From: a virus
Length of the DNA: 64,000 nucleotides
IMG/VR virus record: IMGVR_UViG_3300017613_002552
Span: 4,943-68,942 of that record
Reading direction: 5' to 3' (one strand)
In this document: positions 1-64,000 of the stretch, in pieces
How the letters are laid out: every line of letters begins with the position of its first letter
Position numbering within the stretch: position 1 is the stretch's first letter
The notes under the pieces: model-generated
Seen by the model: only the letters and a program-made list of their open reading frames with translations
Databases searched by the model: none
Told to the model about the DNA's origin: nothing
Translations under genes and position numbers: made by a program

Positions 1-179
1 TGGGTGATGCACAGACGATCCATGACGGTGGATGGCAGAAACAGCAATGGGCTGGAAGCAAGTTCGATTCTTGCGTGCATCATTTGCGGGTACGGCCCGG
101 TAGTATAACCTGCAAAAAACTAAATACAAAAAACCTGAAGATCACTGCCGGGCCGAATTAAAAAAGGAGGATTGTCTAC

Positions 180-1310
180 ATGGCAAATAAGCCACTTAGG
201 GGACAGCGTGCTTTTAAGGGAATGACCGGATATGATGTCTATTTTGGAGAGAGGCCGAAGCTCATCGTCTTCGCCGATGCGCACGTTGGAGAATACAAAT
301 ATCCGATCAGGGAACACATTCTCTCATCGCTAGAGCAAATTCGGAAATTCTCGGCGAAGGTAGAACCCGATGCTGTTCTATTTGCAGGCGATGCCTTCAG
401 AACAAGGGTGCCACCTGCAAGTCAGCTTAGAGAGTTTGGCGAATACATCGACGCAATTGCCAAGACAGCAATAAACGGAATCTACATGACACCTGGGAAT
501 CATGACCTTGCCGGTCGTGGCGCGACTACACTCGATGTATTTGACTTTTACGAGAATGTACACGTTCTCAAAGAACCCGATTGCCTCGATCTTGGAGATT
601 GGCAATTAGTCACAGTGCCCTGGTTGCCCCAAAAAGCCGCTGCGTCATTCGGCGCAGATGGTGAAAGCACACACGGGGCAATAGAAATGCTCCTTCGCCT
701 TCTGGCTTCAAAACTCGATAAAGAAAAAGAATCGATTCTGCTGGCCCACGCCTCTGCCCTTGGCGGGACGATGGGCAGTGAAACCTCAACACTCATCACT
801 TCTGATGTATTGTGGCCCTCCGGCTGGTTCAAAATGTTCGGGACCTGCTTCCTTGGTCATCTGCACAGGCCACAAACAGTGCCCGGCACAGATAACGCTC
901 ACTACACCGGTTCGATCTGTCCCGTTTCCTTCAATGAAACCGAGCAAGAAAAATCATTCATCTACTTTCACGATGGAGTCGTCGAGCGCATCCCGCTAAA
1001 AACACCCAAGTTCATCCAGGCAGAAGTCAGTGAGCTTGGGGAGATCGAAGAAGATAAGAACGCATTCTTGCAGATCAAGGTCAGGCACGACGAAGAGGAA
1101 CCTGACACAATACCAAAGTGTGCATGGTATGAAATCGTAACCATCCCGCCGAAAAGAGATCAACGACAAAGACTTTCTTCGGATGACGCCATGAAAATGA
1201 CAACAGAGGATGCACTAAAAAGATATATGGAATTGGAAGACGTGCCGCAGGAGTTAATGCAGGGAGCACTTGCCCTTGCAGAAAAATTATTAGATGAGGA
1301 GGAAAAATGA
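180..1310 (+). CDS. sbcD: SbcD/Mre11-family metallophosphoesterase nuclease
   Basis: Motifs DAH, GDAF, GNHD, GHLH, YTGS in canonical order; AAGGAGG SD; SbcC partner at 7939. Confidence 0.92.
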   Translation: MANKPLRGQRAFKGMTGYDVYFGERPKLIVFADAHVGEYKYPIREHILSSLEQIRKFSAKVEPDAVLFAGDAFRTRVPPASQLREFGEYIDAIAKTAINGIYMTPGNHDLAGRGATTLDVFDFYENVHVLKEPDCLDLGDWQLVTVPWLPQKAAASFGADGESTHGAIEMLLRLLASKLDKEKESILLAHASALGGTMGSETSTLITSDVLWPSGWFKMFGTCFLGHLHRPQTVPGTDNAHYTGSICPVSFNETEQEKSFIYFHDGVVERIPLKTPKFIQAEVSELGEIEEDKNAFLQIKVRHDEEEPDTIPKCAWYEIVTIPPKRDQRQRLSSDDAMKMTTEDALKRYMELEDVPQELMQGALALAEKLLDEEEK

Positions 1311-1687
1311 AGAAGAATCGACGGAAGAAAGAGAAGAGTGAGAAGGTGAAGAAGGTGAAGAAGCCGAAAAAGAAACAGACAGTATTTGTTGAGAGAGGGT
1401 CATTCAGAGATTGTATCGATTTCTATGCGCCAACCCTGATCGCATCTCTCGCAGGGGAGTTCGGGTTTGTAACGAAGATGTCAAGAAAAGATTCTTATTT
1501 CTTGCGCATCAACAAAAGATACGACTACGATGAAGTTGTTGAATGGCTGCTGTCGTTCAACACGGATGGATGGCTCCAGGCCAGCGAGCACTATGAACCA
1601 TTGCTGGAAGATATGGTCACTACCATCCAGGAATTGCTGGCAGTGATCGATCTGATGAAAGAGGTCATGCAGGAAGAAGAGGAGTAA
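1307..1687 (+). CDS. hypothetical protein, basic N-terminus
   Basis: ATGA overlap with sbcD, GAGGAGG SD. Confidence 0.7.
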   Translation: MKKNRRKKEKSEKVKKVKKPKKKQTVFVERGSFRDCIDFYAPTLIASLAGEFGFVTKMSRKDSYFLRINKRYDYDEVVEWLLSFNTDGWLQASEHYEPLLEDMVTTIQELLAVIDLMKEVMQEEEE

Positions 1688-1693
1688 CCATCC

Positions 1694-2482
1694 ATGAACC
1701 AGCTTTTCCCATACGCTGGATCATCGAAGAAGACATCCGGGCTTATTTCGGAAATCTTCAGACGCGAGGGGTTTAACGCCTATGCCGAGCCGATGTGTGG
1801 CTCGGCATCGGTGTTCTTCGAGTTACGCCCGGATGCAGCTTATCTATCTGACATAGAATGGTACAACACAAATCTACTCCAGCATATAAAAGATGATCCA
1901 GTAGGATTGTGCCAGCGACTTCAGGAACTTGTACCAGAAAAAGAAGAATTCATCGCGTGGCAGGAGAGGATTGGTGATTCATCACTGCTTGATTCGGCGG
2001 GCGTATGGTTCTTCCTCCTAACAACTTGCTACAACGGCGTGGTGAAAAAGAAAGAGGGACGACCGTATCTTACTCCAGGCACCAGGCTCGGAACATGGGG
2101 AGTGGATTTACAAAGGAAATACATCCCGTTACTTCACCAAGCAAGTGCGCCACTCCAGGCAGCCGATATTTTCCATTGTAGCTACGAACATTTGCCACCC
2201 GCAGATGTTGCATTCTTTGATCCGCCCTGGTTTGACAGCGATGAGGACTATGGGGTTGACTTTTCCCATCGTGATCTTGCTGAGTATCTTGGTGAATATC
2301 CTGGCAAATTCCTCCTCACAATCAATGACTGCGAAAAAGCCAGATCAACATACTTACCATTCGCGGAATGGATGCTTGAACTAGAGCCGTATTATTCCGT
2401 CGCGCCGGTGAAGAAGGGGAGGAAAAAGAGGCCAGAATTATTGCTTTCAAACTTTTCCCCAGTGATGTTTCCTCATGGTTAA
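1694..2482 (+). CDS. Dam-like (D12 class) DNA adenine methyltransferase
   Basis: FPYAGSS..K, EPMCGSASV (motif I), YNG, DPPW (motif IV variant). Confidence 0.85.
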   Translation: MNQLFPYAGSSKKTSGLISEIFRREGFNAYAEPMCGSASVFFELRPDAAYLSDIEWYNTNLLQHIKDDPVGLCQRLQELVPEKEEFIAWQERIGDSSLLDSAGVWFFLLTTCYNGVVKKKEGRPYLTPGTRLGTWGVDLQRKYIPLLHQASAPLQAADIFHCSYEHLPPADVAFFDPPWFDSDEDYGVDFSHRDLAEYLGEYPGKFLLTINDCEKARSTYLPFAEWMLELEPYYSVAPVKKGRKKRPELLLSNFSPVMFPHG

Positions 2483-3164
2483 TATCCTAAAGATCGGCGA
2501 GGAAGTCTTTGGTCAGCCTGAGATCGCTCAAGAGGCGGTTGCCAACGCAGAAGATTTTGGCAAGACCGGGGATGACTTTCTCACCCTTGCCTGGGAGACC
2601 TTTCAATACCTCTTGGAAGTGGAGGGCCTTACAAGGCAAGCTTTTAATCATGCTTGGCCTGAAAGTGGGGTTGTTCCATTCCTTCTAGGAAAAGGTGTTG
2701 GAATTTTCGATGCAGAAGATATCAGTCAAGCTGTTGCACTTGATGCCTGGAAGGGCTTTGAAGAGAAAAGATTTCTTCCCTGGATGTCCAAGTGGACAAC
2801 GTGGATATTGACCATTGCCAGTAGGAAACACACAAACTGGGTGAAGGGAAAGTACACCGTAAAAGGAAAGATGATACTGGCCGATTATGCTGACTTGAGG
2901 ATTGCTGGAAGCCAGGGAATAGTAATTGCAGACGAGTTCGATCTGGGATGGTCTATACCAGTCGTCGCAGACCGATGGATGAGAAGTGACGACGAGAAAA
3001 GGGCACTCTTCGCCCTTGCGATCATGGCAAATTACCACAACTATGATCATATCCCAGTCACGAGTCAGCGAATGGTCGGTATAACAAAATCAAGCAAAAG
3101 AACGTGTCATGTGATGTTCAAAAGGTTTACAGAGGAGGTACTTGAACTTGAAGGCAAGAGTTGA
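2475..3164 (+). CDS. ECF-type sigma-factor-like protein
   Basis: AEDISQAVALDAW...WTTWILTIASRK resembles sigma70 region 2 of ECF factors; C-terminal HTH-like segment. Confidence 0.6.
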   Translation: MVNILKIGEEVFGQPEIAQEAVANAEDFGKTGDDFLTLAWETFQYLLEVEGLTRQAFNHAWPESGVVPFLLGKGVGIFDAEDISQAVALDAWKGFEEKRFLPWMSKWTTWILTIASRKHTNWVKGKYTVKGKMILADYADLRIAGSQGIVIADEFDLGWSIPVVADRWMRSDDEKRALFALAIMANYHNYDHIPVTSQRMVGITKSSKRTCHVMFKRFTEEVLELEGKS

Positions 3165-4209
3165 TAGTAAAGAACTCTCAGTCGCCGTGGCAGCAGCGGC
3201 AAAATACTCCAAGACCACTGGCAGTGGCATGACCTTGTGCATCAGGCTCAAAGTCACCGCCGACTGGCTGGAATTGAGAACGACGAATTTCACGGAGAAC
3301 GCGATAGTGAGGGTGAACGCCTTTGATTGTGAAGAAGGGGAAGCAGTAACTCTCACGAGTCACCTTCTGGCAGCAGCAACGGATTCTGGCGGATGGGTGA
3401 GGATCAGGGATACAAAGAAGAGGCTTGTCCTCGACTATGAAGTTGCACCAATCCGTATTGGCCTGATGGAAATTGATGCTTTCCCTGTGTGGCCTTCCGG
3501 CGAGAGGGTGGCAAGCTTACCATCTGGCCTGCTCAAGACAGCAGCGAGTATCTGTACCTTTGGTGCAGCGCCAGTCACGGATTGCGTTCACCTTGTTTCA
3601 AGAAATGGAATTATTTACGTCATGTCCAGCAACAGCATAATTGGTATTCAGGGAAGCATCGAGGGCGAATTACCCGAATCGCTTGCACTGGATGGAACCG
3701 TGTTGTCCAAGGCGCTGTCTGTCCTAGATGGCATCGTGCATATTGTCGTAGAGAAATCCGTTGCAAGGCTCTCTTGCAGTGACAGCGCCTCGGAGATTTC
3801 CTTTTCGACAACCGGCCTGAAAAGTGGCGTTGAGACATGGATCGATTCCATCTTCAACCTTGATACGCTTGGCGGGATGACAATCAGCAAGGCGGAGCTT
3901 TACAAGATTGTAAAATGGGCAAACGTCGCCGCAAAGATAGATGAAGTCTCCAGGCTTGTGCTTGATGGCGGATCGGCAGAGGTTGTTGGGAGAGAGGTAA
4001 ACATCGATCCGTTCGAGATCGAGTACGAAGGGGACTTTATCCCAAGGATGGTGTTTTATACCGGTATGTTCGCCAGGACGATTGGAACCGTTCGCGGTGA
4101 GGGTCCGTTCTCGGTCTTACCGGCGATTGTTCCAGGAAGAGATAACATTTCCTCCATCTACATCGACGGCGAAGACCGCCTAATGCTAAATGGGCTCTCT
4201 GAAAAATAG
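3142..4209 (+). CDS. divergent DNA polymerase III beta-clamp-like protein (start may be TTG 3148)
   Basis: 355 aa; LELRTTN..., EEGEAVT, DAFPVWP resemble DnaN N-terminal patterns. Confidence 0.6.
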   Translation: MNLKARVDSKELSVAVAAAAKYSKTTGSGMTLCIRLKVTADWLELRTTNFTENAIVRVNAFDCEEGEAVTLTSHLLAAATDSGGWVRIRDTKKRLVLDYEVAPIRIGLMEIDAFPVWPSGERVASLPSGLLKTAASICTFGAAPVTDCVHLVSRNGIIYVMSSNSIIGIQGSIEGELPESLALDGTVLSKALSVLDGIVHIVVEKSVARLSCSDSASEISFSTTGLKSGVETWIDSIFNLDTLGGMTISKAELYKIVKWANVAAKIDEVSRLVLDGGSAEVVGREVNIDPFEIEYEGDFIPRMVFYTGMFARTIGTVRGEGPFSVLPAIVPGRDNISSIYIDGEDRLMLNGLSEK

Positions 4210-4210
4210 T

Positions 4211-4238
4211 AAACTTTTTCTGCCGCAAGTTGAATAAT
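4211..4238 (+). promoter_or_regulatory. candidate ECF/phage-sigma promoter AAACTT-N14-TGAATAAT (copy 1)
   Basis: Same motif and spacing at 51288 and 60565; intergenic, upstream of SD+ATG. Confidence 0.6.
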
Positions 4239-4258
4239 GAAATAAAAGGAGTTAGAGC

Positions 4259-5518
4259 ATGACACAAGCGCTACAAAGAACTGCGCAAGATAGAAATTTA
4301 CTTCTTCCAACATCCAGGGTTGTAAGGATGTCGCCCTTCCACAATCTAACATCCACCGAGGTTGTTCTGGATGTTACAGATGCACACCAAATGACCTGGG
4401 GACAAGACCCAACATTTATGCCATCTCGCTCCCAAGTTGAGAAGCTGGCAACGGCAGCCAATATCCAAATCACAAAATCTAAAATGTTGCGCAGTAGGCA
4501 CAACAACATCATTGACTGGCAGGCTACTGCGAAAATCGAGAAGATCAGCGAGGGAAAGACTCTAAGCGTCACAAAGACCTATACGCTTGATCTGAGAACA
4601 AAGGATCGAGATGGTGAAGACGGCTCCGTGATCAAGCTCATGCGCCAGCGAAAGTGGGATCAGGTAGAAAGGGCAAAGAACAGGAATAAGTTCTATGGCG
4701 ATATGCCCGGCAAGGATGGAACGAAAGAGGAGTGGGTCGAGTGGGTAGAGGCAAAGGTCAGGCGCGAGTTTGAGCAGGTTGAGCGCTACTCTGTCCAAAG
4801 GGCAGAAACCGGCGCATCGCTGCGTTGCTGCCGAACACTCCTGGGCATGAAAGGCACGTATACCAGAGAAGAGATGCAAAGACCATTCGTTGTCTACACG
4901 GCGACACTCAATATCCAAGCCATGCTTCGGTACGGTGGGCCAATGAAGGAAATGGCCCTGCGCACCCTTGCAGGGGCATTTGGTAGCCAACTTGGAATCA
5001 GCGGCGATGGCTTGGCTAACCTGCTCACAGATGGAGGGGGTAGCAGTAGTAGTGAACCAGAAAATGAGGACCTGTTGCTTCTGGAGGAAGGCGAAATAGA
5101 AGACCTTATTACCGAGATGGATGCCTTTGGCTTGAAAGATCGGCGACAGTGCGATGCCCTCTCTAACTCCCTCTTTGACACCCCGCTCTCTGGCCTGACG
5201 CAGCGGGGCGGAAGGTTGATCATCGAGGCCCTTGAAATGATCAGGGATGTAAGTAAGTTCGACATTGACGCTGAAATGCTTGAGGGCTTCAAAACCCATG
5301 TTCGGGAGCGAATTGGCCTTGCATACGCGGATGGAGAAATGATCCTCTCTGTGCTCGATGAAGAATGGTATGAACTCCTCGTCTTCAGTCGTGACCACAA
5401 TGGCGACGATGGAGAGGAAGAGGAAGATTTTCTCACAGCGACAGATGAGGAAATTGAGGCCGCCATTACTGTAAAGCAAGCAACTCCACAAGAGGTCTAC
5501 GAGGAAAAGGATAAATGA
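4259..5518 (+). CDS. hypothetical phage protein, possible ssDNA-annealing recombinase
   Basis: AAGGAG SD; RAETGASLR...LG.K..YT.EEM.RPFVV core; acidic tail; lies between sbcD and sbcC. Confidence 0.5.
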   Translation: MTQALQRTAQDRNLLLPTSRVVRMSPFHNLTSTEVVLDVTDAHQMTWGQDPTFMPSRSQVEKLATAANIQITKSKMLRSRHNNIIDWQATAKIEKISEGKTLSVTKTYTLDLRTKDRDGEDGSVIKLMRQRKWDQVERAKNRNKFYGDMPGKDGTKEEWVEWVEAKVRREFEQVERYSVQRAETGASLRCCRTLLGMKGTYTREEMQRPFVVYTATLNIQAMLRYGGPMKEMALRTLAGAFGSQLGISGDGLANLLTDGGGSSSSEPENEDLLLLEEGEIEDLITEMDAFGLKDRRQCDALSNSLFDTPLSGLTQRGGRLIIEALEMIRDVSKFDIDAEMLEGFKTHVRERIGLAYADGEMILSVLDEEWYELLVFSRDHNGDDGEEEEDFLTATDEEIEAAITVKQATPQEVYEEKDK

Positions 5519-6240
5519 GCAGCGTCATCACAGCTATCGAGGGTGAGAGAAGGCTACGGGCCTTAGAGGTTGAGGCCGGTGAAAGCTTCCATGCCTCAGA
5601 GGAAGCTTTTTCAAGGGGCATAATTGCTCTTTACGAAATCAACTCAGAGTCGCTATGGCACTTTGGGAAAGATGACGATGGAGTCCGGTTTGGTGACTAC
5701 AGAAATCCGCGCTTTGAGGATTATCTACGACATTTCTGCCGGAAAAAAGGAATCAGTAGATCGTCGGCGCAAGATCACATTGGCACGGTCAGGACATGGG
5801 TCCTTGCACTGGAAAGGAAGACCGAGGAACTACAGGATGTTGGTGTAAAAAGAGCAGCGCCAATCAAAGAAATTGTCAAGGTAGATGGAAGAACCGGTGA
5901 AATTTCGTTGCCAAGGCCAGAAATACTAGAAAAACTTCCACCTGCACCAACTCCAATTGAGCAGGTTCAGAAGAAGATCGATGAAGTTCTCATTGAGCCC
6001 AAAATTCCTCTCACGCCGAATGATGTACGGGAGTCATTCACAATCGACATAGGAAAGACAAACAAGCCATCCATACGCTTTTCTGAAACAGGAAGAGGCG
6101 ATATCTGGGGGAGCTATGATGGCGGCGAAGATGTGTTCTGGGATGGCATTGTAATTCTGGCTGGCACACTCAGCGGAATGTCTGAAGAGATGAAAGAGGC
6201 GATATTTAAGCGCCTTAGAGTATTAAAATACGAATCATAG
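5515..6240 (+). CDS. hypothetical protein with HTH-like segment
   Basis: ATGA overlap; FEDYLRHFCRKKGISRSSA. Confidence 0.65.
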   Translation: MSSVITAIEGERRLRALEVEAGESFHASEEAFSRGIIALYEINSESLWHFGKDDDGVRFGDYRNPRFEDYLRHFCRKKGISRSSAQDHIGTVRTWVLALERKTEELQDVGVKRAAPIKEIVKVDGRTGEISLPRPEILEKLPPAPTPIEQVQKKIDEVLIEPKIPLTPNDVRESFTIDIGKTNKPSIRFSETGRGDIWGSYDGGEDVFWDGIVILAGTLSGMSEEMKEAIFKRLRVLKYES

Positions 6241-6248
6241 GAGGAAGA

Positions 6249-6716
6249 ATGAGCGGACCAGCAGTAGAAGACAGAGTTTCACGACTTGAAGCACAAGTCA
6301 TGTGGAGACGCGGTATTTTCGATGTGCTATACGACTCCTACGGTGGGCTTCAACAGAGCCTTATCGATGCACAGCGCACCCTAGAGGAGCGGCGGAATGA
6401 TGAGCTTGCTGCCCTCAGAGCATTCAAGGCAGCAAAAGCGCTGTTCGAGGATGGCCTAGCCATTGCCCTGATGAACGAAACGGGAAAGGGAGGACGGCTA
6501 ACTGGTGGGGCGGCAGATACCAGGAGGCTCATCAGGGAAGGTCTTATCGCCGAATTGAAGAAAGGAAAGCTTTCCCTGGAATGGGATGCCTTCCAGTCGG
6601 CAGAGAGGGTACTTGACCGGGCGACTATGGAAAAGGATGTTGCCCTTGACGAATTCAGCAAAATTCGGTATGCGGCCCGAATGACCTCCGGCCTTGCATA
6701 CGCACTAGGAGGATAA
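6249..6716 (+). CDS. hypothetical helical protein
   Basis: AGGAGG SD, tightly packed in operon. Confidence 0.7.
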   Translation: MSGPAVEDRVSRLEAQVMWRRGIFDVLYDSYGGLQQSLIDAQRTLEERRNDELAALRAFKAAKALFEDGLAIALMNETGKGGRLTGGAADTRRLIREGLIAELKKGKLSLEWDAFQSAERVLDRATMEKDVALDEFSKIRYAARMTSGLAYALGG

Positions 6717-6717
6717 A

Positions 6718-7818
6718 ATGGCAGAGCTTCTCAAGCTGAACGATATTGCAAATGACCTGGTGATCCGCGCAGCGGATGGCGTCCACGACCACACAAGCAC
6801 CGTTGACGAGGCGGTGAAGGCTTACTCTGGCGGCCTCTCACTCGAAACAGGGAGTGGATCAGAACGGATGACAAAGAAGGCGGCAGGCCAATTGTTCAAG
6901 ATGGTCGGCCTTCCAGTGAGCGTTCTGGGCCACTTCAAAGATGCGCCGGAACTACAGATTGCAATGGCCCAAAACAAGTTAGAGGGACTGGACACAGATG
7001 CGCGGGACCGAAAAATCATCTGCCGTGGGCACCTTGACGGCGACGGTAACGGGGTCCTTGATACCTTCCTGTCAGACTCCTACGTCCCGGTATCTAACGC
7101 CCAAATGATCATGGCAATGAAAGAGGGCTTCGACGGCGAGGGCGTGGATGCCCGTGTCCACCAAAGCCAAATCTCCGACAGACAGATGTCGTTACGAATC
7201 GTTGCACCAGAATGGGATCACGACCTGGGCGGCGGGGATATGGCCTACACCGGGCTCTCGTTGATCAATAGCGAACTGGGCACCAGGGCGGTCACTGTCC
7301 GCGCATCTATAGCGCGTGTTGCTTGCTTCAACTACACACTCGCCGACAACGATGTCTTTAGTCACGAGCACCGCTTCTTGACGCCGGAAGAAATTCTGAA
7401 TGGTGTCGTAGAGGGGATTCGCAAGCTGAACGGGATCGCCGGAGAAATCTCAGATCGCCTGCGCGGGATGAGAGACGTGGAAATCGAAGACGCAAAGGCA
7501 ATGATCGGTGTGATGAGCAATGAAATGGGCCTCCCCAACTATGTCACCAACCCCGCCTATCAGTGGTGGGAAGACACCGGCGCTGTCCCGAATTTGTTCT
7601 ACGTGGTACAGGCAATCGCCTTTGCCGCAGCAAACTTCACCAGCAGAAAGGGATTTGCGTGGGATCGGAGAGAGATGGCTGAAACGCAATCTTTCCGAAT
7701 GGCAGAGCATTACCAGGACACAGGTAAACTGCAACTATGCGAGTGCCCTCGCTGTCACCGCCCGATGAACTCTTCCGCCGACACCATCGATGCCGACTAC
7801 GAAGTCATCGAAGAATGA
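6718..7818 (+). CDS. DUF932-like protein with C-terminal zinc ribbon
   Basis: LSDSY..VSN, GLSLINSELG...RVACFN pattern; CECPRC. Confidence 0.7.
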   Translation: MAELLKLNDIANDLVIRAADGVHDHTSTVDEAVKAYSGGLSLETGSGSERMTKKAAGQLFKMVGLPVSVLGHFKDAPELQIAMAQNKLEGLDTDARDRKIICRGHLDGDGNGVLDTFLSDSYVPVSNAQMIMAMKEGFDGEGVDARVHQSQISDRQMSLRIVAPEWDHDLGGGDMAYTGLSLINSELGTRAVTVRASIARVACFNYTLADNDVFSHEHRFLTPEEILNGVVEGIRKLNGIAGEISDRLRGMRDVEIEDAKAMIGVMSNEMGLPNYVTNPAYQWWEDTGAVPNLFYVVQAIAFAAANFTSRKGFAWDRREMAETQSFRMAEHYQDTGKLQLCECPRCHRPMNSSADTIDADYEVIEE

Positions 7819-7938
7819 TACCGAGAAAAAGGCAGCGATAATTATAGAGGAGTTCATTAGGGCACTAATCGATCTCCTCTGTAAAGGAAGAGCAATAATC
7901 GTACTGCTGATTTTCACGCTATCCGTCTGGAGGTACGC

Positions 7939-10452
7939 ATGAGGCCAACGCGCATCCAATTGATCAACTTTATGAGCTACAAGAGGGCAGACATTGACTT
8001 GTCTGCCCTCCGCACCGTGGCAATCGTCGGTGAGAATGGTGCCGGAAAGAGCACTATCCTACAAGCGGTTACATACTGTCTCTGGGGAAAAGTGCGGACA
8101 GCATCTCACAATGACGTTGTACGGCGCGGAACGACCAAGTGTTCAGTCCGGCTGGACTTTGAGCACGATGGTCAGTCCTACCAGGTCACTCGCCGGAGAG
8201 ACCTTCACGGCAACGGAAGCAGCGATCTTGAGATTGCCCTGCTGGATGGTGAGGTTCCATACCCACTCACTGGTCCAACTATTCGAGAGACACAGGGAGT
8301 AATCAATGGTGTCCTTGGGCTATCATACGATGTCTTTGTAAGCTCTACCCTGCTCCAACAGGGCGAAGCTGGAAAGTTTTCAAACGCAAGACCGGGCGAA
8401 AGGAAGGATTTACTAGGGCAAATACTTGACCTTGGCTCTCTTGCTACAATAGAAAAAGGGGCAAGGGTAGCGCTCACAACTTCAAATGCCGCTTTCAGAA
8501 CCCTTGCCACGCTGCTTGATACAGCAAAGGAAAGAGCCATCAATGCAGAAGGCGGCGAAGAGGACCTGGCCCAATCTACCGAATGGCTTAATAGTACCGA
8601 GCTAGATATCATCGTTGCCAGGGATCATCTAAAACAGCTACAGCTTGACTTGGCAGAGGTAGCCGCCGTTACCAGAGATTTGGAATCGCTACTCACAAGC
8701 AAGGGGCACCTGAATGGCTCCCTGGCAACTATCCTTGATGAGATAGTTACCTCCTCCGAAAAGGCAAGAAACGCTGAAGGAGTAATCGAAAAAGAGGCAG
8801 AAATCAGAGCCTCATACGAGCGGTACAAGGAGCTTCGGGCAGAACTTGAAATCCTTGACAAGAAAAAATACGCGAAGGCAAGTGCAGATATTACCAGGAC
8901 ACAGATCGATGTTGAGTCCGCCACGCTCAAGCAAGTGGCAGATACAGCACCGAAGCACGAGGCCAAAATTGCGGCACTCAATGAAGAGATTGAAAGCTCA
9001 GAATCAATGCTTGCCACAATGCGGCAAGTTGTGATCGGAGCGAAAGAGAATAAGGCGCTTTCGCAAAAGGAAATTGACAGACTGAGCGATGAGATAGAGG
9101 AGGTCGCTCTTTCCAGGGCCGTTGCAACTACCACGCAACTCGCGCTACGGGAAAAGCTTGACCTGCTTTCCGATGATATCTGTCCAACGTGCGAACAGGA
9201 AATTCCAGAAGGTCACGGCGTGCTCCAAGATACAGAGGATGAAATCCTCAAACTAGAAAGTATGATTTCCGATCTTGAAGACACACTCAGAGCAGCACAC
9301 GAACGCACCAGCCTCGTGCGACAAGATATTGAAAAGTTGCAAGCTGAAATCGCCAGGGACGATAGGGCGAATGCGGCGAGAGAGGTAGAAATTGAGGGAC
9401 AAGAGCGAGAAGTAGAAAGACTCACGGATGAACTCGCGGTATCACAGGATGCCGCCAAGGTTCTTTCGTCAGGCAACTTCGCCCTAGAGCTACGCACCAA
9501 GCTTCGGGGCCTAGAAGAAGAATCTCTTGGCTACAACAAAGAAGAACATGAAGGCGCAAAAAGGGAAATGGAAGAGCTTCAGGGTGCAGGGGCCGATCTT
9601 TCAGTGCTAGAGACAGCCAAATCCTCACTCGCCGAGTCCCTAGAGCTCAAAGGGAAAAAGGAACTTGCGCGAGATAAAGCGGTAGGTGAGATTGTCGCCA
9701 TCGAGTATGACGAGAGAGGGCTACAGAAAAAGATTGCCAATCTGCAATGCCAGGAAGAACTCTCAGGAAAAATAGAAGACCTGGAGCAAGGGCTACTTGA
9801 CCTAGAAAACACCAAGTCCTCCGCAACCACCGCAGTAGCTCTGGCAGAGGCAAAAATCAAGGCCAGCCAGGAACTTGAAGCTCAAATCGAGAGGATGGAG
9901 TCTGAACTCGAAGAACTCAACGGGCAAGCCACCTGCGCCGATCTCCTGGTAAAAGCGGCGGGGAAAGGTGGGGCACAGGCCCTTATCGTTGAAGCTGCGC
10001 TTCCCCAGATCGAAAGAGACGCAAACGAATATCTCTCTACCATGTCTCCAAATATGACAATCTCCCTGGAGAGCCAGAGAACAACGCAATCTGGAAGCGT
10101 GTCCGAAACATTGGATATTCGGGTGCAGTTTGACGGAATGGACGCACCCATCGAAACCCTTAGTGGCGGCGAGAGGTTCAGGAGTGACCTTGCATTGCGC
10201 CTCGCAATCGGGCAGATGCTTGCCCGGAGAAGCGGGACAGAAATGAAATTCCTGGCAATCGATGAGGGATTTGGTAGCCAGGATACCGATGGTCAAGAGG
10301 GGATACTGGAGATCATTTCTTCTCTCTCTGCCCTCTTTGACCTAATCATGGTCATTAGTCATGTCAGCGCTGTTGCAGCGTCAATTGGCGCAGAAGGTAG
10401 CATAATCCGTGTTTCTAAGCCAGGTAACGCTTCAATGACAGAGGTAATGTAG
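7939..10452 (+). CDS. sbcC: SbcC/Rad50 SMC-like ATPase
   Basis: Walker A GENGAGKS, Q-loop QQGE, coiled coil with CPTC zinc hook, LSGGE signature, IDEGFG Walker B, ISH. Confidence 0.95.
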   Translation: MRPTRIQLINFMSYKRADIDLSALRTVAIVGENGAGKSTILQAVTYCLWGKVRTASHNDVVRRGTTKCSVRLDFEHDGQSYQVTRRRDLHGNGSSDLEIALLDGEVPYPLTGPTIRETQGVINGVLGLSYDVFVSSTLLQQGEAGKFSNARPGERKDLLGQILDLGSLATIEKGARVALTTSNAAFRTLATLLDTAKERAINAEGGEEDLAQSTEWLNSTELDIIVARDHLKQLQLDLAEVAAVTRDLESLLTSKGHLNGSLATILDEIVTSSEKARNAEGVIEKEAEIRASYERYKELRAELEILDKKKYAKASADITRTQIDVESATLKQVADTAPKHEAKIAALNEEIESSESMLATMRQVVIGAKENKALSQKEIDRLSDEIEEVALSRAVATTTQLALREKLDLLSDDICPTCEQEIPEGHGVLQDTEDEILKLESMISDLEDTLRAAHERTSLVRQDIEKLQAEIARDDRANAAREVEIEGQEREVERLTDELAVSQDAAKVLSSGNFALELRTKLRGLEEESLGYNKEEHEGAKREMEELQGAGADLSVLETAKSSLAESLELKGKKELARDKAVGEIVAIEYDERGLQKKIANLQCQEELSGKIEDLEQGLLDLENTKSSATTAVALAEAKIKASQELEAQIERMESELEELNGQATCADLLVKAAGKGGAQALIVEAALPQIERDANEYLSTMSPNMTISLESQRTTQSGSVSETLDIRVQFDGMDAPIETLSGGERFRSDLALRLAIGQMLARRSGTEMKFLAIDEGFGSQDTDGQEGILEIISSLSALFDLIMVISHVSAVAASIGAEGSIIRVSKPGNASMTEVM

Positions 10453-10796
10453 TGACAGGCAGAAAGTTCGATGAGAGGGACCTGCAAATCATAAGGGCCA
10501 TCGCAACAAACGACCCACCACCATCTTGCCAGGAGCTAATGAAGCTGACCGGATTCCTTTCAAGTTCCTCTGTGTTTGGCCGCCTTGAAAAACTGAAAGA
10601 CCTTGGCCTCATCGCTTGGAAGGAAGGGGAGTACGGGAAGAAAAAAAGGACCCTCACTGTCACTAGTGAGGGTCAGTTTTATGCTGATACCTATGTCACG
10701 GCAGAGGATGCCAGCCTACGCATCCACTGGCACCCCCCCCAAAGAAAGCTAACTGGCAGGCTTTTCTTGCGCGTCAAGAGAAAAAAGCCAAAATAG
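10452..10796 (+). CDS. LexA-N-terminal-like winged-HTH regulator lacking the peptidase domain
   Basis: PPSCQELMKLTGFLSSSSVFGRLEKLKDLGLI. Confidence 0.75.
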   Translation: MTGRKFDERDLQIIRAIATNDPPPSCQELMKLTGFLSSSSVFGRLEKLKDLGLIAWKEGEYGKKKRTLTVTSEGQFYADTYVTAEDASLRIHWHPPQRKLTGRLFLRVKRKKPK

Positions 10797-11354
10797 ATCG
10801 GAAAGGGTTGAGGTTGGCAACTGTTTTTCGCTTAGTGCCTCAATCCCAAGTGGCGCAACACCGATCTCTACCTCCCCCTCACCAATCTCCTCCATTGCCT
10901 TCTCCATCTCTTTCTCTGCATCCATTCTTGCTTCCCCGACGAGAATTTTGCCCTTGGCAACCGCATCGACAATGGTTTCCATTATGGCAAAAAAGTCTTC
11001 ATCTTCAAGTCCGGCGAGAGAAGTTGCAGCAGCCTCCCTATCCTTGCCATTCACGGCAGCAATTAGCCCCCTTTGGACCTTGCCGTTGGAGCCAGATAGC
11101 TCTATCCCTACGCCGTGCCTGTCAACGATCTCTTCCCTTTGCTTATCCCAAGCAACTGTGATTTGCTCGTGCTCATCCGCTATTTTTCTGTACATCATGC
11201 TGGCGTAAAGCTGCTTCAGGGGATTTTCCCAAGGGGAATCAAAAAAGACCGAGAGGGCAGAGGGAAGAAATCTGTCCTGTCCCGCGACCTTTCGCGGACT
11301 CATGGCCCTTCTCAGGCTCCTGATTTTAACCTTTACTGTCTTCTTGCTTTCCAT
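10749..11354 (-). CDS. hypothetical protein at the end of the tail arm
   Basis: AAGGAGGT SD, own promoter at 11381-11409. Confidence 0.75.
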   Translation of the reverse strand: MESKKTVKVKIRSLRRAMSPRKVAGQDRFLPSALSVFFDSPWENPLKQLYASMMYRKIADEHEQITVAWDKQREEIVDRHGVGIELSGSNGKVQRGLIAAVNGKDREAAATSLAGLEDEDFFAIMETIVDAVAKGKILVGEARMDAEKEMEKAMEEIGEGEVEIGVAPLGIEALSEKQLPTSTLSDLFWLFSLDAQEKPAS

Positions 11355-11380
11355 TTACCTACCTCCTTTTTAGTTCCTCT

Positions 11381-11409
11381 ATTATACCACAAACCAGCTA
11401 CAGGCGCAA
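11381..11409 (-). promoter_or_regulatory. sigma70-type promoter TTGCGC-N17-TATAAT with extended TG
   Basis: Read directly on the minus strand upstream of 11354. Confidence 0.7.
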
Positions 11410-11544
11410 GACCTCAACCGGTGACATATCGGGCGTTAAAGCACTCGCAATAGCCAACAAAAATGCTGCTTGAATGGCAGTGACAACAAATATAATGATG
11501 ATGCAGGCTATGACAGTACATATTGCCACTTGGTATTCCTTCAT
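11398..11544 (-). CDS. 48-aa single-TM membrane protein (not in ORF track)
   Basis: MKEYQVAICTVIACIIIIFVVTAIQAAFLLAIASALTPDMSPVEVLRL; ATGA overlap with tail fibre stop. Confidence 0.55.
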   Translation of the reverse strand: MKEYQVAICTVIACIIIIFVVTAIQAAFLLAIASALTPDMSPVEVLRL

Positions 11545-14500
11545 GCTTGACCCTTGAGCCTTTCGATTTCAAGTCTTTGCGTCTCTAGCTCTCTCTCATA
11601 TTTCAAGAAACGATCCTGAACCTCGCCGTAGAATTGACGAAGTGCATCCACGGTAAGCATTTGGAGCCCTCGCACCCCATACCAGACACTTCCATCTTCA
11701 TTGAAGGTCGCCACGCCAGTTTTCTCTAAAACTGGCCTTGCTTCATTTATGAACTCCCCCCATCGCTCCTTGAGCCCTGGAGCAGAGGCAGCGCGGAAGC
11801 CATGCAGGAGGGCCATGTCGTCGTATTCATCCCATGCCTCTTCAGCCACAGTTCCCTCCATGTGCAAGTCTCCGTCAGAGTCAAAGATGAATCTCGTATT
11901 TCCACCCGCCGCAATAGCAAGTATATTTTTATCGGCGGTTGGGTTTCCCCTTGTTGTGGTAGACTGTGAATACGTTTTCAGCATGATCGGCGCTACGCCA
12001 GCAGTACCTCTTGTATCTGTCTCTTGCCCAACGGCCTCAACTACAAATCCCTCTGCCTGACTCGCCGTTTCACAATACCCCTCGATTAACAACCCGCCAT
12101 AGCTTGAGCTAAATGGCTTCATGTTGCCAAATGTTTTCGTATCGGCGTCACCTGTCATTCCGTGCGCAACAGATGATCCTTGCAGTGCAAGAAATTCCTT
12201 TACTCCAGACAGATAAATATTCAAGCCATCATCCAGATATGTAGAGGAGTTTTGAAGAGAAAGGGTACTGCCAACCTGTACCGCCGTGTCATACGCGGTT
12301 ATCTTTCTTGCAGTATCTATCCTTAGAGCAGCGTGCGCGACATTTGAAGAATCCTCACTGTACAAATCTATTCCAGCACTGTCGTATGAGCCATTTGCGC
12401 TCGCCTGAACCATCACAAGGCTTCTGTCCGAACTGGTTGCAGGAGCGTAAGTACTGAGGGTGATGTAATAATCGCCGCTTATTACATTTGACCACAACTT
12501 TGCAATAGATGTCCCGCTGTCTACCCACTTAACAAGGTTAGCAACTCCCGCACCAGCGTTAATTGTGATTCCATCTGCATCAAGTGCAACTTCTCCGCTT
12601 CCAGCAACGAGGGTGCCATCTGTATCGATATAGAGAGTTGTTGTCTGTCCGCCACGGAACAACATCCGTCCGTTTGTGTAATCCCACTTGATGTTGGCCC
12701 TTGGTGAAACACCTGCCGTGTTGTCTCCGATGAGCATGTCGCCAGCAAGCATACCTTCAGTATTGTATGTTTGGTTATTCGCAAAAACTGAAAAATAAGT
12801 AGAGCCAGGAGATGAAATATCAGAGCCTATAAATATGTCTCCATCGTGTTGCCATCTACCTCTAACGGTAGAACCATACATAATTGATATTCCAGCATCG
12901 GCACCAGTTCCCACTTTAGTAAGAACATGCCCCGCATTTGAATATCCAGTTCTTGTGAAAATGGTCGATGAAGAATCAATCTCGAAATATATCAGCCCCC
13001 CGGCCTTCATCTTTAGGCTATCAGAGGCAACATGAACACTCTCACCACCAGACTCATCGCCAATGACTATTTCTCCAGCACTAACCACAAGCTGATCATC
13101 GCCGTCACTGTCATACATTGTAATAGCAGATGATGAAATATCCAAGTACGCTTCATCTGTGTCGCCAAGTGTCCAAGTCGCGGACGAAAGGCTACCAAGT
13201 ACCGTTGCCCCATCCTTGAACTCAATCGATGAGCCGTCAAGATACAAGTGCTCACTGTCAGGATCACTGAGCACGATATTTCCGGCGGAAAGCTGATTTG
13301 CGCCTGTGTAGGTTGTGCCCCACTCGACGGTAGCCGCAGCAATAGCGAATGCTTCCGCTCCGCTGTCATCCCAGGCATACAGGCCCTTGTTGTAGCCCAT
13401 GACCTTCGCGCCATCGTCATCGGCAAGCCAAAGTTCGTGATTCCCGCGCTTGACGGTAGGGGCCTGGCCGGTCTCGAAAAGCTGTCTCAACTCCGTTTCG
13501 GTCATGGCCCGGTCGAGCACCGCGACCCACTCACACGACTGGGCAGCATCGCCATCTGCAACCATCAGGTCGAGCCGTTCATCTGTGCCGCCGCCGCTGT
13601 TAAAACCGTCGCCAGGCGACACACTCACAGCGCTGGCCCAGGCATCGCCATACACAACCCCGTACCAATTCAGACTTGTTCCGTCCCAAGTTACTGCTAT
13701 GAAAACCGATTCACCCGCCTCGTAGTCAATGCTCTTCCCCTCCGTGTCCGTCCAAGGCGAATCGTTGTGGTCTACATAGTAGGCGGTTGTGCTGGTCGAT
13801 GTGTACCAGGTGCCAATCGCCAGGCTTGGGCTGGCGGTGTAATCCCCAATTTGAATTGGCCTAAATGGATAGCTTGAATATCCGCTACCGGCCACATAGG
13901 TAGCGGTGTCGTTCTCGTCAATGTGTGGGATGAACGAACCGACCACAGTAAACGAGTCCAGATTGACCGCGTTCTCTAGGCGAAGCTCTTCGACACCGGA
14001 CTGCACCGATGTTGAGTTGTGCGCTGTACCGCTCCAATCGACGCCATTCGCGGAACCAAATAGGAAGGGGCAAGGGACTGTCCCCGTCGTTAGAACCACT
14101 CCGTCGATGTCAATTTCTTCTCCGCTATCCAGGTAGAAAAGAACATACACAGCGACAGACCCGCTTGAAGCCGTTCGACCCTGAAGGTAGGCAAATGTCC
14201 ACTCGTCTTTGTCGCCGTCGCCGTAAGTGATATCGTAGGTTTGGGCCAGGGTAGCAGTACCCCCGCTGTCATACAGGCGAACACGAACATTATTGCCTTT
14301 CCGATACCAGAAAGAAACCACAACGTCCTTGTCGCCACCGACCGCAGGTGCGTACTGGTTGTAAAATGCCTGATTCGATGCAGTCGATGTAAGATTCGCG
14401 TATCCAGCACCAATAAACGGCTCATCCGTGCACCGAGTCGCAGTAAGGGAAGGACTCTTATTCCAAGAGTCTGTCACATTGACCCCAAATAGGCCATTTT

Positions 14501-17276
14501 TGATGTAATTCGTTCTAATGACATTGCCCCGACCGTGATACGCCTTCCCGGTGTTGCCGGGGACACCCATCGGTTCAGCGCCCGTAATCGTGGGGCGGGT
14601 GCCGTCAAAGGAATTGACATCAACCATGTAGTTCGTGACATAGGGCCTGCCGCCCTCGAAATTGCAGAACAACCTGGGATTCTCAAGACCAAACGTTGTT
14701 CCTGGGCCAATCAGCGTGTCCCCCATGACGGTAAGACCATCATCCCATGACCAACCCGCCGTCAACTTGCCTGCCGTAACCGTGCCCAGATGCGCCTTGA
14801 TGTCTGCCCCGTCTTGGCCCATCCAAATGCCACTACTCGCCAGATGCCCCGTTGGGTACGGCGTACCTATCGCAAGCGAAGGGTCAGATGGGTCAAGAAC
14901 AATCACATGATTGGTCCCATCGTGCATTCGCAGCGTGAGGTTTCGAAGCTCCGTCGCGGCGGTGGACATTCTCAGCCAAACATCGTCATCCCCAAAGAGC
15001 CCATCTCCCGCAAAGAGCCCGTACTCGTCGGTCCCAGTGATTCCCTCAAGTTGCCCAAGCCGCACCTTGGTCTTGCTGGCGCTGCCGAAATCGCCCCAAC
15101 TGTCCACATCGTCAAAGATGTCGATGAACGGCGCGTAGGTACTGGAGGCGTCCAGGTAGATTGCGCCTTCCCTGGCGGAGTCTGACGTGCTGCCAACACG
15201 AACCACAGTTCCACCAGCATCTAAGTCAGCCAGGCTCCCTGTGTCAACCGAGACCGTGTACTGGTACACAGTTTGTCCGTTCTTTGATACCCCGCCATCG
15301 GCGGAGCTAACAGTCATCTTGACTTCGGAGATACTGCCAGCGTCCAAATCGAAATCTTTGTACCAGAGCAAGTCTCCGGCCTGGAAGACGTTGTGCTTGC
15401 AAAAGATGTACGAGTTCCCTACATCGGCGGCATGGGTAATCTCTGAGCTATCCGCGATGAACAGGTAGCCATTGGTGGCCCTCACAATGTCATACTGGAA
15501 AATGTGGGTGCGCATTGTGCCGCGTACAGTGAGGTTGTCTACCTCAGCAAAGCTGGACGTGCCATCGTATTTGATTTCCCATCCAGCGCCGAACGACCCC
15601 GACGTGAACTCCGAGTAGGCACGCTTCCCGCTAGACCACTGCACGTCTGTTCCAGCGATTATATGCCCGGTTCCATCGGGCTGAATAGTCAAATCACCAT
15701 CCGAGGTTGTTGTGATGGTCCTTGAGCCACTAAATGCCAAGTTTCCTGAGATGGCAACAGCGCCGGTAAGCTGAATATCAGGGGCAGTGAATCCGAACCA
15801 GTTCTCAGCAGATACTAGAAAATCACCGCCAGTAGCCATCATAAAGGTACTGGCGTCGTCCATGTAGATGTAATGCCCATCCTCAACGGTCAGGTTGCCA
15901 TCCAGATTGACATTGCCCTCGAAGCCAGTCGTGCCAGTGACCTCCAGGTTGTAGCTACCGCTCGGCTCGGCCCCGATGCCTACGAACTCATCCAGGTAGT
16001 GATGCAGGCCATCATCAGCCACGTAGAGGCCAAAGTAGTTTGTAGGTAGCTCTGTGCCATAATGGGAGTAATGGAAGGCGTAGAAATTCGTCATGTCTCC
16101 AGGGCTCATATTATTGGTGTTGAGATAGACCTGAGCCCCGTAGGTGTCTGCGACTGTACCTGTGTTGTTGGACCCAATGTACAGCCTGAAAGCGCCACCG
16201 TACATGCGACTAACGTCTCCACCGTCGGCGGTGACATAGCTATTGAGGCCGTACAAATCCCAAACCTTACCCGTTGACCCCCACTTAACAGAGCCATAGT
16301 TGCCAGCAAGTTGAAGACCCGTATGGGTTCCGTCAATCTGAATGCTTGATAATACAGCAACGTACTGCCCCAGGTTAGACTGAGTTGTAATGTCTACATT
16401 GGCCGCAAATGTGTAAAAGCTATCTCGGTCGCTGAGTGAGCCTATGTACCCCACGCCAGCATGTGCGACTGGCGGAAAACCAAGAAACCCAATTGTGCCG
16501 GTCACGGCGACATCACCGTCAACATCTAGCTCATAGGACGGTGTACCCCCTATCCCAACGAAGCAATCAGTAAACACAACTTCGTCAGTGGCTTCATCGT
16601 TGAATACTAGTCGCCCTGCACCAGCGCCCAACCCAACAGCAGCGCCATCCTCAAGTACCAAGGACGCTGTATCTACAAGGTTAACGTCTTCGGCGAAGGT
16701 GTGATCTCCCAACCAGTCCAGGTCCTCGGAAGTATCAATAAAGACTACAATATCGTTTCCTGGCCCATTGTCCGCCAAGTCAATACCGAGACCACCGGAA
16801 AGCTCTCGTTCGTGAGTAAACACAGAAGATGGGGCAGTTGTAATAACCGGCGCTGAAATGAATTCTGCCGGATTCCAATCGTAAGTCGAGTACGTTCCAG
16901 CAGGAAAGCTCATATCCCCAAGAGAGTTCACAGAGAAAACAACATCTCTCGCAGAGTTCAGGACATTGAAGGAGGTCGCGCCGTGAATGTCTCCAAGTGT
17001 AACACCTGGAGCACTTGAACTTATTGGCCTATCTTGAATGAGGGCAACTGCCGTCACGCTCCCAAGTGGGCCAACATAGACCAAGAGCCTAGACCTTGAG
17101 TTTAGGACCAGTTGCGGATCGATACTCCCAAGGCCAGCAACAACGGTCAGTGAGGTAGAACGCAAGCGAATTGTTGCTTGCCGTGTTTCTGTATGAACCT
17201 CAAGCACATCTGCCTCTCGCAGCGTGCCTTCTTGCACCATTTCTTTTACTAGGCTAAGTGGATCATCTTTTCTCAT
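11541..17276 (-). CDS. large tail fibre / receptor-binding protein
   Basis: 1911 aa beta-rich; CBM-like (NYIKNGLFG) and LamG-like segments; C-terminal coiled coil resembling an intramolecular chaperone; last gene of tail operon. Confidence 0.8.
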   Translation of the reverse strand: MRKDDPLSLVKEMVQEGTLREADVLEVHTETRQATIRLRSTSLTVVAGLGSIDPQLVLNSRSRLLVYVGPLGSVTAVALIQDRPISSSAPGVTLGDIHGATSFNVLNSARDVVFSVNSLGDMSFPAGTYSTYDWNPAEFISAPVITTAPSSVFTHERELSGGLGIDLADNGPGNDIVVFIDTSEDLDWLGDHTFAEDVNLVDTASLVLEDGAAVGLGAGAGRLVFNDEATDEVVFTDCFVGIGGTPSYELDVDGDVAVTGTIGFLGFPPVAHAGVGYIGSLSDRDSFYTFAANVDITTQSNLGQYVAVLSSIQIDGTHTGLQLAGNYGSVKWGSTGKVWDLYGLNSYVTADGGDVSRMYGGAFRLYIGSNNTGTVADTYGAQVYLNTNNMSPGDMTNFYAFHYSHYGTELPTNYFGLYVADDGLHHYLDEFVGIGAEPSGSYNLEVTGTTGFEGNVNLDGNLTVEDGHYIYMDDASTFMMATGGDFLVSAENWFGFTAPDIQLTGAVAISGNLAFSGSRTITTTSDGDLTIQPDGTGHIIAGTDVQWSSGKRAYSEFTSGSFGAGWEIKYDGTSSFAEVDNLTVRGTMRTHIFQYDIVRATNGYLFIADSSEITHAADVGNSYIFCKHNVFQAGDLLWYKDFDLDAGSISEVKMTVSSADGGVSKNGQTVYQYTVSVDTGSLADLDAGGTVVRVGSTSDSAREGAIYLDASSTYAPFIDIFDDVDSWGDFGSASKTKVRLGQLEGITGTDEYGLFAGDGLFGDDDVWLRMSTAATELRNLTLRMHDGTNHVIVLDPSDPSLAIGTPYPTGHLASSGIWMGQDGADIKAHLGTVTAGKLTAGWSWDDGLTVMGDTLIGPGTTFGLENPRLFCNFEGGRPYVTNYMVDVNSFDGTRPTITGAEPMGVPGNTGKAYHGRGNVIRTNYIKNGLFGVNVTDSWNKSPSLTATRCTDEPFIGAGYANLTSTASNQAFYNQYAPAVGGDKDVVVSFWYRKGNNVRVRLYDSGGTATLAQTYDITYGDGDKDEWTFAYLQGRTASSGSVAVYVLFYLDSGEEIDIDGVVLTTGTVPCPFLFGSANGVDWSGTAHNSTSVQSGVEELRLENAVNLDSFTVVGSFIPHIDENDTATYVAGSGYSSYPFRPIQIGDYTASPSLAIGTWYTSTSTTAYYVDHNDSPWTDTEGKSIDYEAGESVFIAVTWDGTSLNWYGVVYGDAWASAVSVSPGDGFNSGGGTDERLDLMVADGDAAQSCEWVAVLDRAMTETELRQLFETGQAPTVKRGNHELWLADDDGAKVMGYNKGLYAWDDSGAEAFAIAAATVEWGTTYTGANQLSAGNIVLSDPDSEHLYLDGSSIEFKDGATVLGSLSSATWTLGDTDEAYLDISSSAITMYDSDGDDQLVVSAGEIVIGDESGGESVHVASDSLKMKAGGLIYFEIDSSSTIFTRTGYSNAGHVLTKVGTGADAGISIMYGSTVRGRWQHDGDIFIGSDISSPGSTYFSVFANNQTYNTEGMLAGDMLIGDNTAGVSPRANIKWDYTNGRMLFRGGQTTTLYIDTDGTLVAGSGEVALDADGITINAGAGVANLVKWVDSGTSIAKLWSNVISGDYYITLSTYAPATSSDRSLVMVQASANGSYDSAGIDLYSEDSSNVAHAALRIDTARKITAYDTAVQVGSTLSLQNSSTYLDDGLNIYLSGVKEFLALQGSSVAHGMTGDADTKTFGNMKPFSSSYGGLLIEGYCETASQAEGFVVEAVGQETDTRGTAGVAPIMLKTYSQSTTTRGNPTADKNILAIAAGGNTRFIFDSDGDLHMEGTVAEEAWDEYDDMALLHGFRAASAPGLKERWGEFINEARPVLEKTGVATFNEDGSVWYGVRGLQMLTVDALRQFYGEVQDRFLKYERELETQRLEIERLKGQA

Positions 17277-20200
17277 GGCGTCTCGCTGTCCACATCCTGT
17301 AGATTTTGCAGTGACATTTCATATTTGCCGCTGCCGATCACTTCACTTATTGAGAAAGCCCGGCGAGAGAAGGGTGTCCCGGTTGGCACCCTCGCCGTCT
17401 GTATCACATCGCACAACTCAAGTCCTGGGTGTCCATTTATGGACATTCTCTCATCTGTAATTCGTTGCGATCTCGCAACCTCCGCCTCGGCACGCTCAAG
17501 GCAAGCAACTCTAGTTCTCAGAACATTATCCTGCTGGTAGCCCCACTTGTGCCCAAGCAATTCTGCACCCCAATTACCATCCCGGCTCTCACCATAGGCA
17601 TTACTGCCCACTACACGAGAGATCGACAATAATCTATCTGGCCTCCTTGAGATATCGATCTCGTGCATTATACTCCTTGCATCAAGATCAACGTCCGTTC
17701 CATCGAAGATGCCAAACGTAAGCTCACCATCGCCGTTACAGAAAAACAAACCGTGTTCGTGCTTGCTGGCAATTTGCAACATGATCGATGCAATTGTATC
17801 ATCCGGCTTTACTATCACTGCATCGATTGGATTGTAGAATCCATCGGCCACAAAGGTATCGTGATTTGACGGAGAGCCAACTTGAGCATCGGAGAACAAG
17901 CCAATATACCCCTCGCTGAATGAGGTATCGTATGCCATTGCAAGGAGTCTGCCATCGACAAACATGGTCAGGTAGCCACCACGAAGACAGAAAAGAACCT
18001 CGACCGTTCCGCTAAGTGTAACCGGCATGGAAAAGAGCGTTGACCACGCCGTGTCTTTTTTTCGTATCTCGGCAACGGTTGAGGAGACAACGGCAGCATA
18101 GCACTCTGTTATCCCATCATCTGCCCTGGCTATGATTCCGGTCTCCTCTGCCAGCACCGCAAGGGTTGCCTTGAAAACAATGTCCGTTGCTGATAAATCT
18201 GAACGCAACACAGTTGGATCAGTAGAGCTTCTATAGCCCTGCGCGTATCCACCAGAAACAGACCATGTACCATCTACACCAGGAGTATCCCAGGAAGAAG
18301 AGAATGAAGTGCCAGGGAAGGCGTCGTTTGCTTCCATGACTTCATCTGTCTCAAGTCCTGCTGAACCAGCAAGGTAGGCCATTATATCTGAACCGGAAAG
18401 CGGCGGGTACATGGAGTAAATCCCAACATTGTCAAATCGAACCGTTGAAGAGCTTCCCTCTGGTATTTCGCAGTACAGACCAGCATAGCCGTTAAACCCA
18501 AGATTCTTTGCAGAGCCGCTTGCGTCAAGATCAGACAGCGCTTCGACCCAACTGATTCCGTCTGTTGAGTAATGAGCACCAAGGCGACCATGTTTCAGTG
18601 TAGCCATGATCCAATAATCTGTGTCGGCGGACCAGCCAAGTGGACTGGAAGACATAGCGATAAGATCGTAATCCCAATTTGTTACATTGAGGCGATAAGC
18701 TTCAACCCTGTCGGATGTTTCATTGTATCTGACAAGAAGCGCCATTGCCACACCATCAGAGTTTGTCCTATAGTGGACGAGCAGGCCCATTTTGATGTCT
18801 GTAATATCCGCCTGCGCATTCACCTTCGCCATTACAATGTGAGCGTCGTCAGCGTCGTAGCCAGCAATGATCATCGAGGTCTTATCTGCTTCAGTTGCCT
18901 CAAGGGTACCTGAGGCGATTTGCCACACGCCGCTCTGGGAAACAAAAAGATCGATATCTAACTCGTCTGAAAAGTCTGTGTAAAACATATTCTGACCAAG
19001 TAGTAAGTGGGGCTTCCCGCTCTTTGATGCAGTTGCCCTTGAGAATAGATCGAGCGCTTCCACGGCAACCGCCCCGCCGATTCCTGGCCTATCGGCGACC
19101 GCTGTGATTTGACCGGTGAACCTCTGCTGCAACTCTTCTCCCGCCGCTGTCATGTATCCGCAGGAGACCCTTAGAATCGAGCCGCCCTTCAATAAAGCGC
19201 CATCGTTGTAAAGCCCACCAATGTCAGTGACGGCAATGCCCGTTTTGGCAGCGACTAGCGCGGATTGATCTATACTGATATCGTTCTGGACATCATTTGT
19301 CAGTTCGGTCTCATTTGGCGTAGAACCAAACCACGAAGAAGCAGGAGTTAGATAAACCAAAGTATCTGTTGATCTAGCTACTGGTATGCAAATATAGCCG
19401 CTGTCTTCAGCAATTCCAGCTATTTCATCTGTGCTCTTAAGAGATAGACCAGTCGGAACCATGTGAAAGGATTTCACATCCGAAGTTCTAGCAATAAAGA
19501 ATTCGTATACAGAATCAGCACCATATTCATCGGCAGCGAAAATGTACTTCTCCACAACACCAGCAAACATGAAGCCGTTTGTCCACCTTGAGAGACCGGC
19601 GAGAGAGAGGATGTAGTCGAGATTCGTTGGAAGCCCACCAAACACAGGCTCTACAATGCCCCAGGTCTCGTTCTTGCACCTTGTCCTGAAAGACCACTCC
19701 CAACCATCTTCTTGATAACCCTTTATTGCGTTGATTGCCAGGGAATGATCGCTTTCGTCATTTGCATCTTCCCTAGCATGAATTTGCCACGAATAACCTC
19801 CGTAACTGAAGATGAAATTGCTTCCGCAATCCCACGCACCATCATCTGACCAGGACCCGACCTTGCTCGGCCTAGATGCTCTGTAGATAGTCGTATTATA
19901 CGCAATGCCCTCATAGGCGAAAAAGTAAATGGTGTTTATGTTGGCAATGCTAACCATGTAGGTATCCAGACTTGAATCGCCGGTATCAACTATTTCATAG
20001 TCCGATCCCCAAGTCTGGCCGCCATCATCTGACTCAATTCCTCGCACAGTTCCATCATCCATGCCATATATCACAAGGATGTCATCGCCATCTACGAAGG
20101 CATCGTGATTTCTAACAGAGGATGTAGACAGGGATGTAACAAGATTTGACCAACCAGAATCCCAATCAGAAGATTGGGTAACACCTGTCATTCTCTTGTA

Positions 20201-20419
20201 CTGAATTGCCGTGTCCGGTGAATCGTGACCAGTGGCAAAAAAGTAGTCATCTCCTTCCTGGAGTCGGCGAACGGCGACGGAGCAAGTTAGACCATCAATA
20301 GCTTCCATTTCCAGCGAGACAGGCTCGACCGTAACAGAAAAGATAGAGCTACGGCTCCTCTCTGAGACAGCAGCCTCAAGTGTCGAAGAGATGTCTATCA
20401 CGGAACTGCATACCCCCAA
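17273..20419 (-). CDS. minor tail / baseplate hub protein with Asp-box and lectin-like domains
   Basis: SDDGGQTW and STDGISW Asp-boxes; hub-like GHPGLELCDVI C-terminus; position after Dit. Confidence 0.75.
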   Translation of the reverse strand: MGVCSSVIDISSTLEAAVSERSRSSIFSVTVEPVSLEMEAIDGLTCSVAVRRLQEGDDYFFATGHDSPDTAIQYKRMTGVTQSSDWDSGWSNLVTSLSTSSVRNHDAFVDGDDILVIYGMDDGTVRGIESDDGGQTWGSDYEIVDTGDSSLDTYMVSIANINTIYFFAYEGIAYNTTIYRASRPSKVGSWSDDGAWDCGSNFIFSYGGYSWQIHAREDANDESDHSLAINAIKGYQEDGWEWSFRTRCKNETWGIVEPVFGGLPTNLDYILSLAGLSRWTNGFMFAGVVEKYIFAADEYGADSVYEFFIARTSDVKSFHMVPTGLSLKSTDEIAGIAEDSGYICIPVARSTDTLVYLTPASSWFGSTPNETELTNDVQNDISIDQSALVAAKTGIAVTDIGGLYNDGALLKGGSILRVSCGYMTAAGEELQQRFTGQITAVADRPGIGGAVAVEALDLFSRATASKSGKPHLLLGQNMFYTDFSDELDIDLFVSQSGVWQIASGTLEATEADKTSMIIAGYDADDAHIVMAKVNAQADITDIKMGLLVHYRTNSDGVAMALLVRYNETSDRVEAYRLNVTNWDYDLIAMSSSPLGWSADTDYWIMATLKHGRLGAHYSTDGISWVEALSDLDASGSAKNLGFNGYAGLYCEIPEGSSSTVRFDNVGIYSMYPPLSGSDIMAYLAGSAGLETDEVMEANDAFPGTSFSSSWDTPGVDGTWSVSGGYAQGYRSSTDPTVLRSDLSATDIVFKATLAVLAEETGIIARADDGITECYAAVVSSTVAEIRKKDTAWSTLFSMPVTLSGTVEVLFCLRGGYLTMFVDGRLLAMAYDTSFSEGYIGLFSDAQVGSPSNHDTFVADGFYNPIDAVIVKPDDTIASIMLQIASKHEHGLFFCNGDGELTFGIFDGTDVDLDARSIMHEIDISRRPDRLLSISRVVGSNAYGESRDGNWGAELLGHKWGYQQDNVLRTRVACLERAEAEVARSQRITDERMSINGHPGLELCDVIQTARVPTGTPFSRRAFSISEVIGSGKYEMSLQNLQDVDSETP

Positions 20420-20853
20420 AGCTCAACCGGTATCTGCCATATACCTGGATCGTTGTTGTAGGGAACTTCCCAATCGATCTTCATAACAACGTAATGGGTA
20501 TAGGTGCCTGAGAAATCTTGGTCAGCCGAGATATCGTAGAACTCAAGCCAGTCGTATGGCGGGACTTTATCCGCAGAAGTATGCAAGTCGTCTCTTGTTC
20601 CGACATCCCAACTGGCACCCTGGACATCAACAAGGTCCGCTGTGGATGGAGCAATGATGTTAAACTTGTGCCTAGTCTTCCCTGTGTTTTGGATTTGCCT
20701 GTCAACTTCACCACTTGCAAGATAGTTCTCTTGAATCCTTTTCTCATCGTGCAGAAAATTGTACGTGCCGCCAAGGATGAAGTAAATCTTACCGTCAAGC
20801 TGCACGACCGGTATCCGTCTTTGCTCTCCCTGTATTGTTACGGTGACGCCCAT
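20398..20853 (-). CDS. putative distal tail protein
   Basis: 151 aa immediately downstream of the tape measure gene. Confidence 0.55.
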   Translation of the reverse strand: MGVTVTIQGEQRRIPVVQLDGKIYFILGGTYNFLHDEKRIQENYLASGEVDRQIQNTGKTRHKFNIIAPSTADLVDVQGASWDVGTRDDLHTSADKVPPYDWLEFYDISADQDFSGTYTHYVVMKIDWEVPYNNDPGIWQIPVELWGYAVP

Positions 20854-23800
20854 TAGCCGCTCCTGCTCTTTTCAACCCACCAATCATACACGCCTTCAAT
20901 TGCTGGCTGAATATCCTCCGGTCTCGCCGATCCATTGAGGATGATGTGTGGCGCGAAGGCTGGTACTTGCTGCTGCTGTTTTCCTGCCTGGAATGCTTTG
21001 TTGAGAACCTGGTCTAGCCTATCCAATGGCATCACAACCTCTCCGGCGTGCAGTTGAGCCACGGTATCTTGTAGCGTTATTCCGCCGACATCGAGACTTG
21101 GTAGTTGCGGTGCATTTATTTCACCTATTGGGAAAGGCCACTGATCGCCAAACCCGATGACGCTGGCTGCGTCGTTGAGTGTCCGTATTAGGCTGTTGAC
21201 AGAATTTGCCACACTGTTTATTACGTCTTGCAATGGCCCACGCAAATGGTTGTTCCAGATACCCTTCACTGCGCCGGAAAGACTAACTGTTGCCCGATTG
21301 ATCCCCTCAGAAATAGAGCTTATAATCGTCTCTCCAATGGACCGCCCTGCATCAGCGAAGCGACTTAGTACGTCCTGCGCGTTGACCGCACTAACAACAC
21401 TGGAGAGCCAGCCACCAATCTTACCCATTATTCCATCGGGGCCAAGAATTCGCTCCCTGAATCCATCGACAATTCCAGATGCAACGCTCACCGCTGAATT
21501 GAAAAACATTTCAGCGGTCCCCTTCACCTTCTCCGAGATATCGAAGAACCACATATCAACCTCTGCAAAGATATGCGCGATTTCGTTCTGAAAGCTATTG
21601 AAAATCTCAATTGCTGCCGTTGTTGCAGATTGGAGGAACATTTCAGCCGTTCCACTTACCTTTTCTGAGATATCATAGAACCACATATCAATCTCATTCA
21701 AGATACCAAGGACCTGAGACTTAAAGCCTGTGTAAACCTCAATTCCAATGGCTGTCGCCGATGCCGCAAAATCGGCAACCATATTAAAAATCGCTGTCGG
21801 AATGCTGGCAATTAGTGTTAGAACTTCACTTACCATCTCTGGTATGATTGAATTGCCCACAAGAATATTATACGCTTCCTGGAACGGCGCGACAATTATG
21901 CCGACAATGCTACCCACCGCATTAACGATTCCTTCAACCATTCCGTCGATTGCCGATACAATTGGATCGATCAGGCTGGCTATTGCGCTTGGGTCCATGC
22001 CGAGGATTTTCCCAATCGCCTCCACCAGTTCCGCTGCATCTACAGCAAGGGCAGCCATGTTCCCGGATGCGAGGTCAATGAATATCTGGGTTAGTTCGCT
22101 GAAGAACATTATGATCCCATCGGCAACCGGTGCAAACTTCAGCAGCGTGACAAGGAGGCCCTTCATGATCAAGGCCATCCCGCTCTCTACAATAGACGTG
22201 GCGTGTGAGGAAAGCTGACTGAGCAGATCAACGAATTGCGAGACAAATGGAATTTTTGTAGCTAGGATCAGGAGCCCACCTATCATACTGATGAGGTTTT
22301 CCTTTGCTATTCTGAACCCCTCTTTTACCCTATCTACAATCTCGGAATTCTCTTCAAGTAATGTCTTGATTCTTCCAGAAATAAATTCTTTCACTTTTCC
22401 GAGGAATAACCCGCCATACACAAAGGCCAACTTCAAGAGCCTTTGTAGATTATCGAATGCTTGAATCGGCAGCTTTAGAATATTTAGCTGATCCATAAGC
22501 AAGACCAACTTATCGAGGCCAGTGAATTCAAGGACGCCAGTTATTGTATTGACGATAATTTCATTTATCTTCTCAACGACCTGGTTTTTTATTTCAACTA
22601 TAGCCTCCTGGAGCTTTTTTTGGATTCCCGTGATTAGCCCCGGAATTCCATCTTCAAGACTTAGGCCCATTTTGTCAAGCCACTTGTTAAAGATAATCGA
22701 GAACTGCGGTGGTTCATCGTACTCGTCCCAACCATCTATATTCTCTTCGAGTTCCTGAATATTTTTCAGCAGGTTCTCTCCAACGTCTTCAATTGCCTCT
22801 GCTGCTTCATCGATTTTCTCCTCAACCCCCTCAAGGGCCTTGGCATAATCTTCTTCGGCCTTCATTCTTTGATCGAGTAGAATAGAAAGGAGTTGAGCAT
22901 GAGCGGCAACTTCTCTGGCATGTTCCTGCGCCTCGGCAAGTTGCTTATTCTCCTCTTCGGATGCGGTCTGATTCGCTCGCCGCAAGCCTTCAATTTGCTC
23001 CTGGGCAAATTCCGCCCTTTCCTTTGCAGCTTCAAGTTGCTCCTCAAGGGCAGTAAATTGGGATTCATACTGTTCTGCAACTTCGGCGCGGACCCGCTCT
23101 ATTTCGGTCTGAATCTGTTCCTGAACGTCTATTTGACTTTGGATTTCGTCTCGTCGTCTCTGAGCCAGTTCCATTTGGGCAGCAGCATTGATCTCTTCCC
23201 AGGTCAGGATATTCAATCCATACTTTGACGCACCGGCCCGAACCCTCTGTAACCTTGCCTGTGCCCGACGAATATCCCTATTTGCTTCTTCCAGTTGGCG
23301 ACCAAGCTCATCCATCAGCTTCTCGTCAACCATCAGATTCATAACTTCAAGCCTAGCCTCAACCTCGGCTTCTATTCGCTCTTCCAGCGCTTTAACTTCA
23401 TCCTGGATAGCTTTCATGCCATCGGTTATGGAGCGCAACCGCTCTTCCGCCGCCTTTATTGCTGTTGCCCTTGCTTCCCTTGCAGCATTGATCTTCTCCT
23501 GAAGATTGTTGAAAACTTCCTGGGCCTGCATCGCATCAAACATTGCTTCAACGACAGCGGCAACATCTTGGGCGTAGACTGTCATGGTGCCAACGATTAG
23601 CTCACGCAAGGCGCTAAGATCGAGCGGTCCACCGGTTGCCCTGGCTTCAGCAATGGCACCGGCAACAGCTTCCCTCACCTGGATCATGGCCTGTGCAACT
23701 TGGGCACCTGCGCTCTCTGCGTCCCCAACAAGAGAAGTGATTCGTTCCCGAACTAGACTAAGTGCCCTGTCTAAAATGCTAAAGTCCGCAACCTCGAACG

Positions 23801-26800
23801 CAGTCAGGAACGCTTCAAAGACGTTCTTTCCCCAGTCTTCAATTTCAGAGAGTTTTCCTTCCTTCGGCGGGGAATGACCTTCAAGGAAGCTACCCAGGAG
23901 CCTTCCAACCGTGTCCATTGCTGGCCCAACTGCCCTGGCAGCCTTGCCGACGATTGCATCCATGAACACGCCAATTATGTTGTCACCCCAAGCCTTTGCG
24001 CTTCCAGACAAACCAGAAAGGCCAGTGAACATTCCTTCGTCAAAGGCTATCTTCCTTCGGCGCAAGCTGCGCTCGAACTCAGACATGATCCCGGTTCCCC
24101 ACGATCCAATATTGGACAGAGGGCCTTTCTTCGCCGGGCTATGACCCTCAAGGAACATGGAAATCAGATTGCCAATTTGTGTCATGGCTCCAGGTATTGC
24201 TTCTCTGGCGCGTGCGATCAAGCCGGTCACGAACGATGAGATCAGCGCCTTGCCCCACTCATAGGCGCTTACAACAACCTCCTGGAAAAACTCAACGGCC
24301 CAGGTGATTATGTATTTACCTGCGTCCTCCAGCTTGCCAAAGAAACCTTCCCAATCTTGACTCAGTAAATCCCCAATTGCCCCCAGGACCTTATCGACTA
24401 CCGTGTAAACAACGGTAAACAAATCAGAAAGGACAATCTTTGCCTTTTCCAAGAACTCCATTAGTTCCGGGTGCTCATCAACAAAGCTGCCAACTTTGGA
24501 TTTCAAGTCGTCTATAATTCTACTGATACGGTAGGAAATCACGCCGAAGTGAGTTTTGATCATTTTCAAGAACGAACTGATCCAGTCAGCGATTGGTTGT
24601 AGCGCCCCTGTCACTTCCCCGATGTTGTCGATTAGGTACTGAACCCTATTGGCAATGCCCTCAACCCCCTCACCCTCGGCTTCGATTTTGAAGAAGAGTT
24701 TCCCAAGGGCAGCGGCAGCTATGCCAATCACGCCGACGAGTAACTGAAATTTACCGGTCAAAATTCCAATGACCGGCTTCAAGATTGTCAGAACACCCTT
24801 GATCTTCGGCAGAGCAACAGTCAACGAAAGACCAATTCCAGAAATCGCCGTTGCTATGGTTATGAAGGTCGTCACTGCTTGCTTTGTCTCTGCCGGAATC
24901 TTGGTAAGAATCTTGAGAAGTTTGTTGAAGTTGAAAATGATGGTAGCAAGAATTGGCTCAAAGTACTTGCCCCATTCAAGACGAAGCTCTTCAAGATACC
25001 TCTTCATCGAGCCAAGTTGCTTACTTGCCGTTTTCATCGCCTCTTCGTATACGCCTTGCACCTTGGCGCTTTCCCGCATCAAGCCCGAAATCAGAGCCTC
25101 GTAGCGCTGGCGCTCGGAAAGTTGTTTGACCGTCAGGCCAAGGGCATCTGCGTATTCCTTGAGCATGACAGAAGCATTCTTGGAAATTCCAATCGCATCC
25201 AATAGCTGGCTATTCCCCGTTTGAACAAATTGAATGAACCGGGAGAAGGCAGCAGAAGAATCGGTATTCATGGACACAGCAAGGTTCTGTGCAGACCGCG
25301 CCATATCCTTAATAGAAAAGCTTGCCTCCATGATCGGATCGTTCCAATTGGTCGGAAGCTTGGCTCTCATAAATTGAGTCAGGGCGTTGGTTGCAGCACG
25401 AGTAGTGATTCCAGTATCTTTCAATACTTCAACCCAACGATCCATCGCATCGGTACTGTAGCCTGTGTTCTTGGCAACAGCCCTCATTGTGATACCAAGT
25501 GTAGTTACTTCACTCGCCAGTTTCCCAGTGGAGATGATCAGGCCAGAAAATGCAGCGATGATACCGGCAGAAATAAACTTTACCGTTGAAAGGGCCTTTA
25601 CAATCGAGCCACTTTCGCTCTCAGCAACAGAGGCCATATTGGTCATAACCTCATCCATTGCCATGCCCATCTCCCTACCGCCATGAGCCACCGACATGAA
25701 CATTGGATCAAGATCGGCGAGAGCGTAACTGACCACATCTGTAGTCTGTTGGACCCCGTTGCCCATTCTTGAAAAGGTCCTCTGCACGTTGTCAGCCATC
25801 GCGCCTGACTCTTTTTGTGCCCGACCAATCATGGGGATGAACCGACCGATTGCTCCCCTTATCCCGCCGATCCTCTTCCCTGTTTCAAGAAAGGAGTTGT
25901 TGAGCTTTTCATTTGTTGCCTCAAGTCGCTCCTCGTGAGCGCCAAGCTCTCGAACTGAACGGCTGGCGATATTGATGTTCTCGGTCATCTGCCCGAACCA
26001 GTTAGAAAGACCTGGTATATTGGCAAGGCCGGTCTTCGAGGCGTTGCTGAGTTCTCGGCCAAGGCCACCAATGGCGTGCTCTATGTCTCGGATTCTCTCA
26101 CCGCTGACCCTGCCCGTATTCTGTAAGGTTGTCAGGAAGTGCCTGGTGTTGTCCTCAAGCTTGTTCAGTTGGGAGCCAATTGCTGAGATATTACGAGTGT
26201 AAACGACTTTCATCGAGCGGATTCTATCTGCATCCGCCGCGTTCTTTCTTTGTATGTCAGCTATATCTTCAGCGGTTAGGTCCTTGTTTTGCTCTGCTTC
26301 CCGCGCCCTGGCTGCCATCCGCTTCTTTATGCTGCGGATGTTTTCTTCAAAGAGGCGAGAGAATACCTGCTGCTGGTTTTTCAATGAAGAAGCAACGGTA
26401 TCAATTCGCTTGCTCGTAGCAAGCATGGAACCGTCGATCTGCTTCGCATCGCCGCTGAGTCGCCTGAACATTCCGCTAAGTCTTTCAGCGTAACCACTCA
26501 GGTTCCGTACTGAGCTAACCGTCTTGTCAGAGAAAAATCCAAGTCTCTGTCCAAGATCGCCAACGGCATCAACCATGATCGGCATAGCCCCGGCGAGGCC
26601 CACCCCCTCGGCACGGGCAAGCTGGAAGGATCGAGCAACACCACCCATCGCCTCAACGATGGTTGGCCTCATCTCGCGCATTGAGTACTCTACCTGTAGC
26701 GCTGAGTCTCTTAGACCAAAGCCGAAATCAACGAACTTTTGCTCTATTTCTTTCAGCCTGATGCCAATAATATTTGCTTCTTCATGGAGACCGGCGTCGA

Positions 26801-27446
26801 TGGCTGCCTTTTGCTTATCAAGCAAGCTTATGTACTCAGCTTCGAGGTCCGGCGACATTGAGGCTATTCGGCTCCGAATTTGCTCTGGCAGGAAGGAGAG
26901 TGCATCCTCAATTTGCTTGCTGCTCATCCTTGTTATTTGGCGACTCAAATCTTCAACTGCTGCCACGGCGGGAGTGAAAGTCTCAACGCTCTGCTGCATT
27001 CGCCCAAGTGCCTGATCGAAACCTTCAGCCATCTTGTTCGACGCTGCGACGACATTCTCAGTGATGCCGCCCATGCGTTCAAATTCTTTTTCCGTAGCAT
27101 CAATACCGTCTGGAACAATGGACCTGTGAACAACCTTATCCCACGTACTCTTCCATGTGCCCTCGATTCGGCCCTTGATCGAGTCCATGATAGAGCCGAT
27201 ACTTGAAGAGTGATCCTTGAAGACTCTCTCGACGGCATCTGTGCCGCTCTCTACGGTGCGCTTTACATTCGATATCCCATAGTCGAAATCCGAGAATTGG
27301 CGCTCTACCCCAGAGAAGGTTTTGTTGAACTGATCTTCAAGGCGCTCCGCGCTTCGCTGAAGTCTTTTGATCTGCGCTTCTGCGGCTCTTGTATCTATAT
27401 TGGGGCGTATTTCACTCTCGAAAAGGAGTTCTACTTGCTCTGCCAT
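20853..27446 (-). CDS. tail tape measure protein
   Basis: 2197 aa helical/coiled coil with hydrophobic stretches; duplicated HSP.K.G.LS motif; GG...AQLHAGEVVMPL; follows chaperones. Confidence 0.93.
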   Translation of the reverse strand: MAEQVELLFESEIRPNIDTRAAEAQIKRLQRSAERLEDQFNKTFSGVERQFSDFDYGISNVKRTVESGTDAVERVFKDHSSSIGSIMDSIKGRIEGTWKSTWDKVVHRSIVPDGIDATEKEFERMGGITENVVAASNKMAEGFDQALGRMQQSVETFTPAVAAVEDLSRQITRMSSKQIEDALSFLPEQIRSRIASMSPDLEAEYISLLDKQKAAIDAGLHEEANIIGIRLKEIEQKFVDFGFGLRDSALQVEYSMREMRPTIVEAMGGVARSFQLARAEGVGLAGAMPIMVDAVGDLGQRLGFFSDKTVSSVRNLSGYAERLSGMFRRLSGDAKQIDGSMLATSKRIDTVASSLKNQQQVFSRLFEENIRSIKKRMAARAREAEQNKDLTAEDIADIQRKNAADADRIRSMKVVYTRNISAIGSQLNKLEDNTRHFLTTLQNTGRVSGERIRDIEHAIGGLGRELSNASKTGLANIPGLSNWFGQMTENINIASRSVRELGAHEERLEATNEKLNNSFLETGKRIGGIRGAIGRFIPMIGRAQKESGAMADNVQRTFSRMGNGVQQTTDVVSYALADLDPMFMSVAHGGREMGMAMDEVMTNMASVAESESGSIVKALSTVKFISAGIIAAFSGLIISTGKLASEVTTLGITMRAVAKNTGYSTDAMDRWVEVLKDTGITTRAATNALTQFMRAKLPTNWNDPIMEASFSIKDMARSAQNLAVSMNTDSSAAFSRFIQFVQTGNSQLLDAIGISKNASVMLKEYADALGLTVKQLSERQRYEALISGLMRESAKVQGVYEEAMKTASKQLGSMKRYLEELRLEWGKYFEPILATIIFNFNKLLKILTKIPAETKQAVTTFITIATAISGIGLSLTVALPKIKGVLTILKPVIGILTGKFQLLVGVIGIAAAALGKLFFKIEAEGEGVEGIANRVQYLIDNIGEVTGALQPIADWISSFLKMIKTHFGVISYRISRIIDDLKSKVGSFVDEHPELMEFLEKAKIVLSDLFTVVYTVVDKVLGAIGDLLSQDWEGFFGKLEDAGKYIITWAVEFFQEVVVSAYEWGKALISSFVTGLIARAREAIPGAMTQIGNLISMFLEGHSPAKKGPLSNIGSWGTGIMSEFERSLRRRKIAFDEGMFTGLSGLSGSAKAWGDNIIGVFMDAIVGKAARAVGPAMDTVGRLLGSFLEGHSPPKEGKLSEIEDWGKNVFEAFLTAFEVADFSILDRALSLVRERITSLVGDAESAGAQVAQAMIQVREAVAGAIAEARATGGPLDLSALRELIVGTMTVYAQDVAAVVEAMFDAMQAQEVFNNLQEKINAAREARATAIKAAEERLRSITDGMKAIQDEVKALEERIEAEVEARLEVMNLMVDEKLMDELGRQLEEANRDIRRAQARLQRVRAGASKYGLNILTWEEINAAAQMELAQRRRDEIQSQIDVQEQIQTEIERVRAEVAEQYESQFTALEEQLEAAKERAEFAQEQIEGLRRANQTASEEENKQLAEAQEHAREVAAHAQLLSILLDQRMKAEEDYAKALEGVEEKIDEAAEAIEDVGENLLKNIQELEENIDGWDEYDEPPQFSIIFNKWLDKMGLSLEDGIPGLITGIQKKLQEAIVEIKNQVVEKINEIIVNTITGVLEFTGLDKLVLLMDQLNILKLPIQAFDNLQRLLKLAFVYGGLFLGKVKEFISGRIKTLLEENSEIVDRVKEGFRIAKENLISMIGGLLILATKIPFVSQFVDLLSQLSSHATSIVESGMALIMKGLLVTLLKFAPVADGIIMFFSELTQIFIDLASGNMAALAVDAAELVEAIGKILGMDPSAIASLIDPIVSAIDGMVEGIVNAVGSIVGIIVAPFQEAYNILVGNSIIPEMVSEVLTLIASIPTAIFNMVADFAASATAIGIEVYTGFKSQVLGILNEIDMWFYDISEKVSGTAEMFLQSATTAAIEIFNSFQNEIAHIFAEVDMWFFDISEKVKGTAEMFFNSAVSVASGIVDGFRERILGPDGIMGKIGGWLSSVVSAVNAQDVLSRFADAGRSIGETIISSISEGINRATVSLSGAVKGIWNNHLRGPLQDVINSVANSVNSLIRTLNDAASVIGFGDQWPFPIGEINAPQLPSLDVGGITLQDTVAQLHAGEVVMPLDRLDQVLNKAFQAGKQQQQVPAFAPHIILNGSARPEDIQPAIEGVYDWWVEKSRSG

Positions 27447-27473
27447 GTTCTATACCTCAAAAGGAGGGCCTTG

Positions 27474-27941
27474 TCAGCCCTCCTTTAGTGGAATCATACG
27501 TTCGCCGGGCCGACTCTTGTACGGCTGGCCGTTCTCGTCAACTATCTCACCCGTACTGAGCCTGAAGACTTTTCTCCCGCTGACATCTGCATACCCACTG
27601 GCAGCACCCTTCCTCCCAAACATCTTCACGTCACCACCGGTGAGGGCATCGAGTATCATCTGAACAGGGTTATCGTTCTGCCGTCGCTCCTCCTGGTATG
27701 GAGGTACGTGCTTGTAGTCTTTCGGGTCCCCTCCGGCGAGAAGAAAGTTCTCATACCTCTTCTTCTCGTCAACATCCATCGCCACGCTCAGTAAGCAGTA
27801 CCAATCTGGCACCGGCACATCGAATTGGAGGTACGTCAATTCGATGTTGCACTTCTCGGCAATGAGTTGTGCTTGTTTCCACCAAGCAAGTAAGTCTACG
27901 CCAGGCTCACCACCATCGCTGGCGTACCTGCTTAGTTTTTT
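27474..27941 (-). CDS. tail assembly chaperone gpT segment (translated by -1 frameshift from gpG)
   Basis: Frame open from the slippery site to TGA 27474: KLSRYASDGGEPGVDLLAWWKQ...TYLQFDVP... Confidence 0.85.
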   Translation of the reverse strand, partial: KKLSRYASDGGEPGVDLLAWWKQAQLIAEKCNIELTYLQFDVPVPDWYCLLSVAMDVDEKKRYENFLLAGGDPKDYKHVPPYQEERRQNDNPVQMILDALTGGDVKMFGRKGAASGYADVSGRKVFRLSTGEIVDENGQPYKSRPGERMIPLKEG

Positions 27942-28300
27942 AGGGCTTCATCTGCCTCGTCTTCACCAAGTCCGGCCATCGAAGCGAAGCTTGCGCCCAA
28001 AACTGCATTCAAGGATTCAACGTATGTGATGTTTTCCAACTCTTCTGCTGTCACCCCAAGAAGTGCTGGCAGGCCGGTTGACCAGAACCAGTCATCGGCA
28101 AGCATTTCGCCGACCACCGAGAATGCTTCAGCACCCTCATCATCAGAGCCGATGAACCGACCAAGCTTGTTCATCACATAGTTTACGGCCTGTACGCCGC
28201 GCTTACCCTTCGGCTGCTGCCACTCCACCTTTTCGCCGCCAAGCTTGAACGATTTGAAACCGGTGTACTTTTCCTCTACTGTCTTCTTCTCTTCTGCCAT
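27932..28300 (-). CDS. tail assembly chaperone gpG
   Basis: Between major tail and tape measure genes; ends in a slippery site. Confidence 0.85.
   Translation of the reverse strand: MAEEKKTVEEKYTGFKSFKLGGEKVEWQQPKGKRGVQAVNYVMNKLGRFIGSDDEGAEAFSVVGEMLADDWFWSTGLPALLGVTAEELENITYVESLNAVLGASFASMAGLGEDEADEALKN
27935..27941 (-). other. -1 programmed ribosomal frameshift heptamer A AAA AAC
   Basis: CTA AAA AAC TAA at the end of gpG; -1 frame is continuous with 27474..27839 ORF. Confidence 0.88.
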
Positions 28301-28309
28301 CTCTCTCTC

Positions 28310-28966
28310 CTAGTAGCAGTACATATTTCCGAGGCGATTGCCACGGTCATGGGCCAGAACGGGTCGCGCCTGGAATTCAATGGCAAGCTCATTGATTGCC
28401 TTGGCGTCCATCGTATCCCAGTTCAGGCCAGATGTCGAAATCACATCGTACAGCGTGATGATGATTGCAGTGATACCGGCTTGCACATCCTCGGAGGTTG
28501 GGGCGTTGCACGCAGCGTTGGCCGCCTCGATGCACAGCGGCCTCGTGTCCATTGTGCATTTCCCACCAAAGGTGAGCAGGGTCTCGGTGTCTGAAGCGAA
28601 ATCTCGGCGGATGCCGGAGCCCAGTGCGAGTTGGAGCACTGCCATATCGAATTGACGCAGGCCAACTGACACACTTGTCTCTTCGCCAGACATATTCCAG
28701 ATTGATGCATCCTGGATGTTGGCGCTCTCAACGGGTTCATAGGTCGGAACGTGAGAGAAGCCAAGACTTGCCAGGGTTCCCAGGTCAACGGATGCGCCAC
28801 TGGCAAGCCCAATGCTCGCCGTGTACGCAAGATAGGTCGCCGATTCAGTTTCCAGCGATCCGTAGAGGTTGGCGTTACCAAGCAGGACCCGGCTCTCTGC
28901 CTGAACAAGCAATTCCTCAACGATGGTCGGGGCACTGGCCCCTGACGCATAATACGTTCCGGCCAT
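28310..28966 (-). CDS. major tail (tube) protein
   Basis: 218 aa, GAGGAGG SD, position upstream of chaperones. Confidence 0.75.
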   Translation of the reverse strand: MAGTYYASGASAPTIVEELLVQAESRVLLGNANLYGSLETESATYLAYTASIGLASGASVDLGTLASLGFSHVPTYEPVESANIQDASIWNMSGEETSVSVGLRQFDMAVLQLALGSGIRRDFASDTETLLTFGGKCTMDTRPLCIEAANAACNAPTSEDVQAGITAIIITLYDVISTSGLNWDTMDAKAINELAIEFQARPVLAHDRGNRLGNMYCY

Positions 28967-28967
28967 G

Positions 28968-29333
28968 TTATTCCTCCTCTTTTATCCTGCCAGCTTCCCT
29001 TTCTGGTTTCGTCCTGACAGGACTCTTCAAATCTTTCTTCGGTTTTGCTTTCACTTCAACGGCAACTGGTTTGAGATCGTAAACCCACTGAGGTATCTCA
29101 CGAACCTGCCTCGCCGACGCTGAGTGCGGCAGGAAGACGCGAACCTTTCCGTCGAACGGCAGGGCCTTGCCACAGCAGGGATCGCCGAGTACCGCAAGGA
29201 TACCCTCGTAATCGTGCTCAGAGACCGGCGTGCCAGTTGGCTCCACCAGATACTCAGCACCAGTGACCGGGCCAGTAGCCCTTGTGTTCCCCCGCTCACT
29301 TTTGACGCTGACAAATTTGACGCCCATCAGCAC
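28968..29333 (-). CDS. hypothetical neck/tail protein
   Basis: Tightly packed in the operon. Confidence 0.6.
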   Translation of the reverse strand: MLMGVKFVSVKSERGNTRATGPVTGAEYLVEPTGTPVSEHDYEGILAVLGDPCCGKALPFDGKVRVFLPHSASARQVREIPQWVYDLKPVAVEVKAKPKKDLKSPVRTKPEREAGRIKEEE

Positions 29334-29857
29334 TCCTCCAATTGGAAAGAAATTGTACTGTATAGAATTGGCACTACGATTTCTTCAGAGACATCCGACC
29401 AGTTATGGTCCATATTTACAACGGTCACTTCCCTGTCCCCGCCGCGCTGTGTTGGCAACTTGAATGTTGGACCATCATCCGGCGACGGTGCAGAAAAACT
29501 GACCCCTCTCAGTAGTGCGACAATCCTGTCAGACAGAATTCTGAAATCAAGGGCCACGTCCTCGAAAGCAGCCTCTTCGCCGTAAGTCGCTGAAGCAGCA
29601 TCGGCGATATGGATGGTGCAATCGTAGAAACACTTCTCTACTGGCCTGGCGACATTTCCGCTACCCGGAAAGGACATTGAAGTCACTTTCCTTACCTGGG
29701 CCATAACAAAGTAGTAGTCATTTGGCGCAGAAAGTGGCGTAACCGCTACCGTGTTTAGCTTGCGAGGCTGACCCTGATGGTTGAAACCATCAATGAGTGT
29801 GTCCTCATTTGCTGACATTAACTCTCGCATTGCGAGAAGGCAAGCTCTCTGGTTCAT
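29327..29857 (-). CDS. putative tail terminator
   Basis: Size and synteny between neck and tail tube genes. Confidence 0.55.
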   Translation of the reverse strand: MNQRACLLAMRELMSANEDTLIDGFNHQGQPRKLNTVAVTPLSAPNDYYFVMAQVRKVTSMSFPGSGNVARPVEKCFYDCTIHIADAASATYGEEAAFEDVALDFRILSDRIVALLRGVSFSAPSPDDGPTFKLPTQRGGDREVTVVNMDHNWSDVSEEIVVPILYSTISFQLEEC

Positions 29858-30444
29858 GCGGCAGTAAGCCCCTCGTCCAACATTGCATCCTTGATAAAGC
29901 CTGCAATTCCCTCTTTTACAAGCACAACGCTGCTATCTAGCACGGCATCGGCAGCCTCTTGCGGGAATGGATTCGCCTGAGTTCCAGGATGAGGCACGCT
30001 CGAATGCTTTCTCATCCCAGGTGCCCTGCCATCGAGAGCAGGCCAAGGGTGTGGAGAGCCCCACCAGTAGTAGCAGAAAGCATCAGGACTAGCAGGTATA
30101 GGGTGTCGCCTTGTCTTGCCAACATAGAAAGCAATGTGCTCCGAGATGTTGCCAATCCAGATTCGGACTCCCTCGCTGGTGTCCTCCACGCCGCTCTGCC
30201 ATCCCTGACTAATTGGCGTGTGCCCAAGCCTCTCGGAAACGGTCTGGCCGGTATTGTGCTCGATGTGGCCGTAAGGTTGCCTTGCCGCCATTTCCTGAAG
30301 GTAGAGATCGAGCGCTTCTTGGGCAGTGCTTCTCAGGTGCCCACGGAATCCAACCCGATCTCCTATCTTTCTCAGGACATTAAGGACCCGATCAAGAATC
30401 ATATTCCGATTAGGCTCTGCCTGTTCGTAGCCATGTGATCCCAC
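29854..30444 (-). CDS. putative tail completion / HK97-gp10-like neck protein
   Basis: HPGTQANPFPQEA C-terminal motif typical of this class; synteny. Confidence 0.6.
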   Translation of the reverse strand: MGSHGYEQAEPNRNMILDRVLNVLRKIGDRVGFRGHLRSTAQEALDLYLQEMAARQPYGHIEHNTGQTVSERLGHTPISQGWQSGVEDTSEGVRIWIGNISEHIAFYVGKTRRHPIPASPDAFCYYWWGSPHPWPALDGRAPGMRKHSSVPHPGTQANPFPQEAADAVLDSSVVLVKEGIAGFIKDAMLDEGLTAA

Positions 30445-31010
30445 GTCTGGCTCGTTGAAACGCCGTACCTGGTTCGCACCTGTTGAATCATATCGGTGTA
30501 TTCACTAAGTGTTTGGTGTCTGGTTACATCGATATAGCCCATCAGATAATCGGTGATCGGTCCCTGCGGGTCCCTGACAAAGCCCTCGGCGGGAGAGCCT
30601 GGGCGGTAGTCGCACCTGAAACCAAACCCAGATTTGACTACCTCTTCGAGCATCCCCTGGTACTCTCTGGTGAGCCAGTTTGAAGAACTGCCGCGATTAC
30701 TACCAATCGATGGTGCAGGTTTCACAATTGGACCAGCAACCGCACCAGCAACACCAAAGGCATTCATCAGTGCGAGCATGTATGTCTGGTGTTCGGGCCA
30801 ACTTTCACCACTTATCTCTTGGAAAGGTACAAAGAATCCAGCCTGCGCAAACTTCGCGCCAATCTAACCGCCGTACTGCCCGATCAGGTTGTTGACAGCA
30901 GTCTTTGTTGGTATTGTAGCCTCAGTGAAATCCGTAGCCTGCTTGATCAGGTTCGGAAGTAAAGCTGCAACATCACTGCTCTCACAGTACGGCGCGGTTG
31001 GAGCGGCCAT
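30399..31010 (-). CDS. head-tail adaptor interrupted by an in-frame TAG at codon 49 (30864-30866)
   Basis: ATG directly after capsid TAA; MAAPTAPYCESSDVAALL...QYGG*IGAKFAQAGF... continues in frame into 30399..30779. Confidence 0.7.
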
Positions 31011-32147
31011 TTACAGGTCGGCGTCAAAGATGAAAATCTGGTCGGCGCGTTCGAGAATTGGGAATACGACTTCGCCGACACCAACACGGTCCTCATACGG
31101 AGGCTCAACGTCCTTGCCGTGCCAGGTGTACTTGCCAGGCTTGTACGTTCCATCTGGTGCAGGCGCAGAGGCAGTGTAGCCAACATCGACACCGGGCGGG
31201 ATGACAATCAAGCGGTTCTCTCGCAGGAACGGGACGGTGTTGAGCGTAGGACCATCTGGGCTGGTGATATTACTGCGATACGTCCAGTTGGCATTGTACG
31301 GAATCAGTTCATACCCGAACTGGACCTTCAAGAACTCCTGGAACTTACTTGTGTTGATGAAGGGAGTTCCCTTCTCGGTGCCTTGCACCCAGGCCAGAAC
31401 CTTTGTGTTGAAGGCGATATACGAAAGCAAGGTTCCACCCATGATGATCTTGGAGCCATGCGCATTGACGCCGATGGTCCTCTCGATCAGGTGGGCAATG
31501 ACCTCAAGGTCCAGGATTGGATCACTTGAGGGATCAGTCCACGCAACCCCACCACCGGCGCGAGCGTTGTATCCAGAGAGGGTCGTTGCGGCTTGCTGGA
31601 ACACAGCCCTGAGCGGGAAAGAGATGGTGATCTGAACGTCACCCCAACTCGGCATCGGCGATTCGATATCGGCCCCGGAGCCATCAACTGGGGGCCACAC
31701 AATCTCGCCTTGCAGAGCGTGCATCTGCATATACTCGATCTGCGAATCTACCTCGTCATCGCAGGCTGCGGCTTTCTTCCGCAACTTGTCCTGTGCTTCC
31801 TTCCGCATATTCCAGGCATTGGTGCCCACGGCAGGCTTGCCAGGCTCGCGCAAAATCATCACGTCCTGCGCGTGCATCACGCGGGAGGCCATGACATTTT
31901 TGGCCTCGGAGAACTTGCTGGCAAACGGCAGTTCAGAACCAGGAACCGGCACGCCGTTGATGGCGTACAAGCCAGCCAGGTTGTTCTCACTCGATACGAC
32001 ATCCCAGGTCAATTTGTACGCGCCGACAGGCTTCTTTGGAAGAAGCGTGCTGCCAAGGTACTGAGCCCGATACGCATCAAGCTCCGGGCGGGTCTTGATC
32101 ACACCGGTCATGAACTGTTTCGTCAGCGGGTTTGGATGTAGTGCCAT
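31011..32147 (-). CDS. major capsid protein (HK97 fold, lambda-E-like)
   Basis: 378 aa; EYMQMHALQG, WTDPSSDPILDL; GAGGAGG SD; synteny. Confidence 0.88.
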   Translation of the reverse strand: MALHPNPLTKQFMTGVIKTRPELDAYRAQYLGSTLLPKKPVGAYKLTWDVVSSENNLAGLYAINGVPVPGSELPFASKFSEAKNVMASRVMHAQDVMILREPGKPAVGTNAWNMRKEAQDKLRKKAAACDDEVDSQIEYMQMHALQGEIVWPPVDGSGADIESPMPSWGDVQITISFPLRAVFQQAATTLSGYNARAGGGVAWTDPSSDPILDLEVIAHLIERTIGVNAHGSKIIMGGTLLSYIAFNTKVLAWVQGTEKGTPFINTSKFQEFLKVQFGYELIPYNANWTYRSNITSPDGPTLNTVPFLRENRLIVIPPGVDVGYTASAPAPDGTYKPGKYTWHGKDVEPPYEDRVGVGEVVFPILERADQIFIFDADL

Positions 32148-32159
32148 TGTTTTCCTCCT

Positions 32160-32576
32160 CTAGCCCCACTCTACCAGTCGAGCTTTGAAATTGTGGCCGG
32201 TGGCCTGCTTGATGGCATCCGGGATATCACCAACGGTTCCACCCCAGACGAAGCATCGTTCCTCGATGGCGTTTGCACGGGTCGCCGGGGCAACGATCTG
32301 CGACTCGAAGGTGCAATCCCATAGTTCGGTGATAATGCCTTCGTAGTAGGCAGAGTAGGCACCGTAGCTACTCGCGGCGCTCCAAGGCACGTACATACTC
32401 TGATCGTCGTTCTTGCCGACGATCATGCCCGGCCTCAAAAAGTAGTTGCCAAAGTCATCGACGGTCAACTTGGTTCTATCAAACGGAAGGCTCACGCCCC
32501 GATCCCAAACCCGCTTGACAACCGTCTCAACGGTTCGGTCTCCCATACTGGTTACTGCGTCTACACTTAGGGCCAT
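32160..32576 (-). CDS. head decoration protein
   Basis: LRPGMIVGK....YVPW pattern; between scaffold and capsid genes; GGAGGAG SD before ATG 32576. Confidence 0.75.
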   Translation of the reverse strand: MALSVDAVTSMGDRTVETVVKRVWDRGVSLPFDRTKLTVDDFGNYFLRPGMIVGKNDDQSMYVPWSAASSYGAYSAYYEGIITELWDCTFESQIVAPATRANAIEERCFVWGGTVGDIPDAIKQATGHNFKARLVEWG

Positions 32577-32578
32577 GT

Positions 32579-33031
32579 TTACTCCTCCCACTCTTTGGCG
32601 TAGTCAAATTCATCTTCTTCGCCATCTTCTTCCCGACCGGAAGAACTTTTTCGTTCCAGCGGGACACTGCCTGGCATCACTTCGATCAGGCTGCCGACAG
32701 CATCAATCAGATATTCCAGCAAGAGTCGGCCCGGTTTCTCGCTATCTTTCGACAGCTTCACAGGGTCATCGCCCTCACCAATCTCTCCGAATCGGAGAAT
32801 ACCGCCAAACCATTCAATGAGCGGCTTCGGCAAACCATTCCCCTCTTCATCCCGATGGGTTTCGGCCCTTGCTACAACAGCAGCAACTTTGGCCTCCATC
32901 GCCTCGGCCTCAAGCTTGACCAGTCTCTCCTCGGCGAGCTTGAGATTCTTTCCGTCTTGCTCAAGTTCGGCTACCTTGGCGGCGAGAGAAGCCTTCTCTT
33001 GCTCAAGCTTTTTCAGTTCTTTGTCACTCAC
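32579..33031 (-). CDS. putative nested scaffold protein from internal GTG start
   Basis: GAGGAGG-ATTCA-GTG in frame at the start of the coiled-coil region. Confidence 0.55.
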   Translation of the reverse strand: MSDKELKKLEQEKASLAAKVAELEQDGKNLKLAEERLVKLEAEAMEAKVAAVVARAETHRDEEGNGLPKPLIEWFGGILRFGEIGEGDDPVKLSKDSEKPGRLLLEYLIDAVGSLIEVMPGSVPLERKSSSGREEDGEEDEFDYAKEWEE

Positions 33032-33751
33032 TGAATCCTCCTCTTCTTCTTCTACTCCTACTTCAAGGTTAACGATTGGGCAAAAATCACCGGTGGCAAG
33101 CTCAAGATCGAGCTTGACATCATCTCGTTTCCAATTGCGGTGAAACTCCATGCTGGAATACTTGAATTCACCACCTGAGATTGCCTGGATACCAGGAGGA
33201 GTCGGATCGACCAGGCCCCAAAACTCCTTCTCAGTAGGCTCAGAATCCAGCTTCACATCGCCGACAACTACCTGGATTTCATCACCTAACAGCAAGTGCG
33301 TAAACCAGCCAAGGGCACCAGCTTGCGGCTTGTGCCGGGCATCATACGCCGCATCCTGCCCAGTCACCTGGTCGGCGAAATTCTTCTGCATTGCAAGGAA
33401 AATCGGCCTGTTCAGAACAAAGGGGCCACTTGGATGATCGAAAAATCCAGGGTTCGCCAGGTGGACAAGGAGCTTGCTTTCACCATCGATCTCAACGACC
33501 TGCGTTGGTTTCAGTTTCGGAATATACGGTCGATTTGTTGCAGCGGCACCAATGAGGGCGGGGCCAAATCCGTCTGAGAGCATAATCTCAAGGGATTCCG
33601 CCTTGGACTTTTTCAGCGCGGCAGTGCATATCGCATGAGCCTGAGACTTCGCATCCTGACCATCTTTTGCAGTTGGCCTAGAAGCAGGGTCCTTCTTCCA
33701 CTTTGCCAAGAGCCCGGCAACACATTTATCAAGATTTGCTGGCATTTTCAT
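32579..33751 (-). CDS. Mu-gpI-like prohead protease/scaffold, motifs permuted
   Basis: LIGAAATNRPY, YDARH, GALGWF, GEFKYSSMEF; coiled-coil C-terminal half. Confidence 0.8.
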   Translation of the reverse strand: MKMPANLDKCVAGLLAKWKKDPASRPTAKDGQDAKSQAHAICTAALKKSKAESLEIMLSDGFGPALIGAAATNRPYIPKLKPTQVVEIDGESKLLVHLANPGFFDHPSGPFVLNRPIFLAMQKNFADQVTGQDAAYDARHKPQAGALGWFTHLLLGDEIQVVVGDVKLDSEPTEKEFWGLVDPTPPGIQAISGGEFKYSSMEFHRNWKRDDVKLDLELATGDFCPIVNLEVGVEEEEEDSVSDKELKKLEQEKASLAAKVAELEQDGKNLKLAEERLVKLEAEAMEAKVAAVVARAETHRDEEGNGLPKPLIEWFGGILRFGEIGEGDDPVKLSKDSEKPGRLLLEYLIDAVGSLIEVMPGSVPLERKSSSGREEDGEEDEFDYAKEWEE

Positions 33752-33764
33752 CTCCTCAATTGCT

Positions 33765-33793
33765 ATAATACCATAAAACTCTTATGGTGTCAA
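33765..33793 (-). promoter_or_regulatory. sigma70-type promoter TTGACA-N17-TATTAT for the protease/capsid operon
   Basis: Consensus -35, TG extended -10; spacer is palindromic. Confidence 0.75.
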
Positions 33794-35083
33794 GTGGGTT
33801 GATGGGATTACATTGACACCAGTTTTGTTAAGTTCAGCGGCGAGAGCGTAACAGCTTTTGATTTTCTCCTCGAATAAACTGGCGGTAGTATCCCAAGAAA
33901 GGCTTCCAGCCAGCTTTAAGCCACGAGCTATCCACATCTCTCGCTCAACTTTATCTTCGTAAAGGTAAAGAACTGCCTCGGCCATCTCCGTGCAACTCAC
34001 AAGGGGCAACTGAGCGCCGGTGTGCCAGAAATCCACGGCACTGGGCTGCATCATAACAGCGCTCTCGCCATAGATTTCCGATCTTGCAAAACCATCGTCA
34101 GTTGTAATTACTGGAACACCGCAAGCCATTGCTTCGATGGCCGGTAGATTGAAGCCATGAGCACTCGCCGGATCAATGTAGACATCGAAGAGGTTCATCA
34201 TGCTTATGAAATCCAGCTTTGACAAATTTTCTAGCTCCTGCTCCTCTTCTACTGGTAGCGGGAGATTCAGTAACTCTTTCAGGTCCCCACTTCTTGGCCT
34301 ACCTACAAACTTCCTGCCAGATTGCGCAGGCTTGAGAGTCACCACGTCTTCAACGCCAAACTCTTTGATCATCCAGCCGAGTTCCCATCCACCAATATGG
34401 CCGTCGCCCTTCTCCTCGCAGTGGAGATAAACCATGAACTTCGGGCCGATCCGCTCCTTCAGTTGTCGGGCCATTCCTAGTACGGCGGGTTGACGATTGG
34501 TACGCTTGTTCACGCCAACCATTCCAATGATGAACTTGTCACCCCACCCAACGATTTCCTTCAATTGCATTCTAGTTTCTTCATCGTATCGGCGGAATGG
34601 GGCATGATCGGCACCATGATACACATAGTCAACTGCATGACCATACTCCATTAACACATCCCTTCCCCACTTTGTGTAAGTCACTGGCTCCTTTACTATC
34701 GAAACCTGTGTAACAACGTGTGGGTTCAATGGGGAACCTTCTATCGGGAAATACGTCACTGCCGGGAGAAGCTTACCAGTAACGGCGAGGGTGCCAAAGC
34801 GGTTTCGCAGCGTTCCAGGGTCTCCAAGGAAAAAGATCACATCTGGGTCGGCTTGCTGCAAGAAATCCACAGAGCACCTGAAACCCAACGGGTCATTTGC
34901 CGGTACTGGGTAGTACATATTGTATGGCGAAATGTCACTTGGAATTACTCGGTGCATAGCACCGAGGACACTTACCTCGAATTCATCCATCGGCCAGCGG
35001 GACATGATAGCCCTGGCTACGACGCCGAATCCTGAAAAAATGAATGGCGAATCTCCAATGTACGCGACTTTGATTTTGCTCAT
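33782..35083 (-). CDS. GT4 (GT-B) glycosyltransferase
   Basis: SGFGVV N-terminus; DVYIDPASAHGFNLPAIEAMACGVPVIT; LSWD. Confidence 0.9.
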   Translation of the reverse strand: MSKIKVAYIGDSPFIFSGFGVVARAIMSRWPMDEFEVSVLGAMHRVIPSDISPYNMYYPVPANDPLGFRCSVDFLQQADPDVIFFLGDPGTLRNRFGTLAVTGKLLPAVTYFPIEGSPLNPHVVTQVSIVKEPVTYTKWGRDVLMEYGHAVDYVYHGADHAPFRRYDEETRMQLKEIVGWGDKFIIGMVGVNKRTNRQPAVLGMARQLKERIGPKFMVYLHCEEKGDGHIGGWELGWMIKEFGVEDVVTLKPAQSGRKFVGRPRSGDLKELLNLPLPVEEEQELENLSKLDFISMMNLFDVYIDPASAHGFNLPAIEAMACGVPVITTDDGFARSEIYGESAVMMQPSAVDFWHTGAQLPLVSCTEMAEAVLYLYEDKVEREMWIARGLKLAGSLSWDTTASLFEEKIKSCYALAAELNKTGVNVIPSTHLTP

Positions 35084-35104
35084 CTGTCTTCTCCTATTTT
35101 TATT

Positions 35105-35641
35105 CTACTCGAACGGCCTGCTGCTAATTTCTTCTTGCGGACCCCTCAATTCATGATTTTCCTCTTCAAGTACTTCCATCCGCCCACGCAGGGTCTCTAT
35201 TTCTCTTGATTGGGTTTCTATTTCTTCTGATTGCCTTTCTTTCTCCTCCCTTTCTTCAGCTAGTTTTTTACCAAGCTCTTTAACAGTAGCAGTGAGTAAC
35301 GTATTTCTTTGCTGCTCCCTCCCAAGCTTCGCTTTTACTTCTCCGAGTTCACTCTCAAGCTTGCTTTTTGTTTCCGCCAAATCCTCCTTCAGTGCCGTAA
35401 CCTGATCTTGTAGATCATCTATTATGCCACTCTGTGCTGTAACTTTCACAGCATCGGTTTCAGCATCGACTTTCTCTGTCTCAGCATCGACTTTCTCTGT
35501 CTCAGCATCGACTTTCCTTGTCTCAGCATCGACCTTCTTTTTTTGTGACTTTGCAAGAAAATATGGAACAAGCTGACCAAGCAGTGTGATTATAATGCTG
35601 ATAATGAGTGGTACAATCAGATCGGCCCATTCAATTTCCAT
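35105..35641 (-). CDS. N-terminal TM + coiled-coil membrane protein (lysis-associated?)
   Basis: MEIEWADLIVPLIISIIITLLG...; KVDAETE heptads. Confidence 0.7.
   Translation of the reverse strand: MEIEWADLIVPLIISIIITLLGQLVPYFLAKSQKKKVDAETRKVDAETEKVDAETEKVDAETDAVKVTAQSGIIDDLQDQVTALKEDLAETKSKLESELGEVKAKLGREQQRNTLLTATVKELGKKLAEEREEKERQSEEIETQSREIETLRGRMEVLEEENHELRGPQEEISSRPFE
35460..35536. repeat. 21-bp tandem repeat (~3.6 copies) encoding KVDAET(E/R)
   Basis: TCAGCATCGACTTTCTCTGTC units at 35460, 35481, 35502, 35523. Confidence 0.9.
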
Positions 35642-35921
35642 CGCTAAACCTCGTATGCACTGTGATAAAGATAGCAACAATAGACCACAATGAAGAAATG
35701 TTACCAAGCAAGATAAATATATCAGATAATGGCGGCTCGCCCATGCTAGTAATCACCCTTGCAACAAGAATTACCCCAAATACAACCTGACCGACGAGCC
35801 AGCTAATAATGTACGCCCAGTCAACCAGGTATCGCCTATTCCGCCTTGCCCTGTAAGCTATGTAAGCTAGTGTAGCTAACACCATGACAAGGTAAGCAAT
35901 TTGTATGGGCCACCTGACCAT
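35631..35921 (-). CDS. 3-TM small membrane protein (holin-like)
   Basis: 96 aa, three hydrophobic segments. Confidence 0.6.
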   Translation of the reverse strand: MVRWPIQIAYLVMVLATLAYIAYRARRNRRYLVDWAYIISWLVGQVVFGVILVARVITSMGEPPLSDIFILLGNISSLWSIVAIFITVHTRFSDGN

Positions 35922-35933
35922 GATCTCACCTTT

Positions 35934-36185
35934 CTATTCTATTACGGCATCAAAAATCCACCCAAGGACAACGCCCGATCCAACAGTTGCAAAAGACACG
36001 AAGGTCTTTGCAGCATGTCGCCAGCCATTTGAAAAAGCATCAACAAAGACAACAATCAGGCTGCCGACTAGATAGCAAGCTATGGGCAATAGCCCCCTCC
36101 GGCTTGGGGTAAGTTTGTTGATCGCTGGTCTCATCAAATGCCCGGAAAATCCGGCGAAGATACCAAGTAGTAAATTGAGTACCAT
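35934..36185 (-). CDS. 3-TM small membrane protein (holin-like)
   Basis: 83 aa, three hydrophobic segments, AGGAG SD. Confidence 0.6.
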   Translation of the reverse strand: MVLNLLLGIFAGFSGHLMRPAINKLTPSRRGLLPIACYLVGSLIVVFVDAFSNGWRHAAKTFVSFATVGSGVVLGWIFDAVIE

Positions 36186-36194
36186 GCAGTTCTC

Positions 36195-36524
36195 CTATGC
36201 GTGGAAAAGCTTCTTAACGGCCATGTAAACGAAAGCTGATGGAGCATCCCTGAGCTTCAAACCACTTGGGCTCCGCTGCTCTACATTTACCTTGATTGGG
36301 ATAAACGTGATGGCTGGCTCGCTAAGATCGCCCATCATTTCGGGCCACTCGTTAGTTTTTTCCCTATGCTCAAGCATCGATCTGTCCAAGCGAAGACTTA
36401 ACTCCTCATTCGCAACAAACGTGCCACCGTACTCAAGCATTGCTGCCCGTACCTGCTCAACCGAAAGGGAAACATTTCTGATTGTCACAAAGCCATTTTC
36501 TACAGGAACCCTGCCCCTTGGCAT
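36195..36524 (-). CDS. hypothetical protein
   Basis: GAGGT SD before ATG 36524. Confidence 0.6.
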   Translation of the reverse strand: MPRGRVPVENGFVTIRNVSLSVEQVRAAMLEYGGTFVANEELSLRLDRSMLEHREKTNEWPEMMGDLSEPAITFIPIKVNVEQRSPSGLKLRDAPSAFVYMAVKKLFHA

Positions 36525-36526
36525 AT

Positions 36527-36802
36527 CTACCTCTCTACAACTCTGCAATAGCCCCTTCTGACGGCGGTACGACCGGCAGCGGTGACAATTTCATTCTTGA
36601 CGGTGTATCGCTCACCGGTCGTACCGCCAGACAGAAAGACAGTTGCGCTTGTCGTCGTGTTGCTCTCCGAATCCTTGGTCAGACCACTCCCAACAGTAAA
36701 CTCACTGGAGGAAATTGTATCTTCATCCCCCATTGATTCGAGCCAGTCTCCCCAGTCAACTCGGAAATCCAGAACTTCTTCTGGGTCTTTCTTGAATTCC
36801 AT
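36527..36802 (-). CDS. small fibre-adaptor-like virion protein
   Basis: KDPEEVLDFRVDW...VFLSGGT.GE.Y...GRT..R pattern common beside phage fibres. Confidence 0.7.
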   Translation of the reverse strand: MEFKKDPEEVLDFRVDWGDWLESMGDEDTISSSEFTVGSGLTKDSESNTTTSATVFLSGGTTGERYTVKNEIVTAAGRTAVRRGYCRVVER

Positions 36803-36812
36803 ACTACCTCGC

Positions 36813-37379
36813 TTATGAAGCGCTGGCCGTACAGGTCATCGTAACCGTCAGCGTGTCATCGTCATCAAGCGTCTTGTCTCCGGCAGAGAAGGCACCACCA
36901 CCGTACAGGGTCCCGGTGCTTCCACCTTTGGTGTTATTTGTGACAAGACAGGCACCACCAACGGTTGTATCGTTGGCTGAGATGGTGAATACTGCCGGGC
37001 TACCGCTGTTATCGACACTCTGGCCTGAGACACTGCCAAAGGTTGCAGTTTGCCGCGTGGCTTCGTCGTAAGCTGTGACCTCAGTCCATCCGGCGTGAGA
37101 AGCCATCGTATCCCCGGCAGCAACAGAGGGCGTGCCATCTGTCAGGAGAATGTAAAAAGCGGCGGTGTAAGCAGAACCCTTCAGGTGCTTGTCGAGGCTG
37201 TCATCTAGCCCCTCGTTGACGACGAGGTTATGCTCAATGGTATCTCTCCACTTCACCTTGCCGTCTCTGTCGCGGCATACAAATTCCCATACATTCTTCC
37301 GGCCCATTGCGGCCAACGCACCGGCACCGGCACCGGCACCGGCACCAACCTTGACGTTTTTACTGGAATCCTGAATCAT
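36813..37379 (-). CDS. virion structural protein (head-fibre module)
   Basis: GKVKWRD..HNLVVNEG..., DDDTLTVT. Confidence 0.7.
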   Translation of the reverse strand: MIQDSSKNVKVGAGAGAGAGALAAMGRKNVWEFVCRDRDGKVKWRDTIEHNLVVNEGLDDSLDKHLKGSAYTAAFYILLTDGTPSVAAGDTMASHAGWTEVTAYDEATRQTATFGSVSGQSVDNSGSPAVFTISANDTTVGGACLVTNNTKGGSTGTLYGGGAFSAGDKTLDDDDTLTVTMTCTASAS

Positions 37380-38971
37380 TTTTCCTCCATTTTTCTATCT
37401 TCAAAAGAAATAAAATACGCTCTTCCTTCGTGACCAACAGAGATGGACCTATTCTCTCTCAGGACAAACAGCGTTCTTTCTGCCGGTGTCACGATATCCA
37501 AATCTACAATAGTGCCACTTGTTTGAATTGCACTGACGACTTGAAGATCAATTCCTGCAATAGAAGCTACTGTGGCAAGAATTTCTGCAACAACAGAAGC
37601 GTTCAGGCCCAAATCAGCGCCAGCACCGGCCCGGCCAGCAATAGAGTCTGCCCTTGATACCGATATCGAAACACTACTCAACGCTCCAGAGGCACCACTC
37701 TCAGTCAAGCCCCTGGAGTGCCCAATCGAAAGCGAGACATCGTAGTTCAAGCCAGATGAGGCGCTTATTGCTAAAACAGTGCTTTCCACAATCGAGACGA
37801 GCGCCGACGCAAGTCCAGAACTGGACAAACCCGCCGATCTTTCGCCCAATACAGAGGCTTCAGTACTTGCTCCTGCCGAAGCAGCCATAGACTCGTAAAT
37901 CGCTACGGCGAGAGAGGAGGTTGCTTGAACACCCGCCCCTTGAGAAATTGACTTCAGGGAAGAAAGCTCGCTATCTGAGAGGGCAACAGCAAGACCATCC
38001 TCACTAATGCCCTGAGTCAAGGAAAGACTGGCACTCGCCGCTAACTGGGCAAGGGCTTCCTCCGAAATACTTACAACCTTCTCAACTTGAACCCCACCAG
38101 CGACTTGACCAAGTGCGGATTGAGAAGCGGCAAATACAGAAGATAATGCAGCGTCACCAACTGACTCACCAAGTGCGGATTGAGAAGCAGTCAAAACGGA
38201 AGATAGCGCCATGTCACCAACAGACTCACCAACGCCGGATTGAGCAATTGTGGCAATTCTGGACACTGACAGCGATACTTCCACATCTTCTGATGCACTT
38301 GCAGGCTGCGTAAAACCCATGACTGGCGCAGGGTAGTAAATTGGTATGTGATCAAGGACAGATGGCGTATTGTTCAGTGAAAGAGTGTTTCCACCTACCC
38401 GATCCTCAAGCCCCCTGATAAGGGGCCAGTAGCCAACCAAGCTCTGTGGCCTAACAAGTAATGGCGATGCTCCAGCAGCAAGAGAAGCTATTTCGGCTGC
38501 CGTCAGCGCAACATCCCAGATAGCCGCCTCTGCAATGAACCCGTTGCACCAATTCTCTGACGGAGAATACATCACCGCTCCAATGCTCACCCTATCTGCA
38601 TCGGTCGGAGCCACGTCTGTAGTCTCCGAACCAGAACTACCACCATCGATATAGGCAGTCCGTGACGTATCCGAGGTAAAGACGGCTGCACCATGATGCC
38701 AAGTGTCTTTAGTGTAGCCCGTACTCGTGAGTGCAGTGTATGGATTGCCCTCGCCCCTCGCCCTTGCTGCAACCGGATCGCCAGATTCATACCCTGCTGC
38801 AATTAGTGCCCAGTAATTCTTGTTGCGATCCTTGTCGCCAAGGTAGATCAAGCCGTGGTTGTCATAGCCGACATCGATATTAAACCAGCAGGCCATTGTG
38901 AGCGGCGTATCTGTTGCCGGTGCCGCATCGACATATAGGCATTCATCTGAGCCGTTAAAAGAGTACGCCAC
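37376..38971 (-). CDS. LamG-domain virion fibre with Ser/Ala-rich repeat stalk
   Basis: LTMACWFN, TWHHGAAVF, YIDG, AIWDVALTAAEI; 20-aa repeats. Confidence 0.75.
   Translation of the reverse strand: MAYSFNGSDECLYVDAAPATDTPLTMACWFNIDVGYDNHGLIYLGDKDRNKNYWALIAAGYESGDPVAARARGEGNPYTALTSTGYTKDTWHHGAAVFTSDTSRTAYIDGGSSGSETTDVAPTDADRVSIGAVMYSPSENWCNGFIAEAAIWDVALTAAEIASLAAGASPLLVRPQSLVGYWPLIRGLEDRVGGNTLSLNNTPSVLDHIPIYYPAPVMGFTQPASASEDVEVSLSVSRIATIAQSGVGESVGDMALSSVLTASQSALGESVGDAALSSVFAASQSALGQVAGGVQVEKVVSISEEALAQLAASASLSLTQGISEDGLAVALSDSELSSLKSISQGAGVQATSSLAVAIYESMAASAGASTEASVLGERSAGLSSSGLASALVSIVESTVLAISASSGLNYDVSLSIGHSRGLTESGASGALSSVSISVSRADSIAGRAGAGADLGLNASVVAEILATVASIAGIDLQVVSAIQTSGTIVDLDIVTPAERTLFVLRENRSISVGHEGRAYFISFEDRKMEEK
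38101..38245. repeat. 60-bp imperfect tandem repeat (20-aa unit) in the fibre stalk
   Basis: CCAAGTGCGGATTGAGAAGC at 38109 and 38169, degenerate third copy near 38229. Confidence 0.8.
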
Positions 38972-39462
38972 TATGTTTCCTTTATCTCGACAAACCTAAG
39001 TTCAGCATCGCCAGCAGCGGTGTCGCTGGAAGCATCCCTGGTCACTTTAACCCTGAAGCCCTCACCAACAGCAATGCTGTCCATGTCTGCGCCGTCTGTA
39101 AAGGCGACACTGACGATATCAACATTCCCACTCGTTCCTGGAACAGTAGTGTTATCGACGCTGTTCACGGCAGCGAAACCATCAGAGTCGAGGTCTTGTT
39201 GCTGGTCGCCGATCCTCTCAAGCGACACATCCCAGTCAACATCGCCAGATGTAGCAGAAGACATTGCAAAATGAAGATAAACCGTGATCCCGCCGCCAGC
39301 GTAGTTCCTGGGCATGATATCAGAGAGCACAGCCGATTCGTTTGTCGAATCATCGAAGTCCAAAACCGGATGACCATTCCTAAAATCTATGGTCGCATAA
39401 TTGCTACTCGGAGGCTCATTGTGAAGCGCTGTGAACCTGCAAAGCGTATCGCCACTAGCCAT
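38971..39462 (-). CDS. beta-sandwich virion protein
   Basis: Overlapping start/stop, beta-rich, in head-fibre module. Confidence 0.7.
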   Translation of the reverse strand: MASGDTLCRFTALHNEPPSSNYATIDFRNGHPVLDFDDSTNESAVLSDIMPRNYAGGGITVYLHFAMSSATSGDVDWDVSLERIGDQQQDLDSDGFAAVNSVDNTTVPGTSGNVDIVSVAFTDGADMDSIAVGEGFRVKVTRDASSDTAAGDAELRFVEIKET

Positions 39463-39746
39463 TAGCCCATCCCTCCCACGAGCCTTCGAGCAAGGGCGAT
39501 AGACACCCTAGCCGATGCAACCAGACAGAAGACGAGGGTTTTCTGACTAAGCGTGGCGTTGCCCCTGAATGCAACGGGCAGGGCCGTATTGAAGCTGGCC
39601 TGATTGTCGTCAATCCACTCATCAGTTGCAACAATGGCGGCCAGAAGGTCTGCCTTATCAAAATCTCCAAGTGTCTCGAAGGACCTGGACCAATACCTGG
39701 CAAGTCCCCGCCGAACCTTGTTTCTATCTTCGGTACTAAGGGGCAT
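39462..39746 (-). CDS. hypothetical protein
   Basis: GGAG SD, TAATG overlap with next gene. Confidence 0.7.
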   Translation of the reverse strand: MPLSTEDRNKVRRGLARYWSRSFETLGDFDKADLLAAIVATDEWIDDNQASFNTALPVAFRGNATLSQKTLVFCLVASARVSIALARRLVGGMG

Positions 39747-39912
39747 CTTTTAACTCCACTTCTCGCCAATGCAATTCACCATCGGCGAGGTACAATTCCA
39801 GAACTACTCCGTCGCAAAACTCAAATGGTTGCGGCTTTCCAGAAAAGGCACTATCAATAAGCAAGGAAAACGATCTCAAGTAGCCCTCTTTAAGAACCTT
39901 CTTCTGTTCCAC
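39736..39912 (-). CDS. 58-aa hypothetical protein (not in ORF track)
   Basis: GGAGG SD, GTG start, fills gap in the late operon. Confidence 0.45.
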   Translation of the reverse strand: MEQKKVLKEGYLRSFSLLIDSAFSGKPQPFEFCDGVVLELYLADGELHWREVELKDAP

Positions 39913-40066
39913 TCACTACCCTCCAAACCATTCCATCTAGCTCTTCGTCTATTTCCGGGTCCGGCTTCGGCTCCTCGACATCCCAACCACGAATAGCGTG
40001 CGCCCCGGCCTCCTGTTCGTCCTGCTTCACCATCTCGCCGTCTTCAAGCTTCCAGCGCTCTGTCAT
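39890..40066 (-). CDS. 58-aa acidic hypothetical protein (not in ORF track)
   Basis: ATG 3 nt after the portal stop; MTERWKLEDGEMVKQD... Confidence 0.5.
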   Translation of the reverse strand: MTERWKLEDGEMVKQDEQEAGAHAIRGWDVEEPKPDPEIDEELDGMVWRVVSGTEEGS

Positions 40067-40069
40067 TTT

Positions 40070-43000
40070 TTAATCTTCTCCATAGAGCCACTTGAGGTCT
40101 TTGTATCGACTCCACTCTGCGGCACGTCCAAACTTGCTCACGGCGGAGAAGTAGGATCGGTCATCCCAACCATTCTTCGGCTCTCCACCAAGCGCCTTTG
40201 TAAAAAGTCCGTGCATATAATCGTCATCGTTGATGTTGAAGTGTATTTCGTCAATGAGCTTCCATGCTTTGTCTCTGTCCCCACCAGAAAGAACACCGGC
40301 GAGAGAGGCAACGGTTCCCATGTGCCCCTTGTAAACAGGACTTGAGTACTTGTTGGCCCAATATCGATGGTTGACGCCCATTGCTCGCCGTGCAAGTAAG
40401 TCTGTTGTACCCTCTTCAACAAGGACGTTTCCGTAATTCCTGTGCGCTCTGCCCTCCTTGATCTGCAATCCGAGTGAACCATCGGAGCGCTTGCGCGTGT
40501 GCGTCATTTCGTGTACGATGGAGTAACTGCCAAACTTGCGGTCTTTCTCTATTTTTTCAAGTAGGTGTGGACCTACAAAGATGTCACCATCCCGCGCAGC
40601 CGCATACGTTCGCTTGGTCTTCAGCAGACAGGCTTTGTTCTGCCCACAAACGGCAGCCCCATAAGCGGAACCATCTGCGTAAAGTGTGAGGTTTGGACCT
40701 TTGATCCCAAGGGCCTCAGAGGTCATTGCGGCAGCATCATTCACCCTGAACGCCGCTCTTTCACTTACCTTGCCACTGAGCTTGAACCTGTCTTCTGGGT
40801 ATGGCTTCGCCGCATGTCGCTTATCTGTGAACCTTCCACCTGTATCATGGTACGGGTTTTCGAGCTTTTCACTGCCATCGCCACGATCCACGGCAAGTCC
40901 AATGAGTTCTTGTGTCAACCCGTAAATGTTTCTGACCATTTCAGCATCGATATAGGCTCTTCCATCCTCCACTGGGAAAATAGACTTCCCGCCGTCATCC
41001 TCAAATGAAATGAAGTCAGCACCCTCTTCTACCATCCTCATCATTGCGGCGAGAACAAAGAGTGCAGCAGCAAATCTTTCACCACCACCAGCCTCCAACT
41101 TCTTATACAGGCTTTCGATAAATGACCAATCTTGGCGCTCATAGGCAGCATTGATCTCTTGCATAATGTCTTTAGAGCCACCATGATCTGGGTGATAAAC
41201 CTTCGCAAGTTTGCGGTACATACCCTTGAATTCTTTTTCTGTAGACCCAGAGGGCCAAGAGGATTTCCCAGACGGCTTATAATCCCACCGGCTCTCTCTG
41301 TAGGTCCTCTCGTACCTCTTCTTTTGTTTCTCCCACTGGCTCTTCCTCCACTCCTCATCCTTCTTATATTTTCTCTCATCTACGAGGTCCCTGGCAAGCG
41401 CAGCAGAGCACGAAACACCAAAGGCAGCAACACCTACCTTAAAAGATGTTGCAAATACTCTTGCAGATTCTTTTTCTATCTCACCGTATGTTAGGCTATA
41501 CTCATTGCCGCGAATCTTCATCGATAGTGCAATGTCTCGCTTCTTTTTCCCCTTCGCCTTCCTTATTTCTCCAGATGTAATATTGACAACGCCAGAGCCA
41601 ATGGCAAGAATGCCACTGGTAACAAATGCTGCCCATCCAGCTTGCGCCACTGCATGACTGGCAGTAGCAAACCTGCCCAAGTTATCATGATGTGGATTAT
41701 AAAGCTCGGTGCCACTTTTGTTATACGGAGCTATTAACCTGATCTCTTCAAAAAGCAACCATCGCTTGACCTCATCCTTTGTGTTTTTTGCTTCCTCGAC
41801 TAACTCCTCGAATCTCTCAACCTCATCAGAGAACCATGTAAATTCAGCGCTCTCTGGCTTGTGTCCAAGAAGTTCTTCGTAACCTGTTCCCCAATCGATA
41901 CCCGTGTCTCTCAGGTGACTACTGAGCCAGCTATAAGATGGCCTACTACTCGATTTCCAATTCGAGTTGGTGCCCTCAAAGAAAGATCGTGTAGACTTGA
42001 AAGAATGTGTGTTCAAGTGCAGATCATCGATCAGCTTCCATGCCTTACTCGCATTTCCGCCGCTAGTATGCCACGCCCAATCTGCAACGGCGACGGTGTA
42101 GTGCTGGTACACTGTGTGCGTTGTCTTTTTGCCGTAAAAGTCCTTCATAAAACGGCGAGTGAGGAGTTCTGTTGCACCCTCCTCTACATCGTTCGGGAAA
42201 AACTTCGACCACTTGGTTAGTTGAGGTCCACCAAGCGGCAGAGTCTTGCCGCCCTTTCTCCTTCTTGAGTGGATGATCTCATGGGCAACTGGGTGAGCGG
42301 GGTGAACATCTTTGTACTTGCCAAATAGATAATCGCTCTCTTTGCCTTTCTCAATAGCTTCAAGCCCCTTCGGGCTCACATGCGTCGTTTTTGTAACCGG
42401 GTTGTAAGCTCCAAGGGCAGGAACTCCATAGGTGTTAGCAAGGAATCCGGGCCACTCCTCATGGAGCTTCACATTCTTGGCGCTGATGCCGCTTATTCGT
42501 TCCTGGAGCGCACCAGCAACTCTTCCAACCTCTTCCTTTCCACCAGCAAAGCCAATTGCACCGGATGCGCCTTGTTTACTGGTGAACCTGCCCTTGTCAT
42601 CATGGTAAGGGTTGAAAAGCTCGACCGTGCTATCGTCGCCGCGAAGACCAAGGCGTTCAAGAATCTCAACTTGTCTGACAGAAAGCGCGACAAGAGAAGT
42701 GTTAAGGGCCTGCTGTATCATTTCTAGGGATTCGGTCTTCCCCTCTTTATCTCTCTGGGAAGACCACCGGCCCTCGCCGCCAGGTTGCTGCTTCGCCTTC
42801 TCCTCTGCATCGGCCTTCTTTGCTTTCTGTTGCTGCTCAAAAGCTTCCTGCGCTTCCTGCTTGGCCTGCTCCTTTATCTCATCTACTTCTTTTTCTGTGA
42901 GCGTTGGAACCCCACCCTTAATGAATAGCTCGCGCCAGTTCACATTCTGCAAGGCATCGCCAGCGGTGTTGCCAGCAACAGCCATGAGCTTGAATAGCAA

Positions 43001-44215
43001 TGGGAGAACCCGACTATTCGCTCCCTGAAAATCAAGCCAAATCTTCGTTGCCTTGGAGCCATTGTACCGAAGGGACTTTCTGAGAACGTATTGAGAGATA
43101 TGAAGGCCAATATGCGATAGAATTCTCTCAGTGTCCAGCATTACGGCGAATTCATCATTTTCGCTATCCGCGCTCCCTGTCAGCAAGAAACGATTGATAT
43201 TATCTGACAGCAATTCAAGAGCAGAAATAAAGCCGTTGCCTGCCTGATCGTTGCCTGTTTTTTGTAGATCGATTGTCCAAAGTCGCTCGCCGGATTCTCT
43301 GTAGGTATCAGAGGGCAACGCAGCATAGTTTGTCCTATGCAAGCTCTGTGCCATTTGTATGGCCCAGGCCATGCAATCAACCTTCTGACCATTTACCAAA
43401 ATGCGGCCCTTGCTCGGCGCACGGACGATAACGGTCCCCTCACCAGCCCTTTTCAGGTAGCGAAGAAACGATCTCCACACCAATTCAAACCAGAACCACC
43501 AGACATATACTGGTTCAAGGATGCTCTTTCCTTGCAGGTCCCCAAAAAGACCATCGTTTGCAATTATGAGCGCCCGATCCAGTCCAATTGTCACGGGGTC
43601 TTCCATCCACGATGCGGCTTGGACAAAGCCCTCGAAGGATCGTGTCTTTTTGTTACGAAGGATTTCCTGGATCGTATTTGGGTGACAGCCATGAATGTCA
43701 TCAATAACCCAGTACGGATACGCAGATTTTGCCAGCCCATATCCTTGTGGGTATTCAGGCGTCCAGACCGTCTCTCCATAGAATGCACCGTACTCAAGGA
43801 AAGTCAGAATCTCACCAATCACCTTCGGCAAAATTTCTCGAAGGTTAGCATGAACTACTTCTGACAACCTCTCATCGGCAGATTTGACACTGAAGCCAGA
43901 ATCAGCGTTGACGACACCAATAACCGGTGCCTTCTTCAGTGCCATTGGGTATGCGATTTGGCCGGAGGACATCATCTGATCAATTATGTCCACGTTGACA
44001 CCGCTCGACGCACCCCTGTTCAGCATTCCAACATGGTAGTCTAAAAGGTATCCTTCAACTTCTTCCGGCGATGGCTGACTAGACCTACTCATTGGAGGAA
44101 GTGCCCCGTAACTGCCTTCAACCTCAAGCATTACGGTTTGTCGCTCTTCTTCTGGCAGGGTAGCCAGTGCCTTTTCCAAGGCTGACAGATCAGCCGATTT
44201 GCTGTCGTAAGTCAT
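40070..44215 (-). CDS. portal protein (Mu-gp29/DUF935-like) fused to two zinc-metallopeptidase domains and a J-domain
   Basis: Follows terL; FLEYGAFYGETVW, LQGKSILEPVY..W; HEIIH, YHPDHGG, HEMTH; three NP(Y/H)HDxxGRF motifs. Confidence 0.85.
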   Translation of the reverse strand: MTYDSKSADLSALEKALATLPEEERQTVMLEVEGSYGALPPMSRSSQPSPEEVEGYLLDYHVGMLNRGASSGVNVDIIDQMMSSGQIAYPMALKKAPVIGVVNADSGFSVKSADERLSEVVHANLREILPKVIGEILTFLEYGAFYGETVWTPEYPQGYGLAKSAYPYWVIDDIHGCHPNTIQEILRNKKTRSFEGFVQAASWMEDPVTIGLDRALIIANDGLFGDLQGKSILEPVYVWWFWFELVWRSFLRYLKRAGEGTVIVRAPSKGRILVNGQKVDCMAWAIQMAQSLHRTNYAALPSDTYRESGERLWTIDLQKTGNDQAGNGFISALELLSDNINRFLLTGSADSENDEFAVMLDTERILSHIGLHISQYVLRKSLRYNGSKATKIWLDFQGANSRVLPLLFKLMAVAGNTAGDALQNVNWRELFIKGGVPTLTEKEVDEIKEQAKQEAQEAFEQQQKAKKADAEEKAKQQPGGEGRWSSQRDKEGKTESLEMIQQALNTSLVALSVRQVEILERLGLRGDDSTVELFNPYHDDKGRFTSKQGASGAIGFAGGKEEVGRVAGALQERISGISAKNVKLHEEWPGFLANTYGVPALGAYNPVTKTTHVSPKGLEAIEKGKESDYLFGKYKDVHPAHPVAHEIIHSRRRKGGKTLPLGGPQLTKWSKFFPNDVEEGATELLTRRFMKDFYGKKTTHTVYQHYTVAVADWAWHTSGGNASKAWKLIDDLHLNTHSFKSTRSFFEGTNSNWKSSSRPSYSWLSSHLRDTGIDWGTGYEELLGHKPESAEFTWFSDEVERFEELVEEAKNTKDEVKRWLLFEEIRLIAPYNKSGTELYNPHHDNLGRFATASHAVAQAGWAAFVTSGILAIGSGVVNITSGEIRKAKGKKKRDIALSMKIRGNEYSLTYGEIEKESARVFATSFKVGVAAFGVSCSAALARDLVDERKYKKDEEWRKSQWEKQKKRYERTYRESRWDYKPSGKSSWPSGSTEKEFKGMYRKLAKVYHPDHGGSKDIMQEINAAYERQDWSFIESLYKKLEAGGGERFAAALFVLAAMMRMVEEGADFISFEDDGGKSIFPVEDGRAYIDAEMVRNIYGLTQELIGLAVDRGDGSEKLENPYHDTGGRFTDKRHAAKPYPEDRFKLSGKVSERAAFRVNDAAAMTSEALGIKGPNLTLYADGSAYGAAVCGQNKACLLKTKRTYAAARDGDIFVGPHLLEKIEKDRKFGSYSIVHEMTHTRKRSDGSLGLQIKEGRAHRNYGNVLVEEGTTDLLARRAMGVNHRYWANKYSSPVYKGHMGTVASLAGVLSGGDRDKAWKLIDEIHFNINDDDYMHGLFTKALGGEPKNGWDDRSYFSAVSKFGRAAEWSRYKDLKWLYGED

Positions 44216-45773
44216 ACATTGGGTTCCTTGGGTCAAATTCTGACCAATCACTCATGATTTCGACATCCGCTCCATCGATAACACCCATAGTCGGTATAAG
44301 AATGTTGACCGGATCGAAATCTGTATCAAGCTCTGTCGGGACCATTGGCAGAGAGACTATTCTCTCCGGCATTTCAAAGTCGTACCCACCCATCTCAACT
44401 AGGGCATCATACGCCAAGATAGCAGCAATTACAAGGTCATCATATTGTCCAGATGGCGCAGAGTATTGATTGTTTCCAAGGTCCTCATAGGTGAGAAGCT
44501 GGTAATAAAGAGCTTTGCTTGTAATAGCCACCAAGCCGCCAGCAAGGGCAAGCGCGAACTGATTCACAAGCCTCGGCTTGCTTTTTGATGTTGTTCTTGA
44601 GAGTCCAATTTCGGACACGTCATCTTCAGGCAAAATGTGCCTATTCTCTACCGTTAGACCTGGGCCATTCTCCTCGATCAGCATTAGACCGGGCCACTTT
44701 TTGTGCCATGCAGACACATAGCCCATCATTTCTACGCGCTCGCCGCCGATCTCTTCTGTTTTCCCCGCCCACTCATCAAGGGGCATCTGGTTTGCTTCGC
44801 TTGCAACCTCCATGCCATACTCATTGAAGGTGACAACTGCGTTAAAGTCACGAGTGCGAACCTTCTTATTCCGCCTGATTTCGGCAGAGTCAATACCAGA
44901 AGCAAAGGTCCCCTTATTGACTGGCAAATCGGCGAGTTCTTGTGGGAGCCCATGCTCAAAGAAGCACTTTGCAAGGTAGGTTGGGTCAAACGCAGGAGAA
45001 CCAGTGCCAAGGAAAACAAGCTCAAACTCCTGGTTAATTTGATTATCGGTCATCCCATCCGATGCATCCGCCAGCCATTTACTTCCAAAGCCGCAGTCCG
45101 TGTAGTGGACCCGTATCGCCCTGAAGGTGCTTTCCCCGCCGTCTGCCTGCATCCACAAACGAGCAAACGCACCAGAAACACCGTTCGGCGAAGAGGCTGC
45201 AACCACCTGACCACCATGAGAGGTCGTTGGCTTAATCGAGGTCCAGGTCTCCTCTGCGTTGTCGAGGTGGGCAAACTCGTCAAGGAAAACAAACCGCGCA
45301 GTATCACCACGACCGGAATCACCGGTGGTTGTGAGTGAGTCAATGCTCGATTCACTGGTTATGTGCTTACCTGCTCGCCTGTGAACAACTGCCAGGCGCG
45401 TTTGTGATGTGGATGAATATGGCCTTCGGATGAAGTCTGGGAAGTTGTCAATAACAAACTTCACCTTGGCGAGCAACTTGATCGCCTTCTTCTCTTTTTG
45501 GGAAAGCAAGAGGATTTCAATGTCTGGATTGAAGAGAATCAGCCAGGCCACAAAACCAGCAATTGTCCAAGATGCACCGACTTGACGGCTCTTGAGAATA
45601 ACCGCGTTTTGGCCGCTTTGCAAGTACTCAATGAGGTCTTCTTGCCAGGGGTACGGGACCCACTTGATCTTCCCTCTGATAATATGCCTCAAGTGGCCGT
45701 ATTTTTCTATGGTGTACAAGGCAGATGCGCGACAACGCTTATACTCGTCTGCCTCTTCCCTGGTCAACTTCAT
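44190..45773 (-). CDS. terL: terminase large subunit
   Basis: PYPWQ, LKSRQVGAS, FLDEFAH, SSPNG, GIDSA, IEENGPG, YDDLVIA. Confidence 0.95.
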   Translation of the reverse strand: MKLTREEADEYKRCRASALYTIEKYGHLRHIIRGKIKWVPYPWQEDLIEYLQSGQNAVILKSRQVGASWTIAGFVAWLILFNPDIEILLLSQKEKKAIKLLAKVKFVIDNFPDFIRRPYSSTSQTRLAVVHRRAGKHITSESSIDSLTTTGDSGRGDTARFVFLDEFAHLDNAEETWTSIKPTTSHGGQVVAASSPNGVSGAFARLWMQADGGESTFRAIRVHYTDCGFGSKWLADASDGMTDNQINQEFELVFLGTGSPAFDPTYLAKCFFEHGLPQELADLPVNKGTFASGIDSAEIRRNKKVRTRDFNAVVTFNEYGMEVASEANQMPLDEWAGKTEEIGGERVEMMGYVSAWHKKWPGLMLIEENGPGLTVENRHILPEDDVSEIGLSRTTSKSKPRLVNQFALALAGGLVAITSKALYYQLLTYEDLGNNQYSAPSGQYDDLVIAAILAYDALVEMGGYDFEMPERIVSLPMVPTELDTDFDPVNILIPTMGVIDGADVEIMSDWSEFDPRNPMYDLRQQIG

Positions 45774-46117
45774 TAGATATCGTCCCTATCAAATTCTTCT
45801 TCTCCGTCACTAGAATAGGCAGTAAGTGCTTGCCATGACTCTATTAGGGCAACGGTATCCTTTGGCGAGCACGAACCTTCAGAAACCAAAGAGAAGATTT
45901 TGTGGCGCATTATCTCTGCTTGTACAGCAGCATCGCTTGAGCAGTTACCATATCCAGCAGAAAACCTCTTGTGCTGCCATGAATCCTCAGAACCCCAAAC
46001 CTTCACGGTATCATGGCTGACACCAATGCGTTCTGCAACATCCTTGTAGCCCACGTCATTGCCAGACATGAAGTACTCGAATGCTCTTTCTTTATCGGTA
46101 AGAGGCTTCCTATCCAT
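45773..46117 (-). CDS. terS: terminase small subunit (HTH)
   Basis: YKDVAERIGVSHDTVKVW....W; TAATG overlap with terL. Confidence 0.75.
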   Translation of the reverse strand: MDRKPLTDKERAFEYFMSGNDVGYKDVAERIGVSHDTVKVWGSEDSWQHKRFSAGYGNCSSDAAVQAEIMRHKIFSLVSEGSCSPKDTVALIESWQALTAYSSDGEEEFDRDDI

Positions 46118-46123
46118 ACACGA

Positions 46124-46152
46124 ATTGTAACATAAACAGCCAGCAATGTCAA
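46124..46152 (-). promoter_or_regulatory. sigma70-type promoter TTGACA-N17-TACAAT, probably giving a leaderless terS mRNA
   Basis: Extended TG; -10 ends 6 nt before ATG; no SD. Confidence 0.8.
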
Positions 46153-46160
46153 GGGGGTAC

Positions 46161-46189
46161 TTGACACGAAAAGTGAAATATGCTATACT
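46161..46189 (+). promoter_or_regulatory. sigma70-type promoter TTGACA-N17-TATACT (divergent partner)
   Basis: Back-to-back with the terS promoter, -35 boxes 8 bp apart. Confidence 0.8.
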
Positions 46190-46262
46190 ATGTCACACGA
46201 GTAGCTGTATTATAAAGAGAGGATAGGTGTGACGTGGTTGACAGCTTAACATTTTATGTAAC

Positions 46263-46730
46263 TTGGAAAGCAACGGTGGTAATGCTATGCGCGGCCTCCT
46301 TCATCTTGGGCATCATGGCAACAGTGATCTTCCTGGCGATCCTGTCGAAGAAAACAGAATCTCAGGAGTAATAGAATACCCCCCGAAGTGGGGCTTTTTG
46401 ATTCCATACCAAGGAAGGCCGCTGACACTGAAAGATGTAGATGTGGAAGCGCTCGAATGGATGCGAGAACATTTCAAGGAACGCTACGAAGACGAGCCGA
46501 TTCCAATTAAAGGTGTCCTGAAAGAAACAGCAAGTCCGTTCGTGAGGAAAACAAGTATCCTTCCGCATCTCTTGAGGCTTTGGGCGAACGGGCGCATAGA
46601 AAGGTTCGCCAAGGGCTTTCACACTTTATCTGGGAGACCTAACTATGGTAGCTACTTTATCTGGCATTCCTGGGCCGGAGATCACATTGCTGACAATGAT
46701 CTCAGAGGTCCCGCTTATTTTATGCCGTGA
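46263..46730 (+). CDS. hypothetical protein, possible winged helix
   Basis: First ORF after the divergent promoter; start uncertain. Confidence 0.6.
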   Translation: MESNGGNAMRGLLHLGHHGNSDLPGDPVEENRISGVIEYPPKWGFLIPYQGRPLTLKDVDVEALEWMREHFKERYEDEPIPIKGVLKETASPFVRKTSILPHLLRLWANGRIERFAKGFHTLSGRPNYGSYFIWHSWAGDHIADNDLRGPAYFMP

Positions 46731-47199
46731 CGAAGACACGGCAATGATCATCCAGGCGGCCCTTCACTCTCACCTTACAAGAGAGCCGCCGGTTATGGTT
46801 GTCGGCGAGGAAGAATGGCCTGAGAAGATGCAGTGCAGTGCAGCGCTCATCACGCCCATTCAAATCCTTGGCTCTGGTGAACCAAAAAGTTTCTCCCTGC
46901 CAGATATTGAAAGGCTGACAAAAAGCACAAAAAAGGTCCTTTCTTCCATTATGCGCTACAAGATGGCAAACGATGGCAAATTCCCTCCAATTCGCTGGAT
47001 TGCCGCCGCAGCTTTTGGCGAAGATACCCCACTATCAAAAAGAGGGGTCAGAAACGCAATTAAGGAACTTGAGAGAGCAAAATTCCTGTTCAGGCCAGAT
47101 GAACAAACCATAGATTACAGAACAAACTTTGGCAGATGGAGACCTGATCCATCTATCGCTCGCTCCGCTGGCCTTGAGGTAGAAGAATATGAGCGTTGA
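46645..47199 (+). CDS. winged-HTH DNA-binding protein (start probably 46744)
   Basis: FPPIRWIAAAAF...SKRGVRNAIKELERAKFL. Confidence 0.6.
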   Translation: MVATLSGIPGPEITLLTMISEVPLILCRDEDTAMIIQAALHSHLTREPPVMVVGEEEWPEKMQCSAALITPIQILGSGEPKSFSLPDIERLTKSTKKVLSSIMRYKMANDGKFPPIRWIAAAAFGEDTPLSKRGVRNAIKELERAKFLFRPDEQTIDYRTNFGRWRPDPSIARSAGLEVEEYER

Positions 47200-47224
47200 C
47201 AAGTTTGCAGATGTGATGTATAAT
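47196..47224 (+). promoter_or_regulatory. perfect consensus promoter TTGACA-N17-TATAAT
   Basis: Read directly. Confidence 0.85.
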
Positions 47225-47230
47225 AGAATC

Positions 47231-47300
47231 ACTGTCTTCTTCTGTTGCCATTTGCCGCAGAGGGCGCAAACCGGCTGGCTGCCCAGTCGGTTTGTGTTTT
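47231..47300 (+). ncRNA. candidate small RNA 1 (~70 nt)
   Basis: Consensus promoter, CU-rich 5' seed, 15-bp terminator stem 47264-47297 plus U run; no ORF. Confidence 0.6.
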
Positions 47301-47314
47301 GAAAGAAAATCCCA

Positions 47315-47587
47315 ATGTCACAAAATGAAAAAGAACTCGAACTTGCAAGGATTGCAAAATCAATAGAGACTGACTTCTGCGGCGATTTCGCAGAGGCACT
47401 TGCTGTCTTCCAAAAAGCAGCGGCCAAATCGTATGAAGTATTATGCAAGGCTATCATAGAGATGCACAACAACATGGCCGAAATCTATGTCAAGTATTCT
47501 GAAGAAATCGATGGCAGGGCACTAAGCCAAGAGGAGAAGCGGAAAATCTTCCTCGACCACATCACATCCACAATGGAGGAAAAGTGA
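47315..47587 (+). CDS. hypothetical protein
   Basis: GTGA overlap with GT2 gene. Confidence 0.6.
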   Translation: MSQNEKELELARIAKSIETDFCGDFAEALAVFQKAAAKSYEVLCKAIIEMHNNMAEIYVKYSEEIDGRALSQEEKRKIFLDHITSTMEEK

Positions 47588-48366
47588 TCGGAATAACCTG
47601 TGTTGCATACAACCAACCTGACCTTCTCTTGAAGATGGCAAGAACGGCGAGCGAGAGTGGGCACCCTATTCGTTTCTACATTACCAGAACCTCAATGATC
47701 CCACAGGTAACTCTAGCTTGCGATGAAATACTTGAGAAATACGATGCAGTTGTCGATGGAAGCGGCAAAAATATTGGCGTCTCTCGCTGCTGGAACAACA
47801 ACCTGATCAAGATGCAAGAGGACGAATGCGAGTTCATGATGGTCGTCAACGACGATATCTGGTTTGAACCGGGCGACGTTGACTTACTCATCTCGGCTGC
47901 GCTTGCACACAGAGACAACTACGCCATCCAGTGCGCAGGCCCCAACCTTACCCTGAATGCCCGTGTTGGAGATCATGGCTTCTCGTGTGTAGTTTTCAAC
48001 CCAATTGCCCTGGAAACACTTGGCTATTTCGATGAAAACTTCTTCCCTGCCTACAATGAAGATGTTGACTATGCGTACCGGGCCGGTCTCGCCGGTCTTG
48101 TTGCTCATATCGAACCAAACACACAGGTTCATCATGTTGGAAGTGCCGCGATTCAGACAAATAGCAAGCTGGCAAATCAAAACCACCGGACCCACGGACT
48201 AAATGACCAATACTGGACGAGAAAGTGGGGGTGTTCCAAGGGCGGGAAGGGCCACTCTCGCCCATTCAATAACCAGGAATTTCACCCATACTACATCTCA
48301 ATAGAAAGCAGACACGAACCATATCCCGGTTTCAATAGGGCAGATCGGGAAGTAGTCGTAATTTAG
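47584..48366 (+). CDS. GT2 (GT-A) glycosyltransferase
   Basis: NIGVSRCWN, VNDDI, GYFDENFFPAYNEDVDY..R, HHVGS. Confidence 0.9.
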   Translation: MIGITCVAYNQPDLLLKMARTASESGHPIRFYITRTSMIPQVTLACDEILEKYDAVVDGSGKNIGVSRCWNNNLIKMQEDECEFMMVVNDDIWFEPGDVDLLISAALAHRDNYAIQCAGPNLTLNARVGDHGFSCVVFNPIALETLGYFDENFFPAYNEDVDYAYRAGLAGLVAHIEPNTQVHHVGSAAIQTNSKLANQNHRTHGLNDQYWTRKWGCSKGGKGHSRPFNNQEFHPYYISIESRHEPYPGFNRADREVVVI

Positions 48367-48380
48367 AAAGGAGAAGACAG

Positions 48381-49601
48381 ATGGTTTGCCGTATTTGTAG
48401 TGGGAGCCTAATGACCTCCCTAGACCTCGGAGAAATTTATCCTTCCGCTTTTGTAGACGGCTCTTTTCTTGGGCAACCAAAAAGGCTCACTCTGACAAGG
48501 TGCTCCGATTGCGGGATCGCGCAACTCCTCGAAACAATAGACCCAGACAGGATGTACCGAAACTACTGGTATAAGTCCAGCCTCAACAAGACAATGCTCG
48601 ACGCACTCAAGGATATTGTCGGCGGGGCACTCGAAGTGTTCAACTTCCCGCTGCACGAAAAAATGGTGGTGGTAGATATTGGCGCAAATGATGGCTCGAT
48701 GCTCTCGATGTTCCCGGACAGCTATGTGAAGATAGGATTTGACCCTGCAAAGAACCTCGCGTCTGAAGCAGATGAAAAATGCGATGTCTTCATAAACGAC
48801 TACTTCTCAGCGAGTGCCTACCCACTTAAAGTAAAAGCAGATATCATCACGGCAATCGCAATGTTCTATGATTTGGATGACCCCTATACATTTCTGCGCG
48901 ATGTCAAAGAAATTCTCGCAGAAGAAGGGGTTTTCATTGTCCAAATGACCGATCTCTTCTCCATGCTCAAGGCAAATGCCTTCGACAATATTTGCCACGA
49001 GCACCTTGTTTACTACTCACTTGAAAACATGATGAATCTGATGAATAGCATTGACCTTCGAGTGTTCGATGTGGAATACAATGAGGTAAACGGTGGCTCG
49101 CTAAGGGCTTATATCTGTCACATGGGCAGCAGTAGAAAAACTAAAGAATGTGTCAATGTTGCCCTTGCAGTGGAAGACGAATACTTGGACCTATGGCACG
49201 ATCCAATAGGAGCTTTTGCTTGCAGGGTAAACACGGCGAGAAAAGGGTTGGCCTCCTTCCTGCACTCCTCGGCAAGTGCGGGGAAGGTAATTTACGGCCT
49301 CGGAGCATCTACAAAGGGGAACACGCTGCTCCAGGCTTTCAACCTCGGCAGACCGGTTATCAGAGCGATTGCAGAAGTGAACCCCGACAAATTTGGCCTA
49401 AGAACAATTGGCAGCGATATCCCAATCATACCAGAACCACAAGCAATTGGCGATGGCCCAGATATGTTCCTCGTGCTCCCCTGGCACTTTAGGGACTTCT
49501 TTATCAAAGAATTTGGCAGCTACCTTTCGATGGGCGGATCACTCGTTTTTCCGCTCCCGACCCCACAAATAGTAACAGCGAATGGAGTATACAACCTATG
49601 A
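48381..49601 (+). CDS. NDP-sugar C-methyltransferase
   Basis: CRIC...CSDC zinc site, DIGANDG, FDNICHEH, GASTKGNTLL, LPWHF, LVFPLP. Confidence 0.9.
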   Translation: MVCRICSGSLMTSLDLGEIYPSAFVDGSFLGQPKRLTLTRCSDCGIAQLLETIDPDRMYRNYWYKSSLNKTMLDALKDIVGGALEVFNFPLHEKMVVVDIGANDGSMLSMFPDSYVKIGFDPAKNLASEADEKCDVFINDYFSASAYPLKVKADIITAIAMFYDLDDPYTFLRDVKEILAEEGVFIVQMTDLFSMLKANAFDNICHEHLVYYSLENMMNLMNSIDLRVFDVEYNEVNGGSLRAYICHMGSSRKTKECVNVALAVEDEYLDLWHDPIGAFACRVNTARKGLASFLHSSASAGKVIYGLGASTKGNTLLQAFNLGRPVIRAIAEVNPDKFGLRTIGSDIPIIPEPQAIGDGPDMFLVLPWHFRDFFIKEFGSYLSMGGSLVFPLPTPQIVTANGVYNL

Positions 49602-49831
49602 GCAGCATTGCAGAAAAGTCAACCGCAACCCTGATTGACGAACTGATCACCACGAGCATGAAGTGCTGGAACGCCCAAGAGAAGGTCGTGGCTGGCGGCG
49701 ATGACAAGGAAGTAGCAGAAGCGGCGAAAGAGGCGCAAGAAACCAACGCTCGCCGCAACAAACTAATCCGAGCCATAGATAGGCGTCTTGGTGAGGAAGA
49801 AAGGACACAACTAGGTAAAACCTATGGCTAA
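49598..49831 (+). CDS. DUF4254-like small helical protein
   Basis: LIDEL......W..QE...TNARRNKLIRAID. Confidence 0.6.
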   Translation: MSSIAEKSTATLIDELITTSMKCWNAQEKVVAGGDDKEVAEAAKEAQETNARRNKLIRAIDRRLGEEERTQLGKTYG

Positions 49832-50585
49832 ATTCGCAGTTACCCATCCAGGAAAAATTGGAGACACGCTTTTTGCCCTTCACGTCGCTCGTTCTGTATC
49901 AGAATCAAGGGGGTGCGAACCAGTTGACTTCTACACATCGTCCTACTGCACTCCGCTGAAGAGGCTCTTTGAGTACCAGGATCATATCGAGGAACTTATA
50001 GTGCCAGACGGCTATGTGATCGAGCGGATGGACATGGGGGTCCAGCCCTGGCGGATGACCGTGCCCAACAAATACGAGACTGTCTACCACCTTGGCTTCC
50101 GAAAAGTGCCCAACACTACCCTTCATTTCTTTATGGCCGACAGCATTGGAATCCAGCGACCAGAAATCTTCTACAAGTACCCAGAAGACTTTCCCGCACC
50201 AGAAGAACCATATATGATCGTTGCACCAAGGGGCGAAACAACCTTCAAGGGGCTCTTCTATGACGTAATCGCAAAGTCCCCAATCAAAACAGTACAGATC
50301 GGCGGCAAATGGGAGTTCATTGGCGGCGGGGAAAAGACTATCGATATGACAGGTACGGACTTTCTCGAAACAGCAACCCTCCTAGCCCACGCAACTGCCT
50401 TCGTTGGCCTCATGTCTAGCCAGCTTGTTTTGGCGAATGGGTTTGACATACCAAAGGTTGCCCCACACGATGGACGCTCATGGGATATGACTCATGTGGC
50501 TTACTCGCCAACAAACTTCTACCCTGTCAATCCAACAGCAGAGCAAGTCATCGAGATTGCAATGAGCAGGAGCGAAGAAGGATGA
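49824..50585 (+). CDS. GT9 (heptosyltransferase-like) glycosyltransferase
   Basis: GKIGDTL, VQIGG, DMTG.DFLETA.LL..A..FVG.MS. Confidence 0.75.
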   Translation: MAKFAVTHPGKIGDTLFALHVARSVSESRGCEPVDFYTSSYCTPLKRLFEYQDHIEELIVPDGYVIERMDMGVQPWRMTVPNKYETVYHLGFRKVPNTTLHFFMADSIGIQRPEIFYKYPEDFPAPEEPYMIVAPRGETTFKGLFYDVIAKSPIKTVQIGGKWEFIGGGEKTIDMTGTDFLETATLLAHATAFVGLMSSQLVLANGFDIPKVAPHDGRSWDMTHVAYSPTNFYPVNPTAEQVIEIAMSRSEEG

Positions 50586-51310
50586 TCTATTCAAAAACGC
50601 TGCACCCAATGGACTATGATTATCTTACAGTTGAAAAAATGAAGCTGGCAGAGGTCGGAAGAATGCTTGGAACTGTGCAGCACCGATTTGAACACAAGCA
50701 CCGGGCGTGGGAATACGGGATGGTCATGTCGGCAATTTCTCAAGTGGAGGGAGAGCGCATCCTAGATGTCGGCGGAGGAGGTTCTGTCTTCGCCGTCGCC
50801 GAGGCAGGCAGGGGCTACAATACTGTCCAGGTTGATCCTGGCGATGTTGGCTCCTGGATAGAAAGGCAATCCTCGCTCCTGACAGACCCATCAACTCTAA
50901 GGCATATCCAAAAAGACTTCATGGCGCTCAATGCTGAAGAACTCGAATGGAAACCGGACTTTGTTACTTGTATATCTGTACTGGAGCACGTACCAGATGA
51001 TACCCCTTTCTTCCTGAAGCTCCTTGATTTCGTTAGCGATGGAGGGCTCTTGGCCCTAACTGTTGATTTCCATCCATCCGGCGAGAGCATGGTTGGTGGA
51101 CACATACGAACCTACAACCAAGAAGCTCTCTACAGAATGTATCAACTCGCCAAAGAGCGCGGCTTTGAGTGGTTTGTAACAAAGCCGCGCCATCTACTCG
51201 AAGATCGGAGCAGAGAGAAATTTGACTACGCCTACTTTGACACCCACGTCAACAACTACAATTTCGCCTCACTCATCTTACGAAGGGAAACTTCATCGGA
51301 GAAAAAGTGA
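50582..51310 (+). CDS. class I SAM-dependent methyltransferase
   Basis: RAWEY, ILDVGGGGS, CISVLEHV, GGLLALTVDF; ATGA overlap. Confidence 0.85.
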   Translation: MIYSKTLHPMDYDYLTVEKMKLAEVGRMLGTVQHRFEHKHRAWEYGMVMSAISQVEGERILDVGGGGSVFAVAEAGRGYNTVQVDPGDVGSWIERQSSLLTDPSTLRHIQKDFMALNAEELEWKPDFVTCISVLEHVPDDTPFFLKLLDFVSDGGLLALTVDFHPSGESMVGGHIRTYNQEALYRMYQLAKERGFEWFVTKPRHLLEDRSREKFDYAYFDTHVNNYNFASLILRRETSSEKK

Positions 51311-51315
51311 ATAAT
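51288..51315 (+). promoter_or_regulatory. candidate ECF/phage-sigma promoter AAACTT-N14-TGAATAAT (copy 2)
   Basis: Same boxes and spacing as 4211 and 60565. Confidence 0.5.
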
Positions 51316-51368
51316 AGGGTAGTAGGAGGAAATGAAAACAAAACAGCCAATGCTTTGTAATGACACCC

Positions 51369-51397
51369 TTGACACCTAGTATCTATGGTGGTATAAT
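51369..51397 (+). promoter_or_regulatory. perfect consensus promoter TTGACA-N17-TATAAT with extended TG
   Basis: Read directly. Confidence 0.85.
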
Positions 51398-51403
51398 GTA
51401 GGC

Positions 51404-51474
51404 ACTCCTTTCTCCTCCTTGTGAGGAATGGCGGCGGGTACTTGCATGGTGTTCCCGCCGCCAGTTTTTCTTTT
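51404..51474 (+). ncRNA. candidate small RNA 2 (~70 nt, anti-SD 5' end)
   Basis: Consensus promoter, ACTCCTTTCTCCTCCTT, stem TGGCGGCGGG/CCCGCCGCCA plus T run. Confidence 0.6.
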
Positions 51475-51488
51475 GATTTCTCAGGAGA

Positions 51489-51824
51489 TTGAAGATGCGC
51501 CGTTCCCAAACGGCCAATAGAATACAGCGAAAGAATCGGCCTTCTCATCAGGTTGGTTGTACTGTTGGCGCTTCGCTGGCCGCCAATGGTCTTGGGAGCC
51601 AGCCTGTTGAGAGTGCCGATTTTTCGCATCTTGTGAACTGGATCAACAAAGAAAAGGAAGAGCCACCTTGGAATACTCGCCGACTGTTATGGTTCTGGGA
51701 TGGCAGCCTTGCACACCTTGGGCACTACTTTGGATACGGTGTGTGGTTTGGTAGTACAAAAACATTCAGCACTTTCACTCATTGGGCAGAGGTAGGGCAA
51801 CCAAGTCCGCCCACTACAGAATAA
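51489..51824 (+). CDS. hypothetical protein
   Basis: AGGAG SD; start TTG 51489 or ATG 51495. Confidence 0.5.
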   Translation: MKMRRSQTANRIQRKNRPSHQVGCTVGASLAANGLGSQPVESADFSHLVNWINKEKEEPPWNTRRLLWFWDGSLAHLGHYFGYGVWFGSTKTFSTFTHWAEVGQPSPPTTE

Positions 51825-51833
51825 GGAGGTACT

Positions 51834-52412
51834 ATGTTCTACGATTTGAATGGCGTGGAGATGGACCAAGAAGAAGTACTCAGGATGTTCAAGGTGCAAG
51901 AAATTGATCAGAATGAAGATGCCAAGTTCAGAGTCCTCCGCCTGGACTGGGAAAGAGGCACCGAGCCTGTCTTCACCGTGACAGTCATTGACAAAAACGG
52001 GGAGCCACTACCAAATATCGAGGCTGGCGTCCGTGCAGGACAAGGAAATCAAGTAGCACGCTTCAAAAAGACTGGCGATGATGGCAAAGCTAAATTTCCG
52101 ATGAGTAAAGACTTTCGCTACTCAGCATTTGATCAGAGAGGGACCGGCGCGGTTGGGATAAGAACCTCCCCCTCAGAAACCTACAAGTCTGTTGGGTACG
52201 TCATGATTAAACCAAAAGGATCGCCCCAACGCTGGTTCAACATTACATTCCAGCAAGTCGGAGATAGCCCACCGGAACCTCCCCCAATAGAACCTCCTCC
52301 AATAGAACCTCCTCCAGAAGATAACTGGTCCATGCTCCTTGCAAAGCTCGATCACATTATCACGCTTGTAGAAGAGCTTGTAGAAGAGCTTGTAGAAGAG
52401 CAGTGCGATTAA
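51834..52412 (+). CDS. Ig-like/beta-sandwich protein with Pro-rich linker
   Basis: VTVIDKNGEPLPNI...TGDDGKAKF; PPIE repeats; AAGGAGGT SD. Confidence 0.65.
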   Translation: MFYDLNGVEMDQEEVLRMFKVQEIDQNEDAKFRVLRLDWERGTEPVFTVTVIDKNGEPLPNIEAGVRAGQGNQVARFKKTGDDGKAKFPMSKDFRYSAFDQRGTGAVGIRTSPSETYKSVGYVMIKPKGSPQRWFNITFQQVGDSPPEPPPIEPPPIEPPPEDNWSMLLAKLDHIITLVEELVEELVEEQCD

Positions 52413-52448
52413 CAACATTTGTCAGTGCTGCCAGAACAGAGAGGTAAC

Positions 52449-52901
52449 ATGACTGCCACAGATGTCTTTCATATCCTAGCCAAGAGATTCTGTTTACCTG
52501 AATGGGCTCTCCTTTATGAGGTTCGCCTTGGCACCGGGTATGTCAGGCCGTGGCGCAATGAAAACTTTGAACAGCGCATGGATGCTTTTGCAATCAACTG
52601 TTACCCATCCAAGGATCTCGTTCGCATTGCATTTGAAATCAAGGTTTCGAGATCTGATTATCTGCGAGAGATCCGGAATCCTCAGAAGCGACAGGGGGCA
52701 CTAGAGTTGAGCAATCAGTTCTATATTGTTGCTCCGCCAGGCATTGTCAGGGATGACCTACCCGACGATTGCGGGTACATAGAAGTCACGGACAAGGCCA
52801 GAGTAAAGATTCCCGCTCCCACGCGAGACATACCCGATCCACCGATGCGCTTTGTAGCATCGCTGGTAAGACATGCCTTGCAGGTCAAACAGACTGCATA
52901 A
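52449..52901 (+). CDS. MmcB-like PD-(D/E)XK nuclease
   Basis: RMDAFA....FEIKVSRSDY..E...P.K....NQFY....LP...G. Confidence 0.75.
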   Translation: MTATDVFHILAKRFCLPEWALLYEVRLGTGYVRPWRNENFEQRMDAFAINCYPSKDLVRIAFEIKVSRSDYLREIRNPQKRQGALELSNQFYIVAPPGIVRDDLPDDCGYIEVTDKARVKIPAPTRDIPDPPMRFVASLVRHALQVKQTA

Positions 52902-52922
52902 TAACCAAATTAAGGAGGAAAC

Positions 52923-53129
52923 ATGGGGCAACCAATGTCATTTAAGAAAAAGCTGGCTCGTTGGATAGCAAACCATCTACCGAGCCGCGTAGTCTATTTC
53001 GCCGTCGTTCGTGCCTGGAACGAGGCGACAACTGGACGCTGGTCAGATACCGACGCAACAGAAATCACGGTATCTGAAACGCTGTCCAGGTTACACGTCA
53101 TCATTCGAGATGGGCAGGATACACAATAA
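52923..53129 (+). CDS. hypothetical protein
   Basis: AAGGAGG SD. Confidence 0.7.
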   Translation: MGQPMSFKKKLARWIANHLPSRVVYFAVVRAWNEATTGRWSDTDATEITVSETLSRLHVIIRDGQDTQ

Positions 53130-53164
53130 CCATTATTGACACCGGGAGAAAAAGGAGGTAAGAA

Positions 53165-53512
53165 ATGAGCTTCCAGAAGGTGGAACAGAAACAGTTTTCG
53201 ATGTGGACCAATGAAACAGATTGGGTGATCGCTTCTTCTAGGGAAGAAGCCCAGAAAGTACTTGCAGAACAGTACGGTTACGATTCCATTGAGAATTATT
53301 CCGCAGATTATCCCTCTGAAGATATGACCGTTCTGGATATGGAAGAACATTTCAGAATGTGTGAAACAGACGGCGTTTGGTCATACGAATTGAAACGATC
53401 CGGCAACATATCAACCCCAGAAAGGTCATGGGTTTCCATTACTGCGCGTGTAAGCCACTGGATTGATCACTTCGGACACAAACCAAAGTTCGTGGCATCA
53501 ACTGAGTGGTAG
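53165..53512 (+). CDS. hypothetical protein
   Basis: AAGGAGGT SD. Confidence 0.7.
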   Translation: MSFQKVEQKQFSMWTNETDWVIASSREEAQKVLAEQYGYDSIENYSADYPSEDMTVLDMEEHFRMCETDGVWSYELKRSGNISTPERSWVSITARVSHWIDHFGHKPKFVASTEW

Positions 53513-53575
53513 TAAGGCAGGGCGGCCATTGACAAACGTAATGAGGCAGGCTAATTAGTGTTATAAGGAGGTACT

Positions 53576-53716
53576 GTGTCAATCTTTTTCGATATACTTG
53601 ACCGCCGTTATCGTTATTTGGGGATTCTCACTGAGCCAGACGCCATAGGCAATAAATTAATCTGTTTTGGATTCTGGTGGTTCCACATCTACATAGATAC
53701 CGGCGATAAATATTAA
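53576..53716 (+). CDS. 46-aa hypothetical protein (not in ORF track)
   Basis: ATAAGGAGGTACT leader identical to that of 51834; GTG start. Confidence 0.45.
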   Translation: MSIFFDILDRRYRYLGILTEPDAIGNKLICFGFWWFHIYIDTGDKY

Positions 53717-53748
53717 GCCAGTCAAGCGACCAGCAGAAAGAGGATAAA

Positions 53749-53952
53749 GTGCAAAAACGAATTGAACTATTAGTCAAGCTGTTGGAATCAGAGGCAAAAT
53801 CTGACAAGTTTATCGCAAGGGCTTGGAAGGCAGAAGGCTCTGCCCCCGGCGAGAGCCCGGAAGACCGCGAAAGCGAAATTGGATTCAAAGAAGGGGTCGC
53901 TCACGGGCTGGCTCACGCCTCTGCCCTCATTGAAGAATACCTACTCGATTAA
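53749..53952 (+). CDS. hypothetical protein
   Basis: GAGGA SD, GTG start. Confidence 0.6.
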   Translation: MQKRIELLVKLLESEAKSDKFIARAWKAEGSAPGESPEDRESEIGFKEGVAHGLAHASALIEEYLLD

Positions 53953-53984
53953 CACGACCAACAAGCAAGGAGACGAAGAAGAGA

Positions 53985-54941
53985 ATGGAGTCTTTTAGCT
54001 TTACATGGGGCGGCGAGATGGAGGGCCTTGGTCACGTCCAGGTCTTCCGCTTCATGCTCTCAACATACGCCAGGCTTGGAATCACAAGACAGGAAATGCT
54101 TTGCATAATTCACCTTGCGAGCTATCACTACAACTCCGCAACTGGAAAGAGTAAACCATCTCGCAGATCGATTGCCGATGAAATGGGTTACGGCAGCGAG
54201 GCGCGGATCAGTGAACTAACCAAGAGCCTCGAAAAAAAGGGAATGCTCGAAATAACGAGACGTTCCGGCGCGAGAAGTATCTACGATGGTTCCCCATTCG
54301 CAAAAAGAGCGTTTGCGCTATGGAAAAAAGACCCCTACGGAAAAGCGGACCCCTCCGTAAAACCGGATGGGACCCCTACGGAAAAGCGTACGGGACCCCT
54401 CCGCAAAAGCGTACACGAAGAAGAAGAAAAGAAGAAGAAAGAAGAAGAGGCTCCCCCCTCTTTTCAGGAAGACTTTCACATTCAAGTTTACTTCAAAGAT
54501 AAGTCCGTAGACTCTATGGGCAAGGTCACATCTCCTCCGTGGTCCGTCGAGTGCCAGGAGTGTGGATCAGCGGTAAGAATAAACGCACTCGATACAGAAA
54601 AAGAATGTTTCGCCTGCGGTATTCATTCCTACTCCCTGACAAAACACAGACCAAAGGCTAAAGTGACAGTTCACCCCGCCGTTCTTGCGTACAGAAAGAA
54701 AGCTGGCAAAACACCAAATCCAGAACAGATCGCACTCATTGAGCAAACAGTGACCGATGTCCAATTTTGGACTGAGGTTGTTTCGGGATACTTGGCGGCG
54801 GGTTGGTATGCAGGGAGCGTAGACACCATGCTCGAATACTACGACCGCAGAGAAATACCGAAGAGGGGCGGCAAAAAGAAGGAACCAAAGAAATCACCGA
54901 TTGTGAAGGAAGGCAACGTTCACATAATCAAAACAGGATAA
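53985..54941 (+). CDS. replication initiator (N-terminal HTH, internal iterons, zinc ribbon)
   Basis: PSRRSIADEMG...LEKKGML; upstream of helicase and primase. Confidence 0.8.
   Translation: MESFSFTWGGEMEGLGHVQVFRFMLSTYARLGITRQEMLCIIHLASYHYNSATGKSKPSRRSIADEMGYGSEARISELTKSLEKKGMLEITRRSGARSIYDGSPFAKRAFALWKKDPYGKADPSVKPDGTPTEKRTGPLRKSVHEEEEKKKKEEEAPPSFQEDFHIQVYFKDKSVDSMGKVTSPPWSVECQECGSAVRINALDTEKECFACGIHSYSLTKHRPKAKVTVHPAVLAYRKKAGKTPNPEQIALIEQTVTDVQFWTEVVSGYLAAGWYAGSVDTMLEYYDRREIPKRGGKKKEPKKSPIVKEGNVHIIKTG
54330..54450. repeat. putative replication origin: four 18-bp iterons followed by a purine-rich tract
   Basis: GACCCCTACGGAAAAGCG (54330, 54371), GACCCCTCCGTAAAACCG (54348), GACCCCTCCGCAAAAGCG (54394). 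Confidence 0.8.
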
Positions 54942-54950
54942 GGAGAAGGA

Positions 54951-55970
54951 ATGAGTACATTTCAAATCCAAGATATCATCTATACATCTGATCAATTAGC
55001 AACGCAACACGTTCTGAACGCAGAAAAAATTCAGAGTGAGCCCGGAATCACGTGGGGCATCGACGCCATAGATGCCCGTGCGCGTGGGGGAGTATTGCCA
55101 ATGCGCGGCGGGGATGTGGCACTGATCGTTGGTCGCCCAGGAGACGGAAAAAGCACGATCCTCTCTTACCTTGCCATGAATGAAGCAATGAAAATCATGG
55201 AAGCAGGTCTGGACCAAAAAGAGACCGTCATCTACGCTACCTGGGAAGGCACAGTTGATATGATCTATGGCTCTATCATGTCTAGTGTGAGTATGCAGAA
55301 CGGCAACAATGGATACACAAGTTCAGATTTTTATTGGGGCGAAGTGGACCTTGGCGTCGTACAGGCAAACGTAGCTATTCATGGAATTCTCCCAATCACC
55401 ATGATAGGCTTTTCTACATTCAGAAAAAACCCAAGTATTAGGCTCACGCTCGATGTTCTCCTTGGCGCAATCCGAGCCATCCAGCAAGGAAAAGGCATAG
55501 CGAAAAGGAAAGTCACAATGGTTTGTGCCGACTACCTGCAACTTATTCCGTGCGCCGACAATGTTGAGCGCACAACACAGGTCTCCAGAGCAATTGAGGG
55601 TGCAAAGCTTGTTGGAATAGATATAGATGCACCCTTCTACCTGGGCGCACAGGCGCACAGGCGCGTAGATGACTATGGCGTGAAACTGGCAAGGATGAAC
55701 GATGTTCAGTGGTCTTCCCAGGCAGAGCAGCACACAGATAAACAGTTTTCCATTTGGAGGCCCTGGAGAACCGAGGATGTTCCACAAGTTACGGCGAATG
55801 AGGCCGTTCAGATTGAAGTGCATGGGAGAAGGTACGATCTGACTCAGCAGCTACTCTTTATGGAAATGCTGAAACAGCGCGGAGATAGCGGACGACATCT
55901 TTGGGCACTCTACCTTCGCCCAGAGCTTCTGCGTCTCGCAGAATTCGAGATCGACATTGAGGAGGTATGA
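54951..55970 (+). CDS. dnaB: DnaB-family replicative helicase (C-terminal domain only)
   Basis: GRPGDGKS, ADYLQLI, AQAHR, SSQAEQHTD, KQRG. Confidence 0.88.
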   Translation: MSTFQIQDIIYTSDQLATQHVLNAEKIQSEPGITWGIDAIDARARGGVLPMRGGDVALIVGRPGDGKSTILSYLAMNEAMKIMEAGLDQKETVIYATWEGTVDMIYGSIMSSVSMQNGNNGYTSSDFYWGEVDLGVVQANVAIHGILPITMIGFSTFRKNPSIRLTLDVLLGAIRAIQQGKGIAKRKVTMVCADYLQLIPCADNVERTTQVSRAIEGAKLVGIDIDAPFYLGAQAHRRVDDYGVKLARMNDVQWSSQAEQHTDKQFSIWRPWRTEDVPQVTANEAVQIEVHGRRYDLTQQLLFMEMLKQRGDSGRHLWALYLRPELLRLAEFEIDIEEV

Positions 55971-56896
55971 CGGTGATTGATGCAGTTGAAATTGCAGCGA
56001 GGCACTTTCAGGTCAATTTCATCCCAGATGGCAGAGGGGAATTCAGGAGCGACGGCGGTTGCCCCTGGTGTGGGGATGGCGGCAAGGGGCGACACTCACG
56101 CCGGTTTAAGTTGTTTGTCAACGGCAGATCAGGGCCAAGGGTTTGGTGCCGCTCCTGCGGCAAGAAAGCATTCATTGACTCCTTAGATAAACAGAAGCCC
56201 CTCACAGCAGAGGAACGGCTCGTTCTCAAAAAAGCAGCAGAAGAACGGCGAGCGAGGGAGCTTGCTGACCAAATAGATGCGCTTGAACGAATCAAGTCAA
56301 TGGACGTTCATCTTCGTTATCACGAGGCGTTGACGCCAAGTGCCTATGAGTACTGGATAACGCAGGGCATCTCCCCAAGCTCCATGAATCACTATAAACT
56401 TGGGTTTTGCGACAAGTGCCCAACAGCGCCTTACTCCTCATCTCACACGATCCCCGTTGTGTGGCGCGACGAGTTGTGGAACGTCAGGCATGTTCTGACG
56501 AACCCAAACGGACAAGGGAAGTACCGGCCACAAATGGGAGGGCTGCCCATTACACTCTTCAACGCCGATATGCTTGACATCGGCGGGGAAGAGTGTATGC
56601 TTGTAGAGGGGGAAAAGAAGGCAATGGTAGTCCAGGAGAGGACAGGAATCCCCACAATTGGAACGATGGGCAAGCAGGTTTTTCTCCCTCACTGGACCAA
56701 GTACTTCGATGACTACAAAACTGTATACGTTGCCTTCGATCCAGATGCCTACGAGGAGGGTTTAAGGGTTGCGTCTCTCCTGAATGGCAAATCGAGACTC
56801 GCTTCAATCCCTGTGAAGCCGGACGACTTTTTTGTCTTGCACGGCGGGACCGTGGATGGATTCAGAAAGTTCCTCGATCTCGCTAGACCGGTATGA
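55967..56896 (+). CDS. DNA primase (zinc finger + TOPRIM)
   Basis: CPWC...CRSC; VEGEKKA; AFDPD. Confidence 0.85.
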   Translation: MTVIDAVEIAARHFQVNFIPDGRGEFRSDGGCPWCGDGGKGRHSRRFKLFVNGRSGPRVWCRSCGKKAFIDSLDKQKPLTAEERLVLKKAAEERRARELADQIDALERIKSMDVHLRYHEALTPSAYEYWITQGISPSSMNHYKLGFCDKCPTAPYSSSHTIPVVWRDELWNVRHVLTNPNGQGKYRPQMGGLPITLFNADMLDIGGEECMLVEGEKKAMVVQERTGIPTIGTMGKQVFLPHWTKYFDDYKTVYVAFDPDAYEEGLRVASLLNGKSRLASIPVKPDDFFVLHGGTVDGFRKFLDLARPV

Positions 56897-57240
56897 AATC
56901 GAGGCCAGTAGAGCTTAAAAGTACAACTACAGAGATACAAACGCCATCCGGCGATATCTTTGTCACGCTCGGTTATAGGAGCGAGGAATTATTTGAAATC
57001 ATTGTCAACGGCGGAAAGAGGGGGTCTGAAGTCTATGCCTTTACCGAGGCGCTGTGCAGGCTAATGAACATAATTTTGAGACTAGAGGGCCATGAAGATA
57101 GTACCGAGAGAGTTTGGGAGATCGTAGGGCAGTTAGGTGGTATCGGCGGCTCGCGTCAGTTTGCGCTTGGCGACGATGGCCCAAGGTCTCTACCAGATGC
57201 CATAGCAATACTGCTAGAAAAGAAGGTTCAAAATGGATGA
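56893..57240 (+). CDS. stand-alone TSCPD domain (class II ribonucleotide reductase C-terminal part)
   Basis: TPSGDIFVT...FEI....KRGS....EALCRL....QLGGIG....SLPDAIA. Confidence 0.75.
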   Translation: MKSRPVELKSTTTEIQTPSGDIFVTLGYRSEELFEIIVNGGKRGSEVYAFTEALCRLMNIILRLEGHEDSTERVWEIVGQLGGIGGSRQFALGDDGPRSLPDAIAILLEKKVQNG

Positions 57241-57988
57241 TTTCGATAGGCTTGTGGCGAGCTTGCCCGATCCAGAAACAGACGAAAAACCACCACCGGT
57301 CATGGCGACCAGTGACGAAGTTGCTCAATCGGCCAGGGACTCTGCCTTTATGTCCGCGCTCCTCGATCCAAAAAACGATTCAGAGGATAGGGTCAAGTAT
57401 GTTTTAACCAAGGCAAAGTTCGGGCGCGGCGGGAAAGAGATTTTCGGAGCAGCGCTGGAGAAAGATGGCGATTGGGAAACCAGTGCGAGCGGTAGAGACT
57501 TTTACAGGAAGCGCACTGCTGATTTTCGTGGTGGCGTGTATATCGATGAGGGCGATGAGCACAGAAGCGCCGTTTTTGTCGAAGTCAAAGGCATTTCGCC
57601 GGACAAGTCCTTTGCCCTGAGTAGGTTGACGAAGCCGCCAAGCAGTAGTGGGCCTAGCCAGTACAAAAAGCTGACAGAGCGCTACCTTGGCGGGGATGTA
57701 GTTTGGCTGGCGCTATGCTGGTGGGATGCAGTGCCCTGGTCAGAGCCAGTTGACCTAAAGCAGAGAACACGCACCATCAAAAAGTGGAGAAGTCCCGATG
57801 TTAAGCTAACAATCACCCTGATCAGATGGGGCGAGTTCACTGAGGAGATCATGCCGAGCTTGAGATACAAATCCATCCGACAGAAAGATAGGCACCTGCT
57901 CGATCATTGTCGAATTTACAAAAAGGGGAGCATGTGGGCATTATGTCCGAACCATTGGTGGCTCGACACTCAGCAGCCAAAGTCGTAG
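57233..57988 (+). CDS. PD-(D/E)XK nuclease, RecU-like resolvase candidate
   Basis: TADFRGG....FVEVKG....SQ. Confidence 0.55.
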   Translation: MDDFDRLVASLPDPETDEKPPPVMATSDEVAQSARDSAFMSALLDPKNDSEDRVKYVLTKAKFGRGGKEIFGAALEKDGDWETSASGRDFYRKRTADFRGGVYIDEGDEHRSAVFVEVKGISPDKSFALSRLTKPPSSSGPSQYKKLTERYLGGDVVWLALCWWDAVPWSEPVDLKQRTRTIKKWRSPDVKLTITLIRWGEFTEEIMPSLRYKSIRQKDRHLLDHCRIYKKGSMWALCPNHWWLDTQQPKS

Positions 57989-58078
57989 ATAGGCAGCAGG
58001 GTGTTTTGCTCAAAGCAGCTAGGCATTCATTAAGGGCAGCAGTTGGCATTTATAAAAAGCTTGGTCATGGGTTGACAA

Positions 58079-58261
58079 GTGTCGAATGCACCCTCAAAGA
58101 AGAATGGGAAAGCTGCCATATCCCAAGTAGTGAGCGGTGATACAGAAGCCTACACAATAAACGTATCGACTTGCTGCGCGATCTACTTGGAAGAAAGGTG
58201 GTGGTGTAAAGAGAATCTGAATTGTTTTTCGCAGAATGCACCGGGGCACAAGGGAGGGTAA
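58079..58261 (+). CDS. small Cys-rich hypothetical protein
   Basis: 60 aa ORF; weak start signals. Confidence 0.35.
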   Translation: MSNAPSKKNGKAAISQVVSGDTEAYTINVSTCCAIYLEERWWCKENLNCFSQNAPGHKGG

Positions 58262-58357
58262 TCCGGTGCAAGGCGCGGGGCGGATGTAAAGAGGTCATAG
58301 AGCCCACGCTGAAACCCCGCGCCGAGCTTTAGATGTATTCGTAGGAGGGGGGGAAGT

Positions 58358-59986
58358 ATGAAGAAGAAATCGAGAAGATACATAGCAATACTTGCAGTCA
58401 TAATCATCGTGCTCATCGTTTCTACCATGATTGCATCCGTTATCCAACAGCAGAGCCCAACAGCAGATTCCATAACAATCAATAGGGTGTTTGTCTCGCC
58501 CCTGTATGACAACGGTGCCTTCTTGCCCAAGGTGACAATTGAACAGGGGCAAGAATGCCCGATCAAGCAGCCAGGCTTTGGCGTGTGTAAACAAAAGGCA
58601 AATTGCGAAGAGCTTTCTGCACTGAATCCGTCTTGGTATGTCAATTCTTTTGGAATACAATTACCATCAGATATGTGTCCTGGGTATATCTATGGGAGCA
58701 CGATGGTTCCATATTTCGCATACCCATTCCAAGTGAGAGATCAGTGGCCTTTACTCACCGAGCCTGAGAAAGAGAATATAGACTACCTTATGTTCTCTAA
58801 TGAATGGGATATAGGAACCTACGGCATTGGTGATTGGAGAGAAGCGGTAGCAGACTATATTCCATTCCTTCAGGAAGCAGTAGCTAATGGCACAATCGTT
58901 GTCGGTCCATTCCCTGCCGAAAAACAGGACTTCTATGGAGATTTTTGGAATGAGGTAGAAAGCCAGAGTGGTTGGTTGCCAGCTTGGAGCCAGGTTAGGG
59001 CCGGGGTACACTGCTATTATGGTCATTCTTGCACTGACAAGTTGTGGGAAGCCTGGGATGAATACAGAGAAATCTTTGACCCGCCGACAAAAAGGGTCAG
59101 TGGAGTATGGGTTCCTCTTCAACCGGTTATATGGCTCGGCGAGTACGGGGCACTTGTATGGGATGAGCAGGGTTTGGAAGAAGCAGTTGAAGAAGATAAG
59201 ATGATGCTGTCCGATGTCTACTATGAAGATAGGCTGGTAGCAATAGTCGAACGAACAGCTTACTATTCTCTGGCTTACAATATCGGATATGAAGCACCGT
59301 GCGTAAGTCGCTTCAGGTGCTTCAAGCCTGCACTTGAGATTCAAAGGGGCTGGCATGAAGAAGTGATAGGGTTCTCTCGAATCGAACCGGTATGGAATAT
59401 GCTATGCGAGGGACCGGTGGAGATTGCGCCAACTCCCTGGCCGACTAATACGCCGTGGTTCAATACTAGGGTTCCCCCGCGACAGGCTGACTACGATGCC
59501 AGCGATGCTGCGGGAGACTTGTCAATTGTATTTTTGTCAGGAATCGTAGGGCTATCTGGGATAATCTTTATGGCGAAAGGAGCCAAAATGAGTAAGAAAA
59601 ACAGACAAAGGGGCATTGCTACAATCGTCCTTGGAGTAATTTTGTTCCTGGCCGCATTCCTCATCTTTTTCTGGGGGCCAGAGGAAGACATTGTGATTGT
59701 GACGCCAACACCAACTTTCACACCGCTTGCACCAAGTCAGACACCGACAAACACGGCAACAGTCGAGCCGACACCCACCAAGACACCGGTTCCCACCAAG
59801 ACAAACACGCCCATGCCAAGCCCCTCGCCGACCGATACGGCCACGCCGAGGCCAACAAAGGCGGTGACGGCAACGGGCACCCCAACAGTGACATCGGAGC
59901 CGACACCTGAATTGTTGCCAGAGACAGGCGGTAATGGCCTGCAAGTACCTGCCCTTGGTGTCATTCCGTTGGGGAAAGCAAGATGA
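58358..59986 (+). CDS. membrane-anchored clan GH-A (GH128-like) glycoside hydrolase with Pro/Thr stalk and LPETG motif
   Basis: N-terminal TM; SWY, MVP, FSNEWD, GVHCY, IWLGEYG, VERTAYY; two more TMs; PT repeats; LPETGG. Confidence 0.7.
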   Translation: MKKKSRRYIAILAVIIIVLIVSTMIASVIQQQSPTADSITINRVFVSPLYDNGAFLPKVTIEQGQECPIKQPGFGVCKQKANCEELSALNPSWYVNSFGIQLPSDMCPGYIYGSTMVPYFAYPFQVRDQWPLLTEPEKENIDYLMFSNEWDIGTYGIGDWREAVADYIPFLQEAVANGTIVVGPFPAEKQDFYGDFWNEVESQSGWLPAWSQVRAGVHCYYGHSCTDKLWEAWDEYREIFDPPTKRVSGVWVPLQPVIWLGEYGALVWDEQGLEEAVEEDKMMLSDVYYEDRLVAIVERTAYYSLAYNIGYEAPCVSRFRCFKPALEIQRGWHEEVIGFSRIEPVWNMLCEGPVEIAPTPWPTNTPWFNTRVPPRQADYDASDAAGDLSIVFLSGIVGLSGIIFMAKGAKMSKKNRQRGIATIVLGVILFLAAFLIFFWGPEEDIVIVTPTPTFTPLAPSQTPTNTATVEPTPTKTPVPTKTNTPMPSPSPTDTATPRPTKAVTATGTPTVTSEPTPELLPETGGNGLQVPALGVIPLGKAR

Positions 59987-60504
59987 ACTCAGTGGTGATT
60001 GGTGCTATTCTAGAAGAACTCAAATTTGCACAAGAGAAATATCCAAACAACGCTGACGAGAGGCTGTACATGGCCCTTGCGGAAGAAGTTGGTGAACTGG
60101 CAACGGCAATGATGGGTGACGGTGGCTCTGTGTATCATGAAGCAAAGCAAGTAGCAACGGTAGCTATCAGAATTATGACCGAGATCAGGCACGGTGATCT
60201 TCCCAGAGAAAAATGCGCCTGCGGCCACGATGCAAACTGGCCGCTTTCAAGTACCAGCTTTGCCCTGACCGGCGAGGCAAAAATCACGCATATATGCCAT
60301 GAGTGCCTTATTGAAAAGCAAGGTGACAAATACAAAGAGTTCATAAGCTGCCCAATCTGCTACACAATGTTTGGTATGCCGCCGACACTTGAAGATTTTT
60401 CAACGATTTTTTACAGCGATGAAGAACGAGAAGTAGATTCGTATGAAATAGAAAAGCTTTATATTGAAAAATTCGGTAATTGGATACCCACAGGCAAACT
60501 CTAA
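59983..60504 (+). CDS. MazG-like NTP pyrophosphohydrolase domain plus Cys-rich tail
   Basis: ALAEEVGELA.A.......EAKQVATVAIR. Confidence 0.65.
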   Translation: MNSVVIGAILEELKFAQEKYPNNADERLYMALAEEVGELATAMMGDGGSVYHEAKQVATVAIRIMTEIRHGDLPREKCACGHDANWPLSSTSFALTGEAKITHICHECLIEKQGDKYKEFISCPICYTMFGMPPTLEDFSTIFYSDEEREVDSYEIEKLYIEKFGNWIPTGKL

Positions 60505-60528
60505 TAGCGAGATGGCCGTGCAAGCATC

Positions 60529-60556
60529 AAGGCCCTGCATTGTGCAGGGCCTTTTC
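60529..60556 (+). terminator. rho-independent terminator
   Basis: AAGGCCCTGCA-ttg-TGCAGGGCCTT followed by T run. Confidence 0.75.
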
Positions 60557-60564
60557 TGTCAAGT

Positions 60565-60592
60565 AAACTTTTTTCGCTACAGGTTGAATAAT
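60565..60592 (+). promoter_or_regulatory. candidate ECF/phage-sigma promoter AAACTT-N14-TGAATAAT (copy 3)
   Basis: 26/31 identical to 4208-4238; directly after a terminator and before GGAGGT SD. Confidence 0.6.
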
Positions 60593-60619
60593 ATAGTGAG
60601 GGTAGATCGGAGGTAAGGA

Positions 60620-60817
60620 ATGTCAATCGTGGTCAATGTCATCATCCAGTGTGACTTCTGCCCTGAAACGATTCAGGGCCACACTGGCCCCAAGTCAAAT
60701 ATAAAAGCAGCAAGAGAGGAGGCGAAGTTTGCCGGATGGAGAAAGAGACGGCGAGGGAATGTGTTTGTCGATGAGTGCCCTGCCTGTGTAAAAACCAAAG
60801 AGGAGGAAGTAGAATGA
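60620..60817 (+). CDS. small zinc-finger protein
   Basis: CDFC...GW...CPAC; GGAGGT SD. Confidence 0.75.
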   Translation: MSIVVNVIIQCDFCPETIQGHTGPKSNIKAAREEAKFAGWRKRRRGNVFVDECPACVKTKEEEVE

Positions 60818-61326
60818 TAAAAACGGACGTGAAAACCTTCGTGTGGAAGCCGCTGTATAGCGGCAAGGCCGATGAGTCCCGATGTAGGCACCGTGTTAGT
60901 GGTCACGGCAGGTATGGATCGCACCAGTGCTCGCGCAAGGCAGTGGAGACCATCCAGGGCTATGGCTTCTGCACTCAGCACGCCGAGAAGGTGAAGGGTG
61001 CCCTTGGAATCGCCAAGTCTTCCAGCGGAGCAATGATCTACATTACAAAATTTAGTCGTGGTCGGGCAAGCCTTGCCTGTGCCAAGCTTGTCAAGGAAAC
61101 ACCAAAGCGCTATACAATATCGATGGAAACAAAGAAGAATATCCTTGGCTCAGTTTTTTGCAGCAGATTCATTGCGAAGGGCAGGGATGCACATACCTCT
61201 CTGGATTCTGCACTGGATTACTTGCAAGAACGGCTTCAGCAATACGCTGACTCCTGTCGGCAAGAACTCGAAACAGCAGAAGAACAATTGTTGAACTTTG
61301 TCGGGGAGAGGGAGAAGATAAAATGA
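60814..61326 (+). CDS. hypothetical protein with C3H zinc finger
   Basis: C...C...CTQH; GAGGAGG SD; ATGA overlap. Confidence 0.7.
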   Translation: MIKTDVKTFVWKPLYSGKADESRCRHRVSGHGRYGSHQCSRKAVETIQGYGFCTQHAEKVKGALGIAKSSSGAMIYITKFSRGRASLACAKLVKETPKRYTISMETKKNILGSVFCSRFIAKGRDAHTSLDSALDYLQERLQQYADSCRQELETAEEQLLNFVGEREKIK

Positions 61327-61763
61327 CCACGCATGTTTTCTTCGGCAACCTTTTCCACAGATGTACGCGCAAGCACCTTGATAGTGTGGCCTCTTCAATT
61401 TTGTTCAACGCAGCCATTTTAACAACAGACGAGCAATGGAGTAAGTTCATCAACATGGTCAACGCTGCTGATGGCACGCTAGAGCAGCGATGTGCAAGTC
61501 TCCATCTTTTTGGCGAGTCGGCCTTAAATCTACTAAAGATCGGCCTTGAAATGCTCACGCCAGAAGAATACAGGGACCTGGAGCGCTGGAGTCTTATCCC
61601 GGTCGAGAATCTTTGCCTTCGGTGTACCTCTTGTAATAACAAAGCCGAAATAGAGTATGAAGAAAGCTTCATATCGCATACCGATCCTGCAAATCCTCTC
61701 ACGACAATAAAGACCTGCGAGAAATGCGAGACAAGAACCAAGCACCGCCTAGACGCTTTGTAG
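61323..61763 (+). CDS. hypothetical zinc-ribbon protein
   Basis: CTSC...CEKC; ATGA overlap. Confidence 0.65.
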   Translation: MTTHVFFGNLFHRCTRKHLDSVASSILFNAAILTTDEQWSKFINMVNAADGTLEQRCASLHLFGESALNLLKIGLEMLTPEEYRDLERWSLIPVENLCLRCTSCNNKAEIEYEESFISHTDPANPLTTIKTCEKCETRTKHRLDAL

Positions 61764-61787
61764 CAAGTCTAATTCTGGACAAGGGAA

Positions 61788-63632
61788 ATGAGCAAAGAAA
61801 TACAAAAGCAGCAAGTAGAACTGAAGACAGTCGATCTCTGCAAATTTAGACCCGGCGATGTGTGTATTGACAGCAATCACGGGTCCTACGTGAAGATCAC
61901 CAATGTCGAAGAAGAGGACGGAAAAGTATTCATAACCTACAAAGAAGTCGATGAATTGAACGACGATGGTACTTTTACCTTATCAGAACGAACAAAGAGA
62001 TATGAAATAGACGACTTTGAGAGGTATGAGCGCCCAATTGTCGTGTCCAGGGGCGTTGACAATGTTGGTGAAGTAGAAAGAATGGCTGTCGAAGCCATGA
62101 AGAATCCAAGCGCTTTTGCCGCTGATGTTGGGGAAGATAAAGAGACCGTGGCACTAACGACAAGAATGGACAAAGATCACCTAGAGACAATGGAGGCAGC
62201 AAGTAGAGCCTCAATGGAGAGGGTGCAGGCAATTCAGGCAGTAATCGAGCGGAATGCCAGGCAGTTAAAAGCAATAGTCAGGAAGTACAAGGACCAGATT
62301 ATCCAAATCAAGAAAGTAATTGGTGTCATTGAATTGTACCTTGGCATTGAAGAAGAAATCCTTCAAATAAGAGATGGCTTTCCTGCCGACATGAACGAGC
62401 CGATCTGCTTTCAGCAAAGAGTACTGTATATGGATGAAGAGGTCGGCGATCCCCGAAGAGGCAAGGGTAGCGCATTCGGCATTGACTTTCAAAGGATCGA
62501 CGACTTTGACGATTGGGTTGTTAAACCCAAAAACCTTCGTGTTGCACTCCCTCACAAAAAGGGCGTAGTCGCCATGAAAGTCTCTCGCCAAAAGAGAATG
62601 TATAGCGAGGACCCGATTGTAAATTCCTTCCTGAATTCAAAAAACAACAGGACCTACCTGTTGATCCGTAATGGCGATAAGGTCTACCGAATTTGGACGA
62701 AGGCGATCATTTCTAACAAGTTATTTCCTGGGCCTACTGAGCTTGAAGACGCTTGGATAAAGGCAGAAGAAAGTGGCTGGAGCCACGATAGAGAGAAAGT
62801 GGGCGATGTAGAGTTCTCGTACAGAAAGAAAGCGATTCTGCTACAGGGCCTAATTGACAGGACAGAGGTCTTTCACCCCATGCCCAGGATGATCGATCTC
62901 TTTGATCAGTCAACGTATGACGAGGGCCTTGTAAAGACCATCTTCGATGCGGAAATCTCTCTCGCTCCACCGGGCCGCATAATGTACTCAGAGTGGAAGA
63001 AGAAAATCAACTCACAGATCGAACGCGGCGGCAGGGTATTGGTCGCAATTCGTTCCTCACGTGAACAAATAGGAAGTGATAGGCGAGATCGCTTCCTTAG
63101 ATACTACTCCAACGAGTTCAATTGCCCAAAAGCGCCAGGTTGGGGCGTGTACAAGGTAGAAAGAATTGAAACAGTCAAGAGGTTGTACTTTAACGATGCA
63201 GAGGGCCTGATAATTCTCTACCAGCCTGGCGGGGAAGTGTACACTGAATGGTATAGGAGTGTCAGGGAGCGCAGAAATAGAGTTTCCTTCATTCTCCGCC
63301 GCAACGACCCCTTTGTCCTGAACTACGATGCAATCTCCCTGGAGGACGTAGAGTGGTTTATCGACTGTCGTTATGAAAGAGAAAAATACCTGGACATGAT
63401 CCCAGTTCTATGGGAGATCAGAGATCGGCGTCTCGCCGAGTTGGAGTGGGAGAAAGATTTCGTCAAGTTGGTTGCAGGAAGAACCGGAGCGGCGGAAGGG
63501 TTGGTTTGGGAAGTTGTCGAGTGGTGGAAGACCAAGAATATCTGGAAGAGGCCCATCATGGAAGATGATGCGAAGGCCCTAAGAATGATTGAGGCAAGAG
63601 TTAGAAGGAGGGCAAAAAAATGCACTTTGTAG
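61788..63632 (+). CDS. large hypothetical phage protein (614 aa)
   Basis: Long ORF with coiled-coil segment; no motif recognised. Confidence 0.8.
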   Translation: MSKEIQKQQVELKTVDLCKFRPGDVCIDSNHGSYVKITNVEEEDGKVFITYKEVDELNDDGTFTLSERTKRYEIDDFERYERPIVVSRGVDNVGEVERMAVEAMKNPSAFAADVGEDKETVALTTRMDKDHLETMEAASRASMERVQAIQAVIERNARQLKAIVRKYKDQIIQIKKVIGVIELYLGIEEEILQIRDGFPADMNEPICFQQRVLYMDEEVGDPRRGKGSAFGIDFQRIDDFDDWVVKPKNLRVALPHKKGVVAMKVSRQKRMYSEDPIVNSFLNSKNNRTYLLIRNGDKVYRIWTKAIISNKLFPGPTELEDAWIKAEESGWSHDREKVGDVEFSYRKKAILLQGLIDRTEVFHPMPRMIDLFDQSTYDEGLVKTIFDAEISLAPPGRIMYSEWKKKINSQIERGGRVLVAIRSSREQIGSDRRDRFLRYYSNEFNCPKAPGWGVYKVERIETVKRLYFNDAEGLIILYQPGGEVYTEWYRSVRERRNRVSFILRRNDPFVLNYDAISLEDVEWFIDCRYEREKYLDMIPVLWEIRDRRLAELEWEKDFVKLVAGRTGAAEGLVWEVVEWWKTKNIWKRPIMEDDAKALRMIEARVRRRAKKCTL

Positions 63633-63805
63633 GTGTTGCAGTCGAATATTCACACAAGAAGGGGGATGAAGAGGCAAGCGTTCGGCTTGAGGCATCCCTT
63701 CAACCTAACGACTACTGTTCAGAGATAGTTACCTCGTTGATGCACCACGCAAAGGGCTACGTCAACGAAACACTGGAGAAGGATGATGAAAGACAGGAGG
63801 CTTGA
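63620..63805 (+). CDS. hypothetical protein
   Basis: AAGGAGG SD. Confidence 0.6.
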   Translation: MHFVGVAVEYSHKKGDEEASVRLEASLQPNDYCSEIVTSLMHHAKGYVNETLEKDDERQEA

Positions 63806-64000
63806 GGTCGGGGACTGGATAGATATATGGGCCAATCAGGGCGAGCGTCCGGCAGAAGTTCTTGGAGTGATTAAGGACAGGGCGCTCATAGAGTACGTGA
63901 TGCCTAACGGCACGTCTTCTTTGCGCTTCATTGCTGCTACAGACCTGGGGGGCGAGGGGGAATATGTCTCGCAGCCCTATGCCACACTTGCCAGGAGATG
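63783..64000 (+). CDS. partial hypothetical protein running off the window end
   Basis: GGAG SD; MMKDRRLEVGDWIDIW... open to 64000. Confidence 0.55.
   Translation, partial: MMKDRRLEVGDWIDIWANQGERPAEVLGVIKDRALIEYVMPNGTSSLRFIAATDLGGEGEYVSQPYATLARR

Follow-up and report, generated by a model that had tools for sequence, protein, structure and literature searches.

The question raised by this locus is whether the short intergenic unit at 47196-47300 of the window (the whole 64,000-nucleotide stretch of phage DNA that was analysed) gives rise to an RNA that acts on genes elsewhere in the phage genome, or whether it serves only the sugar-modification operon in front of which it lies. An earlier note had described the unit as a candidate small RNA whose 5' end is antisense to the start regions of five phage genes. 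As judged from the sequences of this phage and its relatives, a predicted RNA of ~70 nt whose 5' end mirrors a tag at five gene starts probably controls the translation of these genes. The features concerned are listed in Table 1.

Table 1. Features of the 47231 unit, its predicted target sites and the second cassette (positions in the window)
Feature	Position	Strand	Remarks
AGAAGAA upstream of the promoter	47181..47187	+	complementary to UUCUUCU 47237-47243
Sigma-70-type promoter TTGACA-17-TATAAT	47196..47224	+	12/12 consensus match
Predicted 5' end and core seed ACUGUCUUCU	47231..47240	+	nt 1-8 unpaired in MFE
Hairpin 1 (nt 9-33)	47239..47263	+	MFE
Hairpin 2 and U-run, intrinsic-terminator-like 3' end	47264..47300	+	MFE; listed by terminator scan
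Start region of gene 27932..28300 (tail chaperone G by position)	28278..28303	-	13-nt tag AGAAGAAGACAGU, codons 4-8
Start region of gene 10749..11354 (no function assigned)	11335..11357	-	11-nt tag AAGAAGACAGU
Leader of GT4 glycosyltransferase 33782..35083	35084..35095	-	AGGAGAAGACAG abutting AUG; 12 pairs, one G-U
Leader of C-methyltransferase 48381..49601	48369..48380	+	AGGAGAAGACAG abutting AUG; 12 pairs, one G-U
Gene 6249..6716 (no function assigned), codons 4-9	6259..6274	+	15/16 pairs, hand count
Sibling cassette, 12/12 promoter with TG	51369..51474	+	small hairpin, 13-nt-arm terminator, long U-run

Promoter and predicted RNA

The perfect promoter that had been claimed for this unit is indeed there, with the -35 element at 47196-47201, the -10 element at 47219-47224 and a spacer of 17 nt; it is assigned by its match to the consensus. 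No other 12/12 site occurs within 45000-50000, and the record of 68,942 nt contains five near-consensus promoters in all (46161+, 47196+, 51369+, 46152- and 33793-). The TGA stop codon of the preceding HTH gene (ORF 46645..47199, HTH184) overlaps the -35 element, and the only matches of the encoded protein are to HTH_36 (Pfam) and to replication-initiator-like PHROGs. The transcription start is placed at 47231, the seventh base after the -10 element.

From this position to 47300 the predicted RNA folds with -35.6 kcal/mol (z = -5.33), which none of 200 shuffles equalled, and the frequency of the MFE structure in the ensemble is 0.75. In hairpin 1 the apical part, UGCCAUUUGCC, contains the anti-AUG sequence CCAU. 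Hairpin 2 is formed by 15 pairs at nt 34-67, three of them G-U, and is followed by UUU; in its 12-bp core (47267-47278/47283-47294) the arms are 92% complementary and enclose a 4-nt loop, and the tail reads TGTGTTTTG. Promoter, exposed 5' end, two hairpins and terminator with U-run are thus all present in the sequence, and the description as a non-coding unit of about 70 nt stands. Neither an AUG nor a Shine-Dalgarno sequence occurs inside the 47231-47300 RNA and no conserved ORF was found on either strand of it; a minus-strand ORF of 146 codons (47035..47475) was taken as spurious. Inspection by eye gave only a 5-bp alternative to the one dominant fold, and no leader peptide. Rfam returned no match at gathering score in the 64-kb window, C4 included, and at E up to 10 the region 47100-47400 yielded only five sub-threshold matches, to snoRNA and lncRNA models. 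A search for sequencing runs that contain the phage gave one DNA run and no RNA run; the contigs of the former are identical low-depth pieces of the phage and carry no information on variation.

The same promoter-terminator layout is found a second time at 51369. The 5' tail of this sibling cassette, ACUCCUUUCUCCUCC, is anti-Shine-Dalgarno-like and matches the Shine-Dalgarno regions of plus-strand genes over 7-9 nt; the fold has a z of -5.12. Two cassettes on the same strand, each with a consensus promoter and a strong terminator within 70 nt and each ahead of a gene block, could belong to a system of processive antitermination such as that of lambda pR'-6S-tR' (Q) or of nut/put, in which a phage factor would bring about read-through of both terminators. 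In the lambda unit, too, a gene block is preceded by a constitutive strong promoter with a nearby terminator, which yield a short RNA, and we know of no pairing of the 6S RNA with start regions. That the HTH gene terminates within the -35 element would suit such a unit, and because all strong promoters of this phage are host-type, timing needs another layer. However, no Q-like protein was found, the upstream protein has no match to an antiterminator family, only those to HTH_36 and to replication-initiator-like PHROGs, and the second cassette is preceded by a methyltransferase, not by a regulator. Moreover, the relatives keep the tail and the hairpins without the terminator, and the gene-start tag described below would be left unexplained. 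A TAnnnT-like hexamer of the Q pause type was not seen by eye in 47231-47250. We regard antitermination as improbable. Two further readings were set aside: that of the tail and hairpin 1 as boxA/boxB-like, a likeness which we only presume (the hairpin-1 sequences differ between lineages), and that of the RNA as a rut site.

The layout could also be a mundane overlap, in which hairpin 2 terminates the early rightward operon (46161 to 47300), the promoter lies just before it by accident and the short RNA is a by-product. The terminator follows the last early gene, HTH184, after ~65 nt, and a promoter-then-terminator order would stop both transcripts. We consider this distinctly improbable, since this phage has the order at two places, the relative L085 conserves the 5' block and the match of the tail to start-region tags is unique in the genome.

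A start-region tag complementary to the RNA 5' end

The 9-mer AGAAGACAG is the complement of nt 2-10 of the RNA, and five of its seven copies in the genome lie in gene-start windows. In an unbiased k-mer scan, for which the start windows (-20..+30 of 84 genes) make up 3.0% of both strands, this corresponds to a binomial p of 5e-7. Among the 16 9-mers with at least three start-region matches AGAAGACAG ranks second, and all the others are Shine-Dalgarno or start-codon contexts. All five start-region copies are on the sense strand and within operons, at places without promoters. The seventh copy, which is the sole antisense one, is located at +2 of the 47196 promoter.

Looked at from the side of the RNA, its first 14 nt find a 9-nt complement in 7 of the 84 start regions, compared with none of 84 for each of the predicted 5' ends at 46161+, 46152- and 33793-. 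As many as seven or more start regions are matched by only 12 of 137,856 14-nt windows; ten of these are opposite strands of ribosome-binding sites and the other two are 47231 and 47232. With the 26-nt seed a duplex energy of -24 kcal/mol or lower is reached in 6/84 start regions versus 13/977 internal windows (Fisher p = 0.0024), so that by this measure seed matches are commoner at initiation regions than inside genes, a point on which the earlier note had made its proposal depend. Six start regions were reached by none of 200 dinucleotide shuffles and by none of 83 decoys, which were the antisense of other start regions. The whole-molecule cofold, on the other hand, charges for the opening of hairpin 1 and of target structure, and its seed-shuffle control also destroys hairpin 1; here the real RNA is no better than the seed-shuffled variants. 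The best value (-19.4) was equalled or beaten in 11 of 68 shuffles, and five start regions reach -12 or better, against a shuffle mean of 9.0. The tests against chance are divided: the k-mer, window and duplex tests exceed chance and the whole-molecule cofold shows no excess. By the k-mer and window tests, the link between the RNA 5' end and the gene-start tag is real and non-random.

The five complementarities that had been quoted (gpG, 10749, GT4, C-methyltransferase and 6249) are all present in the sequence. At the gpG start the 13/13 seed match at 28278-28290 is accompanied by AUGGCA/UGCCAU, and the duplex amounts to -31.5 kcal/mol (net cofold -17.2); the tag sits in an N-terminal extension, which five of eight homologues lack. 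Gene 10749..11354 combines an 11/11 match at 11335-11345 with GGUAAAUGG/CCAUUUGCC pairing across the AUG, including one G-U, and has a duplex of -29.4 and a net cofold of -19.4, the best among the 84. In these two predicted duplexes it is the apical part of hairpin 1 that pairs with AUGGCA (gpG) and with GGUAAAUGG (gene 10749..11354). The product of 33782..35083 has GT4 family matches, and its leader shows a net cofold of -12.7; for gene 6249..6716, in which the tag AGAAGACAG occupies 6266-6274, the value is -15.3. The protein of 48381..49601 has Methyltransf_14/23/13 matches. Its site lies outside the 12 best net cofold energies and is on the same strand and in the same operon as the RNA, 1.1 kb downstream.

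A Shine-Dalgarno sequence precedes all five tagged genes. The tag itself is found either in the 5' UTR (GT4 and C-methyltransferase) or in the coding region, there in two different reading frames, and is therefore a signal at the nucleotide level and not a peptide. Because longer identical stretches are common to GT4 and C-methyltransferase and also to gpG and 10749, the five sites may represent about three independent events. The predicted targets have no known function in common.

Such a tag could also act in the DNA, if CTGTCTTCT/AGAAGACAG were bound by a phage DNA-binding protein, with an operator at +1 and further sites at gene starts. The HTH gene adjoins, and in L085 the block forms one arm of an inverted repeat that spans the -10 element (GACAGTG-N8-CACTGTC). 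In this phage, however, the repeat across -10 has only 5 bp, and in the five cassettes the inverted partners are 24 to 89 bp apart, centre to centre (hand count), which makes a dimer of fixed spacing a poor fit. Together with the sense orientation of all five start-region copies in promoterless stretches of operons, this renders a DNA-level site very improbable.

Finally, the opposite strand of the seed, GGCAAATGGCAACAGAAGAAGACAGT, reads like the gpG and 10749 starts and might be a sixth tagged gene start, or the remnant of one, instead of a regulator. The likeness to the 10749 start extends across the ATG, from which the tag is equally far in both. We find this hardly credible: unlike in all five tagged genes, no Shine-Dalgarno sequence precedes the ATG, the ORF has 32 codons and is antisense to the consensus promoter and HTH184, and the nearest minus-strand promoter-like site scores only 9/12. 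In L085 the counterpart is a 28-codon ORF of unrelated sequence with the tag differently placed from the start.

The leader in related phages

A scan with a TerL alignment provided the usable relatives (L001, L002 and L081-L091). In the lineage L085/L088, whose terminase is 58% identical, the 11-nt block CACTGTCTTCT is identical and stands at the same place after the -10 element, directly upstream of a GT260 glycosyltransferase homologue. The conservation of the seed that had been asked of relatives is thus found in one lineage. These 11 nt are the longest run common to the two intergenic regions, a length reached in 6 of 1000 shuffles; in the 780-nt GT260 coding region the longest common run is only 10 nt. 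Two other lineages have a different conserved block, TGCCCTCTCC, in the leader. The plan of the fold is the same in all five leaders: an unpaired CU-rich tail comes first, then a small hairpin and then one of 13-15 bp (z -3.6 to -5.6).

Four lineages have the element in synteny, upstream of GT260. Hairpin 2 of L081, L084 and L085 lacks a U-run and is directly adjacent to the GT260 ribosome-binding site, so that the RNA is an mRNA leader in these phages. Since it is the 5' leader of GT260 in three related lineages, the term leader-derived RNA suits the unit better than that of a free-standing sRNA gene. Every leader also has an upstream purine stretch complementary to the tail. In this phage it is the short AGAAGAA, which could mask the seed in read-through transcripts only and is a weak indication by itself; in the relatives the purine partner is longer (11, 9 and ~15 bp).

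Tags in the relatives gave a mixed picture. L088 has three copies of GGAGAAGAC, the complement of its own leader, away from that leader, at -10, -15 and -34 of gene starts. With the 26 nt of the leader, the partial loci of the relatives (L088 28 genes, L084 24, L082 12), whose contigs stop short of the main target genes, gave no energy excess against 150 shuffles each. The tag is not kept on orthologues: the C-methyltransferase of L085 is without it and the p253 homologue has it, the reverse of the situation in this phage.

Further searches were made for homologous loci. No match was obtained with blastn of 46100-48400 against phage records, and IMG/VR scans with the HTH protein, TerL alone or the exact 26-nt seed found no relatives. 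Word-based protein searches with the HTH protein and gpG returned only the window's own proteins, and the one with TerL gave 45 matches on contigs of 46-97 kb. A GT260 scan of genome contigs retrieved only distant cellular glycosyltransferases; the GT260 alignment identified 80 loci in IMG/VR, and no comparable leader was seen in the nine upstream regions inspected. Two degenerate seed patterns hit at least 119 and 12 stretches in IMG/VR, which were taken as chance because none of them has a fitting promoter or homologous proteins.

These comparisons bear on the main rival explanation, a purely cis-acting leader of the sugar-modification operon that works as attenuator, translational operator or determinant of mRNA stability, all other matches being functionless. 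The constant place upstream of GT260 in four lineages would be expected of it, as would the three lineages in which the leader runs straight into the GT260 Shine-Dalgarno region without a U-run. In the MFE structure of L081 the tail CCUCU even pairs with AGAGG of the GT260 Shine-Dalgarno sequence, the upstream purine stretches could free the partner of the tail in read-through transcripts, and the negative whole-molecule cofold and the negative energy tests in the relatives point the same way. But in this phage the next gene, p90, has no Shine-Dalgarno sequence to sequester, and the tail pairs only weakly in cis with the start region of p90, which is outside the 12 best of 84. An MFE frequency of 0.75, with only the 5-bp alternative seen by eye, and the lack of an Rfam riboswitch or leader family also speak against it. 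It also leaves unexplained why AGAAGACAG is the top start-region 9-mer outside Shine-Dalgarno contexts and has its sole antisense copy at +2. A leader that acts purely in cis thus appears somewhat unlikely, although it deserves serious consideration.

Proposed mode of action and known systems

We tentatively prefer, as the best reading, a leader-derived RNA that is ended at its own terminator and pairs with the tagged start regions. Transcription from the strong host-type promoter at 47196 would in most cases stop at the RNA's own intrinsic terminator and give a product of ~68-71 nt; the stop would lie just before ORF p90 and the sugar-modification operon, whose mRNA would come from read-through. 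The product would therefore be a leader-derived small RNA. At least five phage genes carry the tag AGAAGACAG at their ribosome-binding site or immediately behind it, and the free 5' end ACUGUCUUCU is predicted to pair with this tag; at two targets the apical CCAU of hairpin 1 would add pairing. As such pairing would fall within the ribosome footprint, we infer repression, that is, less initiation on the target mRNAs whenever the RNA is present in excess. A timing of virion assembly and glycosylation genes, as proposed in the earlier note, would be a further, putative role. The sibling cassette at 51369 may contribute a second RNA, with an anti-Shine-Dalgarno tail, that acts alongside the 47231 RNA.

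Several known RNAs resemble this unit in part. RsaE, LhrC and RoxS of Gram-positive bacteria have exposed pyrimidine-rich stretches that pair with the Shine-Dalgarno regions of several mRNAs; they are chromosomal and carry UCCC/CCC motifs in loops. Among our cassettes the best fit to these sRNAs with C/U-rich seeds is the one at 51369, whereas the 47231 seed is not anti-Shine-Dalgarno and matches a tag beside or downstream of the Shine-Dalgarno sequence. The sar RNA of P22 and the OOP RNA of lambda each overlap their target gene on the opposite strand. They have one target each, in contrast to the complementarity seen here to distant start regions with a common tag of 9-13 nt.

The c4 antisense RNA, reportedly studied by Citron and Schuster in 1990, offers a closer parallel. 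The c4 RNA of phages P1 and P7 (Rfam C4) is likewise a short phage RNA from the front of an operon; it pairs with sites near the ribosome-binding regions of downstream genes and thereby blocks these genes. A layout of this type is found here with the C-methyltransferase leader site at 48369-48380, 1.1 kb downstream of the RNA in the same operon. The 47231 RNA differs from c4 in that it has no Rfam C4 match, its 3' end is predicted from an intrinsic terminator and not from processing, its seed is the extreme 5' end, and its predicted targets, at least five, are dispersed over both strands with only one in the same operon. For the c4-icd-ant operon, PMC8198154 states that full ant repression requires the C4 antisense RNA and the C4 binding site. 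Prematurely terminated leader RNAs acting in trans are known from rnTrpL of Sinorhizobium meliloti and from 5' UTR-derived RNAs of E. coli (PMC6614838, PMC7815308). It is in the premature termination and the action on other mRNAs that the predicted 47231 RNA would resemble them. Unlike rnTrpL, the product of a ribosome-dependent attenuator that includes a leader peptide, it is phage-encoded and has no AUG, Shine-Dalgarno sequence or evident sensor.

A wider proposal, which we hold to be unlikely as a whole, is that a phage group depending wholly on host-type promoters adds a translational layer made of leader-derived RNAs with 5' seeds. It would comprise a dedicated start tag AGAAGACAG for the 47231 RNA, carried by dispersed tail and glycosylation genes and by genes with no function assigned, an anti-Shine-Dalgarno mimic (51404), masking upon read-through, and joint turnover of seed and tag. 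The upstream complementary stretch would silence read-through transcripts, and only promoter-initiated copies would be active. Seed and tag would change together between lineages, of CUGUCUUCU versus GCCCUCUCC type; if this were true, (A/G)GAAGAC(AG) tags would occur in L085-type and GGAGAGGGC tags in L081/L084-type phages.

If the 47231 RNA does act on the tagged start regions, a single short RNA would jointly control five or more scattered phage genes by means of a common start tag; among its predicted targets are a gene for tail assembly and, on opposite strands, two for sugar modification. This would account for the fact that the GT4 and C-methyltransferase genes have identical 15-nt start regions. 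The published phage antisense RNAs sar, OOP, aQ and c4 each act on one neighbouring target, as described in PMC12197685 and PMC8198154; the known roles of phage RNAs would therefore be widened by a unit with several targets, here in a lytic-type phage whose host is an uncultured sediment organism.

Anatomy of the predicted RNA and its neighbourhood

Five near-consensus host-type promoters were found by a scan of the whole virus record, which has 68,942 nt and 50% G+C and of which the window spans bases 4943-68942: 46161+, 46152-, 33793-, 47196+ and 51369+. The divergent early promoters (46124-46265; 11/12 with a TG) are kept in seven metagenome loci of relatives (L084, L085, L086, L087, L090, L091 and L081). 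In every lineage the rightward early transcript begins TGTCAC(A), and an inverted partner, TGTGAC(A), lies 20-70 nt downstream; this pair may form a 5' stem kept across lineages or serve as an operator.

Features of the phage and leaders of its relatives
Feature	Position	Strand	Description
Structural genes	45773 down to 10749	-	terminase, portal-like protein, capsid, tape measure, G-like chaperone (by position)
Short early block	46263-47199	+	
Promoter of the 47231 RNA	47196-47224	+	TTGACA-17-TATAAT, 12/12 consensus match
ORF p90	47315-47587	+	begins 15 nt past the U-run; overlaps start of glycosyltransferase GT260
Sugar-modification cluster	47584-51310	+	
Second promoter-terminator cassette	51369-51474	+	same plan; 12/12 promoter with TG; ~70-nt predicted RNA, z -5.12
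Replication genes		+	initiator-like protein, DnaB-like helicase, primase, clamp, SbcCD
Tagged gene gpG	27932..28300	-	
Tagged gene 10749	10749..11354	-	
Tagged gene GT4	33782..35083	-	
Tagged C-methyltransferase gene	48381..49601	+	
Tagged gene 6249	6249..6716	+	
Leader, L081 group (5 near-identical contigs)			TTGCAG-17-TACAAT, then AUGCCCUCUCC...
Leader, L084			TTGACG-17-TAGAAT, then GUGCCCUCUCCC...
Leader, L085/L088			TTGAAT-17-TAAAAT, then ACACUGUCUUCUCCUGCGG...

The -35 of the 47196 promoter overlaps the stop codon of the 184-codon HTH_36 gene (HTH184), and the predicted 5' end of the RNA, placed seven bases past the -10, is A47231. A 70-nt stretch beginning at this base has a folding energy of -35.6 kcal/mol (z = -5.33), a value equalled by none of 200 shuffles. 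In the predicted fold nt 1-8 (ACUGUCUU) are unpaired and are followed by hairpin 1 (nt 9-33, apical part UGCCAUUUGCC) and by hairpin 2 (nt 34-67), whose 15 pairs, with a 12-bp core and then TGTGTTTTG, precede U residues. The RNA (47231-47300) contains no AUG, and its locus matches no Rfam family. Downstream, p90 is an orphan without a Shine-Dalgarno sequence, a family match or a homologue in related loci; relatives have a small membrane-protein gene before the leader and not after it, unlike p90. The unit could also serve antitermination, but no Q-like gene lies next to the RNA and we consider this improbable.

The second cassette is flanked by a methyltransferase gene and ORF 51495..51824. 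Its free tail, ACUCCUUUCUCCUCC, is anti-Shine-Dalgarno-like, resembling the 3' end of 16S rRNA, and matches Shine-Dalgarno regions of plus-strand genes by 7-9 nt. A 15-codon mini-ORF (51333-51380) with a strong Shine-Dalgarno sequence (AGGAGGAAATG) overlaps the -35 of the cassette promoter.

Seed matches at gene starts

The five complementarities between the 5' end of the RNA (the seed) and gene starts that were quoted in the earlier note are all found in the sequence. Start regions were taken from 84 genes, called by a simple rule that combines an ORF with a Shine-Dalgarno sequence; for three genes the start was placed manually. In an all-k-mer scan, five of the seven copies of the tag AGAAGACAG, the complement of RNA nt 2-10, fall within the -20..+30 windows, which represent 3.0% of both strands (p = 5e-7). 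Sixteen 9-mers have three or more matches in start regions, and the tag ranks second of these, the others being Shine-Dalgarno or start-codon contexts. Its remaining copies lie inside the portal-like gene and, in antisense, at 47232-47240. The RNA might also be the remnant of a minus-strand gene start; the opposite strand has short ORFs, but they lack conservation, with 32 codons in this phage and 28 of unrelated sequence in L085, and we regard this origin as hardly probable at all.

The seed-tag relation is unique in the genome. Only 12 of 137,856 14-nt windows on both strands have a 9-nt complement in at least seven of the 84 start regions, and ten of these lie opposite Shine-Dalgarno regions, which leaves the windows at 47231 and 47232. 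Predicted 5' ends of three other strong promoters (46161+, 46152-, 33793-) match 0/84 start regions, and that of the second cassette matches 1/84 at 9 nt and 3/84 at 8 nt.

Enrichment at starts over shuffled seeds, a check named in the earlier note, holds for duplex energies but not for cofolding of the whole RNA. Within -30..+30 around starts, the 26-nt seed forms duplexes of -24 kcal/mol or below at 6/84 start regions versus 13/977 internal sense windows (Fisher p = 0.0024). Six start regions are attained by none of 200 dinucleotide shuffles of this seed and by none of 83 decoys, the antisense of other start regions (maximum 4); runs of at least 11 nt occur in three start regions for the seed and in at most one for each decoy. 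In cofolding with start regions of 80 nt, the full 70-nt RNA performs no better than 68 shuffled-seed variants: net energies are modest (-19.4, -17.2, -15.3, -12.7, -12.3), the best is equalled or beaten in 11 of the 68 variants, and five start regions reach -12 or below as against a shuffle mean of 9.0. This control also destroys hairpin 1, which leaves 33 nt free to pair. The null result shows that the energy argument is model-dependent; it does not mean that the match is random.

Because two genes have the tag in the 5' UTR and the other three have it in two different reading frames, it is not a peptide motif. In gpG it sits in an N-terminal extension of 16 residues that five of eight homologues lack. 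At its other end this G-like chaperone (27932-28300) stops at ...ALKN, and homologues extend 8-12 residues further. GT4 (35081-35095, head module, minus strand) and the C-methyltransferase (48366-48380, plus strand) have an identical 15-nt start region, AGGAGAAGACAGATG, and the gpG and 10749 start regions have 16 bases in common with one change; judged by these shared stretches, the five sites may represent about three independent events. A further copy of GAAGACAGU (61821-61833) lies at about +35 of ORF 61788..63632, provided that the upstream ATG is the true start.

Leaders in related phages

No close relative was found in phage records or in most of IMG/VR. A terminase alignment search yielded metagenome contigs with terminases 51-65% identical, in which the gene order terminase / small terminase / divergent promoters / p155 / HTH184 / ... 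/ GT260 is conserved. Three further lineages extend to GT260, and each has a promoter and a structured leader directly upstream of it. In the predicted fold of every leader, a free CU-rich tail is followed by a small hairpin and then by one of 13-15 bp (z -3.6 to -5.6).

The block CACTGTCTTCT is identical in this phage and L085, and each has it after the -10. Between their intergenic regions the longest shared run is 11 nt, a length reached by 6/1000 shuffles; their GT260 coding regions (780 nt; 47% protein identity) have common runs of at most 10. L081 and L084 have another common block, TGCCCTCTCC. Because these blocks are kept, the 5' end of the leader is under constraint, in two sequence types. 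That a promoter merely happens to stand ahead of a terminator, an incidental overlap, seems quite improbable.

Hairpin 2 lacks a U-run in L081, L084 and L085, where the Shine-Dalgarno sequence of GT260 comes within 10-20 nt; the element is an mRNA leader there. The main rival reading is that the RNA is purely a cis-acting leader of the sugar operon, which we judge unlikely but worth taking seriously. In the relatives' partial loci (12-28 genes) pairing energies of the leaders are not in excess at start regions, and the tag is not retained on orthologues in the relatives' contigs, which stop short of the gpG and 10749 orthologues. Beyond its leader, L088 has three copies of GGAGAAGAC, which is perfectly complementary to that leader; they lie at -10, -15 and -34 relative to starts, and part of this 9-mer is the Shine-Dalgarno sequence itself. 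Conservation extends to the 5' block in L085 and the fold plan, but not to the U-run or to the tag on orthologues.

A purine stretch complementary to the tail lies upstream of or inside the promoter of every leader. In this phage the complements are 7 bp each (47181-47187/47237-47243 and 51324-51330/51413-51419) and not significant alone; they reach 11 bp in L081, 9 bp in L084 and, if wobbles are included, ~15 bp in L085. By hand count, the centre-to-centre distance between tail and stretch varies between 24 and 89 bp, which speaks against a fixed-spacing protein operator, and a site acting at the DNA level is very improbable. The distances fit an RNA pairing that would mask the tail only in read-through transcripts from upstream.

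Proposed mechanism and known systems

We prefer, at a little under even chances, a terminated ~70-nt leader RNA whose seed pairs with the tagged mRNAs and lowers initiation. The 47196 promoter would make an abundant ~70-nt RNA ended by its own terminator, and a fraction of transcripts would continue past it into p90 and the sugar operon. With its free 5' end the RNA would pair with the AGAAGACAG tag inside the ribosome footprint, joined in gpG and 10749 by the apical CCAU of hairpin 1, and as long as it outnumbers the tagged mRNAs, initiation on them would be reduced. The sequence itself shows the anatomy, a seed-tag relation found nowhere else in the genome, and the kept 5' block and fold plan; we infer where the transcript starts and stops, that the pairing occurs in vivo, and that it lowers initiation. 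The timing of assembly and glycosylation suggested in the earlier note would be a possible consequence and is not a finding.

The closest working likeness is the c4 RNA of P1/P7, a short RNA from the front of its operon which blocks downstream ribosome-binding regions (PMC8198154), although by covariance model the 47231 RNA is not a C4 family member. Another likeness is to trans-acting RNAs that derive from leaders, rnTrpL for example (PMC6614838). The phage RNAs sar, OOP and aQ act on one gene each, as described in PMC12197685, whereas five tagged genes are proposed for the 47231 RNA. The relation between its seed and the tag is clear-cut and can be tested, and relatives keep the element, but one class of test gave a negative result.
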